Below are positions 1 to 64,000 of a stretch of 64,000 nt of DNA, piece by piece (within the stretch, counting starts at the first letter, position 1; every line of letters begins with the position of its first letter). Both the position numbers and the translations under genes were made by a program. A model generated the notes under the pieces. It did not search any database. It saw nothing but the letters and a program-made list of their open reading frames with translations, and was not told where the DNA came from. This DNA comes from Iphione sp. A-MEVVRFRX5 (taxonomy: Eukaryota), in assembly GCA_976226885.1 (NCBI GenBank), contig OZ320315.1, forward strand, positions 38,316,001 to 38,380,000, given 5' to 3'.

Positions 1-364
1 GATTCAGATTGTTCTTCTCTATTTGCGGTGGTTTCAATTAATGATATATTTTTGTAGGGATTTCCAGAGGCAATCGTTTCCCGATCTCTGAACTCATGTT
101 ATTTCAGTAATATACATGTACATCCACCCAACGGAAAAGCAACACAGTCTTAAAGCGTTGAAGACATTTTACTTCGCTAAAAATCTATCAATGATATGAA
201 CTACATATACATATACATGTACATGTACGTGAACATCAACAGTCAAAGGCCACACTACGGATACGGCCAGATGAAAGGAAATTCCCTGAATTACTGAAAT
301 GTTTTTTTCTAATAGACACAATGTTCATTGTGAGACCACCTGCCACTTTCAGGCTGGCATGCTA

Positions 365-860
365 GTTTGCATGCATCACCACATCACTGCATCACTTCAT
401 TGTCATCAATATTCATTGCCAGCGGTGAACATTGCATCTGGGAGCGTGAACACCTCATAATGGTGACGTGGTGATGCAGTGAACATTGCATCTGCGAGGG
501 AACACCTTCATGCAGTGATGAGATGCTGTGATAAAACTGCATCTATGACACTGAACATATTTGGATGTGGTGATGCGGTGGTGCAGTGGTGCAGTGGACA
601 TTGCCTCCATGAGAGTGAACATGTTCATTTTGTGTGCAGTGGTGGGGTGCTGGGGTTGTATTGCATCTGTAAGGGTTAACATTTCATTGCCAGTGGCGAT
701 ATCACAGTGACACACAGTGACATGCAGTGGCACACTGTGACATATTTTCACAAACAGCATCATACAGCAGGACACAGAGTGACACACTGTGGCACACAGG
801 CACCATGGCCCAATAAAACAGTGATACAGTGCCAAACAGCGACGTTTAGTGACACAATTT
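365..860. repeat. Degenerate low-complexity repeat array (gaacattgcatct units; cacagtga-like units)
   Basis: gaacattgcatct at ~428 and ~481 with further degenerate copies; gcatcaccacatc / gatgtggtgatgc inverted pair; cacagtga-type reiteration 700-860. Confidence 0.6.
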
Positions 861-3800
861 CATCAATGAAACATTTATTTTGTTTAACTAGGCCTTAGAG
901 AGCATCTTTTCAGTCCTTACGCATTTTGTGTAAAATACAGACTCGACATTCTCATTTGGATCTTAAATTCACCTTAATGTTCACATTTAGAGTACTTTAA
1001 CTGAAGCCTCCACGAAGATGGATTCATTATTCAATATTACTTGGGGTACTTGGAAATATGAGGTAAATGCATGCTAATATAAAAAAAAACTGATAATAGA
1101 AAAATAGAATGTTCAATGTGGTCAACATTTCAATACCATAGCTAGCCTGTCATACCGAACGAACAACTTGTATCATTCATTATCATTCTTAAAATACCGT
1201 TATGGATCAGTCAGACGAAGTCTTTTAGTTCCATAGACTGTGGGATCGCTTGAATCATTCGCCTTTGGCAATTGGAGGAACACGCTTCTGCCCACAGGGA
1301 AGTCTTGACACAAATGATTTATTATACTGTTTGTGTTACATCTCATCCTGACCACCCGTCTCCGCTCTTCCTATGGGTATATTGATGCAAGTCTAACCTA
1401 GTATTCACAGGTCTGGCCATGGCCCACTAGGCCTCCCCCCCGGTGTAAGTTTTACACTCCCAGGTCACAGGGCTCAGTGACGTTGATGACCCATTTGAAT
1501 GTGACCAAATCCTTAAAGAAGACATAAAATAGAAAATAACATGTAAAGTAATTCATGCAGAAATGAAAAACACGCAAAGCAATTAATGAACAATAATGCA
1601 AAAGACTGGGGGTCGCGTGTAATGAAACCTTTCTGGTAACACAGGTAGGAGGATCATTGCTCTGCCTAAGAACGTGTCTTGCCTTAATAACTAAAAGGTA
1701 AACACACTCAGCCTACCTTTGTAGCATGCTCTAGAGCGTAGTATTCACTATGGTACAGTTCTAAATGGGTTATAATGATTGGTGTTTTTTGGCTTTGTGT
1801 TGTGTACGTGGCAAGCAAAGTGAAATGAACTAATGTTTTTTTTTTTTCGGCGTCTATTCATGTATGTCACGCAACTTCCTTTCGCGTATGTTTATTGACT
1901 TCCAAGGAGAGACGTTATCATAGATTAGGGCCATATTATAAATACATGGGCATATCTTAATCAAACCGCACATGTATTTTAGCCATCTGTATGGAGAATC
2001 TTTTGTAAAAGCCATGCTGTTTTGCAGACTCATCCCAGTTTCTTCGAGTATGTGTACAAACGATTGTCAGAAACCGAACGCTCGAAATCTGAAAAATCCG
2101 AAATCTTAACAGATTTCACTGGGACCAACTGTTTCCAACTATAAACATACCCATACAACCAAGTGCATACATTCTACATGCAAGTGGTTTTTGATAGTAC
2201 AGTGGAGACCATCTTGATAGACGCTTGGCTGCAACATACATTTCACAGTGTTTTACAGCAGACAATACCACTGCCCATACATGGTCATCCCAATACCTCT
2301 GGTTATCTGATACTCCCAACAAGGACCATGAGGTCCACCCAGTGGTGAACTGAAGGAGACAGATGAGAGTGATCACCAAGAAGTGAGGTGATAGAGCACC
2401 GACACCCACCTGCACTATGTACAAGCAGCACATGTGCAAGTCATGCGACAGACCAGGATTGAATCTCCAGCAGATTCTTACAACTCCCTCCCTCCCCTCC
2501 TCCCTCCCTCCCTCTGTCAACTAGTCCCTCAGAAGTGAGAAAATGTGAGGAAATAGGTTGATTTTTTAACAAGACGTATAGCTCGCAAGGCTACTTTAGG
2601 CCCACTTTTCCTATACAATAATAGGAGGTCCACCTCTGTAACTGGATTGTCCACCTGCGTAACAAGGAGGTCCACCTATTTAATTTCAGATAATTCCTAA
2701 TTACAGGCCTGAGGGGGATACCCCAAGAACTAAGTTTAACATTAGAAATGCCCTAATTGCATTTCACAGTTTTAGACGGAGCTCCGACACCTTCCACCTC
2801 TTGCTGTATGGAAAACATCTCTACAGTAGCTCATACAGAAGTAATAGGAGTGATAGCAGCATTCAACTGTACATATTTACTCCATTTTAGGTTTACATAT
2901 TTTACTACATTTCTACCCGTGTCATTACATGTTTACCCCCATCTTTGGCTACAACGGACACTCCCTGCTGCAGACACAATGATGACAGTCTCCTTAGGCT
3001 ACAATTCAAAATCAAAAAGAAATCTGAAACCAGAAAATCTAAAAGAAATCCCAAATCTGAAATCAGAGCGGAAGTGGCAGGAACAGCCCATACAGCATTA
3101 CACCTGATGCCTCCTTTACAGAAATGGACCATTTTCAGGATTTGGGACCTTTGCCACATGATAGACAAATACTGAACATACTGGCAGTATTGCAATTAAT
3201 AAAAGGAGAGTACCTTTTAGGTGTTTGTGACAAGTCCAGTGAAGCATAAAGCTGAAGCAAGTTCCCAGAGTTCAAAGCCGAGAAATATGATCAGCGCTTG
3301 TAACACATGTCCATGCATGGTTCGCCATGATTTTTAGGCATATGGAATGGTCTCAGTGCTTCAAGACCCACAACACGCCGTCAATTGCTTAGTTTATTTT
3401 TTTTACTGGTATTTGACTTGCTAAAATCCACAAGGTATATTGTATTTGGATTCGTCGGCAAGGTTTGCGTGTCCCAGACTATCCCAGCTATAGGCTGGTC
3501 GGCATTTACTAAAGGTTAGCCGCAGACATGTTTAAGAGTCCATAGTTTTAATGCTGCCTTTGCAAGCATTAAGCATGCATCGTCGTAGCTCTGTTACCTA
3601 TTCACCATGTCCACCTGTCATATGTATCAATTCTCCTTCAGATTCCCTTCTTCATCATCTGTCAGAAGCATGACATCGGCTATTCGTTTTTCTCTCTTCG
3701 ATGATACATGTATTTGTCTGAAGTTTTTTTTAACTACTTTTTAGATTATCGGTCTACAATCAAGATGTTCTTAATTTGTGCTTTGTTTGGTCAAGCGTTA

Positions 3801-4154
3801 TATCTGATAGGTCATTTAGTGAAGTTCAGATTGGTTGAATCCTTCCTATCACCCCATTCACTGAGATATTTCAATACACATAAGTGAGTCTTGTTTTTTT
3901 CCAGCCTAGTGCTGGGATACAGTGAGGTTACTGACCTCTCGTGGAGGGTATGGTAAACAAAGCCTCGTTTGGTATTCATGCCAGCTGAACTCGTATTTTG
4001 CTGCATCCAAGCACACCATACCTGCTTTGTTGAAATATTAAATGCCTCCGCCAACATTACTAGTACTGCAAGGCAGAGTTAATGTTTTTGAATGGAGTGT
4101 TGTATTACATAATATGTAACAATATAATATAATAATGTAATATAATATAATATG

Positions 4155-4234
4155 TATCGCCATGTCAACTGACTGTCACAATGTGTAATTTATTTTATAA
4201 TTACACATTCTGACTGTCAGTTGACATAGCGATA
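4155..4234. repeat. 80-bp near-perfect palindrome (hairpin)
   Basis: tatcgccatgtcaactgactgtcacaatgtgtaat versus the reverse complement of attacacattctgactgtcagttgacatagcgata: 35-bp arms with 3 mismatches and a short AT-rich loop. Confidence 0.9.
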
Positions 4235-7200
4235 ACGAGAAACAATTTTTAGTAATAAAAGAGTGATACATTTTGTGTTGTTACCGGGCAAATACATGAA
4301 CATGAGGAACAGTGCACAAAACATTTGTATAATGTTTCAGCAGGTCTCATTCAAGTTACAATCGATTCAGCACAGGAGTGCTAATCTGAAACACTGACGA
4401 AGTTATTTAATGAGACGTGGTGCATGAGTACCTCGCAATATGATGTGTCTTTAACAAAGCTAAGAATAAATGAATATTATAGATATAGCCAGGAAGTACA
4501 CTAACAATGTAGCCATGGGAGAAACTCAACGTAAAGAGATGTCAGAAAAGGGACAGCTAAGCATGGAGGATATAGCTAAGAATGTTGTAGACTAAAATCC
4601 TTAAAACTATAATCCTTATACAAGGTATAATTTTTGAATGAAGATCCACACAGGTTGACTATAATTTCCCTTACTTTAAATTGTAGACGCTCTCTTCAGT
4701 TGATTAAGAATTCACACTTTATGGAAATGTGCGCGTCAGCTATGTACGCAGTACAATCCAAAGATTAATAATTATATATACTGTTACAAATAAGTCAGTG
4801 CGAATGAGTCTGCTATGCGTCGTCGTCATTAGCCACCAGGTGGCTTTTATCATGGACCTCCAACAGGGGGCATCGGGTGTTCACAGCAACAAATACGGTC
4901 CTGCTGGACAACGACTGAAATTTTATGCGATGTTGAACACGTTGGTGCTATAATCATGATTTCATTGAACAGACTACTCGTATCCGAGATTTTTCTCGTT
5001 TAACTTAATACTAGGCTGTACTATGAATTCCGAATGTGACCCCATTCATCGGCAACCTTCCATTGTCACGCGGGCGATTATGTAACTTATTTGCCCGAAG
5101 ATTAGTCAGTATTGGTGGATTATCGGGAGGACCTTTGAACACATGTAGATGTACAGACCAGACACTTTAAAATAACCATAGCCAGGCGTTGCGGATCCCT
5201 CGGTGAGTTAAATTTTCCCAATCTCTTAGCGTTCATCGTACGTTTCTTTCTACGTCCATTCATAACGTACATTTCGTAAAGAAAAGAACAAACAAGTACG
5301 TTCGCAAACGGCATGTTTGTATTATTCTTTAGGGTCACACATTCCAGGTTAGCTGAGGGCAGTATCACGCGATGGCCTCCATGACCCGATATTCATACAC
5401 CGTCGGTAACCCTTACACATCAACACCATGGCAACATCTTACCTATCTTACAGTTAGCACCAGCCCACAACATGTAAAGAATGTTTAAATGCGACAGGCG
5501 CGCTCATTAAAGCAGAGGTGCGTAATTATTATGTTCATACGTATCATGCATATGGTTTACATCAAGGTAATCCACAAATACATGTTGTGATGCTGACAAG
5601 ACATAGACCTGTGTGCTGGTAGAGATAATTTAACGAATGATTAGGTTCCTGCCGAGATTCTCGATGAACATGGACAAACCTACCGACGATGTGCATCGCT
5701 CGCACGAGATGCATTCGGAACACTAGCATATAAACATATATACGTGTATATATATACATATAAACCTACAAGATATGTTGCACTTACCTGAACGTATAGT
5801 GAGGTGTCGTCAGCAGTGACAGCAGTGACAGGAAGCAGGTAATGTTTGTTATGTGATCCGCGCCGACCGCCCCCCTCCCCGAAAAAAAACTAGCTTCAGG
5901 CCGCTACGCTGAAGAGTATATTGACTCTCCACAAGCTTGGAGTGTTGAAAGATGTATACATGCTCATAACAACTTAGGAAGTATCAAACCTTTTGGAAAT
6001 GTGATACATGTATATAGACATGCATTTCTTAACACTGTAATCCCATACACTAATAAATAGGGTCAATATAAAGTAAATTAATTCAGTGTTCAGATGTTGA
6101 ATTCTAATTGGAGTTTAAATACATGTAGAGGACATTTTTCGAAAGAAATTCATCTGAGAGCAGCAGGCTCAGGGCCAGGAGTGTTATGTGATTTAGTGTA
6201 ATTGTTATTTATTATCAAATCAGGGATATTCTGGACACTGATTTTTTTCATAAAATGTATACAGATTACGCTTGGACAGGTCCACATAGTGGCAAAAATT
6301 ATACGTTAACAGAGAATTGCATTTGTTCTTGTGTTCAACACGATTGATGAAAGACTAGTCCTTTTAAAATTGAATTCATTATGATTTTTAGATTCAAAAC
6401 TTCCCTCTCACAATCTACTATGGGCCACGGCTTCGGAACCTCATGTCGTGTCTGACGTGAAAGCGGTAGCACTGGCTCCATGTGTCTAGAATATAATCGA
6501 CTTTGCATAAAATTCCTCTTTATGTCCCCTGTCTTCATTACTGCCCATCCAGCATGTATAGTCAGGTAATACTACAAGCCCTTATTATAGTAAAATAAGT
6601 CTGTTCTGAACTCAAAATGCCAATCAGCTCATAGTTGTCTCGTAGTCTGCTTCCAGAGACGGCATTCGTCATACGTTTACTCCCAATATTTAGAGCCTTC
6701 AATTAGTAATTAAGTGAAGCATATGGGGATACAATTAATAATTAAATGCATATGTCATACCTTCAAGTAAATAAGCTAGTTATACGAAACCGTGGCCTTC
6801 CTTAGTCATGGCTCAACAGAGGAGCTTACCAGTTAATGTGGTTCCAAGAAAACCAGTCATAAGCTGGTGGGGTCATGTGTCTTGTATTCCAATTAGTCGC
6901 TCAGAACTATGAGCCCATAACATCAATCTTGTATGATAGATTTCACCATAGTGGGTCACATATTACAGGCTTAACGAACTAGGCTTCAGCTCTCGAATAC
7001 TACCACGCTCAACACATGCGTAATTGCCCTGAATGCAGCTATGGCAGCGAAGAAAGCTACGTAGAGACATTTTCAATTGAAAGAAATATAAGGAAAGTGC
7101 AACACGGATGTGCCGTTTATAATATTATACAAACATCCCTTCAGTACATGAATACTTTAAGCAGCATTTGCAGAAGACATTTTTTTTCTCTTTTCCGAGT

Positions 7201-7397
7201 AATTATCAGGTCAATGGATTGAACTGTGAGGTGTCCCAATTCCCAAGCAATAGATGTTTTATGCAATGTATATGTATGTGCATGGCACGAACACAGATTA
7301 TGGAAGGTGCAAAGTACAATGTATTCTTTTACAGCCAATACCATTAAACAGCCAATTTTTTAAAGAAAAGGATGATTTACATGGTCATAATTGGCTA

Positions 7398-7737
7398 GGC
7401 CAAAAAACATAGGTGTGTTTCTGGTAACGACCACCCAAAAACCTAGGTAGGGGGGCATCTTTTTTTTTTTATATTTTCTTTCCACTTTCTTCCTCTGGTT
7501 ATCAATAATGATAAAGATAATATGAAGAATTTTGACCAATTTGCAGTTTTTGCTGAATTTCCATGGATTTTATTGTTCTTCTACTAAATTTACAAAAAAC
7601 ATGTGCTATGAAAACAAATATCTAAGAAAATTCAGCCTTGGAAACACCTTGGGACCAAAATATTTTTAAGTAGGGTGAGGTTTTACTAAGTAGGGGGTGG
7701 GGGGGGGGGTTACCAGAAACACACCTGTTTTTTTGCC
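7398..7737. mobile_element. MITE family A copy 1 (PIF/Harbinger-like)
   Basis: TIRs GGCCaaaaaacataggtgtgtttctggtaac / gttaccagaaacacacctgttttttttGCC; flanks CTA / TTA; interior nearly colinear with 16021-16361. Confidence 0.85.
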
Positions 7738-10225
7738 TTAGTATTGATGGATCAAAGAAAAGGAGGAATCAGTTATCATGGGTCAATGGAGCATTTGAAC
7801 GATTCTTGTACCAACTCTGGAGGAGGAGGTTATTTATTATGCACACTGCCAACCTTTGATGCCTTTGTAGATATGGAATCAACCTAGACCTCTATACAAT
7901 GCACAGTGATGGCACTAAACCCACGCCTTTGTATGCCTTGTAAGCTAGAGTACTGTTACATTTGGGTTTTTTTTTCTAAAAGAGGCCGAAGCATGAATGA
8001 AATCCATTACTTAATCAGTCGACGTTAAACATTACTGCGTCACAACAGCTTATTGTAGGTCATTCAAGTACAAGAGCCTATCACACTGCTTACGAATTTG
8101 TTTGTTTTGCTGGAAAATGTTACGGGCATAATTTATCGGAAGAAAATGCTGAATCGAAAGAACTGAATAATTATTAATACTTCTGAACAGAGTTTATTCG
8201 CTCTATTTACCTTCGCCTAAGAAACCATCTCTCAGCGTGGCGTGCAGCTTTGTGCCTGACCTACTCAAGTGTTTCCGGACACAGACATTAAATAACATCG
8301 TATCGACCGGTCCGTTGGCTGCGTCTCTGCACAATGCGATTTCCAGACGCGCCCACCGATTCACCCCTTACACGCACGCAGCTAGCCAAGTAGAGCCTCG
8401 GTGCCATCAACTGATGGCTGAGAAATCGCCGGAATAATACGAAACAGACAGCGCTAACTCTTAGAGCAACGAGCCCGCGTACCGAGACGATGCTAGACAG
8501 AAGAGAGAAAAAAAAGTCCAGTAGTTATTGATTCGTTGTCAGCATATTCTCAGTTTCAAGCAAGAGCAGCACGTGGATAGACAGTGATGACGCTTGGGTG
8601 GTCGAATACCAATATTGACAGCCAGAGGATGCCCTTGAGAAGGTCTGGTAACTACTCTTGTAGATTTGCCTGATACGTGTGTATATATATAAAGTCAGCC
8701 TCACCGACAAATACCGCTGTATTCTAAGCACACAGTACCGATATGTCGAGATCTATCACGGAAATTGTTTGGAATTAACTTGTATTCATCATCACAACCT
8801 CTCCTATGTGAATACGAACAATATATTCTAAATTGCATTTTCCTGCTAGAAAAACTTGCAGATATCTTTTTCATACATGGCTATTGGATTGTGTGTTATA
8901 TGAAAAGGATAACTGTGCTCTGAAAACATAATATTTATTGATAGCATAACCTACATGAAGAAGTATGCCTTCTCACTACGTTTCAATCTCACGAAGAGTA
9001 CCACTACTACACCTGGTATGTGTTGTGGGGTGAGGTGGGGCTAACAGATATGTCTCTTGATATCATATAATAATAATATAATATAACATATAATATAATA
9101 ATGACATTATCAACCGTAACTTGTATACATGTATAGAAAACAGGAAATCAGGAAACTTCCGTCTCTGTGGTTCTCCCATGGACATATTTGTTTTAATAGA
9201 TTTTATGAAAAAATTAAATGTCTTTGATAACTTTAAATCCTTTGACAAACCGACCTATAATTGTCAGAATCATACTATATCTATATTATGTATTTTTCTA
9301 GAGAAATAGCCTAGGGTTCATAACAAGTCGTACAGGACGTGCAACTCCTGATCTATTCTGATGTGAAATGGTGATTTTACCTTCTTCACATTTTGTTTTC
9401 ATTTGGTTCACTGACTTTTGGCTTAACTGATCCATTAATCTAGTTATTTGTGGCAATCAGATCCCTCTCACTGCTCCTATTTGGACATTTACGTTCCACA
9501 TCAAATTAGAGGTTTTACTGGAACATTACATGGTCAATCATGTACCTTACAAAACTACGAAAAATATGAAGAAATAAACATAACGGGTAGCAGAAAGGGT
9601 GTATCATTAACAGGAGAACATAATTCAACACTTCATTTAAAACAAAGCAGGTTTAAAACAAGGAAAATCCCCATGCTTTGCATTGGGGCCGTGTCTTCAG
9701 ACCAGCCGTCAGACAGATCAACTGTAGCATAAAATTCCCATATCAATACCTTCGATGTCTACTGTACTGTGGTCTATGGCCCTACGTAATATCTTTATCG
9801 ACAAGTCTTGGTTTCAAAGGAATCTTATGCTTTAGAAAAACATACTGACAACGTTACTTTGACAATTCTTTCCGTTGTTTTTTCTTAGGAGAAGCGCTCA
9901 ATTGGTTTAGCATTGAAATGGGTCTATTCTTTCTAGTACCAACGAAATATATACATGTACTCGGCATTTTCGGGCGTCTAAATTCTCTACTTATCTGGTC
10001 GACTTTACCTCATACGGTGGTAAGAGTGGTGTCTGTGTGTGTGCACCTGCATGCGTCTCTCTCTCTATGCCACACATTTTAGGCTGACATGCATTAGGCC
10101 CGGTTTCCTTGTGTCTGGAGATTTTTCCATACTGCCTGTCAGGTCTAGAAAATGAGCTTTGTTCCACACAAGCATGCAGACCTGGTGTCCTTGCATGCGG
10201 GTTTTTGCAGGGGGAGGAGGAGAAT

Positions 10226-10436
10226 CTCTCTCTCTATCTATCTATTTCTCTATCCCTCTATCTCTCTATCTATCTCTGTTAAAACTGTGTGTTTTTCAGG
10301 AACAATTGGAAAGAATTCCACCCAATTCTGTTAAAACTGTGTGTATTCAAAACCAATCAGAAAGAATTCCAAATTCTGTTTAAACTCATGTTTTTTGGCA
10401 CCAATCAGAAAGAATTCTGACCAATTCAGTTTTTTA
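10226..10436. repeat. (TC/TCTA) microsatellite followed by an about 50-bp tandem repeat x3
   Basis: ctgttaaaact..gaaagaattcc units start at 10276, 10328 and 10376, with a partial unit at 10427. Confidence 0.8.
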
Positions 10437-10834
10437 ATGCAAATGATATGCAAATTACAAATAATTTATAACATCTGTAATATGACAGACAGTGTCTGTC
10501 CTGCTGAAAAGGTCCATTTCTCTATTCTACTCATCCGTGTTCATGCGTGGTGCGGAAAAAAACGAACATTGTTCATTGTTTGTCTCCAGACATGGAGCCT
10601 AGAGCCTGGAGCATGTACATGTACACATGGAACATCCTCTGTTAAAATCACTGTTTGTTTTTTTTCCTGGAGCCCAGAGCACATGCTCCAGAGGTATTCT
10701 CCATACACAAGGAAACTGGGTCTTAGATGTGTGTTTTCACAACCGTGCTGCTGGTGTATTTTTTTGATACCTGGCTAACAACAGGACTGTTTCCTTACGT
10801 GCGTGTACTGTGCTGCATGATCTCATGGCCATGT

Positions 10835-11056
10835 CAGGCCTGCAGCCAAGGGGGCACCGGAGGTATCGTCTGCTATACCCAAGAAAGCTCATGAGTTACA
10901 TCCAGAGAAAAAGTCATAGAAAGACCGGTGAATAAAGGTGAGCAAACTCACCAGGAGTTCCGCCTCTCTAACCTGGAGTTCTAACTCTCTAACTTTGAAT
11001 TCCACCTCCCTAATTTCAGATCCTCCCCCCCCCCATAACTCCTGGCTATGGGCCTG
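10835..11056. mobile_element. Possible degenerate hAT-type MITE containing a 21-bp repeat
   Basis: CAGGCCtgcAGCCAagg / tCCTGGCTatgGGCCTG inverted ends; internal 21-bp degenerate repeats (~10955-11020); no 8-bp TSD seen. Confidence 0.35.
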
Positions 11057-11224
11057 CATATACATGTGGTTTTTGATTGGGAAGATTCCCAATTTTCATG
11101 GCGTCATGGCACATATTTTGCTTTTATGAAAAGTGAGGATGAAATAACCATATTAGCTATGTTTCATGTAAAGAAAAACAATAAAAATGTCCTCACATTT
11201 CCCCATGCGTCATCATCAGTTTTG

Positions 11225-11490
11225 ATTTTTGGCAGAATTTACATGATTTTTGCCATTTTCTGCTGCTTTTTAGCCAAAGTTTTTAGTTAATTTTCATAAC
11301 TTATGTTATGTTATAACTTAACTTATGTCATAACATATGTTAACATATTTTTTCATGCTTGTATTTTCATGGTAAAAATGATATGCTCTGCTGTGAAAAT
11401 TGCCTAAAACATGCCCAATGGCCTGAGAAAACATGCCCATGAAAGAAACATGCTATGAAAACTCACTTCTAAGGAAATTTAGCCTCAAGT
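11225..11490. mobile_element. Diverged internal fragment related to MITE family A
   Basis: tttttggcagaatttacatgatttt and catgctatgaaaac..tctaaggaaatttagcct resemble family A interior blocks; no TIRs seen. Confidence 0.45.
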
Positions 11491-12699
11491 GAGAAACACA
11501 CTTCGTGAGGCACTGTGTGGGACATACTCTTATGTGAGGGACAACCCTCAGCTGCACCTTGGGTTAAGCCCTTCTGTGCGAATCTATCGCATACAGTACC
11601 CTACTTGGTGTGTTTTGTGCTGTCTTATCACTGAGTGCTTTGTTAGTTGGACTCGTATTGATTTGAGGGAATACCCTTTATGATATTTCCGTCTGTATAT
11701 TGCAAAAGTAGGAACTTTACAGAAGCATTTTATCGATAATTAGGCAATGACATAAGCATCAAGTAATAATAAAGGCAAATACGCTACGTTAAGGCTGTCT
11801 CTTCTACAAGCATCAATCATCTTCAGTGAATCTGGTTAATTCAGGTGCAAATATAATCAAATACATAACCCCCGTAGTAGTCATGGATACAATTTGACGT
11901 GTATTATGATTTTTCCCTCTAGATGGTGGGGTTGTGGCGTAATGCGATGAGCATTGTTATGTAGAATCTCTAATTAAAGCTTTATTTTCCGTAATAGATG
12001 GGTTGATAAAATTTTCGGATCGTATATTTTAGTTGTCGGCAGCACTTTAGGTTTAAATCTGCACTCCTAACACATATCATACACACAATATTCCTTAAAC
12101 GTCCTATTAGGACCCAATTATCATAGAATGATAAGGAGTCCAATTAGGTTATAATCGAAAGTGTTTCAGGGACTGATTAGTTACAAGCAGGATCCTACTC
12201 CAAAATGTAATTCATATCTATTTATCTATAGGCAAGGACACGTGCTTACTTGATTAAATCAAACATTTAATTAAGTAAATTATACAGCTGAATCTCCCCC
12301 GAATAGTGACGCTATTAGCCGACTTTTATTCTACAGGCACTTAGGTTGGGAGCAAGTTGAAATTCTATGATAGTGAATAGGTATTCTATGGGGATGAGTG
12401 CATGCGTCTGCGCACAGTCATAGTCAGTGTGTCATTCCGTGTCTTTAATGGAGAATAAACAATCTCAATTGTCGTGACATGAAGGTGAAGGTATAGGTGT
12501 CCATGATAAGATATCGTCGGTAGCATGGCACTTGAGGGACTTAAAGGATTTAAATAGTCAACGGCTAGTATTCAGATCGTTTTTTTTTCACGCACCTTAT
12601 TCTGTGAAGACCTTCGTACAAGGACAGGTCAGGCTATAATCGTTTAGTGGTGATCATGAAATTATATTGAAGTTATTAACGGGACGAATGTCATTTTAT

Positions 12700-14150
12700 T
12701 GATACACAATTGAATATTCAAGGAATACATCATGATAATGCAATATGCTCAGGTCGTCAGTACACACTTATAGCTCTAGATTTTCATTTCATGACAATGT
12801 TAACACGGTGTAATCTATCGATTATGTAGTGGTGGCTACCATGCCTCCACTGTCTGTCCGGTATGAAATGTACTCATTCAACTGTAGTGCTAATAGAGGT
12901 GGTGGCACCACGGTTAAAGTGCACTTGGTGAAGCTAGACCTTGCTCAAGGTGACTTTCCCCTGGTATCCTATTGGTCCGAAGTATTTGATCTATAGAAAC
13001 CACCAGGAACATTGTATCAGACCTATTTATATCATCTGGTTGTGGAACTTGTCCTCCTCGGGGTGACAGTTGGACTAACCCACTTGGAACTGTATAGGGA
13101 GTAACTCACTTGGGATCAAGGCGGAGGATTACAACAGGATTCAGCTGTGACTAAAACTGGATTGGAAATTGGATTTATTGATCCAGGACTTAGCATTGAG
13201 GACTATAGCTGGATTTACCTGAGTGGAAATTAACCAAAGCACAATTATAATGGTTAGGTTAGTTAGCCCTGCATCATATTTTCGTTATGGAACAATAGAT
13301 GTCCATGCAGCTTAAAAATTTGTGCCTGTACGCAGAGACCAGCCAGACTTGTATCACTGGTCTCGAATAGTGTTGTACTGGACGAGTCTCCTAAATGCAA
13401 TGTGGAGCTCCTGACATCGCACTCTATACTCCCCAGTGCCAGGGAGATCCCCTTATCTGCATTGATGCCAGGCCCTCTTGAACAATCTATTTCCTGTATT
13501 GCATTGGCCATTTAAGTCATCTTCAGAGAAATACAGTGGGAAACCCTATTTGCGACTACCACTCTGGTCCAAGCTCAAATGGTCGCTTCGGCGATTTTGG
13601 TCACAAAATAGGGTATCAAATGTATAGAAATGAACATTTTGGTACCCACCCCAGGTGGACACAAATAGGGAATGGTCGCAAATTGATGTGATGGCAAATA
13701 GGGTCTCCACTGTATTATTTAACAGGCTTGAAAAGCCCAAACTCCTGAAGAAAACACCCGCTGGCAGTTCCTGGAGCTACCTACAAGAGCTCCACGGAAT
13801 AAATGTGATGAGATTGCTTATAATTTCCTTATGGATGCAGGTGCAGCTGGAGGATACTTGAAATGACGCCACTGGGTTATGATGATAAAAGAAAACAGTA
13901 GTATATTTCAAAGGCATAAACGCAGCAAGGCAAAGAATAAGAGTCAATGGGACAAAGTCAATGTGAAAGGGTTGCCAATAAAGATTACAAAATATATTAA
14001 CCTTTTGTTCAAGATACCTTCACAGGCAAGCAAAGCAAAGGCTATAACTACCTACCACAGACAGGCTAAAGATCCGCACGCCTGCCGAAATTTTCTGACC
14101 TTATGGAGGCTGCTCACTCGCTTTACCCACCATTCTGAGACAGACAGTAC
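12700..14150 (+). mobile_element. Highly decayed LINE remnant (APE endonuclease and linker)
   Basis: QLNIQGI (~12707), YEMYSFNCSANRGGG (12862-), L*KPPG (YRPP-like), LVLLG, and later WVMMIK..SKAK..QWDK resembling the EN-RT linker; many stops. Confidence 0.5.
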
Positions 14151-16020
14151 GAGGCTGTATGTGTAGTTTTCACCACACAAAGGAAGGAAACTGTGCATTA
14201 AAATGCCAAATATCCGTTTGCATATTAGTAGTCATGCACAGAAAACTTTCGCTTAGTTCGCCACATGTGAGACTGAAAAAACCTGGTCTCCATTGCGGTA
14301 TGGCCTGAGTTACAGTTTCGGGTTGCAGCATTGATGACTGTAGGCTTCTGCTGGTATGGTATCTGCTGTGTTCTTTTTATGCAGTAATGCATGTTTTTGG
14401 ATCTGTTAAAACCTGGTTTCTTCCCGGGTCTGGTAGCCTCTGTGATCTGGTTTTTATATCTTACCGGCAGAAATGTTCACTGGGTCACTCCTTCGAAAAG
14501 GTGAGTAAAGTGATACGGAAGGGTCCCTACCTGTTATTGAAGGCGCACAGTCTCCCTTTCCTATAACGTAGGATCATTTTGCAGAGATCCTTGAAACCTT
14601 TGCCCGAACGAACTCGATGAGCCTATTGCATGTTCAAATATCTTGCACAAAATTGGAGAGCCACCTGATGAAGAAGATCTGCTAAAATAGGAAAATCAGA
14701 GCTTTACACACACTGTGGCCATCACGAAGAGCTTGTGTATTCTAGGGGAGGAGGGAGGTGGGAGGGGGGAGGGGGGATGGTACAAAAGGCTGATTGTTAG
14801 AAAGTGATGGATCGGGCCGGGCACTGTTGTTTCTATGATGACGGTGTCCTGATGGTGGTTAGGTGAAACAAGATGAGGCCTTTCGAGCAATATAAACTCT
14901 CTTGGTGGATTATGTAAAACAATCAGTATTAAAATTAATGGGATGTCCCAAATATAAGAAGTATTCCATCTTCCATGGACACTACAACATTGTCTTGAAC
15001 TGTCATGTGATTGGTAGAATTATGTCAGGTTGGTTTTCTATTAGAAGAGGAAATCCTGAGTAAAATGTCTCGTTTTACTAGAACTTCCTTCCTCTGTGGA
15101 CCTTTCTCTCTTGTGAGGTATATCAGACAAAAGAAGCACCTTTGATAGTATTATTGTATCAGAGGGAAATGTTACAACAGTGCCCGCAGTAATTGGAGTA
15201 GCTAGGCAAGCAAGAGCCGTCAGGTGCGAAATGATTCATGTCTGCAGAAGCGAGAATGCTTATCAGTCTACATGTACATTGTGTAATAGATTTAATAGAC
15301 AACTGTGCATTATATGCTGAAAATAGATAACTGTACACTATATGCTGAAAACCTCTGTGCGCATCAGAACTTATTTACTTGCGCCCCATTGTGCCGTTCT
15401 TCATTAGTCATGCTCAACGTGATCACTGTAAAAGCACTACACATATGTATCCTTTCTTCAACAACCTGTTCAGAGTAGGACCACAGTACGGGAATTTACA
15501 TATAAATATCCCAAGACTTACACATACACGTATTTAGAGCAGCTTTGGTGGACAGTCCCTTTATGTATACAGTCACTTTGCTAATAGAAACTACACTGGA
15601 GTACCTTCAACCGAATACAATACATATATTGTTCGTTTCTATAAAGCTCTCCACCTGTAATGAACCTTTGTAAGTAAAGTAACCATTTACGTGACCCTAT
15701 TTATGGCTGTCTCCCTCCGGCTGCATATCAACCTACGCAAAGCCTGAATTCTGAGTAAAATCCGTATCTTATTCACACATGTATCATCACTACTCTGCAC
15801 AGCCGTGTACATGTAAAACCTAAGTTTATATCACCTAGAACATGATCCAAAGAAGAATAAATATCAATAACCATGCACGAAATGAAAATGATACCCTACA
15901 GGCAAGATCTAGTCTTTCTATTCTTCAATATGTGTTTTTTTGAGATAATAATAACTCGTGCCCTCCTGACGTCGAACATGGAGGAGCTGAGGCATGTCTA
16001 CATGTGAAGTTGACAACTAA

Positions 16021-16361
16021 GGCCCCCCAAAAATAGGCGTGTTTCTGGTAACGACCACCCTGAAACCTAGGTAGGGAGGGGGGTATCTTTTTTTAAAATT
16101 TTTTTTCCACTTTCTTCTTCTGGTTTTCAATAATAATAAAGATAATATGAAGAATTTTGACCAATTTGCAGTTTTTACTGAATTTCCATGGATTTTATTG
16201 CTTTTCTACTGAGTCTACAAAAAACATGTGCTGTGAAAACATATATCTAAGGAAATTCAGCCTTGGAAACTCTTTGGGACCAAAGAATTTTTAGGTAGGG
16301 TGAGGTTTTACTAGGTGGGGGGGGGAGCGGTTACCAGAAACACACCTATTTGTTTTTGGCC
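16021..16361. mobile_element. MITE family A copy 2 (PIF/Harbinger-like)
   Basis: TIRs GGCC..aggcgtgtttctggtaac / gttaccagaaacacacctat..GGCC; flanks TAA / TTA; shares the internal blocks gaagaattttgaccaatttgcagtttt and tttccatggattttattg with copy 1. Confidence 0.85.
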
Positions 16362-19300
16362 TTAGGTAAAGGTGAAGTAATAGATGCCTGAAACGAAAAA
16401 GGAGGTAGCGGCTTTTAATGCACCTTGTCCGCGCGATGAATAGGCTGAATGTCTGACCTGACCAGCACTCGCACGTTTGCATATAGGATTCACACACAAT
16501 ATGCAGAAAGCTATGCCATTCTTCAGAAGTCTATCGCAATAAGCAATGGCCCTGCCCTTTGTCCCATTGAAACGTGGAATATGGTCGTTTACTAGCCTCC
16601 AGTGACCCAAATCATGCGTGTGCTCCAGCACATGTATTTAGGGCAGAATGAAATCATGTTTTCTAATATTTTATTGTAGGCAGGGGCAGATATACTTAAG
16701 GATATACTTAAGGAATCGTGTATATAGATGGACCAGATCATCCAATGTTTCACAGGTTTTATCCCCCCCCCCTTCAGTGCGCGTATTTATACTAAAGCTA
16801 CCCAAAAGGTATCGCACCATCACGCCTCGAGCTTATATCGGTGACAGTAAGCCGACAGTGAAGATCGGATTTTAGGTACGCAACTCCCGAAAGGTCTAAG
16901 TCAAACGTCCAAGAGGCTGAAGTGAATACGTGCCATTGGATAAATGAGCTTATTACTGGCGAGTGATATTCGAGTTTACAAAGGTAAGTATTGCATTGTT
17001 TAAGTTAAAGTGACGGGTAGTAAATAATGAAGCACCATAAAGATTGACGTGCTTTTGTTTTTTTCCGGCGCGAAAACACTGACCATTACATGTATGTCAC
17101 AACCAATCTTTTTAAAATAAAAATTACGTTAAATTAAATCCACAGCATTCCACAGATAGGCATGCAAATATTGAACACATTAGGCATAGTTCGTCCTATT
17201 CCCTTTATACTGAAGTACAACAGGCATATATACGCAGGATCCACAGACACTTACATACATATATATATATGGAGATAGAGGTTTTATGTGGAATTCAGAG
17301 CGTGCTGACATACGGGCGATACTGAATAGCAAAGGGAGACTTTACACGCATGCATACATTCATACTCCTTTATCGTGTTCCGTTGTAGCGCATACGTGTG
17401 TACATGGACTCATAAGCTATCTAGATTTCCCCCTAATCGTCTGTTTTGTACAATTTTGTCACCGTTTCTACTGATTTAGCCTAGATGAACGAAATCAGAG
17501 ATGCGTAAGGACAGAGAACTTAATACGGCTCATCGGCTATTAAAAAGCCCACCTGTTATTTGGATATTCCCTGAACAATGTTCCATTTAACGGAAGCCTA
17601 AAGTCCAGGATTGGAAACATTGTTAAAAAATGAGGTGGTTTACTGATTTTGATTGCTACAAATAACATAATTACGTTGTCACTAAAGTATGTTCAGGCCT
17701 GCGAAGTTGAATATCAAATCTGCACGTTTTTTTGCAAAAGCTTGAATCTTGTTTGCAAACACTGAGAATGGGCCGAAGCTGCTTCTATAAATCCCCTTGT
17801 GGGTCCTGTTAGGAAAATAAGAAAACAGGTGATTATTTACAGAGGGGCCCGGTAGGGAACTGTCAGAAGCCTATCCATTGATCATGAAGACGTAGGGAAG
17901 GAAGTGAAGTAGACAAAAGCATGGGCATCAGGTGGTAAAGGCTTGGCCATATGGTAATTTGGACCCTTCACAAGGCACCTCCTTGATCGGAGTTGGATGC
18001 CTCGAGGCAAGGTTTGTAAGTACCGAGAAGGTGGGAGTCAGAGCAATCGGGTTTACGGCCATAAGCTGTGCCGGAGAGCCTTGAACAACATACTGATTCT
18101 GAGAAGGTCGTGCTAGACACACACACACACATACACACACAGCTCGCCGCTTAGAGGCCTATGGACAGAGTACACAGTGCCGAACGAATACTTCCCATCA
18201 CCAGAGGGCGTTGGCAGGAGATATTCGCCTAGTTAAAAGACGAAGTGTTTCAAATACGAAACAATTTCACCAACTACAATGAAGACCCCCCCCCCACGAA
18301 ATTTCGGCATGAACGTTCCATAATTAGAAACAGCCCCAAAAGCCGTAAACCAGATCCTTTAAGACTTTGGAGAAAACGCGCAGCCCCAAATTCCCTCCAC
18401 TCTCCTCTCTTCAATGAGCCCACAAAGCCGTAACTCAATCCTCAATTGACGGTTAAGGTTTTGGCGTCCACGCTGGGTTTTGGCGTCCATGCTGGGCAAT
18501 ATTTCAGCGTAACTCAAGCGACGGCGCCCTTTTGTTCCAAGCACAACTGCTTAGCTCTTGTACTGTTGCCCACCAATTAAACGTGATAGAATGACCTCAG
18601 ATCACTCATCAAACTCTGTGCGTTTGCTTTTCTGACCTGTGAGCTCTTCCCGGTCAAGTTCAACATTTTTTTTCCATTGAGCACATCTCGTTATGAGTTC
18701 TTCAGGTGTTGAATGAAAGATGGAAATGCCGGCAAGTTAAGAAGGCGCACATAGTGATAAGTTTACTAGGATCATGGTAATGATGCTGAGCACACTTAGA
18801 ATACCTTATTGTTTTTGCCGTGGAATATTCTCCCTGGCAATGCTATGAATATAAGCAAGATTTTGCTAATACTACCAATCAGATTGGCCAGCTCTAATTT
18901 TAGATGGTTTGTTCAGCCGCTCCAAAGTGGCAGGGCTTACAAAGTAAGACCCATCAAAATTTTATGTTTTCGTCACAAAAGAACTAAAGCCCTGCTTACT
19001 GCTCATTTTGATGATGATGATACGTTCATTCCATGCTTAAATGCCTACCTGAGTAAGATAAAAATGATTTCTAGTACGATTTCAGGGCGTATAAGCCTTT
19101 ATGCCAGTCTCGAGTATAAACCTTGCTTGTATACGGTCAAAACTACAGCGACAACGGACTTCCGAAGGGTGATTACCAACTCAGTGCAATAATAAACAAT
19201 GCATTTAGGACGTTCAACAACGAAGTACATGCATATATGTACACACCTGCCACAGAGTAAGACTTGTAGAGGGAAGGTTTAGAAGTAAATTTAGAAGGCT

Positions 19301-19467
19301 AAGAGGCGGTTGTCACCCCACCGATGAAACGATTCGTCACTGGGCTAACAGCGTGAAGAGAGTATTATCGGTGATTTTTGTATTCCGGCGGGGGCATAGG
19401 AGTATCTGATGTCTATCTTGCCTCTCAGCCGCCATACCTTGTCTGGTCCATCTTAATCTCAAATGAC

Positions 19468-21630
19468 CAAGCTATGTTTTGCTTGTTGTAATGGCACGAG
19501 CTTTTTATGTAAATTAGGGGAGGTAGAGGTGATGCTAAAGAATAATCACGGTGGCATTTTCTAGGGTTAACAGAGACATGGCTTACTTCAAATATTCCAA
19601 CTGAGATTATAGATTCATTTGGTAACATTATGGTTTAGACAAGTAACAAAAACCGAGGGGTGGGATTGATGTATATGTTAATGACAAATTCGACACGAGC
19701 TGCTATCAGACAACTGTTACTCGGGTAAGGAGGAGGATATATATAATCATTCAGATGTCAACCTAGCCATAGGAAGATTTATTACATCATTGTCGTCTAT
19801 CGATCACCAAAAAGTAGTGTTAGGGATTTAGGCCTAAAACAAAGTTCTTTGTTTCCAGTAACAAGCCAAGAAAAGAGAGGGTCAATTGTAAATTTAGGCT
19901 GGCAGGAAGAAATGTGTATGTTTTTATCACTTTTGCTACTTAGATTTTAATGAAACATTATTTCAAATAAAATCTAGTATCCTAGGGGTAATTGGGTGTA
20001 TAGAATATGTCTCTATCATTATGCATTCTGAAGTTACTCAAAAAAAGAAGAAGAAAAAAAGTTACAGTTGGCTGTAATGTAGGGTTGGTCAGGTTACCGG
20101 AAACACAGATACGTTTTGTTTAGGCGTTATAATATATTCTTAACAGTTTGATTTGTAGGACGAAACATCGGAAAAGAGGTTGATAAGTGTGGTGTCAACT
20201 GGCTAGTTGGAAATGAAATGAAGAGGAGCTGTGAGCAATTCGCTAATGGCTTTCGTCTAGTACAAATAATCAAGGGTGCCACTCACCAAGCTTCAGGATG
20301 TCTTGATCAAATTTATATTTCTACATCAGATAATGTGGAGTGTGGTATAATCGTCACAGGGAGCAGTTACCAGTGGCTGGTTTCCTAGACTTCAAGAAGA
20401 AAACCATTAAATCTAAGTTAAAGCTGGTTGCAGGTCGGTCTGATAGGAGTTACTCGTTCGACAGTTTGAAGGCGGGATTGGAAGGGCAAGATTGGGACAC
20501 AAGGTTAATTAGACTCCTCCGTTGATGACAAGTGGGATAAATAGTGGGCTAGTATTACAGATATACATGATTATCAAGGACCTGTTGTTGCTAGAACAGT
20601 TCGTAACGATAGGATCTGTTTGATAAGTGCTAGAGTTCTCTCTCTAAAAAAGGGGGAAGGACCTTTCGTCCGAAAGTGGAGGAACACAGGTAGTGTTGAT
20701 TATAGACGATTATTCTCTTATTATCGGAATATTGCTAATAAAACAATACAGAGCGTGAAAAGGGAACATCCACAACAGGAAACTAGCACTGTAGGGGATC
20801 CGGGCAAATTTTGGAGTTTGGTGAAGAAAGCTATTTGGGGGAAATCTAAATCATATTCAGAAATTAGGATCAGAAAAGGCAAACATAAAATTGATACGCA
20901 TGATGTTCCCAGTTTTATTAATCAATGGTTCACCAATTTGTTAGATGAAATTAGTCAAACAACGAATCCAGTTGTCCCTGAGGATATGCCCGGAAGACAG
21001 GAAGTATTAGGTTTCTATAGGGAAGTGCAGAATGATGAGGTAATCAAACTGATTAGACAAAGAAAAAAAATCGTTTCGCCTTGTTGGAATAAACCAGAGT
21101 GTTTTAAAAGGTGCCCTTGCGATAACTATTAATTTTTTTCACTGGATTACTTAAACAGTCGCTGATGGAAGGAGCCTTTCCCAGAGCATGGAAAAAAGCA
21201 ACAGTCGTTCCCTCCTCAAACAAGGAAGCCCGTTTTCAAAGAGTAATCATAGACCTATATCTCTGCTCCCTGCTCCCGGGAAGACAGCTGAAAAAATAGT
21301 GTGGAAACAATTGTCTGATTTTATGGAGGGTTGTGGCTTATTAAATGAAATGCAATTTGGGTTTAAGCCAGAGAGGGGGCTCAAATCGGGTGTTGTTTAG
21401 AGAGATTTTTGTGCTGATCAATCAAGGAAGCTACGTCTGCACTACATACCTAGATATATCTAAAAGCGTTTTACCTCGTCGATCATAAAGTATTGCTTAG
21501 CTGTTTTCGGTTGAAGGTGCTAGGAGAAAAAATCTTCAACGTTTAGAGAGTATACGGTATAACGCTATTAACAGTTGTGTCCTAGATGGCTGGACGTCAA
21601 AGGATGAGATTATAGTATGCCTTGATACAT
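19468..21630 (+). mobile_element. Decayed CR1/L2-type LINE ORF2 (APE endonuclease + RT), interrupted by a MITE
   Basis: Frameshifted or stop-containing segments: LTETWL (~19570), VVYRSP (~19795), ATHQASGCLDQIYI (~20280), NHRPISLLPAPGKTAEK..QFGFKP (21240-21370), YLDISK..VDHKVLL (~21450). Confidence 0.85.
19831..20126. mobile_element. MITE (Harbinger-like, TIRs related to family A) inserted in the LINE endonuclease
   Basis: GGCCtaaaacaaag..gtttccagtaac / gttaccggaaac..gttttgtttaGGCG, flanked by direct TTA at 19828-19830 and 20127-20129. LINE coding motifs resume after it. Confidence 0.8.
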
Positions 21631-22472
21631 GGCAGAGAAAGCAGTATTTGCTACTAACTACGGTAAATGAGATGCTCCTATTGTCTTTTTGTAGAAAAAA
21701 AACCTACGGATAGGACGAGAACAAGCTGAAGAAAACTTCTTGATGTGGATAGAACTCTCAAATACTTATATCACCGGAGGTTCATACACAAATGCATAAG
21801 GCTGTGTTATCAACTACTTCCAGAGTTTACTGATTTTGAAAAGAATGTGTTTAAGGTCAGGTTTTGTATGCAGGTCAATAATGATAAAGCTGTGCTTGAG
21901 TGCCTGTTGAAAACAATCAGTACGAATGATATAGATACTTGTTCATAGTTCAAGACAAATTGCGAGTGCAGGTTGCCACTGTAAGACATCCCAACTCTTT
22001 AACACTTAAAGAAGACTAATACACCTCATATATGGCCTAACCTTTTCAATCGACTATAGCATAGCCTCTTAGCAATCCTTAGCAGCCCACTAGGCTCAAA
22101 TGGAAGGACACTCAGGGAACACTATGTCAAACCAGTTGATCGAAAGGATTTGATTAGTGTGCAACACCAGTGTCATTTTACCCCGTAGCTTTTCTGGCCT
22201 CAGCTTACAAGAGGTCACTGCAGCGAGTTAGCAGTATTATTCTGTATATTCAGCGTCTACAGAATGTCCTAAGAGCAAGTCCACCAAGGCTACCTGGGTA
22301 AGCCTCAGTCGACTATATGTCAGCTGAGACAACAAGTCCACTGAGCCTACCTGTCGTAGGACGTCAGTATCGATAGGTTGTTCGAAAGTCGTATCTTCAG
22401 CAACTGTGGTGCATATTATCATACATGTATACCACTTCTCATCTCTTACCTTTCATCTGTGTGAGTGAGTCT

Positions 22473-22475
<3 letters not shown>

Positions 22476-22509
<34 letters not shown>
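22476..22509. repeat. (AG)n microsatellite
   Basis: Perfect AG run seen directly. Confidence 0.95.
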
Positions 22510-22511
<2 letters not shown>

Positions 22512-23551
22512 GTTTCCGCAGCAAGAATCTGTAGTGAGACCAGCTAAATTCACTCTAGGCGTACATGTACTTGAAATGATGCAGTGTAATAATACATTGG
22601 GCTTGCGCTCGCAGCCTTCGTTAACGATGCCCGGTCCGCGGTTGAAGGCGCTAAACCTCTCTGAACATCGCTGAGTATTCTTCCCCAACCTGCAACCGCT
22701 GTTGTTGCAACCTGTTGGCTACAGCAAGTACAGTAGTTATCCACGTGACGGTCCATAGGATACCAACAATCATGAGTTTGTTAGTCCCAAACCCTGCAAA
22801 AATAGAAAAGTCAGCGTATAGCAGAAAATACTAATCACCCTTGTACACATCGTAGAACATAAACAGACATGAATACGTCGGCCAAAGATGTTGCTTCGCC
22901 ATGCAACCAGCAGTTACATACCTTTTATGGCCGTAGATCCAAGTTGCCTACTGTTGATAGATGTTCCCTGAGAATTAAAAGGTCATTCAAATCATTCGAA
23001 TTGTAAGACATTGACGTAAGACATGCCTCCTAACTGCTAAGTGTACCTCATCAAAAATGCAATTACAATGATAATATTTATGCATAATCATCCATATCGA
23101 TACAGTTGAATGCCACATTACGGGCAGACCACAGTAATTATTGGACATTACCAGAGTAAGGGACAGTTCAGCAAAGAACATATACATCATAGTATAGTTT
23201 AAATGGGCGTCCTGATGTGGAGTCTGGACAGTTTGGGTCAGAAATAAGGGATGTCCGCAATATGGCAGGAATAAGCTAAATCCAAGAATGTGACCAAGAT
23301 GATATAGGCCAGTGACCTTCCATGAAAGTGTCCGCTTGCAGAAACATATATCAAGACAGTATTAATATGTGGCCTGTTTGGTATTATACGCATACTTCAG
23401 TTGGTAAGGGTAGAAGTTATGGTTTTGCCACTGAATGATGTAGTTAGTACTAGTTGTGGTTTTGGCCATATTCGCTTAACCAGTCTGCTGTGCATTAGAC
23501 AACACGCGTATTCATAGTGAATGATACCTCGAAGGTGGTATTTGCAACCCA

Positions 23552-23729
23552 CATTCAACTCTCACCGAAAGACCAGATCACGGAGGACACCAGACCAGGG
23601 GAGAGACCAAGTTTTAACAGGCCCATATGTATCAATTTTTATATATAAGAGACCATGGAAGAGAACACACCTCAAGAGAGACCATTTTTCTCCAGTACCA
23701 GAGGTGGTCTCCTCAACGAGAGTTGACTG
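23552..23729. mobile_element. Old Tc1/pogo-like MITE
   Basis: CATTCAACTCTC / GAGAGTTGACTG inverted ends and repeated gagacca internal motifs; TSD not preserved. Confidence 0.5.
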
Positions 23730-25377
23730 GTTTTGGTGAGGGCCATGTCTTATCACAATGTAGAGACATTGTCCGCGTGTCTACATTGCTACAACATGTC
23801 AATAAGATGTTGTTCGAACCCAAAATATGTTGCAAATACCACCTTCTTGCCACCACATGATAACGTTGCAACACATCCTGAGACAACGTTGAAGTAATCT
23901 GGCTATTATCATGATTGTAGCATTATAATCACTAAATTCAGTCTAGTGGGTTCAGACAATGTCCCGTTTTTAAACTCAGGAATATATAGAAAGTCAATAT
24001 TCTCTCTCAGACAAAGTTTAAATCACTGGTATAGTTCACTTGGTCTGCTGACAACATAATAAAATTGCTACCTTGAATTACATGGCAGCAATGTGGCATG
24101 CCTGCTGACTGGCTTTGTCTTTATGATGGTCTCTACATACTTTAATTCACTCATTGGGAGGTTAATGGGTACCATTAGCTGGCGCCTGGGACATGGTTAC
24201 CATGTCTCTGTGGCCTGACAATGGCACAGCAGCACTGCCACCCTGAAATGACGTTGCAGGCATGTGGTGGGCCTGCAGGGCTCATGGTTACTTTCTTCTA
24301 TGACTAGCAATACATTACAGCTCAGGGCACGCAATTAACAATGGCAACCTTTCTAGATTGAATGAGTGCTTCCTGTCAATGGCACCGTAAGAATCCTACC
24401 TGCGCGCAGGACAAACATGAAAGCACAGGATGGATTTCCTTCCTACGGTTGTCTGGTCAGCCTGTAGCCCCTCAATCAACCCAAATCACGTTCTTCATTC
24501 TGGGAGGCAATCATTTTATAGTAAAGCTAGTCACAACAGGCTTGTTTTGAGAGGTAGATGCAAATATATTACTTTTTCACTTTCAAGAGGCATAATCTCT
24601 ACACTCCATATTCATCGCTTCCGACCACGCGGTGAGTTAGATGTCTATTCACGTCGTTTGTATTGCATATTTTTCTTCCCCTTTGATTAATCGTGAATGG
24701 AAATAGAAAGGGAATCTGTGTCTATGGCTTGCTGGTTTCACTTTTCATCTGTGCCACGTGCATTTAAGTTTGGTCATAACAGTCTTAGACACACAAGTTG
24801 ATGTATGCATACACACCGACATACATTCAGCTGACCGTGTGTTCATGATCTTTCCGCCTGCCAGACTACTCACAAGGTGGCAGCAGCTGTGAACACAGGG
24901 CCAAAGAGTGCTCTTTGACACATTTATACTTGGTTGTATACTAACTTCATTGCTTCAAAGGGTCAACCAACAAACCCAATGTTGAGACAAAATTCAATCC
25001 TAGATATGCAAAATAAAGAATTGGCTTCATAATCTGAAACGTGAATCTTAGCGCGAACAATAAAGTTCCAATATCTTTAAATACGATCGTTAGACGTTCC
25101 ACCAGTGTACATGTACTCGATTACACCGGGGTCATGTCAGTTTCGGGTTACATTTAATTGTCTGCTTAATTGTCCTCTGTGAGTCCCCCGTGACATTTAC
25201 AGGTATTAGATTCGTAATGATGGATATTCTGGAGACGTTTACGTGCGAGCTACGCCATAAAGATAATTCCGGGGTGGGAGGGTTGGGGGTTTTGGAGGTC
25301 ATGGATGCAATGTGAAATACAGTGATAACATTTGTCTTTCACACAGACGATCGTAGGCGCTGCCGTCCGGATCCGCC

Positions 25378-25512
25378 ATGAAAAAGTCACTCACGTTAAC
25401 CGTACTTTTGGTGGCGACGGCCAGCGTCATCTTTGCGGTGGAGGCTGTTCCTAAGGGGTTCACCATCAGCTTCGATGATTCAGCGTTTTCTGTGAGCGTC
25501 AAGGACGTCGAG
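25378..25512 (+). CDS. SQase-like gene coding exon 1 (signal peptide)
   Basis: Kozak-like ccgccATG; hydrophobic leader; donor GAG|gtatgg, phase 0. An upstream acceptor (ctttcacacag, ending 25346) implies a non-coding exon further 5'. Confidence 0.85.
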
Positions 25513-27254
25513 GTATGGTATCGTCCATCATCATTATACCTTATCCGACTTCATTATTCCCCAGTCTGTCCTATTGTCTTTATACATTTACAGGCGAAAC
25601 GGATGTATCATTCGTTATCGAAGGGTTTCAGCATGAAATCCAATTCAAGCAGGATATAGTATGAGATAAATCCACACGTGTAACTGAATTCGCCGAAACA
25701 GTGTGGGGAAAAACAGTATTCGACCTGGTGTGGATGACATATTATCGTGTAAAAACCCTCATATAAACCTGAATTTTTTTTTCAGTTGTTAAAGCACAGT
25801 AGGGCGGAGCCCCTTGTTTACGTGGGCAAGGTGGAGACAGTGTTCACTGAACATCACGGTAACTGGTTCATCGAGGAGGACTCGAAGAGCAAGATTGGCC
25901 TGGTGAATTTTGAAATAGTCGACACGGAGTCGACGAGCGAGATTAAACTATGGTCCGATGATGGATACAGTGTAAGTTGATGGTGATATAGACAATGGTA
26001 AAAGTGGATTGAAACTTGTAAATCGAATGCAGCATGAAAAAATAGTCATTTTAGAAAAAGTCTCCATTCATTTCTTTAGCTTGTGGTACTAACCATTAAC
26101 CATAGGAGGTGGACGTTTCACATTTTGATGTTAACACACTCAGTGGCCACTGCGAAGGTGCAGCTTTGCGTGAAAAAGTAGGCGATTAGGGGAATAGAAT
26201 GCTTGCTGGCGACAGAATAACCACTATGTCTGAGATAAAATGTCGCTCTGAATAGGCCTACTCCGTTTTAGCATTTCAGGTCTATTACACTGAAAGAAGT
26301 GATGTTTTACATCCCGTATTAAAAAGTTCTTAACAATATGCATATGTGAATACATCAATCCTAATAATGTCGTCATAAATTTAAGTAACTGAGCGTGGTA
26401 GCAATAAACGTACTTCTGAAAAAGTTTTTTTTTAAAGAAACGTAATTTTCAGAGCTGTTATGCACCATGTCGAGTCTTTTATTCCTGGCGGCGTCTGCGC
26501 ACGCATTTTACTTATATTTAATGCCCCTGTTGACGGTTTGCTGACATTTTGGCCTTGTCAGGTGGACTTGGAGCTGAGTTCGCATGACTTCAATCCCCTC
26601 ATCTTGCACTGGTCGGAGCTGGGGGCCGGACCTGACCGGCTCTGGCTGCGCTTGCCTGCTGCGAGCGACGAGCGCGTGTACGGCGCCGGGGAGCAGTACT
26701 CCCGGCTTGATCTACGCGGCCATCAGTACCCGGTCTGGACACGCGAGCAAGGTGTGTGCTAGGACGCCATTTGTTGCCCGCTTCCTCCCCCCTCAGCCAA
26801 GGGCCGGCAGCCTTGTCCTTCGTGTGCCTATACATAATTATGTATCTGTCTATATTTTTCAGTGGCAGTATATGGACTTATACCTATCTGACTTCTCATT
26901 TCCCTTGTCTTGTTAGTGCTTCTTCATCTTTTATTTTTTCTGCTGATGTTTCAGTGTAATGTACTATTAGAGGTGACGCCAGACTTACCATTAAGTTCAT
27001 TCACTCAGGGAGCATTAGAATGTCATGACTCACATGAAGAAACGTAATAAACTATCTAATCTACGATAATCATAATGTACAGCGTCTGTCCGATCGGGAA
27101 GGCAATTATGTGATTTGATTAAATTAATGGATGGTGCCTGCTGGAGTTCTTCACGATTAAGATCTAAATCGCACCATAGTGAATGTGACCGTCCAGCTAT
27201 CCACATCTGCCATATGAAGGGCTTTCACTATATCATATGTTACAGGGAAAGCGA

Positions 27255-27294
<40 letters not shown>

Positions 27295-30200
27295 GTTCCC
27301 CTTTATTTGCTTCTTCTCATAGTATATTGAAGACAATAAATCTACATTAGTACTTCTCTAAGGCCAATTTTATTTTATTTTTGGCCAAAAGGCCAATTTT
27401 AGCTGTCCTCCTTAATGGACGTATTATCCGTGATGACAGGCAACGTAAATGGAATTGAAACTGTGTATAAATATTGTAGGAACCTGTTTAAATTACCAGG
27501 TAGGCGACCCACCTGATATTACAATCGAGATGCAATGGACAATTACATTATACATGTATTATCAACCTCGGGGGACCCGGTCAAGCGAGAGTCCGCAATT
27601 GGCTGGACCTGGTGTCGTTTGCGGGCTTCTGCTGTAGTTGACCCGATTATGTCAAAGTGACAGAGCATGTGAAGTTTTCTCCACAGTTTCTCGTCTATTG
27701 TCCAGGTGTTGGAAGGAACAAGTCGTATCCGGTGACGTTGCTCATGGACACGTTCGGTCGGGCCGGTGGCGACTACCATACGTCATACTTCCCGCTGCCC
27801 ACGTTCGTCTCCTCCAGACGCTACTACTGCCACCTAGCGGGATCTAACTTCATCAATCTCGATTTCCGTCATCCGGGATATCACGAGATCTCTATCCACG
27901 GACCGCCAGAAGATATTTACTACAACGTCCAGCCCAGCTTTGAAAAACTGATCCGTGCGCTGACCTACTTCCTGTGGCGTCAGCCCGAGCTGCCCAGCTG
28001 GCTGCACACGGGCGCCATCTTAGGGGTTCAAGGAGGCACCAAAAGGGTCCGAATCCATCTCAACTTTCTTATTTATGCTTCTTTTGTGGCAACACCATTT
28101 CAAAACGCATATTTGCGCGTCTGCTTTACTTTGTTGGGCTCATGGCTGCAGAGGCACGAGAGAATTTGGACATAAGACTACGAGTGAGAATAACTCCACT
28201 ACGCGAGAAGAAATATATTAATTTCCCATTTTAATTGCTGTCACCGGAGGCTCTAATTGGATGACATTTATTCCATATAAAAAAAGAGAGGCGACGCCAC
28301 TGCTAGAATTATTTCAAGTCTGTCCTTCAAATGATATTTACGGAAGTCCATGCAGCGAGCACAGATTGCCGAGCCGATTCAATTTTTGCAAATTTAATTT
28401 GTCAAAGTTACATTGTTATGATCACGTCGTTTTTTTTTGCTCGTAGATGCTGGAATACTACAGGGAAGCGAGGGATGCAGGCGTTCAAGTGAGTGGTCTG
28501 TGGATACAGGATTGGTCCGGCAATATCTACACTGACTTTGGCAAGCGGGTATACTGGGACTGGGTGTGGAACAAGGAACACTATCCTGGTAAGAATAAAA
28601 CTCCATTCACAGGTGGTCTTGCATGGTATATCTCCGTCGGAAGTGCTCGCGCAAAATCGATTGACTATCCACACAAGATATAACCCCTCTAAAGGAATTA
28701 GGTTTTGGTTTCTTTTCAGTTGTTTCTTCATACATTAATCTCAAGAGTGGCCTACTTTTACTTACACGACATATTCTTCTCATGTCCGTGGCAGTACGAA
28801 TGGGTGGGGAATATGGTAAAGGAGCCGTAGCGTCAACGATTGTTAAACTGACCTACGTCCCAGGTGCAGGACATGTCGATATGATGAAATGAAACCATTA
28901 TATGTAATATATCTTATGGTGACTAAATGTAACTTATATTTACCAAATACCTGGCTTCGTGCCTCTTGCTTCCATATGAGTAGATGATACCAATATTGAC
29001 TGCATGGTACGGTGTCCTGTCATGGCGCCAGGCCATATTGCATGTAAGAAATACCATGCTATCTGCTTCAAAGCGGACGGTTTTGTTAATTTATCAAGTT
29101 GATTTTAATCACAATGGTTTCTTTAAATTTGTGTGATTCAAAGAGTTCGTTAAATTCGTTATGTTTTCCGGTTAAGGAATCTCCGAAAGGGGGGGAACCC
29201 TCTTGTATCATGCACGAAACACAAATTAATTAGGCTTTTTCTTTCCTTCCATACGCTTCACTGCAGTGTAACCTTCATTCACGTAGCATTCGTTGCATCT
29301 GCGTATTGCCCTATATTTACGAGCGGACCAATGTAATATCCAGTTGCTTTTTCCCCTCACGTGACATTCAATTCAGAACTAGATCGTGAAATTAAACGGC
29401 TTAAGGAGGAAGGAGTACGCGTGTTAGCCTACATCACTCCTAATCTGCACAGCGAAGGGACACTCTTTCAAGAGGCGGAGAGAAAAGGCTACTTCCTTAA
29501 GACCAGGGAAGGGAAAACATATCTACAAGATTTTATGCAGTTCTACTGTGGTACGGTTGACCTTACAAATCCAGAAGCATTCAACTGGTATAAAGGTAAG
29601 AAAGAGGAGAGGTAGGTTATAACATTTTCGTATTTTACTTTGACGGGGTAACGACCTCAATGATCTCACGTAGAAAGTCAATACGCAAATGGTTTCAGCC
29701 TGAAGGGTGGCCTGTGTCTATGGCTGACCATTTCATCTCAATATTCCGGCTTGTCATGCGGCGGTGTCGGCAGGGGTGCCATGTAAGCTACTCGTATATT
29801 ATGGCGGGTGATGATCGAGGTTCGCCGGCTGACGAACCCGACCGCTTCTTTTCACCTTATTGCGTTGGCGCCTGATGTACGTCTGACACGCGCCCGTGCC
29901 TTCTGCCCCAGGCGTGGTGACGAACAACCTCATAGGCCTGGGCCTGGGTGGCTGGATGGCTGACTTCTCCGAGTACACGCCTGTCGACGCCATCTTCCAC
30001 GACGGAACCGACGGCCGACTGATGCACAACCGTTTCCCGGTGCTGTGGGCGCGACTGAACCGGGAGGCCGTGGCCGAGGCGGGCAAGCTGGGCGAGATCA
30101 TGTTCTTTATGAGAGCTGGGGGCACAGGTGAGTCAGGCACGAGAATGCATTACATCGATGGGCGAGATGGGATTTCCTCTCATTTGTACCCCTCCGAGTG

Positions 30201-33200
30201 ATTGTGAATGTAGGCTTCCGGCACATTCGTGTAGGTACCTCATCTGGTCAGCACCACATTTATTATATTTGCATAGTGTCCACAGGGCTGCAGTTCCATA
30301 TAGATAAGGTGCCCTTATCCTTAAGAGCCTACAATCTGAAACTATACACAGACCCATATAATGTAAAAGTGACGAGAGCGTTACAGTACAGAGAAAAAGG
30401 GGAAATAAATCCGCTCTACATGTATAAATGACTAATTCCACCAATAGATGTACCAGCGGTATTCTCCAGAACTATTAAAAACTACAGGAAGAAGACATTT
30501 TATAGTGGTAGAAACTGTTATAGCTTCCTCATTTTCCTAGACCAAGGCATAGCGAAAAAGATGTAAATTTTCAATTGGAATTTGATTTACACCACAAAAA
30601 CACCATCCCGGAGAATACATTTTGGTACATCTATTGGTGGAATCAGTCAGATGTATATTCAACATTTCAAGGTGGTTTAATCATTAAACGCCAAATACAT
30701 GCATACTCATGGATTCAGATGAGTTTCGCACAACTCAGAATGTCTGCCAAATGAACAAACATAATATATAAAGCTGCAAATGATAAAAGAACATAAGTAA
30801 ATGTCAACACTGTGCCTCTTATAACAAACATATCCGTATAGCGAAGGATGTAATGAAGCGGCAAACAACCATGGGAGCCTTTTGCAAAAGGTCGGACAAA
30901 TACGTACTTTCAATATCCATTTACAGTCACCCGCCCTCCCACGAGAGGCTTCAGGTTGCGCAGGAATTGATTAAAATGTTATATTGCCACATTCTCAGTG
31001 AAGATCGTGCCCGGCATTTTGCCCCCCCCTTCTAAGTCCTTTGAACAATTCGTAGTACTTTGTCGCAGTACTTGATTCGGTGTGCAACGGATTCAGTCAA
31101 AGGCAATACGCATCAATCGCTGTCGCGTACTGAATCACACAGTAAAGGCATTTATTGCCTTCATGGAAGCACACGTGGATGTGTGGACGCATCCTCATGA
31201 GTGATATCGTAGAAACTTAGCCATTCTTTCGGTCGAAATAACTGTTACTAAACCGATATTTTTCTGATGCATCGTTTTTTAACCAAATAAAACGCACCGA
31301 ACGCACTATATTGATTTTCCTTATTACTCAGCGAATCTCAACAGTAAATCTTTTTGCAACATTGACTTTTTGAGAGGAGGTAGAGACTACCCTGTTCTGT
31401 AAACAAGAAAGCAAAAGGTACAGTAGCAACTCACCTAGTTGGCAATACAGCTGGGAGGGCAACTCTAAATATGAGGCAAGTTTGGCTGGTCCTTAAAGCA
31501 TATTTTCTGAAACCAATTTAGGTAGCAAATCAGTCATAATTGAGGACAGATTTGTCCTGTTCCATTGGTGGTCGTAATTCTTAGTTCATACTGTATTCCC
31601 ACATGTGATGCTCCACACGCGAGTCAGCAATGAAACTGCTTCCTTTGGGAATATTAAAAAAAAAAGTTCCAACCCATTAAAAAAGAGAATATTTTATGGG
31701 GTCCGTAGGTTCCCAGCGGTTCACGACGATGACCTGGGCAGGCGACCAGAACGTCGACTGGAGCTACTCCGATGGGCTCGCCACCGTTATTCCCGCCGCC
31801 CTGTCGCTCGGCCTCAGTGGCGTAGGACTAACCCACTTCGACATCGGCCTCTACACGACCATGGTGAAGACCGCCAGCTTGCCGCCCGTCTCCGTCGAGC
31901 TGAATATGACCCGCTCGGAGGAGCTGCTCCTACGGTCGGCCGAACTCGCCGTCTTTACCGCCATCATGCGGACGCACGAGGGTAAGAAGAGCCACCCGCC
32001 CGCCAAAGAGAATTCTGCTCCCTGCTTGCGACCTTAATTCCATCAGAGAAATGCTAATCTTATCAACTTGCGGCTCTGACCGTGTTTCTTCCTTTCTGAG
32101 TTTTCTGCTCCTAAACCGGCCGGCAGACCAATGACGGTCGAAGAGCCCCCATTTTGTATATCTTGCCCACGTACTTATTATGTGCCATTTGTTTCGATAC
32201 GTTTTTTTTTTCTCTGAGAATACCTTTGCAACGAATTAAAGTTCCCAAGTGTCTTCGATAGTTGTCTAATTGGTAATGGCATACCATTTTCACGTGGGGT
32301 GGCTTCCCTCACGCAAACTGTTGATGGGCACGCTAGGGATGTGCCATAAATAACATCTCTCAGAATGATAATGCTTTTTGACAATAGTGGCGCTGTCATC
32401 GGCAGATATCACTGCATCGATTTTAGGATTATCGCATTGAACGACTACTGGTTAAAAGTTGATTGTCTGAAAAATTAAATCAGATAACCACAGGGCAAGT
32501 CATTTATATTCCTTTTATTATCGCTATGCTCTAATGGGCACCCAAAACGACTTCTCATGGTACAATTAGCGTTATCAGACGTTGGCGAGAGGCTTTGAAA
32601 TTGTCGTCTGCACGTTCTCGCAGCTTGTTACCACTGTACGGATATTTGATTAGTCTGCTGTGAGGTTCCTCACAATTAAATCGATTTCCCGTCTTTCTTG
32701 CTCTCACTTGAAACCTTTAGGCAACCAGCCTCAACGGAATTGGCAGCTTAACTCTAGTCCAGAGACACTGAATAGGTTTGCCACACTGACGCGCACATTC
32801 CGCCACCTCGCCGCGTATAGGAGAAGTGTAGAGAAGGAACAGTTTCGGTAAGACCATGAGCATCTGTCACCACTGCCATATATATACATACATATTGGCT
32901 GCCGGATTCAGTTAGTCCCTCAGTGATAAACCTGCAGCACGTGTGGGCTGGAAAAAATGATTTGTTAGTGAAAGTAACCTAGGGCAAGAGTGCAGTCTTC
33001 AATTCAAATCCTACCAACGTCGGTCCCTGTATGATGTTTGGATCAAGTGCCAATAGAAGAGGTCTATGTATGGCCACGAATCGCGCTAGTAGATTGTTCG
33101 TTGACAAATTGGCCTCTTCTGGGTCTCCCCAGTTCTTGGAAAATGCCGAACAGTGATTTGGTGTTTAAAAAGCAAGGTCTAACTCATTATCACCCAAGGA

Positions 33201-34006
33201 CCCTTGGGGATAGTAATTGCGCGTTAACAAATTCCAGGGTGAAAATAATTGTTAAGCACATTCAAACACGTTTTTTTTCTGGACAACAGTATTAACTGGA
33301 AGTCTGCCTTTTTGTGTGTAATTTCATTCTAATCCGCTCAGTATTAATAAGCTTTCCTGTGACCGCAGCAGAGAAAACCACACATTTTCAAAAGTTCCTC
33401 TTGTAATGACAAAACAACAATTCCTCCATTATTTTTTCTCGTCTCGCTTCCCGACGTAACACAGGTTCAGCTCACCGCCTTTAAAATAACGACGTTCCCC
33501 ATAATATGCACTTACTGAGCGGTGAACTGATGGTCTGTTTATCACCTATTCTACATATCCATAATACTTCCAGCGGCGGCTTACCGATGCAAAGGCCTCT
33601 TTTCCTTCACTACGAAGAGGACCCGAAGACATTCTCCGTGGAGTACCAGTACATGTTTGGTAGGGACCTACTGGTGGCTCCAGTTATCGAACCAGGAGTT
33701 GAGCGTTGGAAGGTGTACCTTCCCCCCGACGCATGGGAGCACCTCTTCCATGGAACTCTACACGACGGGCCTACTTGGGTGACCGTCGACGCTCCGATTG
33801 GCTGTCCTCCCGTCTTCTTTAGGAGGGACAGTAAATGGAGGGACACCTTTATACAAGTCAGACACCCAGAGGGTTTTGATTTTGATGGGCAAGCGGTTGA
33901 CACCTCGGAGGCTGTCAATTTGGAGGCGCTCCCTGTCGGACAGGTCAAGTCTAATATACAAACTGATCAAGCTCACTGTGATGGAGTGTCAGATGATTGC
34001 CATTAG
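25378..34006 (+). CDS. yihQ: Secreted GH31 sulfoquinovosidase-like alpha-glycosidase (YihQ homolog), 10 coding exons, 753 aa
   Basis: Exons 25378-25512, 25786-25971, 26562-26751, 27706-28046, 28447-28588, 29377-29595, 29912-30127, 31709-31981, 32721-32847 and 33574-34006 join through GT-AG introns with matching phases (0,0,1,0,1,1,1,1,2) into 2262 nt = 753 aa + TAG. Motifs GEQYS..DLRG, EQGVGRNK, LGVQGG, WIQDW, FGKRVYW, GWMADF (nucleophile), WAGDQNVDW (acid/base), DIGLYTT, MRTHEGN and GLPMQRPLFLHY match E. coli YihQ as recalled. N-terminal signal peptide MKKSLTLTVLLVATASVIFAVEA. The symbol denotes the bacterial homolog, not an assigned animal name. Confidence 0.93.
25786..25971 (+). CDS. SQase-like gene exon 2
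   Basis: Acceptor ttttttttcag; LLKHSRAEPLVYVG..HGNWFIEE parallels YihQ LILTHSKDNPCLWIG..RGNFSIKD; donor AGT|gtaagt. Confidence 0.85.
26562..26751 (+). CDS. SQase-like gene exon 3
   Basis: Acceptor ccttgtcag; DRLWLRLPAASDERVYGAGEQYSRLDLRG..WTREQ; donor G|gtgtgt, phase 1. Confidence 0.92.
27255..27293. repeat. (AAT)13 microsatellite in SQase intron 3
   Basis: Perfect AAT run seen directly. Confidence 0.95.
27706..28046 (+). CDS. SQase-like gene exon 4
   Basis: Acceptor attgtccag; GVGRNK..GGDYHTSYFPLPTFVSSRRYYCH..RQPELPSWL..LGVQGGTKR. The donor AGG|gtccga is weak, but it gives exact colinearity with exon 5. Confidence 0.9.
28447..28588 (+). CDS. SQase-like gene exon 5
   Basis: Acceptor ttttgctcgtag; AGVQVSGLWIQDWSG..FGKRVYWDWVWNKEHYP; donor G|gtaaga. 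Confidence 0.93.
29377..29595 (+). CDS. SQase-like gene exon 6
   Basis: Acceptor caattcag; LDREIKRLKEEGVRVLAYITP..VDLTNPEAFNWYK; donor G|gtaaga. Confidence 0.93.
29912..30127 (+). CDS. SQase-like gene exon 7 (catalytic nucleophile)
   Basis: Acceptor ttctgccccag; GGWMADFSEY..MHNRFPVLWARLN..GKLGEIMFFMRAG; donor G|gtgagt. Confidence 0.94.
30429..30649. mobile_element. MITE-like element with about 39-bp TIRs in SQase intron 7
   Basis: tgactaattccaccaatagatgtaccagcggtattctcc versus the reverse complement of ggagaatacattttggtacatctattggtggaatcagtca; atgtata occurs on both flanks (possible TSD). Confidence 0.7.
31421..31593. mobile_element. Tc1/mariner-type MITE (family B) in SQase intron 7
   Basis: TA-CAGTAGCAACTCA ... 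ttagttcataCTG-TA; colinear with 46724-46903. Confidence 0.75.
31709..31981 (+). CDS. SQase-like gene exon 8 (acid/base Asp)
   Basis: Acceptor gtccgtag; SQRFTTMTWAGDQNVDWS..DGL..DIGLYTT..MRTHE; donor G|gtaaga. Confidence 0.94.
32721..32847 (+). CDS. SQase-like gene exon 9
   Basis: Acceptor acctttag; NQPQRNWQLNSSPETLNRFA parallels YihQ NRPGDNWQFDGDAETIAHFA; donor CG|gtaaga, phase 2. Confidence 0.9.
33574..34006 (+). CDS. SQase-like gene exon 10 (terminal)
   Basis: Acceptor tacttccag; GLPMQRPLFLHY..YQYMFGRDLLVAPV..VYLP..APIGCPPVF; TAG at 34004-34006. Confidence 0.92.
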
Positions 34007-36046
34007 CCATCTTTTCCCACTTGTATTTCGTTAAGTCAACACTTACCTTTCGATTGACCCATCGCTCACCACTGACCTTGGCGTTTATTTGTAAAGGTAT
34101 AACGAGTCTGATGTCTTTGGTGCATATTACAAAAAAACCTTCAAATATCTATGATTCCTTCGATCCGCTTTATTACTAATGGTATAAAAAGGGCCTTTAA
34201 ATTGCTCAAAAATGGGGATTTCATGTGTAATATATAGACATCTGTATTCCTCTTTTCCCTCGTGTCGGACTTTTTCAGGGAAAGTTATGTAAAGTATTGT
34301 TGGGATCGAAGACTTCATCGTCAAATCAGTTATTTCAGACTGATTAGAGCCAGAGAGACTGGAATGAAGTGTTTATACGAGAATCATTCAATCATTGAGG
34401 ATATATGTTCTGTATGTGTCGCTTAGATCGTCTTGCACACAAGATATGTTGTAAAAAGTATGAATGTTTGGATGTTAAGTAGACAATTCGCAGTAAAGAG
34501 TTGTTGAGACACAATTAGTTCCATTGTAAATTTGATGAGTGTATGCAAATCGAAATTCCACAACGCTGACAATTAAACTACAGGTTGTTCGTATAATTTA
34601 TTCTAAAATAACTTGAAAAGAACATTACGCGTATATTTATATTAGAATGAACGAGTCATTTTCACATTGTTACTCTAGCACAATAATTAAAATATATATG
34701 CCAAATATACTTACATTAAATGTCTTGTTTGCAAAGAAAAACGGGTGACCATTTCATTGATCTAAATTAATGTCATGATAAATGGAACTTCCTCAAGTTC
34801 TTTTTAAGTATGAGCTCCAAATCCCATCGGAATAGCGGTTATAGCCATCATTTCTACGATTACCTGAAGTCTCAGACCAATTATTAAGTTATGTTCAAAA
34901 ATACATCCATCCCTGTGACAATTTGGTCCACCCTCAGGCACTCGTGCCTTTACCTGAATTGAATTGAAACGGTTGTCAAGCTTGTCGATTCCACACCACA
35001 TGTTTCTAACATCGCTTAGATAAAATATACTTCTTGTCTAATTTTTGACTGTCTTACTCCGTTGTGTGTATTTCAAGGACAATTAAAAGTTGCTTGAGGA
35101 GTATGAATCGGGTCTTCTCTGAATAAATGAATCAATTAACAACATCCACAATACCATGAATACCTCCTCATATACATGAATACCACTTGTCCGTTCACTA
35201 AAAAAAAAAATCATCCAAATGATCTACACCGAGGAGTCATGTGCCCTGTCGATTGCTTGCGTTAGTATTCATCTAATATCCAAGTAAACGTATTACATGA
35301 GATGTATAGCACCATCTATCGAGAAGCACGATATTTACAACCTACGCGGAAAGGAGGTTACCGTATACGATATATGAATTCCACCATTGGAACACCACTG
35401 TCACGTCATGTTCAGCCCCCGGGACAGAGGACACATTTCCACACTTTACATTGCTCTATTTACTCGAGTCATGAACGGCACATTCAATTACCAATTGAGA
35501 TTCCTGATACATCAAATTGGAGCTGCAGTCAGCATAAGCGGTCAATGGACACATTTATAAAAGAACATGTCTCGAAGGGCAAGCCGCCCTCCATATTTGG
35601 GCATGCTTTCATTTTACAACCGACCATACGCCACTCATGCCATCGGATGATGGGGCTTTTCATAAAACTGATGGCCCTAAATGCAGCCTTTAAGATTGCA
35701 GGGCACACATTAAAGCGCGGTGTTCTCATTAATGACATGGACATTTTATTCAATGCCGGAGAAACTGTAGGCCATATTGTGAACGTCGGAGGAGAAGGGA
35801 CCGCCAGCTGTTTATACCACCTGTCGGTACAACAAGACACCACACCCCTCGTCCCCCTCTTGCTATACCTTCTGGACTGTTTATAGGCGTTCAGCTAAGC
35901 TGGGGGTTTTAGCCGATAGCCTGAGGGGTTTGCTTCCAAGAGGTGGGTGGAGAACAGCAGACCCAACAGTGGACTGTGCGAATTAATGTCCCACTCGATC
36001 CAGAGAAACTGTCGGTAGACACTGCCCCGAATTCATACCTCCCTTG

Positions 36047-36090
36047 TACACGCACGCACATACATACATACATACATACACGCACACATA
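36047..36090. repeat. CA/TACA compound microsatellite
   Basis: acacgcacgcacatacatacatacatacacacgcacaca seen directly. Confidence 0.85.
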
Positions 36091-36987
36091 TCAAATGAGA
36101 CTTACATCCTATCCTCTCTCATTTCACATAAGAGTGACTACTGACACCTTTCAGTTGGGCGTCTTCCAGGACCCACTTCTCAAAGAGACATCTCCTGGTC
36201 TTATTTCTCCAATTTGTGGCCGGGCTCGGTTGAAAGGTCAGAGAGCACCGCGTCGTGCTCTTATGGGCCGTGTAAGCCTGGAGGCTGTGAAGTAACTCCC
36301 TGTTTGCGAAAAAAGAGAGAGAGAGAGCAGAATGAAACAAGAGAGCGTCTCAACGCATGTACCCGCTAGCAGCAGTTTGCTGGCAGTCGCCGGCGCCTGT
36401 GGTCAGACGGTATACACCAGTTAACCGTGCAGGCATGGGCAGCAGCAGCAGCAGGACTGTCAACCATGTCATTAGTCTAATGAGCATCTCCTATTATGAT
36501 GATGAATGGCTGTCGTGCTGGTTGTGCTTGGTACGTCCCTCCACACAAAAGTCATGATCACTGTGCTCCTCTAAGTACTGAAACCATCACACACACCGGC
36601 CGAACAGCAAGAGGGGAAAACAAGCGCGGATGTTCCGTTATTGCTCCTGTCTCGCGTTTGTCTTTTTTCCAATCATATTTTCTGCTCGGCCTCCTTTATT
36701 GTAATTGACAAAAGGAACGGGCGTGTCACTTGCTGCCTGTTTTTAATACGTCTGGTTGTATGGCAGTACCCGGAGCGTCAGTCTACAATCCATGGGACCA
36801 TATGGGCCGGAACGACTGCCTCTCCTATTATAATGCCTTGAACATAACGCTGGAAGCCGTGGTGGCCCCACACGTCTTACTTTGAAGGGATATAATTTCT
36901 TATGGTAGCATTCACCCCGCCTGTATTCTCCATACTTGCTGTCATGATGTACTTTTTTTTCAGGGGAGTAGAGTCCTGTTAGGGTAA

Positions 36988-37122
36988 TCACCGAAAGTCA
37001 TTGGGGAACTCCGTCGCGTTTCGGTAGAGGAGAGTTGCCATGGTTACGGGAGGATCTCCTTCGGTAACTACGAGGGCGAATTTGAAGAGCACCACGACGT
37101 AGGAAAGAATCAACCCGAAGAC
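36988..37122 (-). CDS. GRL terminal exon (VFGLILSYVVVLFKF...FR*)
   Basis: Strong acceptor ttttttgcctacctgttcag; SYVVVLFKF signature; TGA at 36990-36988. Confidence 0.85.
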   Translation of the reverse strand, partial: VFGLILSYVVVLFKFALVVTEGDPPVTMATLLYRNATEFPNDFR

Positions 37123-40100
37123 CTGAACAGGTAGGCAAAAAAGAAAAAAAATGATACATTAGAAATATCAATTACAGAGTGTCATCTTTTCATTCGTACA
37201 TGCTCATGGTCACACTATATACATAATAAACAACCTGAGACGAAAAGAAAGCCACTTTTATTCTCTTTTCACATATTTTGTTGGCAATAGGATAGAACCG
37301 ACGGTTCCTGTGATAACAAAACAATCAAGTAAACGTGCATAAAAATATGTTGAAGTAGTTCTTGCCAGAAGACTGCTCACATATGGAATTAGCTTACTAC
37401 ACGAGTGATGAAGTATTTTCAGTGTCTTATCGACATACAGATGATAAAACAACGATGAATACAAGGTCTTTTAAATTGCTTAGTGATGTAGCGTCTCGGA
37501 AAAGTCGGGAAATAAATTACTCTCTCCATGGAAGACTGAAAGAACTTCTTCAAAGGTAGTAGTACTGTTGAAACATCGGTCGTTTTTTTTGTTTTCCTGT
37601 GAGACAGCATCTTTGACGACGAGCTAGATGGGAGTAGCTCCTTTTAACAAGACCCTCTAGGGAGAGGTAAATTATGAGTCGATACGCCGGCGACCTTCGT
37701 GGGGTTCCCAGGGATCTGGGATGGGCACCCCAGGGGCAGTACATAGGGGTGAGAAGGCGGTGACATCTCCACAAGTCACAGTGCTGGGATGGGCAGGAAT
37801 AAATGGTCCTAGCGGGATGTAAAGCTCGACCAGTGGACGGGGGAACACCAGGCAGCCTCGATTCTAACGATCAAGATTTAGATGGGTAGAGAATCTCACC
37901 GATATTTAATGATATGTCATCGGAACATTTCACTCCGGAATTTTTTTCTGGTGTGCATTCTAATGGCTCGATGCGAAGTCATAGTGCAGCTTGTTATATC
38001 TGGGAGGTGTCCGGGAAATTACGGGAAGTATATGAGAAAGATAATTTCCTAAAGATGCCATAATATACGGCGTGTTCAGAGTAAAACGATCTGCGCAAGC
38101 CGGGGTATATCAGAACGTTTACGGCTGTATAACGTTTCCATCTTCTGATATAAGCTCCACTTTCCTAGCACGATTTCCGATGTTATATAATGCCCTTTAT
38201 TGAAGGACCTCACGGAACAGGTAAGAGAATATGAAGGTGTATGTGTCACATCTTAAGAAACGACCGCTGTATATTAAATGAAAATAAGGCAGCGGTGGAC
38301 AGAAATTAAAAAAAAAGGAAGCACATATAAGATAATTGGCCGATGCCATTGTATTTAAGATCGGAAATCTCGGAAATGAATGCTAGAAGGTCTAATATGG
38401 AAATATAGGAGAGAAGAAGAGGGCGATGGTTACTCAGGTAACTGACTATTGGTTCGAGCCGACCATATAATAGCATCGCTGTATGGCTGGAAGACAGGCG
38501 GACTGTGAAGTGGACGTATCTGGGCTTGAAGTCGGCCTGGCGATGTATGACTCAATGTTATATTCATGAAACAAACTGCACAAAACTGTCATGGCGCACC
38601 GACCAGCGACAGGGCTAAGGGACCAGTGCAGGCAGGTGGTTATTAATATATACAAGAGCGAAGTTGGGAGACTGATTGATACATGCCTTAGGCTCCAACG
38701 GGCGGTAGGAAAAACCACTGACGCCCGGGGAAGATTAGCTGTAGCTTAACCATCTAGCGGTATATGCATGATGGCTTCTATTTTAATTTGCAATGTACGC
38801 CTTTCTCCGCTGTCTCAAAGGTAATAGAGTGTCAGGGCGAAGCCTCATATGTTGTACTGATCAGCAGACCACCTCGTGGTCCTGTGGAAGCACTGCCATT
38901 CGCTGATACCCTACAGAATCTACCGTTATCTTCACAGGCTTATTCAACATGGTTTCTTCTTTATTAACAGATCGATCACAAAAACACATAGAACAGACCT
39001 TCGTATCGATGTCATCCTTTACTAGCTCGATTGTGGTTTAAAATGAAGGTCAATTCATTTAGCAAACGGATAAACAAAACATAAGTGAATGAATGTATAT
39101 TGGCAATGTATAATAGGTAATACATACTTATAAACTTACTGACGTGCAACCATAGACTATTGACTCGGAAAATACATGTAGATAGATTATTTAAAAGCTA
39201 CGAAACAGGTACAGCTCAAGAAGTCGCTAGTTCCCCCATCCCCGTCCTGTGTGAGTTAGAACTTTAAGATAACATTATACAGACAGATGTTGGTTGGATT
39301 TTTAAAAAAATGTTTCTTGCGTTGGATGCTTCATTAGTTTGTAGCGGTTATGATGCAGATATACGAAATGGAGTTGTCTCCAATAGGATTTGAGCATGAA
39401 ACATTCAGATCATCGGAGCAACACTATTTTGAACTGAGCGTACTTGCCATCCCACACTAAGGAGGCTTAACTCAGCTTCTAGAGAAGGTCAACATTCTGT
39501 TTGGGTATAACAAGACACGGCAACACAAACGAACCAAATAGAAATGTTAGAAAGAAGGCTGACTTAAAACCACATTAAGGCTGATGAAATTCAAAGCACC
39601 ACTCACACAGCCTCCCAAAGCCGGAAGCATGGGCTAATCTTCTACGCATCAAAATTTATTGTATTTCCGCTTTACATCTCGTGCAGACTGGTCAGTTCTC
39701 CACCACTCGTCCCCTTGTGCATACGGCGGACTGGTTTGAACTTGGGTTATAGTTTTAGGTCCATAAGGTTGGGAAATTAGCTACACAAATTTCACCTGGT
39801 GCTGACAATGCACGGTCTGCCTAGTATTAAGTCTCGGGAGGCGCGAGCGAGAGATTGCCCTCGAAAAAAGCTAGAGCTTTGACGACAGAGGGATTGCTGC
39901 AGCCGTGTAACGTGTCCAAAGTAGCTGACCGAAAAAAACCTTTAGGAAATCACTCCTCAGAGCTGAATACTTCTGTACCGCTACTTATTACGATTATATA
40001 ATTGCAGGCACGTTTCTTTCGCCTATAGGACCATTGATAGGACGTCGACATAATCAAATGTAGTTACAGAAGGCACACATGCAGACATACAACATACAGA

Positions 40101-43100
40101 CATGAGATATAGACGCATACATATTAAGGACATGTGCATATATAAGGCACGCATCTACACATGAAATGTACGTACAAACATGTGGACATGCACATAACAG
40201 TTTTCAGGCACGGCTCTCTCAAGTGGGTCAAAAGATATTCTCTGATCGCATCGGACTTAATATGTGTACATGCACATTTACAGGAAATTGCGTCATTTCA
40301 CCACAAATGGTCATGGCGGTTTAAGAAGAAAGTGGCCTAATTATCCTGTCCAAAACTGCTGGGAAAATAGTAGCCGTTTTTACTGCGGAACATAATACCA
40401 CAGACCTTCAAAACAGCTTGAGCCCGCAGTTTTACAGCCGCAGTTTTCTCTCGGAGAGCCTTTTTCTGTTTTAATTCTTTAAAAAATGACGACCCCGGAA
40501 TTAACTAAGATGAACTCTTAAAACAGGATTATTTAGAAAGAATGAAGCCAGCAGATGAGAACGTAAAAATCTTTGGAAATACATTTAAAACGAAAATATC
40601 TATAAAAAAAATTGAGACACATCATAGTGACTCACTTTCATAAGTTATTTGTAGTTTTATATGTTATGATTCTTTTGGGAAGAATAAACGCTTCACATAT
40701 TTTTCTTTCATAACACAAAAACCTCCAGCCATCATATAATTCAATTTTCTATAAAACCTTCCGGACTAACAAGTGTGAAATAATCTACACATAGATTAAA
40801 AGCACTGGTATTTAGTAGAGTGACAAGAATTAGATATTCAATTCTTTATTCTGAGGTTAAACATCGGGAAGTGATCTTTAAGATAGGTCTATAACAAATG
40901 CAAGATAAAGCTGTTTCCATGGTAAGCTATAATAAATACTTTCTTAGCGGAATTCATCCTCGCTTGAAATAAATGTAACATTTGTCAAATATTCGACTTT
41001 GATTTTATGGTTTAGACAGTCGGTGTTATCTGAAATGTCTTTCTTGGTCGTTTAATTTCGTTGTTGTTTTTTGCTCTAAGCTCGCCATGTAGGCAGTCAC
41101 AGGTGCTCTGTTGTTTGAACTAGAACATCGAGGGGTTCCGTTTCTTGCTGTTGTTTACAGAGAGTGCTTCTGGAGGATGGGGGGGGGGTGTGTTCTTCAT
41201 ATTCTTTCACTACTCGGTTTTAAAGAACGTAGAGTGCCAATAACTGTGTATTAGTCCTCTATCAGGTGTTCCAAGAGCCATTGACTCTCTTTCCTTTGAG
41301 TTGGGCACTCAGCTAAGTAGTAGGTAACCATCCCTTTTACTTGATAGGAGAAGTTCAGGCAGATGTTGTTTCCCCTTATTGCCTGGCATATACTGGAGTG
41401 TGCTCTTCACATTGCACGTGAGGGTTGAAGGTTGTATTGGTGAGTCTTCCTTTTGGGGGCTGTGGGTTCCAGTGCACAGGTGTGTTGTTTGGTTTATGGT
41501 GTCTAGTGAAGCTGTGGGTCAGTTGCCTGCTTCTTTATCCATGTTTTGGTCTGTCTGTAACTTGTAGGGATGTCATGTCATCCTGGGGATTTCTTGTGCT
41601 GACCTTGTCTGCTTTGTTTACCTCATTCCCTTAGATCCCTACATATTTGTTCTGTGTTAATATTTCATGTGTCATGTCGATTATATGGGATATTCTAACA
41701 TTTAAAATACTCTAAAAGAGTGTCAGTGATGCGGCCAATGCTACCAATAAACCATGGTAGCATAAAAAATTTTACCATTAGAGCACAGGTAAACGTAATG
41801 AGATATGATTATGTATAAAGACCTGAGGAATCAAAAGGCTACAAATCACTCACTTAACACTTACATGGCAATGTTTCTATTTAACGTAATGTAATACAAA
41901 CATCCATACCTGAGAAATATAATAAGGAACGATCGAAGAATTGCTACCGATAATTGTCTTCATAGTATGAACCGCCCGCAGTTGATAGATTTGGATATAA
42001 AAGGCCTGACTACATATAATCACATAAAGAGTTTCCACATGATTCGCATGAGTTTTATATATCGATGTTTGATCCTTCGCTGGAAAGAGCATGTGCACCA
42101 ACAGGGGGATCCGTGCTGTCAATTAATCATATTGCTCAACGAATCATCGGCGCCAGCGCTATCATTCATTGATATTGAACTCCTCATCATTACCCAACCT
42201 CCATTAGCAATCAACGGCAGAGCATCATCTGGTTGAGCTACTTTAGACAGAAATGGCGCGGTTCCCTCTACAACACTACCTTTGGAATTCATTGGCGGCG
42301 GAATGCTGGAAAACGATGGAGGAGAAAAAATATGGCCAGCGTTGGCACTGAATGTCCTACCTGCTAGACGTGTTACTGCCTTCTACTAGTACCTGCCTGC
42401 GTGATTGACCACCTGGCTCTTTCTCAAACTTTGCAGCCTGTCGGTCATTAACTATCGGTCCTTGATCTAAAATGTTCCTACAACAATTTGACTATATATA
42501 TCCTTCCTTAATCGACACTATGATCAATAATTGCCCTGTGCATGTTCTTGTCGCTTACATTTTTTCATACATTACTAGTCCCGATATATATATATATCAT
42601 TTACTACATCTACCCCTATTATGTCTTCGACTCTACTGATTAAAACAGCGCCTGGGCTTCTCTCCTTGTCCGGCCCTCATATAACACACTTTAGGTCACT
42701 GCACTGTCTACGTGAAGGATTCTTTCGTGTCGAACCTATCTTAAATTACATTCCTTAATGGCAGTCCCTACAAGGCCCTGGTCACAAACAGCCGGGTACT
42801 ATCGTTCTCCACGACAAACTGAAGCATTTCTTGTCTTGCTCCAGATCTCCACTACTTTTGTTTTTTTAGCTCATACACTTCTCTGTACAACATGTCCTTA
42901 TCATGAGCCATGTATAATTTTCTCTCTCATAGAAGCGTATTCTTGGGATTGTTGATAGCACAGTGCTATTATCAATCGAAAGGACAGAGCCATCTTTTTG
43001 TCACATTGTTACATCATTTGACCTTCTGTAGGGTTATCAACCACACACTGCTACGTACAGCCTGATGTCTGACGTAGAATGTAACGTCATATGCTAAGCC

Positions 43101-46100
43101 TTTACCTCTACCTGTGTCTGCCTTTACTACTTTTCTCATTCTTACCATGTACTTGGACTAAATGAATGCGTGGAATTACTAAAGGGGGCGGATCAATTAA
43201 CTTCATGTTATCCATGATAACAATCAGTTCGGTGGCTATCATCACTCTGGATAATGCATCTGGTTATACACGGGGCAAAGTAACAAACGCCAAACGACTC
43301 ATTTAAAGTGAAAGGTCTCGTAGGTGATAACCTTACCATGATGAGCAGTGTCCGATCAAGTCGCACGAGCTTCCAGGCGGTGAGACCAATATGCTCTGTC
43401 GTCACTCGGTTCAAAAACACCTGTAAAGTTGAAAGAAAAAACAATGCTCCGGCGTTAAGAGTTTAGATAACGATTGAAAACGATTTTATACCGTCCATAA
43501 CTTTACATAGTGATTGTGAAGACCGTGTCTGTGCAAGGCATATCGGATTTCCAAGTAAGTACAAATAAAAGAGAGCTGGAATAGATAAGACCCACGTATA
43601 TATGAAAGTTATCTAAATTAAAGCTTCTCGTAGCAGGTAAACAACTTTAAATCCTTTTTTTTAAATTTTCGTACTAAAGAGCATCTGTACACAAGCTTGT
43701 ATAAGCGTCATTTTGACCATACTCCTCATGTATTGCGTACACGGATGAGCTTGGAAGAAACACAGTGTCAAGTGTCGGCTGCATAGGGTGTAAATGATAG
43801 AAAACAGACCATCGGTTTTTTTATGCTACTGTATTAAGAGTGTCTCAAAGCACTGCACGCTGCTTCACAGAAGACCTCAGAGACTAGTTGTCTGGCCCCA
43901 CGTTAGTTGACCTCCCAGGCACTGCTGTCATAAAGATTTAAGATGTTCAAAAGATGTTTGAAGCCTTCTTTATTCTTTTCCCAACCATACCTAAGGCCTC
44001 CAAAAATGTTGGTGTTTCTGGTAACGGATTAAAAAATACAGGGCCTGTAGACAGGTTAAAACAGCAGTATATTAATCATTAAAGGACATACTATACCTCA
44101 TTTTCTTCTTTGCAGGCTTACCTTTCATATAATCTCAGCATCAAAATTAGACAATTAAAAGGAACGTCCCATTAGGACAAAATTGAGGTTCAGGTTACCG
44201 TTTTTTGGCCTATTTTCTTAGGCCTGAACAGTAATTACAGTGACTACAGAGCAGACCACTCTTTAGAAGTCCAAGTCCAAGAAACGATATATTTTTGTGG
44301 TTCTTTGCAGCATTATCACACGTCTTGATTAGATATGATGCAGCCTTCAGAACGTAAACCAACATCACGTTTCCCTATGAGATATTTATGTGTATTTACT
44401 TTTGGACGGATTCATCTAGTATTGAATATTGCAGACTATTGCCATCGTGGTTGGGTTAAGAAAAGGCCATGTATCAGTTATATATCTGGAGCGAATTTCG
44501 GACTATGGATAAGAGTTTTTTTAACAGAGCTACTGAGATGACGACGAAATCTCTGACCGAATCAAAGTTCAAATGAAACGTCGTTTCAAACTGAATTACC
44601 TGGACGGAGATTCCCTCTTGCGTAGTACAGGATCTGAGGTCAACATCGTGTATGATTGCTTTTGGTACTTTGCCCTGTATAAAGCAATGTTACAAAGGAT
44701 AACAGTACTAAATCTTCTCCGAAACGCAAGCCTTTATGACAGTGTAGTATTCGTTTCTCTCTTAACGCGTTAAGGATGTGCATTACCTCTAAAAAAAGCA
44801 GTCAACTTACGCACGAACGAAAGACGAACAGAGAGTGGTTTTCAATTCTTTCCTACTTCCAGACAGTAACCTAAGCATCTGGACATGAAGTAAGTTAAGA
44901 GTTGCAAGTTATGTATAGGCTACCGCTTAAGGCTACTGCACATTTACGTTACAGTATGAGAGGCTGTAGGAAAGGAGACTGCAGATCGAGCTGGCGGCGG
45001 TCGGTAAACCTACTGATGTACACCCTGATGTAAAAACAGCCTATATATTGGGCTCACTATTCAATATTTTGATAGAATCCAGACTTACCTGCAAATATTC
45101 TTAGTATTATTATTTCTAAGAAAATAATGTTGTCTGTTACGTTATCTAAAAAAAATTAGAAATCATCTTATTTTACAAATAATATAAAATAATTATGACT
45201 TAAATTATTAGCTCACCGTGTAAATATTAGGTCGTGGTCATTTGAAAGGACAAGTTATAGATTCAGTCATAATCTGTCTATATCTGTTACTCGTAACTTC
45301 AGACAACAATCTCTACTGTGCACTGCATAGTGCGTGGATGAAGAGAGTTTAAATATACTGCCCTACTCATCTGAGGATTATCAAAATGAGTGAAATTTGC
45401 ACATCCACTGGACAGTATTGAACATCGAGATGAAACTAATGCGTACTGGAAGGCTAGGCTCCAGCGTGAAGAACATGTAAAACGTATGGCTTACCGCTGC
45501 GCAGAGGGAGGCCCCGGCCACCGTGACGCTGACGACGTGTGTGAGAGCAATCACAAAAAATACCACGCTCGCCGTCAGTGCCAGCACGTCCTGGGCGAAC
45601 AGATCCTCGTTCTTCACGAGGACAAATATGAAGGCACAAATGGTGGGAATATCAAACAGGTAAGTCAACAGGTTGAAGAGTGAGAACATATCGTCGAGCG
45701 TGTCGGTGACTTTACACAGCAGCAGATGGCGCTGGCGGTGGCCCTCAATGTCGGTCGAGCCGCCGTACTGCGGGCGCCCCCGTACGTCGGGGGTTATCAC
45801 CGTTGCCCGGAAGCCGGAGGAGAACTCCTGGAATTCCTTCTTGAGCAGTACACAGATGATGACGAGCACAATATTGGGCTGGATCCAGCAGAAGGCCATG
45901 TAGTAGTGACAAGTGAAGTAGATGGCTGCCACCCACACGGGCACGGCGCCGTCGATACTGAACGGCACCAAGAAGATGCGAGTTAGCGAGGGCAGCTTGA
46001 TGCTGAAGAGAGCGATACCCACCACGGCGAAGGAAAGTATCATGACGTTGATGGACATGACGACGCGGCAGGCAAAACCCTTGAGTTTGTCGGTAGGCAC

Positions 46101-46658
46101 GCCGCCGTACCTGTCCTTGTAGGCCTGCCAGAGGGCGATGAAGGTGGCCGAGTGCTTGTGGCTGACCACGATGAAGACGGTGACGCTGAGCGCACACTGC
46201 AGGTTCCAGATGTGGATGACGATCTTCATGAAGAGGCGCGTCCCGTGCGAGTCGGGCTCGACGTAGGCGGCGAAGTAGCGCAGCGCATTGAACCAGAGCA
46301 GGCAGAGGACAACAGCGCAGTAGAGCGTGCACACCTGCACCGCCCGCCCCTCCGGGTCGCGTAGTACGAGCCCGTAGCACTTGAGGCTAATGGAGAGCGG
46401 GCGGATCACCTGCGCCACGCTGGTGTCACCCTCCTCCGGCTCATCCTCGGGCTCCTCCCGACCATCCAGCGCCGAGTGGGAGCCGTGTTCCGAGCAGCTC
46501 CGGTCGGACGGCTCGTGAGTCGGTCGGCGCTGGGCCAGCAGCGGGGTGCCCTGAGGCGGGAGGGGCGTGCTCGCCGGGATCGGGCCCGACCCCACCTGGA
46601 TGCGGTGCACCACTTTGCCGTTGACGTTGACGTACGTGTGGCGTGTTGTCATCTTCAT
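36988..46658 (-). CDS. Grl: Gustatory-receptor-like (GRL, 7tm_7 / 7TM ion channel) protein, 4 coding exons, about 485 aa
   Basis: Exons (minus strand) 46658-45495, 44674-44600, 43420-43337 and 37122-36988 join through three phase-0 GT-AG introns. Multiple hydrophobic helices. The C-terminus reads ..VQVFLNRVTTEHIGLTAWKLVRLDRTLLIMVFGLILSYVVVLFKF, matching the GR/GRL S7 signature TYhhhhhQF. One long exon followed by three short 3' exons is the known family architecture. The start codon is inferred. Confidence 0.82.
43337..43420 (-). CDS. GRL exon 3 (VFLNRVTTEHIGLTAWKLVRLDRTLLIM)
   Basis: Acceptor ttcaactttacag, donor ATG|gtaagg; 84 nt; FL.R....IGL motif typical of GRL S7a. Confidence 0.85.
43995..44224. 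mobile_element. MITE related to family A, in GRL intron 2
   Basis: Left end TAA-GGCCtccaaaaatgttggtgtttctggtaac; the right end (gttacc..ggcc) is degenerate. Confidence 0.5.
44600..44674 (-). CDS. GRL exon 2 (GKVPKAIIHDVDLRSCTTQEGISVQ)
   Basis: Acceptor ttgctttatacag, donor CAG|gtaatt; 75 nt, phase 0/0, no stops. Confidence 0.75.
45495..46658 (-). CDS. GRL long coding exon (388 aa, TM1-TM6)
   Basis: Part of ORF 45381..46754; GC-rich coding composition; IRPLSISLKCYGL before TM1; strong donor GCG|gtaagc at 45494. ORF portions below 45495 are intronic read-through. Confidence 0.88.
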
Positions 46659-46723
46659 CGGCTCAAAGATAAGTGACCAGCCAGTAGCAAGAGACGCGTT
46701 CCTCTCGAACCGAGATACACATA

Positions 46724-46903
46724 CAGTGGGCAACTCACCTTGTGAGCAATTCAACTAGGAGGACAACTCAGGATTGAGGGCAAGTTTGGTTGGTCCCCAT
46801 GGTTTATTTTCTATGACATAATTAATTCAGTTAGGAGGGCAAGTTCCAGTTAAGGTAAACTTTGTCTGGTCCCATTGATGGTTTTAATTCTGAGTTGCTA
46901 CTG
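46724..46903. mobile_element. Tc1/mariner-type MITE (family B) 65 bp upstream of the GRL ATG
   Basis: TA-CAGTgggcaactca ... tgagttgctaCTG-TA; TA target duplication at 46722-23 and 46904-05. Confidence 0.8.
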
Positions 46904-49900
46904 TACTTGGACCTGATGTAACCTGTTCAACTCCCGCCGATCGATGAGAGCGGGAAGGGGGGGGGGGCATCCTAGAGTCAGAACAATCAATCCAGGCGAG
47001 AGGATGCCGCAGGTTTTATACGATCAGTTGCCATTTTCCTGGGAGTTCAATAACGTTCTGCAATTGCAATTGACGATTGAAGTCTACCATGCAAAAAATG
47101 CACGGCTGTGAAAGAATGACCTCGCAATCAACGACGTGTGAGTCGGCGAAGGATCCTCTTACACGTTACAAGTCAGCTCACCGTCGTAGAGAATGAAATT
47201 CATAATCACCCTCTGCTCAGACGAAAACACGCTAGTAGTCGTGTCATCGTGAATTGCATGTGAATTACTATCTGACGGGAATAAAATCCCAACTCAACAG
47301 CACGGCGGTATCAACAGCTTACTTGACGTTCTTCGTCTTAGGTCCTCTTTCATAGTCCACCTGTTCAGTGCACCTTGGTATTGAGCAATGTGGGATGGTG
47401 CCAATAAGCGCCAGTAGCGTCCCTACTTAGCAGAAAGAACATCTTCTCTCGCGACTAATTGGCACACCTCGGCGAAGCGAGATGCTTCGTCTGATCAATA
47501 CTTCTAACAACAAACAGATTGATACGGAGTAGTCATTGTGGAGTGCCCTGTTTTTTTTAATCACTATCTGTATGTGATAATGAGCTACACGTACAGTAAC
47601 GAATAGCAAGAAACAGTCAGGAATCGAAAAAATTCATAGAGCTTTTGGCGATTTGATGATCATGGCAGGCAGCCAATCGCCTATGCTGCCTGATACAAAT
47701 AAGTCTCTTTTTTCCCCAGATTTCGCGGACAATCACCGACAACCTGCAAAAGGAAACAAAAAACAGGGCTAAGTTATATGTGCACAGATGTAACTTATTT
47801 GTGTATCTCGTTTAATGGCGTATGTATGTGTATAAATTATATGATCTGTCCCTCTAATCTGTCCGCCTCACTCACTCAGCCTCGGTAGATAGATGATGAG
47901 GCTGTCGGCTACCAATCTTCTCCTGTCAACCTTCATTTCAGGCGGAAGTCTCTGGCTGATCTACCGGGTGAGCAGAAAATATCAGCAATTTGTACTCAGC
48001 TAATGACATTAGAGGAAGCTCTTGACAAAGCGAGCATAAAAGTCGTCTTTCGAGAGGCCAGGGTGTCCTTTTAACTGTTGAGGGCCTTGTGCCACATTTC
48101 TCTGGAAAGGAATACCGCCGAAAATGAACCTTTAACCGCTAAGAGACTGTGCTCCGTCCCGGAAGCATACATGCAATTTAGACCTGGCAGCCAAAGGGCC
48201 TCTCTTATTGAATCCACCTCTGTTACAGTTTGTCTCAAATCTTTTGGCGGGTAATTTTTCACTTCGGAATTGTAGAAGTAAGTTTATCTATGCTTAGACT
48301 GCTTTCAATTTCTAGTTTATGTTTACGTATACGTAGGACCCATCGAACATTTGTATCATGGGTATTAAAGGCGCTTAAGGTTTGATTGAAGTTAAGAAAC
48401 GTAATAGACTCGCTGTGAATATTGATCTTATCTAAATATATTCGAGTGAATGTTTTCAGTTGAAATTATGAAAGCTAATTTTATGCACTCAGTCCGTGTG
48501 TAAAATGCGACCTGAAAAGCATAAATGTGAATTTAGTTATAAAGACATAAGAGATATATTAATCTATAAAAAAAAAGCTACACTGCCATAGCATTATCGT
48601 ATTCTAAGCTAAAACATATTTATCTTAGGGAGGGGGGAGAGAATAGTAAAGTACATAGAAACGTGCAACTCCGATCTCCATTCAACATTAACATGTATTT
48701 TAATGAGAACGGTCAAGTTGACTCCTGCTTTCGACGGGAGTCTCATTTATATGATAAATGCACACGACGGGGACTTGAAATATTCAAAAGGCAGACGTCG
48801 ATTCAGAATAAAAATGTATGTTGTTACATAATAAAAGAATTGTTGAGGCTGCGTGCAATTCAAGAACCCTTTCTGTAGTCGAAGCTCCGCCTTTATGAGC
48901 CTCGGGTGAGCTCTTCTTCCAAAAGAAACTTCAATATGACAAATAAGAGAATAGTACGTGTAAGTTTACATTGCATCTAACAAAAAACCTGACTACAGTG
49001 CAACAAATATGCCAGCCCCCTGGACACACAAAATTCAAATTCAAATAGACGAACTACTACAGCACTTCAGCGGTCCCTCGAGTGAAGGATGGAACTGGAT
49101 TGATACACATATGCAGGGGGGTAGATATGCGCAATGAAGAACACAACGCACAGAGTGGAAATAACTGTACATCATAATAAGGCAGACGACATTTGGGACC
49201 GTACCCGCAAACTATGCGAGAGTGAAAACGACTAGTGCAAGAAAAGTCATCCACGAATACTCTTATCAATTCGTACCAAAAGCACATTTCAAGAGAGGGA
49301 GAGCACCCTGCCAGTCTGCCGACGTGGGAAGATCTGGGTGAAAGCACTATGTAAATAATTCAACCTCCGCTCTCTGCGCCAACCGCTCCAAGTCGGACTG
49401 CATTAGTTCGCGGTGTGTGGCTCCCTCTAATGTCAGGTAACAGGCGCCGCCTAGCGCCCGTCTCACAATAGGCAATCCGCGCACTGTGACAAATAGGAAG
49501 AGACCCTCCCCCGACGGCGAAGCCGCTGTCGCCCAAAGACGTGCATCGGGTACCTCGCCCGTAAGCATCTTCCTGGATGATAGAAGCATTCTCCAAGTCG
49601 GCCTACGCGTAGACCTCGGCCGCGGGCTGGTCTCAATCCCATAGGTTGCAAAGGGCGGAGCGTTATATTGCATATCGTAGTGGAACTACATATACACGCG
49701 GGCCTTAGGCTGCAATATGGGAGGCTCCATATTAAGGATATTGACGAGGCTCGGCGAGGCATTGTTCAACATATACACGTTGCCGCCAGTGTCACTCTCT
49801 TCTACAACTGGTTGGGGTCCCGGACGACATCTTTCATTACGACGGTTAGCGGCGCCGAGCCCATAAATGCGTGGCAGAATCGTTTGCATTTATATTGCAG

Positions 49901-50149
49901 AGGCGTAATTCTGATATAGGAACCGCTGCCTAGCCTATACTATGCAAAGTCTTTTTTTTTAAATAACGACATATATCATAATAATGGATGGGGACGTTTA
50001 AGGCGCAAATACTTAAATAAAGTATGACTATATGTACACCGCATCTACCAATAGCAGTGGGTTACACTGGAATCATTTTATTGGGTTTGTCTTTCCAATA
50101 CATTCATATTGCCGTAGAAAGGGAGAAAAAATGCGCTGCAGACTCCAGC

Positions 50150-50720
50150 CGCTGCTGCGAAAAGTGGCGCCACCGTGCCTCTCAAGCAATAAGGGTTCAC
50201 CGCCAACTTCCGGCGCCCAGTCGGAAAGTTAATTTCCGTCGCCGTCGTGGCGTGTCGCGTCGCTGACCCACCGGAAGTCGAGGAGAGACGGTCAGTAAGA
50301 AGTCGGCGGATGCCCACCTGTGGTGGCGACCAGTCTGGGACGACAGGTGACGATCGGGCGGGCTTATTAGTCGACTGCACGCCCAATCGGGACACTGACA
50401 AGAACGATAACATCACAGCCGGCCGCCAGGTGCTCTCGGCTCAGGCAGCGCCGTCTATTATGGCGCTTGATGATGCATTAATGCCCGGGCATGTCACAAG
50501 GATATAAAGCACCGTGTATCTAAATGAGAACGTGGCCCAGATTCAAGAGAAAGAAAAACAACAACGTATCAGGCGCCAAGGAATGGAATTGGCGGCGTAT
50601 TTAAGACCGCCAGTCGAAAGAGGGAGAGAGGGAGAGAGAACAGAGCGTGGGCGCGACTTATGAGACCAATAACGACGGGTTCCAGTGAAAGCGGCACCTT
50701 TACCCGTGGAATGATCCCCT
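50150..50720. promoter_or_regulatory. CpG-rich putative promoter region
   Basis: Locally high CpG; CCGGAAGT (ETS-like, 50271-50278), CCAAT (50383-50387), TATAAAG (50503-50509); about 3.5 kb upstream of the GRL ATG. The target gene and direction are not established. Confidence 0.3.
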
Positions 50721-53700
50721 ATTGAGAAGTTGTTTTTCTCTAGGATCTACAGGAGAAGAATGCCATAACCTCCTGGCTAATTCTCCGGATGAATACACTG
50801 GTATTCACTACAAAGGTTTTCATTTTTTTCAACGAAGCGGCTTCCATCCATCAACCCCCTCCCCCACCTTTACAAAAACACTCACGATCTGTATTATGGA
50901 GACATTTTTAAAAGACTCTGCTTTATTTGGAGGATCATAGTACATTCGAGCCAGGTTGAAAGGAGTAGTTCCATTGAAACAGCACACATCGATTCGTTCT
51001 CGAGAATATCGAACACTGTCTAAAAACCCATTGTTCCCTGCCCTGCCTGTAGCTTTGTCTCACGTAAGCAAAATGGAGAAAGAAAGGCTTTTTGAGAAAA
51101 AAAACCCTTCAGCATTCAGTAGAAATCGTAAATGGGTCTTTAAAACATCATTTCCTTTTGTTTCATTAAATAGTCAATTATCATTGCCTACCTCTTTTTT
51201 CAGGTTAAATAAAACCACATACTCTGGATCCGGACCATGACGTGTGAATACTTCTCCTTCACTCCTTACACTATTAATAAACATTTTCATATGGAAGGAG
51301 ACCATTTGAATATCCAGAGTGTTGGCTCGAATACGTATGGCTGTAAGAGAGGGCACATGGGTCTATGGATAATGTAGACCGTGAATAGTCGACTCCTGTG
51401 TATACCAAGAATGTTTTCGATTACCGTTTAGATATGCATGTAGAAAACATTTGTTATAGCTCTCGATGTTATACATAATAGGTCGCATATTATGCGACCG
51501 ATAGCGCTTTTAGCTTAAAATTTTCAGTACGGGATGGAATGGAATCTCTTTATGAATCGCCGGTCTGTTTTTCCTTCTCAGCTTCACCAACAAGAACATC
51601 ACAGCACAGTTTCTTCGCAGACAAGAAAACTATCAGGAGGAGGTGGGATGATGCACTGTCCTCCATATGCTGTTCATCATGTTAAAATAAGTCCGAATAT
51701 GAACATATAAGGCTCAAAATTAGGAACCTTCACACGAGGCAGGAATTCAGGCCCTACAGGCCACGTAAAGACTTATACAGGCGAGACACATTCAGAATAA
51801 TCAATAACTGTACAAGGACAGTATTTGTATATAATATTGTTTTATACATATGCCTTTCTTATATGCCAGCAACGGAGGTCTACAACTGGGAAACCGTGGC
51901 CTTTCCGAACGCCCAGAACATCACATTGCGTGCTCTCCTTTCCCGCCAATTCTTCAGGGGATTCTCTCCTTAAAGTCAAGATGCATATCATTCCTGGCAC
52001 AAATAGAATGTGATGGCAGCCAAGATAAGAGGATGAAAGTTTATTGACCGGTGTACATACATAGTTGTACAGTAGATAGATGAGCCTCCAGACAAACCAA
52101 ATGATTAATACCAAAGCCATGCACGGCCTCCCAGGATTATATTTTCAAGCCTTCGCAGTGCTAGTCGTTCGTCCCGGTCTGAAGCAGAAAGGATGGAAAA
52201 AGAAGCCCATTCAGGATAATTACAAAAGCATAAACTTAGAGATTGCGAAAGAAAGGGCTGTAAAAGTTCCGTTTTATGAGAAGGAGACCGCGCCTGTATG
52301 ATGTACCGTCAACTTAAGACGCCGTGTCATTTATACAGGGCTTGATCCAGCCATTTAGTTCCATCCGAGCACAGGTGCTGACTGCCTCCTTCAATAGCTC
52401 ATGGGGATCGAGGTAAGTGGCTGCACTTGCCGGTTAGGACCCAACCTTATCGCCCTTTCAAAAAAATGCAGCAGGGCCTCATTAAGCTATTCCCATTAAA
52501 CATTTAGCAGGGGCAGATCTCAGAGCAATTACCCACAAATCCAGCGCGATGGGCCCCAAAACATTAAAGTACCATGCCACATCCGTAGATGGGGTAAAAA
52601 CCTGTTTTGAATGACTGATATGACAATCATGCATGCGATGTCAGTGTGTTTGTATCTGAATGACTAAAGCTGCTATTTGGATGGTGCCTTAAAGATTTGA
52701 AGCTAATGAAACAATCGTGTTGATTTATCTCCGATTTCTAACCGTAATCTTTGAGATGACAGTATGATAATTAGAAGACGATGGTTGGATATCCTCTTAT
52801 ATTGGTACTGTAAACCAACAGACGGTATCGGTTGCCTCCTGATGAATATATTTTAAAAAAAGGCAACAGAGGATCATCTAAAATCCTGATGTTTATTTAA
52901 TGAAACAATTTTGTTGGTTTAGTTTCTACTTTTAATTGCTAAATGTCGAAATTTACATAAAAAGTGGTAGTTGCTTGGCAGTGTTTGAATGATGCACATA
53001 GCTGTAAACCGTTGCAGGTGGTCTGTTTTTACTCACTAGGATTATCTGTGCACTAACTCCCTTATTCGGAGCATAAATCCCACTATATGTTACACCTTGC
53101 AAAGGCACAGACAATATGCAAAATTATGCTGTTTGAATCACAGAGTGGCCTAACTTTTACCAAGTCTGTAAAAATTTGTTGTATTCTCCAAACATTTCAT
53201 TTGCCTGTCTGTTTCTGATGGAAAACGGTAGTGGTTTGTATAAAATGGTATAGTTCAATACATCATTTTCATTCACAGATTTATTTGTTGCAGGAAACCT
53301 TAGATGTTATATACCATTTAAAATCCTATGAATTGATGCATAGTTTTCCCACACATTTGTCTGTCTTTTCCTTTGGTTACCATGGAAACAAGATGAAAAT
53401 GAACATAAAATATCTTTGACAGAATTTATCAAAATTTGCATAATTGATACAATATGCAGGAAATTACTAATAAATATTGTTGCTAGATGTTCAATTAAGA
53501 AAATGTTCACCAAGCTATTTGCAATATTTTGATAAACAATTTGTTTTTATATATAAATTTAGTCACTCTTAATAACAATTTGAGTTGATGTTTATTAACA
53601 TACAAACATGATGTCAATTATGCAATGAAAAAATAACAAGATGTTGTCAAGGTAAAAATATTTGTAACAAATACTTTATCTAATAAAATATCTCATTATT

Positions 53701-53989
53701 TGATAAGTTCAAGTAGTAGCTATAATTGTTCTTAAACTCAAAAAATGAAAAATTAAATATCCATAATGTAGATATGGTTTGTACCTGGTATATGATAGGA
53801 TATGATACTATCATTTGCATGTGTGCAAACCTCTTACAGATAAGTTATTGGATTGAAAATATTTCAGCATTTCTAAAATAATGACTAAAGAAATCTTTTG
53901 AAAAGTCATACAAAATTAACAAGCTGTTAGGCTATCATGATAGATTACAATGATTTTCCATAAAGTGCCATGCAGTTGTAGTGGTCATA

Positions 53990-54525
53990 CATGCTAAATT
54001 CTTGAATTGGCTAGCCCAAAATTATGAAGACATTCGGCCCCAGCAGAGACTTCAACTTTGATCTTGTGATGGATGGTGAATGACTTGAGCATGTAAAACA
54101 GAGCAAGCTTCTTGGATATGTCATTGACGATGGTCTATCATGGGTGCCCATGGTACAACAAATGTGAAAACAAGCCAGTTTAAAAGTGTACTTCCTGTCA
54201 ATTTAACTCTTGTTTGAAATGCATGGTGAGTGGGAAGATGCAGTCAACTCGTTTGAAAAGTGTAGCAGGTATTCCAGAGCTGACTGAGATAGGATTGCTG
54301 CAGGTAACCTGTCTATATCACCAGTTAGTAACTCTGGGCTTGATCCCCGTAAAATTGACAAAAAGTACAAGAAGGCTCTCAAAGTAGATGTACCGAAACC
54401 AAGATCGAAATTAAATGCAAAACTCATTCCACTACAGGGGATTGACCCTGTGGAACAATCTGACACTGTCCGAGAAAAGGCTATCCTCAGTGTACAGGTT
54501 AAGACAGATGTTGAAACGGTGAAAA
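53990..54525 (+). mobile_element. Decayed CR1/L2-type LINE 3' fragment
   Basis: LEHVKQSKLLGYVIDDGLSW..KQASLKVYFL (thumb region) and NSFHYRGLTLWNNL (C-terminal WN.L motif), with stops and frameshifts. Confidence 0.7.
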
Positions 54526-55977
54526 AAACCCAACAAAATCACCCTTGTAAATGCTATATTTCCCCTCGTGCACGTCCATTCTGTTTACTGGGAGACCTCG
54601 AGATGTATTTTTTTCCAGATGTGAATAAACAGTCTGACTTCTGACTTCTGAAAATTTAAGCACATGTGACATAACCCTCTTATTAGTTATGCATAATGCA
54701 GTTCTGTTTATTTTGATCCAGTTATCTGTTTTACACCTCTTAGGAATTGTATTTTCAATTTACCTAGGAAATTACGATTAATATACATGTATTACATCAT
54801 CTGCATCTGAAATGTCCATAGGCTTATCCACTAAACGTTGCAGATAAGTATAAGGTATGGGTACAGAAGCCAGAACAAACATGGATTTTAGCTTACATGG
54901 TGATGTCATTGTCAGCAAGGGGAGGAGTAGGATAATGTTTGTACTTTAGAGAATGCTATTACACTAATAATAGAAACTGCAGTATAGCAACGAGGATGCA
55001 AAGTCGATTTTAGCTGAAAAGCCTTCTCATCTCGTATATACTGTCTTAGTCTGTGTATTGCTACTTAAGAGGAACCTGCCTTTTGCTTGTAAAAGGTTAA
55101 ACAGAACTGAGATAATGTTACTAAAATGAAAGGATTAAGTAACATGAATATTGTTGGCCATCTACTTAAGAGGGAGATATCGGACCAATTAAAACTACAG
55201 CATAGGAATTTTATTATTATTAACTTCATTTCAGCTGGTAATATTACATACATGGTGGTGTATTTGTAACCGGCGTATCCAATTTCGTCATAACCACAAT
55301 ATTTATGTTCATTAGTATGTTAAAACTACAACATAAGAATGGAGCTTCGAATTTCACTTAACTAAAAGACGGTACAGTGAAATCTTGGATTGTGAACAGC
55401 CAACTATACTGAATATTATTTATTTCAGACACATTTGAGGCAGAGCAAAATGTTTTCCCCTTTTTGTTAAGTGTTTAAAGCAATCTGGGTCTTTCAAACA
55501 CTCGCATAAAGCAGATACTCACCTCTGGATAATACATTTTCAGTCAAAAACAAAGTATTTCAGAATCTATATTGGACAGATAAAGACATCTCAGCACGTT
55601 TCTAAGAAAGATGTGAAGAAAGGGCCACACACACCCTTTGAAATCTTAACCATCAGCCATTGTGTCACACAACATTGCAAGTAGCTCAGGAAAATCGGCA
55701 CAACAGACGAAAAAAACAAACAAACTGCACAACAGAGCAAGTGACTCATGAAAAATATGCGCAACATACCACAAGTCATTCTTACGCTTTCCAACCGAGG
55801 TTTTCACAGATTTTTCAAATCTTAACAAATATTGGCTAATCCAGACATCAAATTTCGTTAAGACCCTTATTTTTCTGGATTAGTGAAATTCCACTCTATA
55901 ATTCTTTTTTGAAGCATTAGCTCCATCTTGAATTTGTTCTTTATGGAGACTGTGGCCAATAGGTCACATATTGAATG

Positions 55978-56058
55978 GGGTGGGGAGCTCAGTTGATTAG
56001 AGTGCTGACTACCACTGGTCCACTAATTGAAAGATCACAGGTTCAATCCTGGGCCTGG
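55978..56058 (+). mobile_element. tRNA-derived SINE head / tRNA pseudogene
   Basis: A-box-like gagctcagttgattagag and B-box ggttcaatcc; the anticodon arm is disrupted by extra sequence and the acceptor stem does not close. Confidence 0.55.
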
Positions 56059-56396
56059 AACTCTTGATCATGACCAGCCAGATTTACTGTAGCCCTAACC
56101 TAAATTGGTTCAGAACTTGTAACAAAGGCCATAGGTGTATAGAGTTTTGTCTGTTATGCACAAAAATACCCCAGAAACTTACATAAATAAGAGTAGGGGC
56201 AAGCCCAGGTATTCTAGTCTCTCAGTTATCAATAATAGATGGTAATATACTACCCCAGGAGGATATGAAAGAACAGCTAAAATGATAGCTAAATATCTAG
56301 TTTCTGGTTACAGATACAAAGAAAATGAAATGAAATTAATGGCTATGGATGAGTGCATACTGTGTATACACTCACCACTCTTGTTAGAGTTCTGTT

Positions 56397-57140
56397 GTTC
56401 TGGCCGGGAATCAAACCCAGATTGACTTTTCCTACATACAGGATAACCCCTGATTACGGACGCCCGGGCACAGCGGACGCCTCTCACAACGGACGCCCTG
56501 GCATCAGTCCCAAGCAAATTCCTTCTTTATCATGTTATTTGGAGCCCGGGCACAGCGGACACTCAGAGACAACGGACACCCCTCCTTCGGACACCCTCCA
56601 GACAGTCCCAAACATTAATTTTGGAGGGTCTACAGCAGACGCCCACCCTGGAGAACCTCCGCGACACCCTGGAGGAGCTCCCTTTGATGGGCGTCTCACC
56701 TTCGCGAGAGGCAGTAACCTGCGCGACACCCTGGAGGAGCTCCCTTTGATGGGCGTCTCACCTCCGGGAGAGGCAATAACCTGCGCGACACCCTGGAGGA
56801 ACCCCCTTTGATGGGCGTCTCCATTAAACTCCATAAACTCCACTCTACCACCTACAACATTTCCTCTACCACAGTATATATTCCCTCTACAACTGTTGAC
56901 CTCCAATCTACCACCTTGAAAATACCCTCTGCAACAGCACACATTCCCTCTACAACTGTTAACCTCCAATCTACCACCTTGAGGATACCCCTCTGCAACA
57001 GCCCAGGGACAGCGGACACCCCCTACAACGGACGCCCTGGCGTCAGTCCCGTCGATGTCCGCTGTAGAGGGGTTTTACTGTACATGTATATATTTAGCCA
57101 TTTTGGCAGCCGGCGCTCTTATCCAGTGTGCCACGGAGAT
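56397..57140 (-). mobile_element. tRNA-derived SINE head split by the 56439-57080 MITE
   Basis: Minus-strand A-box-like TGGCACACTGGATAAG (57133-57118) and B-box GGGTTTGATTCCC (56418-56406) lie on opposite sides of the MITE. Confidence 0.5.
56439..57080. mobile_element. pogo/Tigger-like MITE with internal tandem repeats
   Basis: TA-CAGGATAACCCCTGATTACGGAC ... GTCCGCTGTAGAGGGGTTTTACTG-TA; internal 62-bp unit x3 (56661, 56723, 56785) and 63-bp unit x2 (56885, 56948); recurring cggacgcc/cggacac motifs. Confidence 0.75.
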
Positions 57141-57924
57141 TAGACAATGGTTGAAGGGTTGTGTTTTGCATTTATAAATCTATTTGAAGGTGTTAAAGTA
57201 AAAAATTGGGCTATTGTTATGCATTTCAAATTGCATTTTCCTTGTTTAATGTATTAAAGGATCTTAACCCCTATCTTGTAAATATATCGCATCGAATTAT
57301 CAACTAGAGAACTAACTGAAAAGAATCAATTCAACCAAAGTAAGTGCGTGAAACTTTGGATTTTTAATGACTGTAAAGAGTTAACAAAGGATATCAACTC
57401 AGTCATGTATCCGATACAAAAGCTTAAAAGGGTTATTTTGATACCATTAGCTATTCTTCCACATTTGTTTTTATCGTCTTTATTTTCCCTGATACTGGTA
57501 TACATAGAAGTACATATTCTCAGGTCCATGTCGTGTTTACATCTTCTTATCTTTATACAAATATATATACAGTGGGTGGATAATATACAGATGGATGAGT
57601 GAATAAAGTGGTATGAAGAAAAGGGCTATAGTATGCTTGTATTAACTTTACTGTTTGATAGACGTGCTATAACTGCATATTTTTCCAGATTTGTAGTGTT
57701 ATATACGCAGGGTTATCATTGGGACAAACTATCACTATATCCACTAACAGCACCTCCAGACTGAGCCCAGGATAGTGCAATATGCTGTTACCCCTTGCTT
57801 AGACTCAGCCTCAGAGTATGTAATTGAGGAAGTAGAGTTTCTCATACAGACAAAGCCCAGTATGAGAGCATATATTGGAATCCTTACATTCACTATAGCT
57901 TATTCCATGTCATATGTTTGTAAC

Positions 57925-58290
57925 TATTTAATAATGCTTTTCTTTTAAGAGTTGTTATGTAACTTGGTATGGAATTCCATAATTGACCCCCGGCATAGGA
58001 GACACCTCATTTAAAGCCCTCATATTTTGGCCTTGTTATACGGAAGAGGGGCTTCATATCATTCCTTGTACGAGTTGCTTGACCAAGCATGGTTTCCCCT
58101 GAAATATGTTGATGGTGCATTAATCTGAGTAGGTTTAGGTTGCGCCTTACTCCTAGAGTGGGTAGCCTGCATCTGTTTCTGGCTGTCGCGGATAGTATTT
58201 GAGGCACCCATACAGTCCTTAGGGTTTTATTATAGAGTTTGGACATCCTTTGGAAGTTGTGAACCATTGTTCAGCATAGGCGTTTCTTGT
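57925..58290 (-). mobile_element. Decayed CR1/L2-type LINE 3' fragment
   Basis: SKLYNKTLRT..RLPTLGVRR..TRTR..FK*GVSYAGV / LWNSIPS matches the LINE ORF2 C-terminal pattern. Confidence 0.65.
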
Positions 58291-60057
58291 TTCATTATAT
58301 TTATGTGCGCTGAACAATTATGAACCATGGAGGTCGGTGCAGACAGGAGTACATGTATATTATGGAGCTAATCATTTAAGCATATATTATAAAACTCAAA
58401 TTCATGGTAGCGGGACGCCTAAGTGGTTTAGGGAAAGTCACATTGGGGGAGGTTAAACCAAAGCTGAAGGTCGGATCTAACATAAAGATACTGGTAACAG
58501 GATATGATGGATACCAAGTCACGTGAACAGGAACAAGCACCACACCCACCGTAGTTGTGTTCAGCTATAGACTAAAGAAAAGAAGTTTGGCCACGAAAAT
58601 AAAAATGCAAAATCCATCCTCGCTTTGTAGTATAGCATTGACAGATGAAGGATGTCACGAGACAGCCCTTTACGGGTCAAATCGCAGAATTTACTCGCTG
58701 CTGAGACTTTAGGCAATGAGAGACAGTGTTTTTTTTTCGCCATTCTCCGTTCATACCATCACAATGGCATTACAATGGCAACGTCGAAGCCTTCGAGGAA
58801 AGTGCCCACGCCTACAAATAGCGGAGCATCTGTTGCACAGTGGTGCTACGCTTTGCGATATTTCCCCCAACATTAGCACTGCTTCCGCCGTTCTGAATTA
58901 TGACAAGAGTACTAAAAGGGTTCGGCCCAGCACTACAGCCTACCAGCACGTCGTAATAGTAGTATAGAGAAAGCGACCATAGGATCAGGTTGTTCCGAAA
59001 GGAGATCAGAACCGAAATAAGGCTGAGAGGCGGGCAGGCCGCGATAACGTACGCGTTTCAGAATACAGCCGCGTGCGTCTTAGTGGCATGCTCGCTTGCA
59101 CTTATAGCCACATCTTTTTGATGTACGGGCCGAGTATTATCTTTAGATCCAAGAGGATAACACAGCGTGAAGCTAACAGTTCAGGGCTTACCAACGTCAG
59201 GCAAGCCGCAATATCTCCAAGACAAGTAGGCGCGCCTCCTATGACAGGGCCTGCCTTATGGCATGCATGGCAATTTCAACGTGATGCTGTATTGTCTCTT
59301 GGAGAGAGAAAAAAAAGTTCCATGTTAAGGAGATCGAAGTCCCGACATTCCTGACCGAGTCAATTGGCTCTCTTCTTTGCACATTTACATAATGAGAGGA
59401 AGTGTGACCGCAAGACGATGCAATGAAATTACTCGCGAAGGTCCCTCCATGGGGAGATGGAGGGATCAGCCTCCGTGATAAACGACTGGGCTGATGGTTA
59501 GTGGCAGGCTGAAGCTTGGCTCCATTCCGTGAATGGGATACCTATGGAATGGACGTCTCCCTCTGTTCATGTCCGGGGAAGTAGCGAGGGCTTAGTATAG
59601 AGTTTGAAGAGATAAAAGGGCTGTACAATGGCTGAAAGAATCCCCCCCCAACCTTCCCCTGGAAGACGTATATATACATTCTCTTTCCCACGCCCCACCC
59701 CTATCAGTCGCAGAAAAGGGATGGAAGCTGAGCGGGTGGCAGCTTCCGGTTGTCGTGAGAGTCCCCTGGTGGCACTAGAGCCAACCAGCAAAGCCCCCGC
59801 CATGTATCATCCCAGCAAGACGAGGAGCAACAGCGCGGGGGAGAGCGGAAGTCGTTCAAAGCATGCCGCGGTCGTAAAAGCAGGGCATGACAATAGATCG
59901 CGCAAGGAAGGACCCGTCGTGGTAACCTTAGCCGGCGGCGAGAGCGGCTCGCGAAACAGTGGACAGTGGCCGCCATGAGCAGCTCAGCTGTATACAGTGG
60001 GAAAAAACCATTGCTGGCTTGGAAACCTAGGCCGTGGGGATGGGACTGGGCGATGCA

Positions 60058-60112
60058 GGACGGGGGCAGGGCGGGGGCAGGGGCGGGGGCGGAGGCGGGG
60101 GCGGGGGCGGGA
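60058..60112. repeat. (GGGGGC)-type G-rich repeat
   Basis: gggggcagggcgggggcaggggcgggggcggaggcgggggcgggggcggg seen directly. Confidence 0.9.
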
Positions 60113-61254
60113 TCCAGTCCAATCACGCCGCATACTTTCTTGTACGCCTCCGCATTCATACGCTGCAACCAACACTGGTCCTGTCTGCCCGGGGCAATGA
60201 ATGCGCGTGGGGACCGTGTACAGCCACACAGACTTATTATATTACTGTCGCATTTCTCAATGGCCGACCAACGCCTCGTTTCTATTAGACGATGCTTATT
60301 CAAAGCTTTATCGTCTTGACGTATGTTTTCTGGCCCCGCCGCTCTTCAGTCTGTATCATAGCCGCGGGGGGGGGATGTACTTGTGTTACTCTGTAGTCGG
60401 TGGATGAGAGACGGGCAATTAAACCCGATAAAGCAAAAGGAATTGATTTACTACTTGGCTGAGCCGCGAACCAAAGAGTCTACCCCTCCCCCCCCCACCT
60501 TTAACATGGCTGTCGTGTTCTCGATAATCACAGGCCCCAGCTGCCCAGCCAGCTTCTTCGTTGACGGTATCCATGGCTCCCATAATGAACCCCGCAGTCA
60601 AGCCTTAAAGCATGCAAGGTAGACCTTTAATGCCGAGCACCCGTGTTCACGGTCAGGGTTAGTGGATATGGGGTCCGAGATGGCACAGCTGGGGGGGTTG
60701 TGGTGGCGGTGGGTGGTGGGGCCGCGAGCCTAATATGGGTGATGAATAAAGGAGGCTCTTCATAATAGGTGCGGCCGCTAAGGCGAATGAACGGTGCTTG
60801 GTATTGTAGAGACCCCCACGGCGGAGCCGGCAGACACTGGGCAGCAGACCCCTGTAGGCCGATCTTGCCTGATAGTGACCCTTAGATCGGTCATCGGAGG
60901 GCCCGATCTCCCGCGACGCCGATGATATTTCACACTTTGCTGATTCCGCGTGCGCCCTCGAAATGAAATAGGCGACGGTGCGGTGCTCACCGCCATTCTA
61001 GATGCTGTGATCTCCGACCCCGCCTGACCATTCAGTCTGCGTCTCGCCGCCAACAGCTCCCTTAGTGTTTTTCTTTAACCTACCTTTTTTTTCTCTCCAG
61101 TCCTGGCTCTTCCTTATCTCATTTTCTTATAACCCTTTCGTATAATCGCGACGGGTAGGCGAGACTCGCCACATCTCTATGGAATAAATAGCAAACGAGC
61201 GCCAGCTGTATGCTTGCCTGTAGCCTGGAACAATGATATCCCCTCTATGGATTT

Positions 61255-64000
61255 AATAATAATAATAATAATAATAATGTGTTTATTAACCAAATCTCCA
61301 CATACAGGCGCAAAGTTCTCCTTGGTTAATGAAGGAACAACAAGAAAAGCAATTACACACAGGTCATACAGTGGACAACACATATACAAACAGAGGACAA
61401 CACATGTACAGATCGACATTACATATATAGGTACAAATTGACGGTGTAAGACATATATTACATACTAGTGAAGCAGATCTACAGGCAGCTTAGTATTGAA
61501 GACATGTAGCAAAAGTAGCATTATACACGATTAAGTCAGATACAGTGAGTCAAAACATGCACGTGCAAATAGGCTGGGTGTCTAGTAGCAGCGGCAAAAA
61601 AGGAGATACACTACAGAACATGCGACACGGATTATGAGAATAACACACACGGAAGATCAAATATGCCAGAATTATACACATACGACAAAACAGCAGAGAA
61701 GGAAGGCAGCAGATACCTATTCCCAAGTTGGCAATCATGCACTTAGTAAGGATACACAGGAGCAATAAGCCATATAATGCGCGGTACGCTGATATCAGGT
61801 TATCAGACGTCCATGCGTGAGAGTAGCATAGGCTATGTGGAATACCATACCCGTCAGTCGGAGAACTGTCCTAGTCATAGAGACGACTACAAATGTAACA
61901 TGGATATTCCTATGATGAGCAGGCGTTGCCCATGAGCAGCAAGTTAATAGGAAAGCTCCTCGGTGAATACCTAGCCCGATTATACAAGAAATACAAAAAC
62001 TCTCATACATCGGCTCAGTTGCAGAAAATCCAGCCAAATGCTGGGTTAGCTCCTTCGGACGAGTCCACGGAAGCTAGCCTTGGTCCTGCATCTAGCTTCT
62101 TTGGGTAGGGAATTCCACTGAGAAGCAGCACCAAAGCGCAGAGTGCGCATGTACTGGCGACTCTTAGCCCTTGGAATGAAGATGCGAAGGCCAATCCCTT
62201 CCCTAGTCTTCGATTTCTTAGCCATGGGTAGTAACTCCAAGTGTGCCTGGTTGTGGATTGCCTTCAGGGCCCTCAGTTCTACAAGCTCCACTATTCTGGC
62301 AATACCGTAACGTTCAGCTAACAATCTAGCTGATTGGTACTTGTTCCCCTGAATCGCCACCCGGATGCATCGGTTCAGGTGTACCTGGAGCCGGTTGAGT
62401 ACACCACCAGTGCAGGGGTACAGGATAGCAGCCACATAGAAAACCTGTGGCAAGACCAGGGTTTTGAATAGACGAACTCTCAATTGCAACGGGAAGAATG
62501 ACTTAACACGACCCAATTTCAATGAGGCAGACCACATCCTACACTTAACCTGGGCTATTAGCTCCTTGAGTTGCAACTTAGCATCCACCAAGAAGCCAAG
62601 CAAGTTCAGTTTGGCTTCTAGCTTTAGAGGCGAGCCACCAATGGTCAAGTCGAGCGGGACATTCGAGGCATTGCCCATGACCATGTAGCCACACTTTCCC
62701 ACGCTTAACAGCAGACCCACTTCATTACACCAAGTGACCACTTGATCAATGGTGTGCTGTGCATTTTGCCGGAGGCGGAGGAGATCAGGAGCCCGCACCA
62801 CAATGCTCAGATCGTCAGCGTAAAGGATTGGTTCACTGACGTCCGGGAGCCGGCCCGCCACCTCATCAACAACCAGGGCGAAGGCGCTCGGTCCGAAGAC
62901 CGAGCCTTGTGGCACGCCGTGGACCACCTGACGGAGCGAGGAACACTCACCCCCACACCTCACAAACTGCTTCCGGTTGACAAAATAGCTCGAGATCAAC
63001 TTCCGGAGCAGCCAGGAAGCACCCGCTTCTTCTAGTCTGCGCAACACAACCGCCGATGGGACAAGGTCGAAGGCCTTTTTTAAATCAAAGGCCAACACAC
63101 AGCAATATTGACTCGAGTTGAGCACATCAGAGACACGGTTTATCAGGCACACAATGGCTGTCTCCGTACTCCGACCGGCTCGAAAGCCATGCTGGGCACT
63201 ACCTATGAAGTGTCTGTCAGACAGTGTCTTCACTAGATTCGCTACCATCCAAGATTCAAAGATCTTACCAGGCAGTGGTAAGATCGATACTGGACGGTAG
63301 TTGCCCAGCTGATCACGGTTCCCCTTCTTGAAGACGGGCGTCACGCGAGCGACCTTCCATCCATCCGGGTATAGTCCCCTCAGGATGATGTGGCGGAACA
63401 GGTTGGCAAGGAAATCAACATTCAGTAGAAGCAATGGTTTCAAGATGGAGGTTGGGACGTCATCAATGCCCGAGGATTTACGGACATTGACCTTGTTGAT
63501 GTACGGACGAAGCTGGATAGGAGTAGGCACTGGAAGGTCAAAAGGATCACGCCCCGCCGCTGCGACCCATTGGTTTGGTAGCTGGTTCTTAGCTAGCTTG
63601 CTAACTTCATCGATGAAGTAACTGTTGAAAAGGTCCGGTAGTGAAGTGCCTCCCACCTGTTGATCATCCAGCTGCGACACATCGGGTAACACTGGCACCG
63701 ACTTACTCCGACCCAAGGCATCATTTAGGACACCCCATAGTTTGCTGGAGTCACCACCAGCACTCTTGATTTTGCGAGCCCAAAAGAGCTTTCGGGCAAG
63801 TCTGGTTGCCTTTCTCACTTCCCCATTTAGAAATTTAAAAATCCTCTTCGCATCCTCACAGTTGTTGGACTTCCATTTACGAAAGTAGTACTGTCTGTCC
63901 GCTATTAGCTCGACAGTTCCTGGATCCAACTGGACCCCATGCTCATAGGTTCTACTCTTTCGAGTTACTATGCGCACCTTACTGTCAAGACCCTGCTTGA
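61255..64000 (-). mobile_element. CR1/L2-type non-LTR retrotransposon, 3' part, 5' end beyond the window
   Basis: Uninterrupted RT ORF (62046-63977, open to the edge), about 790 nt of 3' UTR, AATAAA (61287-61282), then an (ATT)8 tail at 61278-61255. Confidence 0.9.
62046..64000 (-). CDS. LINE ORF2 reverse transcriptase (partial, at least 650 aa, no stops)
   Basis: WKVARVTPVFKKG..NYRPVSIL, QHGFRAGRST, FDLKKAFDLV, GVPQGSVFGP, LYADD and C-terminal QWNSLP motifs. The frame stays open from 63977 to the window end (KQGLDSKVRIV). Confidence 0.95.
   Translation of the reverse strand, partial: KQGLDSKVRIVTRKSRTYEHGVQLDPGTVELIADRQYYFRKWKSNNCEDAKRIFKFLNGEVRKATRLARKLFWARKIKSAGGDSSKLWGVLNDALGRSKSVPVLPDVSQLDDQQVGGTSLPDLFNSYFIDEVSKLAKNQLPNQWVAAAGRDPFDLPVPTPIQLRPYINKVNVRKSSGIDDVPTSILKPLLLLNVDFLANLFRHIILRGLYPDGWKVARVTPVFKKGNRDQLGNYRPVSILPLPGKIFESWMVANLVKTLSDRHFIGSAQHGFRAGRSTETAIVCLINRVSDVLNSSQYCCVLAFDLKKAFDLVPSAVVLRRLEEAGASWLLRKLISSYFVNRKQFVRCGGECSSLRQVVHGVPQGSVFGPSAFALVVDEVAGRLPDVSEPILYADDLSIVVRAPDLLRLRQNAQHTIDQVVTWCNEVGLLLSVGKCGYMVMGNASNVPLDLTIGGSPLKLEAKLNLLGFLVDAKLQLKELIAQVKCRMWSASLKLGRVKSFFPLQLRVRLFKTLVLPQVFYVAAILYPCTGGVLNRLQVHLNRCIRVAIQGNKYQSARLLAERYGIARIVELVELRALKAIHNQAHLELLPMAKKSKTREGIGLRIFIPRAKSRQYMRTLRFGAASQWNSLPKEARCRTKASFRGLVRRS

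What the first reader, a model, noticed from the sequence alone, without database searches (positions are those of the whole stretch)
25378..34006. Animal-encoded, secreted sulfoquinovosidase candidate with the complete QQRWY sulfonate-recognition set
Seen in sequence: the spliced 753-aa product has Q279 (28029), Q305 (28507), R318 (28546), W321 (28555), Y525 (31852), nucleophile D422 (29962) and acid/base D489 (31744), plus a classical signal peptide. Established knowledge (recalled): E. coli YihQ uses Q262/Q288/R301/W304/Y508 for sulfoquinovoside specificity and D405/D472 for catalysis. All seven residues here sit at a constant +17 offset. SQases release sulfoquinovose from the algal/plant sulfolipid SQDG, and this chemistry is usually attributed to bacteria. 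Inference: the animal may secrete its own enzyme (gut lumen or lysosome) to cleave dietary SQDG/SQ-glycerol. That would give the host a first step in sulfosugar turnover, possibly feeding gut sulfoglycolytic microbes. Eukaryotic sequence homologs may already be noted in surveys, so the novelty is mainly functional.
Basis: partly seen in the sequence, partly recalled or inferred. Interest (0 to 1): 0.85.

Follow-up and report, generated by a model that had tools for sequence, protein, structure and literature searches.

The report
Animal sulfoquinovosidase gene, already described kind
This invertebrate genome carries an intact, intron-containing gene for a secreted enzyme that very probably cuts the sulfur sugar off algal and plant sulfolipids, but a 2026 preprint already describes such animal genes and database annotation already names them, so this is one more member and not a discovery.

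Summary

- **Similarity to YihQ:** the protein is 46% identical to E. coli YihQ over 679 aa. Q279, Q305, R318, W321, D422, D489 and Y525, plus H566, align with the YihQ residues.
- **Family constraint:** it keeps 98 of 103 near-invariant family positions.
- **Origin:** it lies inside a strongly supported animal clade that is sister to bacterial sulfoquinovosidases. Eight of its nine introns match the limpet Lottia gene in position and phase. It is therefore an old animal gene, not contamination or recent transfer.
- **Targeting:** it has an N-terminal signal peptide and no C-terminal anchor.

The idea is not new. A February 2026 preprint (10.64898/2026.02.11.705467) reports such genes in 65 animal species, with signal peptides, gut expression and the same hypothesis. 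NCBI already names dozens of animal proteins "sulfoquinovosidase-like".

No RNA data or structure model could be obtained, and I found no enzyme assay for any animal member. This scan's notes hold no earlier sulfoquinovosidase finding.

Local oddities are an unusually long loop after Y525 and G524L. The closest relative gene, in another assembly, has lost the key residues yet keeps an open frame.

The parts
25378..34006 (+). Whole coding span of the sulfoquinovosidase-like gene (10 exons, 753 aa, stop at 34004-34006)
   Evidence: Gene model built. The only copy in the window by tblastn.
25378..25512 (+). Exon 1. Residues 1-23 (25378-25446) form the predicted signal peptide: MKK, hydrophobic core, VEA.
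   Evidence: Animal homologues and the relative gene in L003 also start with a hydrophobic leader.
25786..25971 (+). Exon 2 (N-terminal beta-sandwich)
   Evidence: The intron before it is shared with Lottia at the same phase.
26562..26751 (+). Exon 3 (GH31 N-terminal domain, ends in the TREQG motif)
   Evidence: Pfam PF13802; NF007746 profile positions 94-154.
27706..28046 (+). Exon 4, holds Q279 (28029-28031). Its donor is the weak GTCCGA.
   Evidence: The junction needs no gap against YihQ. The same exon ends are seen in genomic ORF fragments P0001-P0003 and P0006.
28447..28588 (+). Exon 5, holds Q305 (28507-28509), R318 (28546-28548) and W321 (28555-28557)
29377..29595 (+). Exon 6 (TIM barrel)
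   Evidence: Pfam PF01055.
29912..30127 (+). Exon 7, holds the catalytic nucleophile D422 (29962-29964) in WMADF
31709..31981 (+). Exon 8, holds the acid/base D489 (31744-31746) in WAGDQ, L524 (31849-31851), Y525 (31852-31854) and H566 (31975-31977)
   Evidence: In the PDB search at E up to 0.001 this exon matched six chain sequences: E. coli YihQ/sulfoquinovosidase entries, chains deposited as alpha-glucosidase yihQ (5ohs, 5ohy), and 8r56 and 6pnr, deposited only as GH31 or alpha-glucosidase.
31870..31905 (+). 12-aa insertion (about residues 531-542) in the loop just after the sulfonate-binding Tyr. With it the loop is 21 aa, against 9 in bacteria and deuterostomes and 10-16 in other protostomes.
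   Evidence: It is in-frame coding sequence and too short (36 nt) to be an intron.
32721..32847 (+). Exon 9
32848..33573 (+). Intron 9, specific to this lineage. It is absent from Lottia and from the relatives L003, L004 and L005, and present at the same spot in the relative L008.
33574..34006 (+). Exon 10: GH31 C-terminal domain plus a 47-aa acidic tail with no hydrophobic end, so no GPI or transmembrane signal is seen
   Evidence: Pfam PF21365; hydropathy.

Best explanation
This is a functional, vertically inherited animal gene for a retaining GH31 sulfoquinovosidase of the YihQ type.

- **Targeting (inferred).** The protein enters the secretory pathway through a cleaved signal peptide. Having no membrane anchor, it ends up soluble in the gut lumen or in lysosomes.
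- **Chemistry (inferred from homology).** It hydrolyses the alpha-glycosidic bond of sulfoquinovosyl glycerol or sulfoquinovosyl diacylglycerol from eaten algae, cyanobacteria or plant detritus. D422 attacks C1 and D489 acts as acid/base. R318, W321 and Y525 hold the sulfonate, and Q305, Q279 and H566 hold the sugar hydroxyls.
- **Fate of the product (speculative).** No downstream sulfoglycolysis gene lies in the window. Released sulfoquinovose is therefore probably left to associated bacteria or excreted.

The gene structure, residues, clade and constraint are shown here. Secretion, substrate and physiological role are inferred.
For: - 46% identity to E. coli YihQ over 679 aa, with all seven motif residues plus H566 aligned.
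- 98 of 103 positions that are at least 95% conserved in 49 reference sequences are kept; the references themselves keep 94-103.
- All eight exons scanned hit NF007746, the YihQ equivalog, collinearly. The summed score is about 647 bits against a cut-off of 553.
- Exon 8 alone matched six PDB chain sequences at E up to 0.001, led by E. coli YihQ/sulfoquinovosidase entries; the others are deposited as alpha-glucosidase yihQ (5ohs, 5ohy) or only as GH31/alpha-glucosidase (8r56, 6pnr).
- In the careful ML tree the animal sequences are monophyletic (100/99), sister to the bacterial group that includes YihQ, and the window protein is inside the animal clade.
- Eight of eight Lottia introns match the window's in position and phase.
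- dN/dS is about 0.08 on exon 10 against the closest relative, though dS is saturated.
- Signal peptide present, no hydrophobic C-terminus.
- Published tissue data for orthologues in clams, Aplysia and amphioxus show expression in digestive organs (10.64898/2026.02.11.705467).
Against: - No transcript evidence for this gene: no RNA run was listed.
- I found no biochemical assay of any animal member. The preprint text holds neither 'recombinant' nor 'enzymatic assay'.
- Gly524, next to the sulfonate-binding Tyr, is replaced by Leu, and the following loop is the longest seen at 21 aa. Either could alter the pocket or the aglycone site.
- The sister gene in a related assembly (L003) has lost the acid/base and the Q/R/W/Y residues. 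The function is therefore dispensable or changeable in this lineage.
- The shared stem branch of the two genes is long, at 0.49.
Confidence: 0.75

Rival explanations
1. It is an active GH31 glycosidase whose specificity has drifted away from sulfoquinovosides. It might prefer another 6-substituted or neutral alpha-glucoside, or a different aglycone, because of G524L and the 12-aa loop insertion beside Tyr525.
For: - G524 is conserved in at least 95% of the reference sequences and is Leu here.
- The loop after Y525 is 21 aa, against 9-16 elsewhere.
- Four more near-invariant positions differ: T197S, G261W, N352T and W668F.
- The stem branch is long.
Against: - All eight substrate and catalytic residues are intact.
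- Leu at the 524 position also occurs in the oyster Saccostrea protein, and the loop length already varies from 10 to 16 aa among protostome proteins that keep the full motif.
- The terminal branch is of ordinary length, 0.26.
Confidence: 0.1
2. The gene is silent or on its way to decay, like its sister gene in L003. The intact motif would then be a leftover with no present function.
For: - No RNA run could be listed.
- The closest relative gene has lost D489, Q279, Q305, R318, W321 and Y525.
- The intron 4 donor is weak, GTCCGA.
Against: - The 753-codon frame is open across 10 exons with consistent splice phases.
- 98 of 103 invariant positions are kept, against 78 of 101 scorable positions in L003.
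- The terminal branch is three times shorter than that of L003.
- dN/dS is well below 1.
Confidence: 0.07
3. The sequence is bacterial contamination of the assembly, or a recent bacterial transfer into the animal.
For: Identity to E. coli YihQ (46%) is about as high as to most animal homologues (45-51%).
Against: - Nine GT-AG introns, eight of them shared in position and phase with Lottia.
- The protein is nested in a monophyletic animal clade (100/99).
- G+C content is like the flanks.
- The neighbours are an animal chemoreceptor gene and retroelements.
Confidence: 0.01

Closest known systems
Animal sulfoquinovosidase homologues (Uchida et al., bioRxiv 10.64898/2026.02.11.705467; RefSeq 'sulfoquinovosidase-like' proteins of Patella, Lottia, Mytilus, Lingula, Glandiceps, Asterias, Branchiostoma, decapods and others)
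   Same: - Same clade and the same seven residues.
- A single GH31 barrel with a signal peptide.
- The same proposed role, digestion of dietary sulfolipid.
- The same eight introns as the Lottia gene.
- Like the preprint's annelid, brachiopod, bryozoan and giant-clam proteins, no GPI signal.
   Different: - At most 51% identical to any named animal protein.
- Longest loop after the sulfonate-binding Tyr, and G524L.
- One extra intron.
- The source genome is not in the protein databases searched.
- If the source is an annelid other than Owenia, as other agents' unverified notes suggest, it widens the preprint's annelid record.
E. coli YihQ (PDB 5AED/5AEE), the founding GH31 sulfoquinovosidase, EC 3.2.1.199
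   Same: 46% identity over 679 aa, the same three-domain layout, the Q/Q/R/W/Y motif, the Asp-Asp dyad and His537.
   Different: - YihQ is cytosolic, has no signal peptide, and sits in the yih sulfoglycolysis operon.
- The animal gene has introns, a leader peptide and a 47-aa acidic tail.
- It has HFDIG where bacteria have HSDIG, a 12-aa loop insertion, and no sulfoglycolysis neighbours.
Agrobacterium SmoI/AtSQase (PDB 5OHS/5OHY)
   Same: Same family and fold. Hit by exon 8.
   Different: It uses the alternative Lys/Glu pair in place of Gln262/Gln288. The window protein has the Gln/Gln form.
NAD+-dependent sulfoquinovosidases (SqgA type; PMC10755693, PMC12780224)
   Same: Same reaction outcome, release of sulfoquinovose. 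They are also found in eukaryotes (algae).
   Different: An unrelated family with a redox-assisted mechanism. The window protein shows no resemblance to it and uses the classical retaining Asp-Asp mechanism.

Membership tests
GH31 sulfoquinovosidase (YihQ/SmoI type) | GH31 three-domain architecture: N-terminal beta-sandwich, (beta/alpha)8 barrel, C-terminal beta-domain | tested here: met
   Pfam PF13802, PF01055 (two exons) and PF21365 on the exon translations.
GH31 sulfoquinovosidase (YihQ/SmoI type) | Catalytic nucleophile Asp (WMADF) and acid/base Asp (WAGDQ) | tested here: met
   D422 and D489 align with YihQ D405 and D472.
GH31 sulfoquinovosidase (YihQ/SmoI type) | Sulfonate-recognition residues Arg301, Trp304 and Tyr508 (the Q/E-RWY motif, as cited in PMC12780224) | tested here: met
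   R318, W321 and Y525. The neighbouring Gly is Leu here.
GH31 sulfoquinovosidase (YihQ/SmoI type) | Gln288 with Gln262 (or the Glu/Lys alternative), and His537 | tested here: met
   Q305, Q279 and H566.
GH31 sulfoquinovosidase (YihQ/SmoI type) | Scores as a YihQ equivalog and not as another GH31 subfamily | tested here: met
   NF007746 is the best hit for all eight exons scanned, collinear over profile positions 94-678. The summed score is about 647 bits against a cut-off of 553. In the tree it lies inside the SQase group, apart from the Q-for-R outgroup.
GH31 sulfoquinovosidase (YihQ/SmoI type) | Hydrolyses sulfoquinovosides (pNP-SQ, SQ-glycerol, SQDG) and not alpha-glucosides | not testable with these tools
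   Needs expression and assay. I found none reported for any animal member.
Animal SQase clade (Uchida et al. 2026 preprint) | Groups with animal sequences and not with bacteria | tested here: met
   Animal clade supported 100/99, with the window protein inside it. Quick trees agree.
Animal SQase clade (Uchida et al. 2026 preprint) | N-terminal signal peptide and a single PF01055 barrel | tested here: met
   Hydropathy and n/h/c layout only, with no SignalP available. Domain hits.
Animal SQase clade (Uchida et al. 2026 preprint) | Expression in digestive tissue | tested here: inconclusive
   The look-up of sequencing runs listed no RNA run for this stretch, so read laying could not be used.

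The most novel reading that the evidence does not exclude
The window gene and its sister in L003 form a distinct, fast-stemmed subclade of secreted animal sulfoquinovosidases with an enlarged loop beside the sulfonate-binding Tyr.

- The window copy would be an enzyme with a remodelled aglycone site, for instance better suited to intact diacyl sulfolipid.
- The sister copy has a signal peptide and open exons. It carries the same D-to-N acid/base change as the PDB chain 5aee_A. It would have become a secreted, catalytically dead sulfosugar-binding protein, not a pseudogene.
Probability: 0.2. Interest if true: 0.45.

Novelty: new member of a known kind. Interest (0 to 1): 0.3.

Why it matters
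[quoted passage not shown] Animal-encoded enzymes would put grazers and filter feeders at the first step of that cycle. That idea is already published as a preprint and is built into RefSeq names, so this locus does not open the question.

What this locus adds:

- One more lineage, possibly a second annelid lineage.
- Intron evidence that the gene is old in spiralian animals.
- A natural pair of an intact and a catalytically disabled copy, which could be useful once someone performs the still-missing biochemical assays.

Tried and rejected
- **RNA evidence.** The look-up of sequencing runs listed no run, so read laying was never used and splice junctions rest on homology and GT-AG only.
- **Structure prediction.** Not done. 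The position of the insertion in the loop after barrel strand 7 is inferred from the alignment only.
- **The window's own protein in the databases.** Not found.
- **Naming the organism.** The neighbouring chemoreceptor ORF returned only unnamed ENA and Logan relatives. 'Annelid-like' comes from other agents' notes and was not checked.
- **ESM Atlas with exon 4.** It gave only generic GH31 fragments.
- **Other searches of the window.** Rfam gave nothing. E. coli YihO, P, R, S, T, U and V gave no hit at E up to 0.01. The first AATAAA on the + strand downstream of the stop codon is at 35122, which is not informative.
- **Synteny between L003 and the window** beyond the gene itself: none detectable.
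- **Speciale et al. 2016.** Not held in the library. Its content is cited only through the preprint and PMC12780224.
- **Contamination or recent transfer.** Considered and rejected on intron and tree evidence.
- **A hidden intron explaining the 12-aa insertion.** Rejected: it is 36 nt and in frame.
Full report
**Observation**

The window has no N runs, and its G+C content is even (about 0.44) across the gene and its flanks. I rebuilt the gene from open frames and frame-preserving GT/AG pairs. The result is ten exons that splice into a 2262-nt frame of 753 codons. All introns are GT-AG; only the intron 4 donor (GTCCGA at 28047) is weak. tblastn of the product against the whole window finds this copy alone.

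**Comparison with YihQ**

I took E. coli K-12 yihQ from the annotated RefSeq record instead of relying on memory. There it is named sulfoquinovosidase and sits in the yihO-yihV sulfoglycolysis cluster.

- BLASTP gives 46% identity over 679 aa (632 bits) with two gaps (13 gap positions in all), one of them the 12-aa insertion.
- Q279, Q305, R318, W321, D422, D489 and Y525 pair with Q262, Q288, R301, W304, D405, D472 and Y508.
- H566 pairs with H537.
- One gap is a 12-aa insertion just after Y525; the other is a single position near the C-terminus.
- Exon 8 alone, searched against all PDB chains at E up to 0.001, matched six chain sequences. The best are E. coli YihQ/sulfoquinovosidase entries (5aed, 5aee). 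The others are chains deposited as alpha-glucosidase yihQ (5ohy, 5ohs), plus 8r56 and 6pnr, which are deposited only as GH31 or alpha-glucosidase.
- Pfam finds the three GH31 domains.
- NCBI's YihQ equivalog model NF007746 is the top hit of all eight exons scanned. The hits are collinear over profile positions 94-678, and the summed score of about 647 bits exceeds the 553-bit cut-off.

**Targeting signals**

The N-terminus has a basic start, a 17-residue hydrophobic core and VEA before the likely cleavage site. The strongest hydrophobic window of the whole protein lies there. The C-terminal 47 residues are acidic with no hydrophobic end. There are three N-glycosylation sequons. The protein therefore looks soluble and routed through the secretory pathway. 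Whether it ends in the gut lumen or in lysosomes cannot be told from sequence.

**An animal gene, not contamination**

A HMMER search of 1.8 billion representatives with exon 4, followed by a profile search, returned dozens of full-length animal proteins. They come from gastropods, bivalves, a brachiopod, a bryozoan, echinoderms, hemichordates, amphioxus, crustaceans, springtails and one fly, and most are already named 'sulfoquinovosidase-like' by NCBI. The best identity to the window protein is 51%, to the hemichordate Glandiceps.

A careful ML tree (LG+C20, 40 rows) has these features:

- The animal sequences are monophyletic (100/99).
- They are sister to a bacterial group that contains YihQ (99/92).
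- The window protein lies in the protostome part.
- It groups with arthropods at 95/91. I do not take this as taxonomic evidence, because its stem branch is long.

Intron mapping strengthens the case. All eight introns of the Lottia gigantea gene coincide in alignment position and phase with the window's first eight introns. Amphioxus shares one. Genomic ORF fragments from other animals end at the same exon 4 borders. The ninth intron (32848-33573) is specific to this lineage. It is missing in L003, L004, L005 and Lottia, and present in the relative L008.

**Constraint**

Across 49 reference sequences, 103 alignment columns are at least 95% conserved. The window protein keeps 98 of them; the references themselves keep 94-103. 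The five departures are T197S, G261W, N352T, G524L and W668F.

On exon 10, dN/dS against the nearest relative is about 0.08. dS is saturated, so this holds only qualitatively.

**Local peculiarities**

- The loop after the sulfonate-binding Tyr is 21 residues here. It is 9 in all bacteria and deuterostomes sampled and 10-16 in other protostomes.
- Leu at position 524 replaces a nearly invariant Gly, but the oyster Saccostrea protein has the same Leu.

These features are unusual in degree, not in kind. They sit where the barrel loop following strand 7 would face the active site, which I infer from the alignment because no model could be made.

**The closest relative gene**

The exon 10 search led to related genomic contigs in unnamed ENA and Logan assemblies.

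- **L004 and L005** carry a canonical gene with all residues and a short loop.
- **L003** carries the true sister of the window gene (100/100). It has a signal peptide, matching introns and no stop codon in about 660 aligned codons.
- **What L003 has lost.** It has lost Q279 (now T), Q305 (P), R318 (H), W321 (R), D489 (N) and Y525. It keeps only 78 of the 101 invariant positions that could be scored. Its terminal branch is three times longer than the window's (0.76 against 0.26).
- **The D-to-N change.** The PDB chain 5aee_A differs from 5aed_A at this same position, reading WAGNQ where 5aed_A reads WAGDQ.
- **Interpretation.** This looks like a secreted pseudo-enzyme and not a decaying pseudogene, but that is inference. 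It also shows that the activity is not indispensable in this lineage.

**What is already known**

The bioRxiv preprint 10.64898/2026.02.11.705467 (February 2026) reports 'animal SQase' in 65 species of nine phyla.

- The seven residues are conserved, and most of the proteins have signal peptides.
- GPI anchors are predicted in many molluscs but not in annelids, brachiopods, bryozoans or giant clams.
- Expression is in digestive organs in clams, Aplysia and amphioxus.
- It found no downstream catabolic genes in Tridacna crocea, the one genome it searched.
- It proposes the same model, host digestion of dietary sulfolipid feeding associated bacteria.
- Its text contains none of 'intron', 'exon', 'recombinant' or 'enzymatic assay'.

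A 2020 survey of molluscan glycoside hydrolases already lists sulfoquinovosidase among GH31 members (PMC7560691). The preprint states that Speciale et al. 2016 had noted animal homologues. This scan's own notes contain no earlier sulfoquinovosidase finding.

**Context and limits**

- The window holds no homologue of E. coli YihO, P, R, S, T, U or V and no Rfam match.
- The neighbours are a 7tm_7 chemoreceptor gene and a reverse-transcriptase ORF.
Other agents' notes call it annelid-like or mollusc-type. I could not verify this. If it is an annelid other than Owenia, it extends the preprint's annelid record.
- No RNA run was listed, so expression is untested.
- No structure could be predicted, because the spliced protein has no reference accepted by the tools.

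**Verdict**

The kind of gene and the hypothesis are already described, so this is a new member of a known kind with modest local peculiarities.

Noticed in passing
L003:4240-10405 (ENA ERZ26222911, contig ctg1020123_32x_l): This is the sister gene of the window's sulfoquinovosidase in a related, unnamed assembly. It has a signal peptide, the same introns and no stop codon. It has lost the acid/base (WAGNQ), Q279, Q305, R318, W321 and Y525, and the TREQGVGRN motif. It is a candidate secreted pseudo-enzyme.
   Followed up: partly
L010:1-7366 (ENA ERZ25042269, contig ctg6758l): A bacterial contig with a sulfoglycolysis-type cluster: TRAP transporter DctM/DctP, a GH31 sulfoquinovosidase split into three ORFs, class II aldolase, TauE exporter and aldose epimerase. 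The split ORFs and paired aldolase fragments look like long-read frameshift errors.
   Followed up: no
P0181 (Bradysia coprophila): A fungus-gnat protein named 'sulfoquinovosidase-like' groups with springtail proteins (100/100). It keeps the motif except for Y525F. The 2026 preprint states that none was detected in Insecta.
   Followed up: partly
P0182 and P0186 (Babylonia, Nucella second copies): Neogastropods have a second paralogue in which the motif has changed (Q279T with Q305E; Q305M with R318K). This is another case of a duplicated animal copy leaving the canonical residue set.
   Followed up: no
L007 (Branchiostoma floridae gene) against the window: Of the six introns I could map in the amphioxus gene, only one coincides with a window or Lottia intron position, while the limpet shares all eight of its introns with the window. 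Intron positions have turned over strongly in one of the two lines.
   Followed up: partly
window 45381-46754 (-): A 457-aa open exon of a 7tm_7 (gustatory/chemosensory receptor) gene. The closest database relatives are 73-82% identical, unnamed ENA and Logan proteins.
   Followed up: partly
window 62046-63977 (-): A 643-aa open frame with a reverse-transcriptase domain (RVT_1, 97 bits), presumably a non-LTR retroelement running to the window edge.
   Followed up: no
window about 27250-27300, inside intron 3: A trinucleotide microsatellite that reads as poly-Ile, poly-Asn or poly-Tyr in different frames.
   Followed up: no
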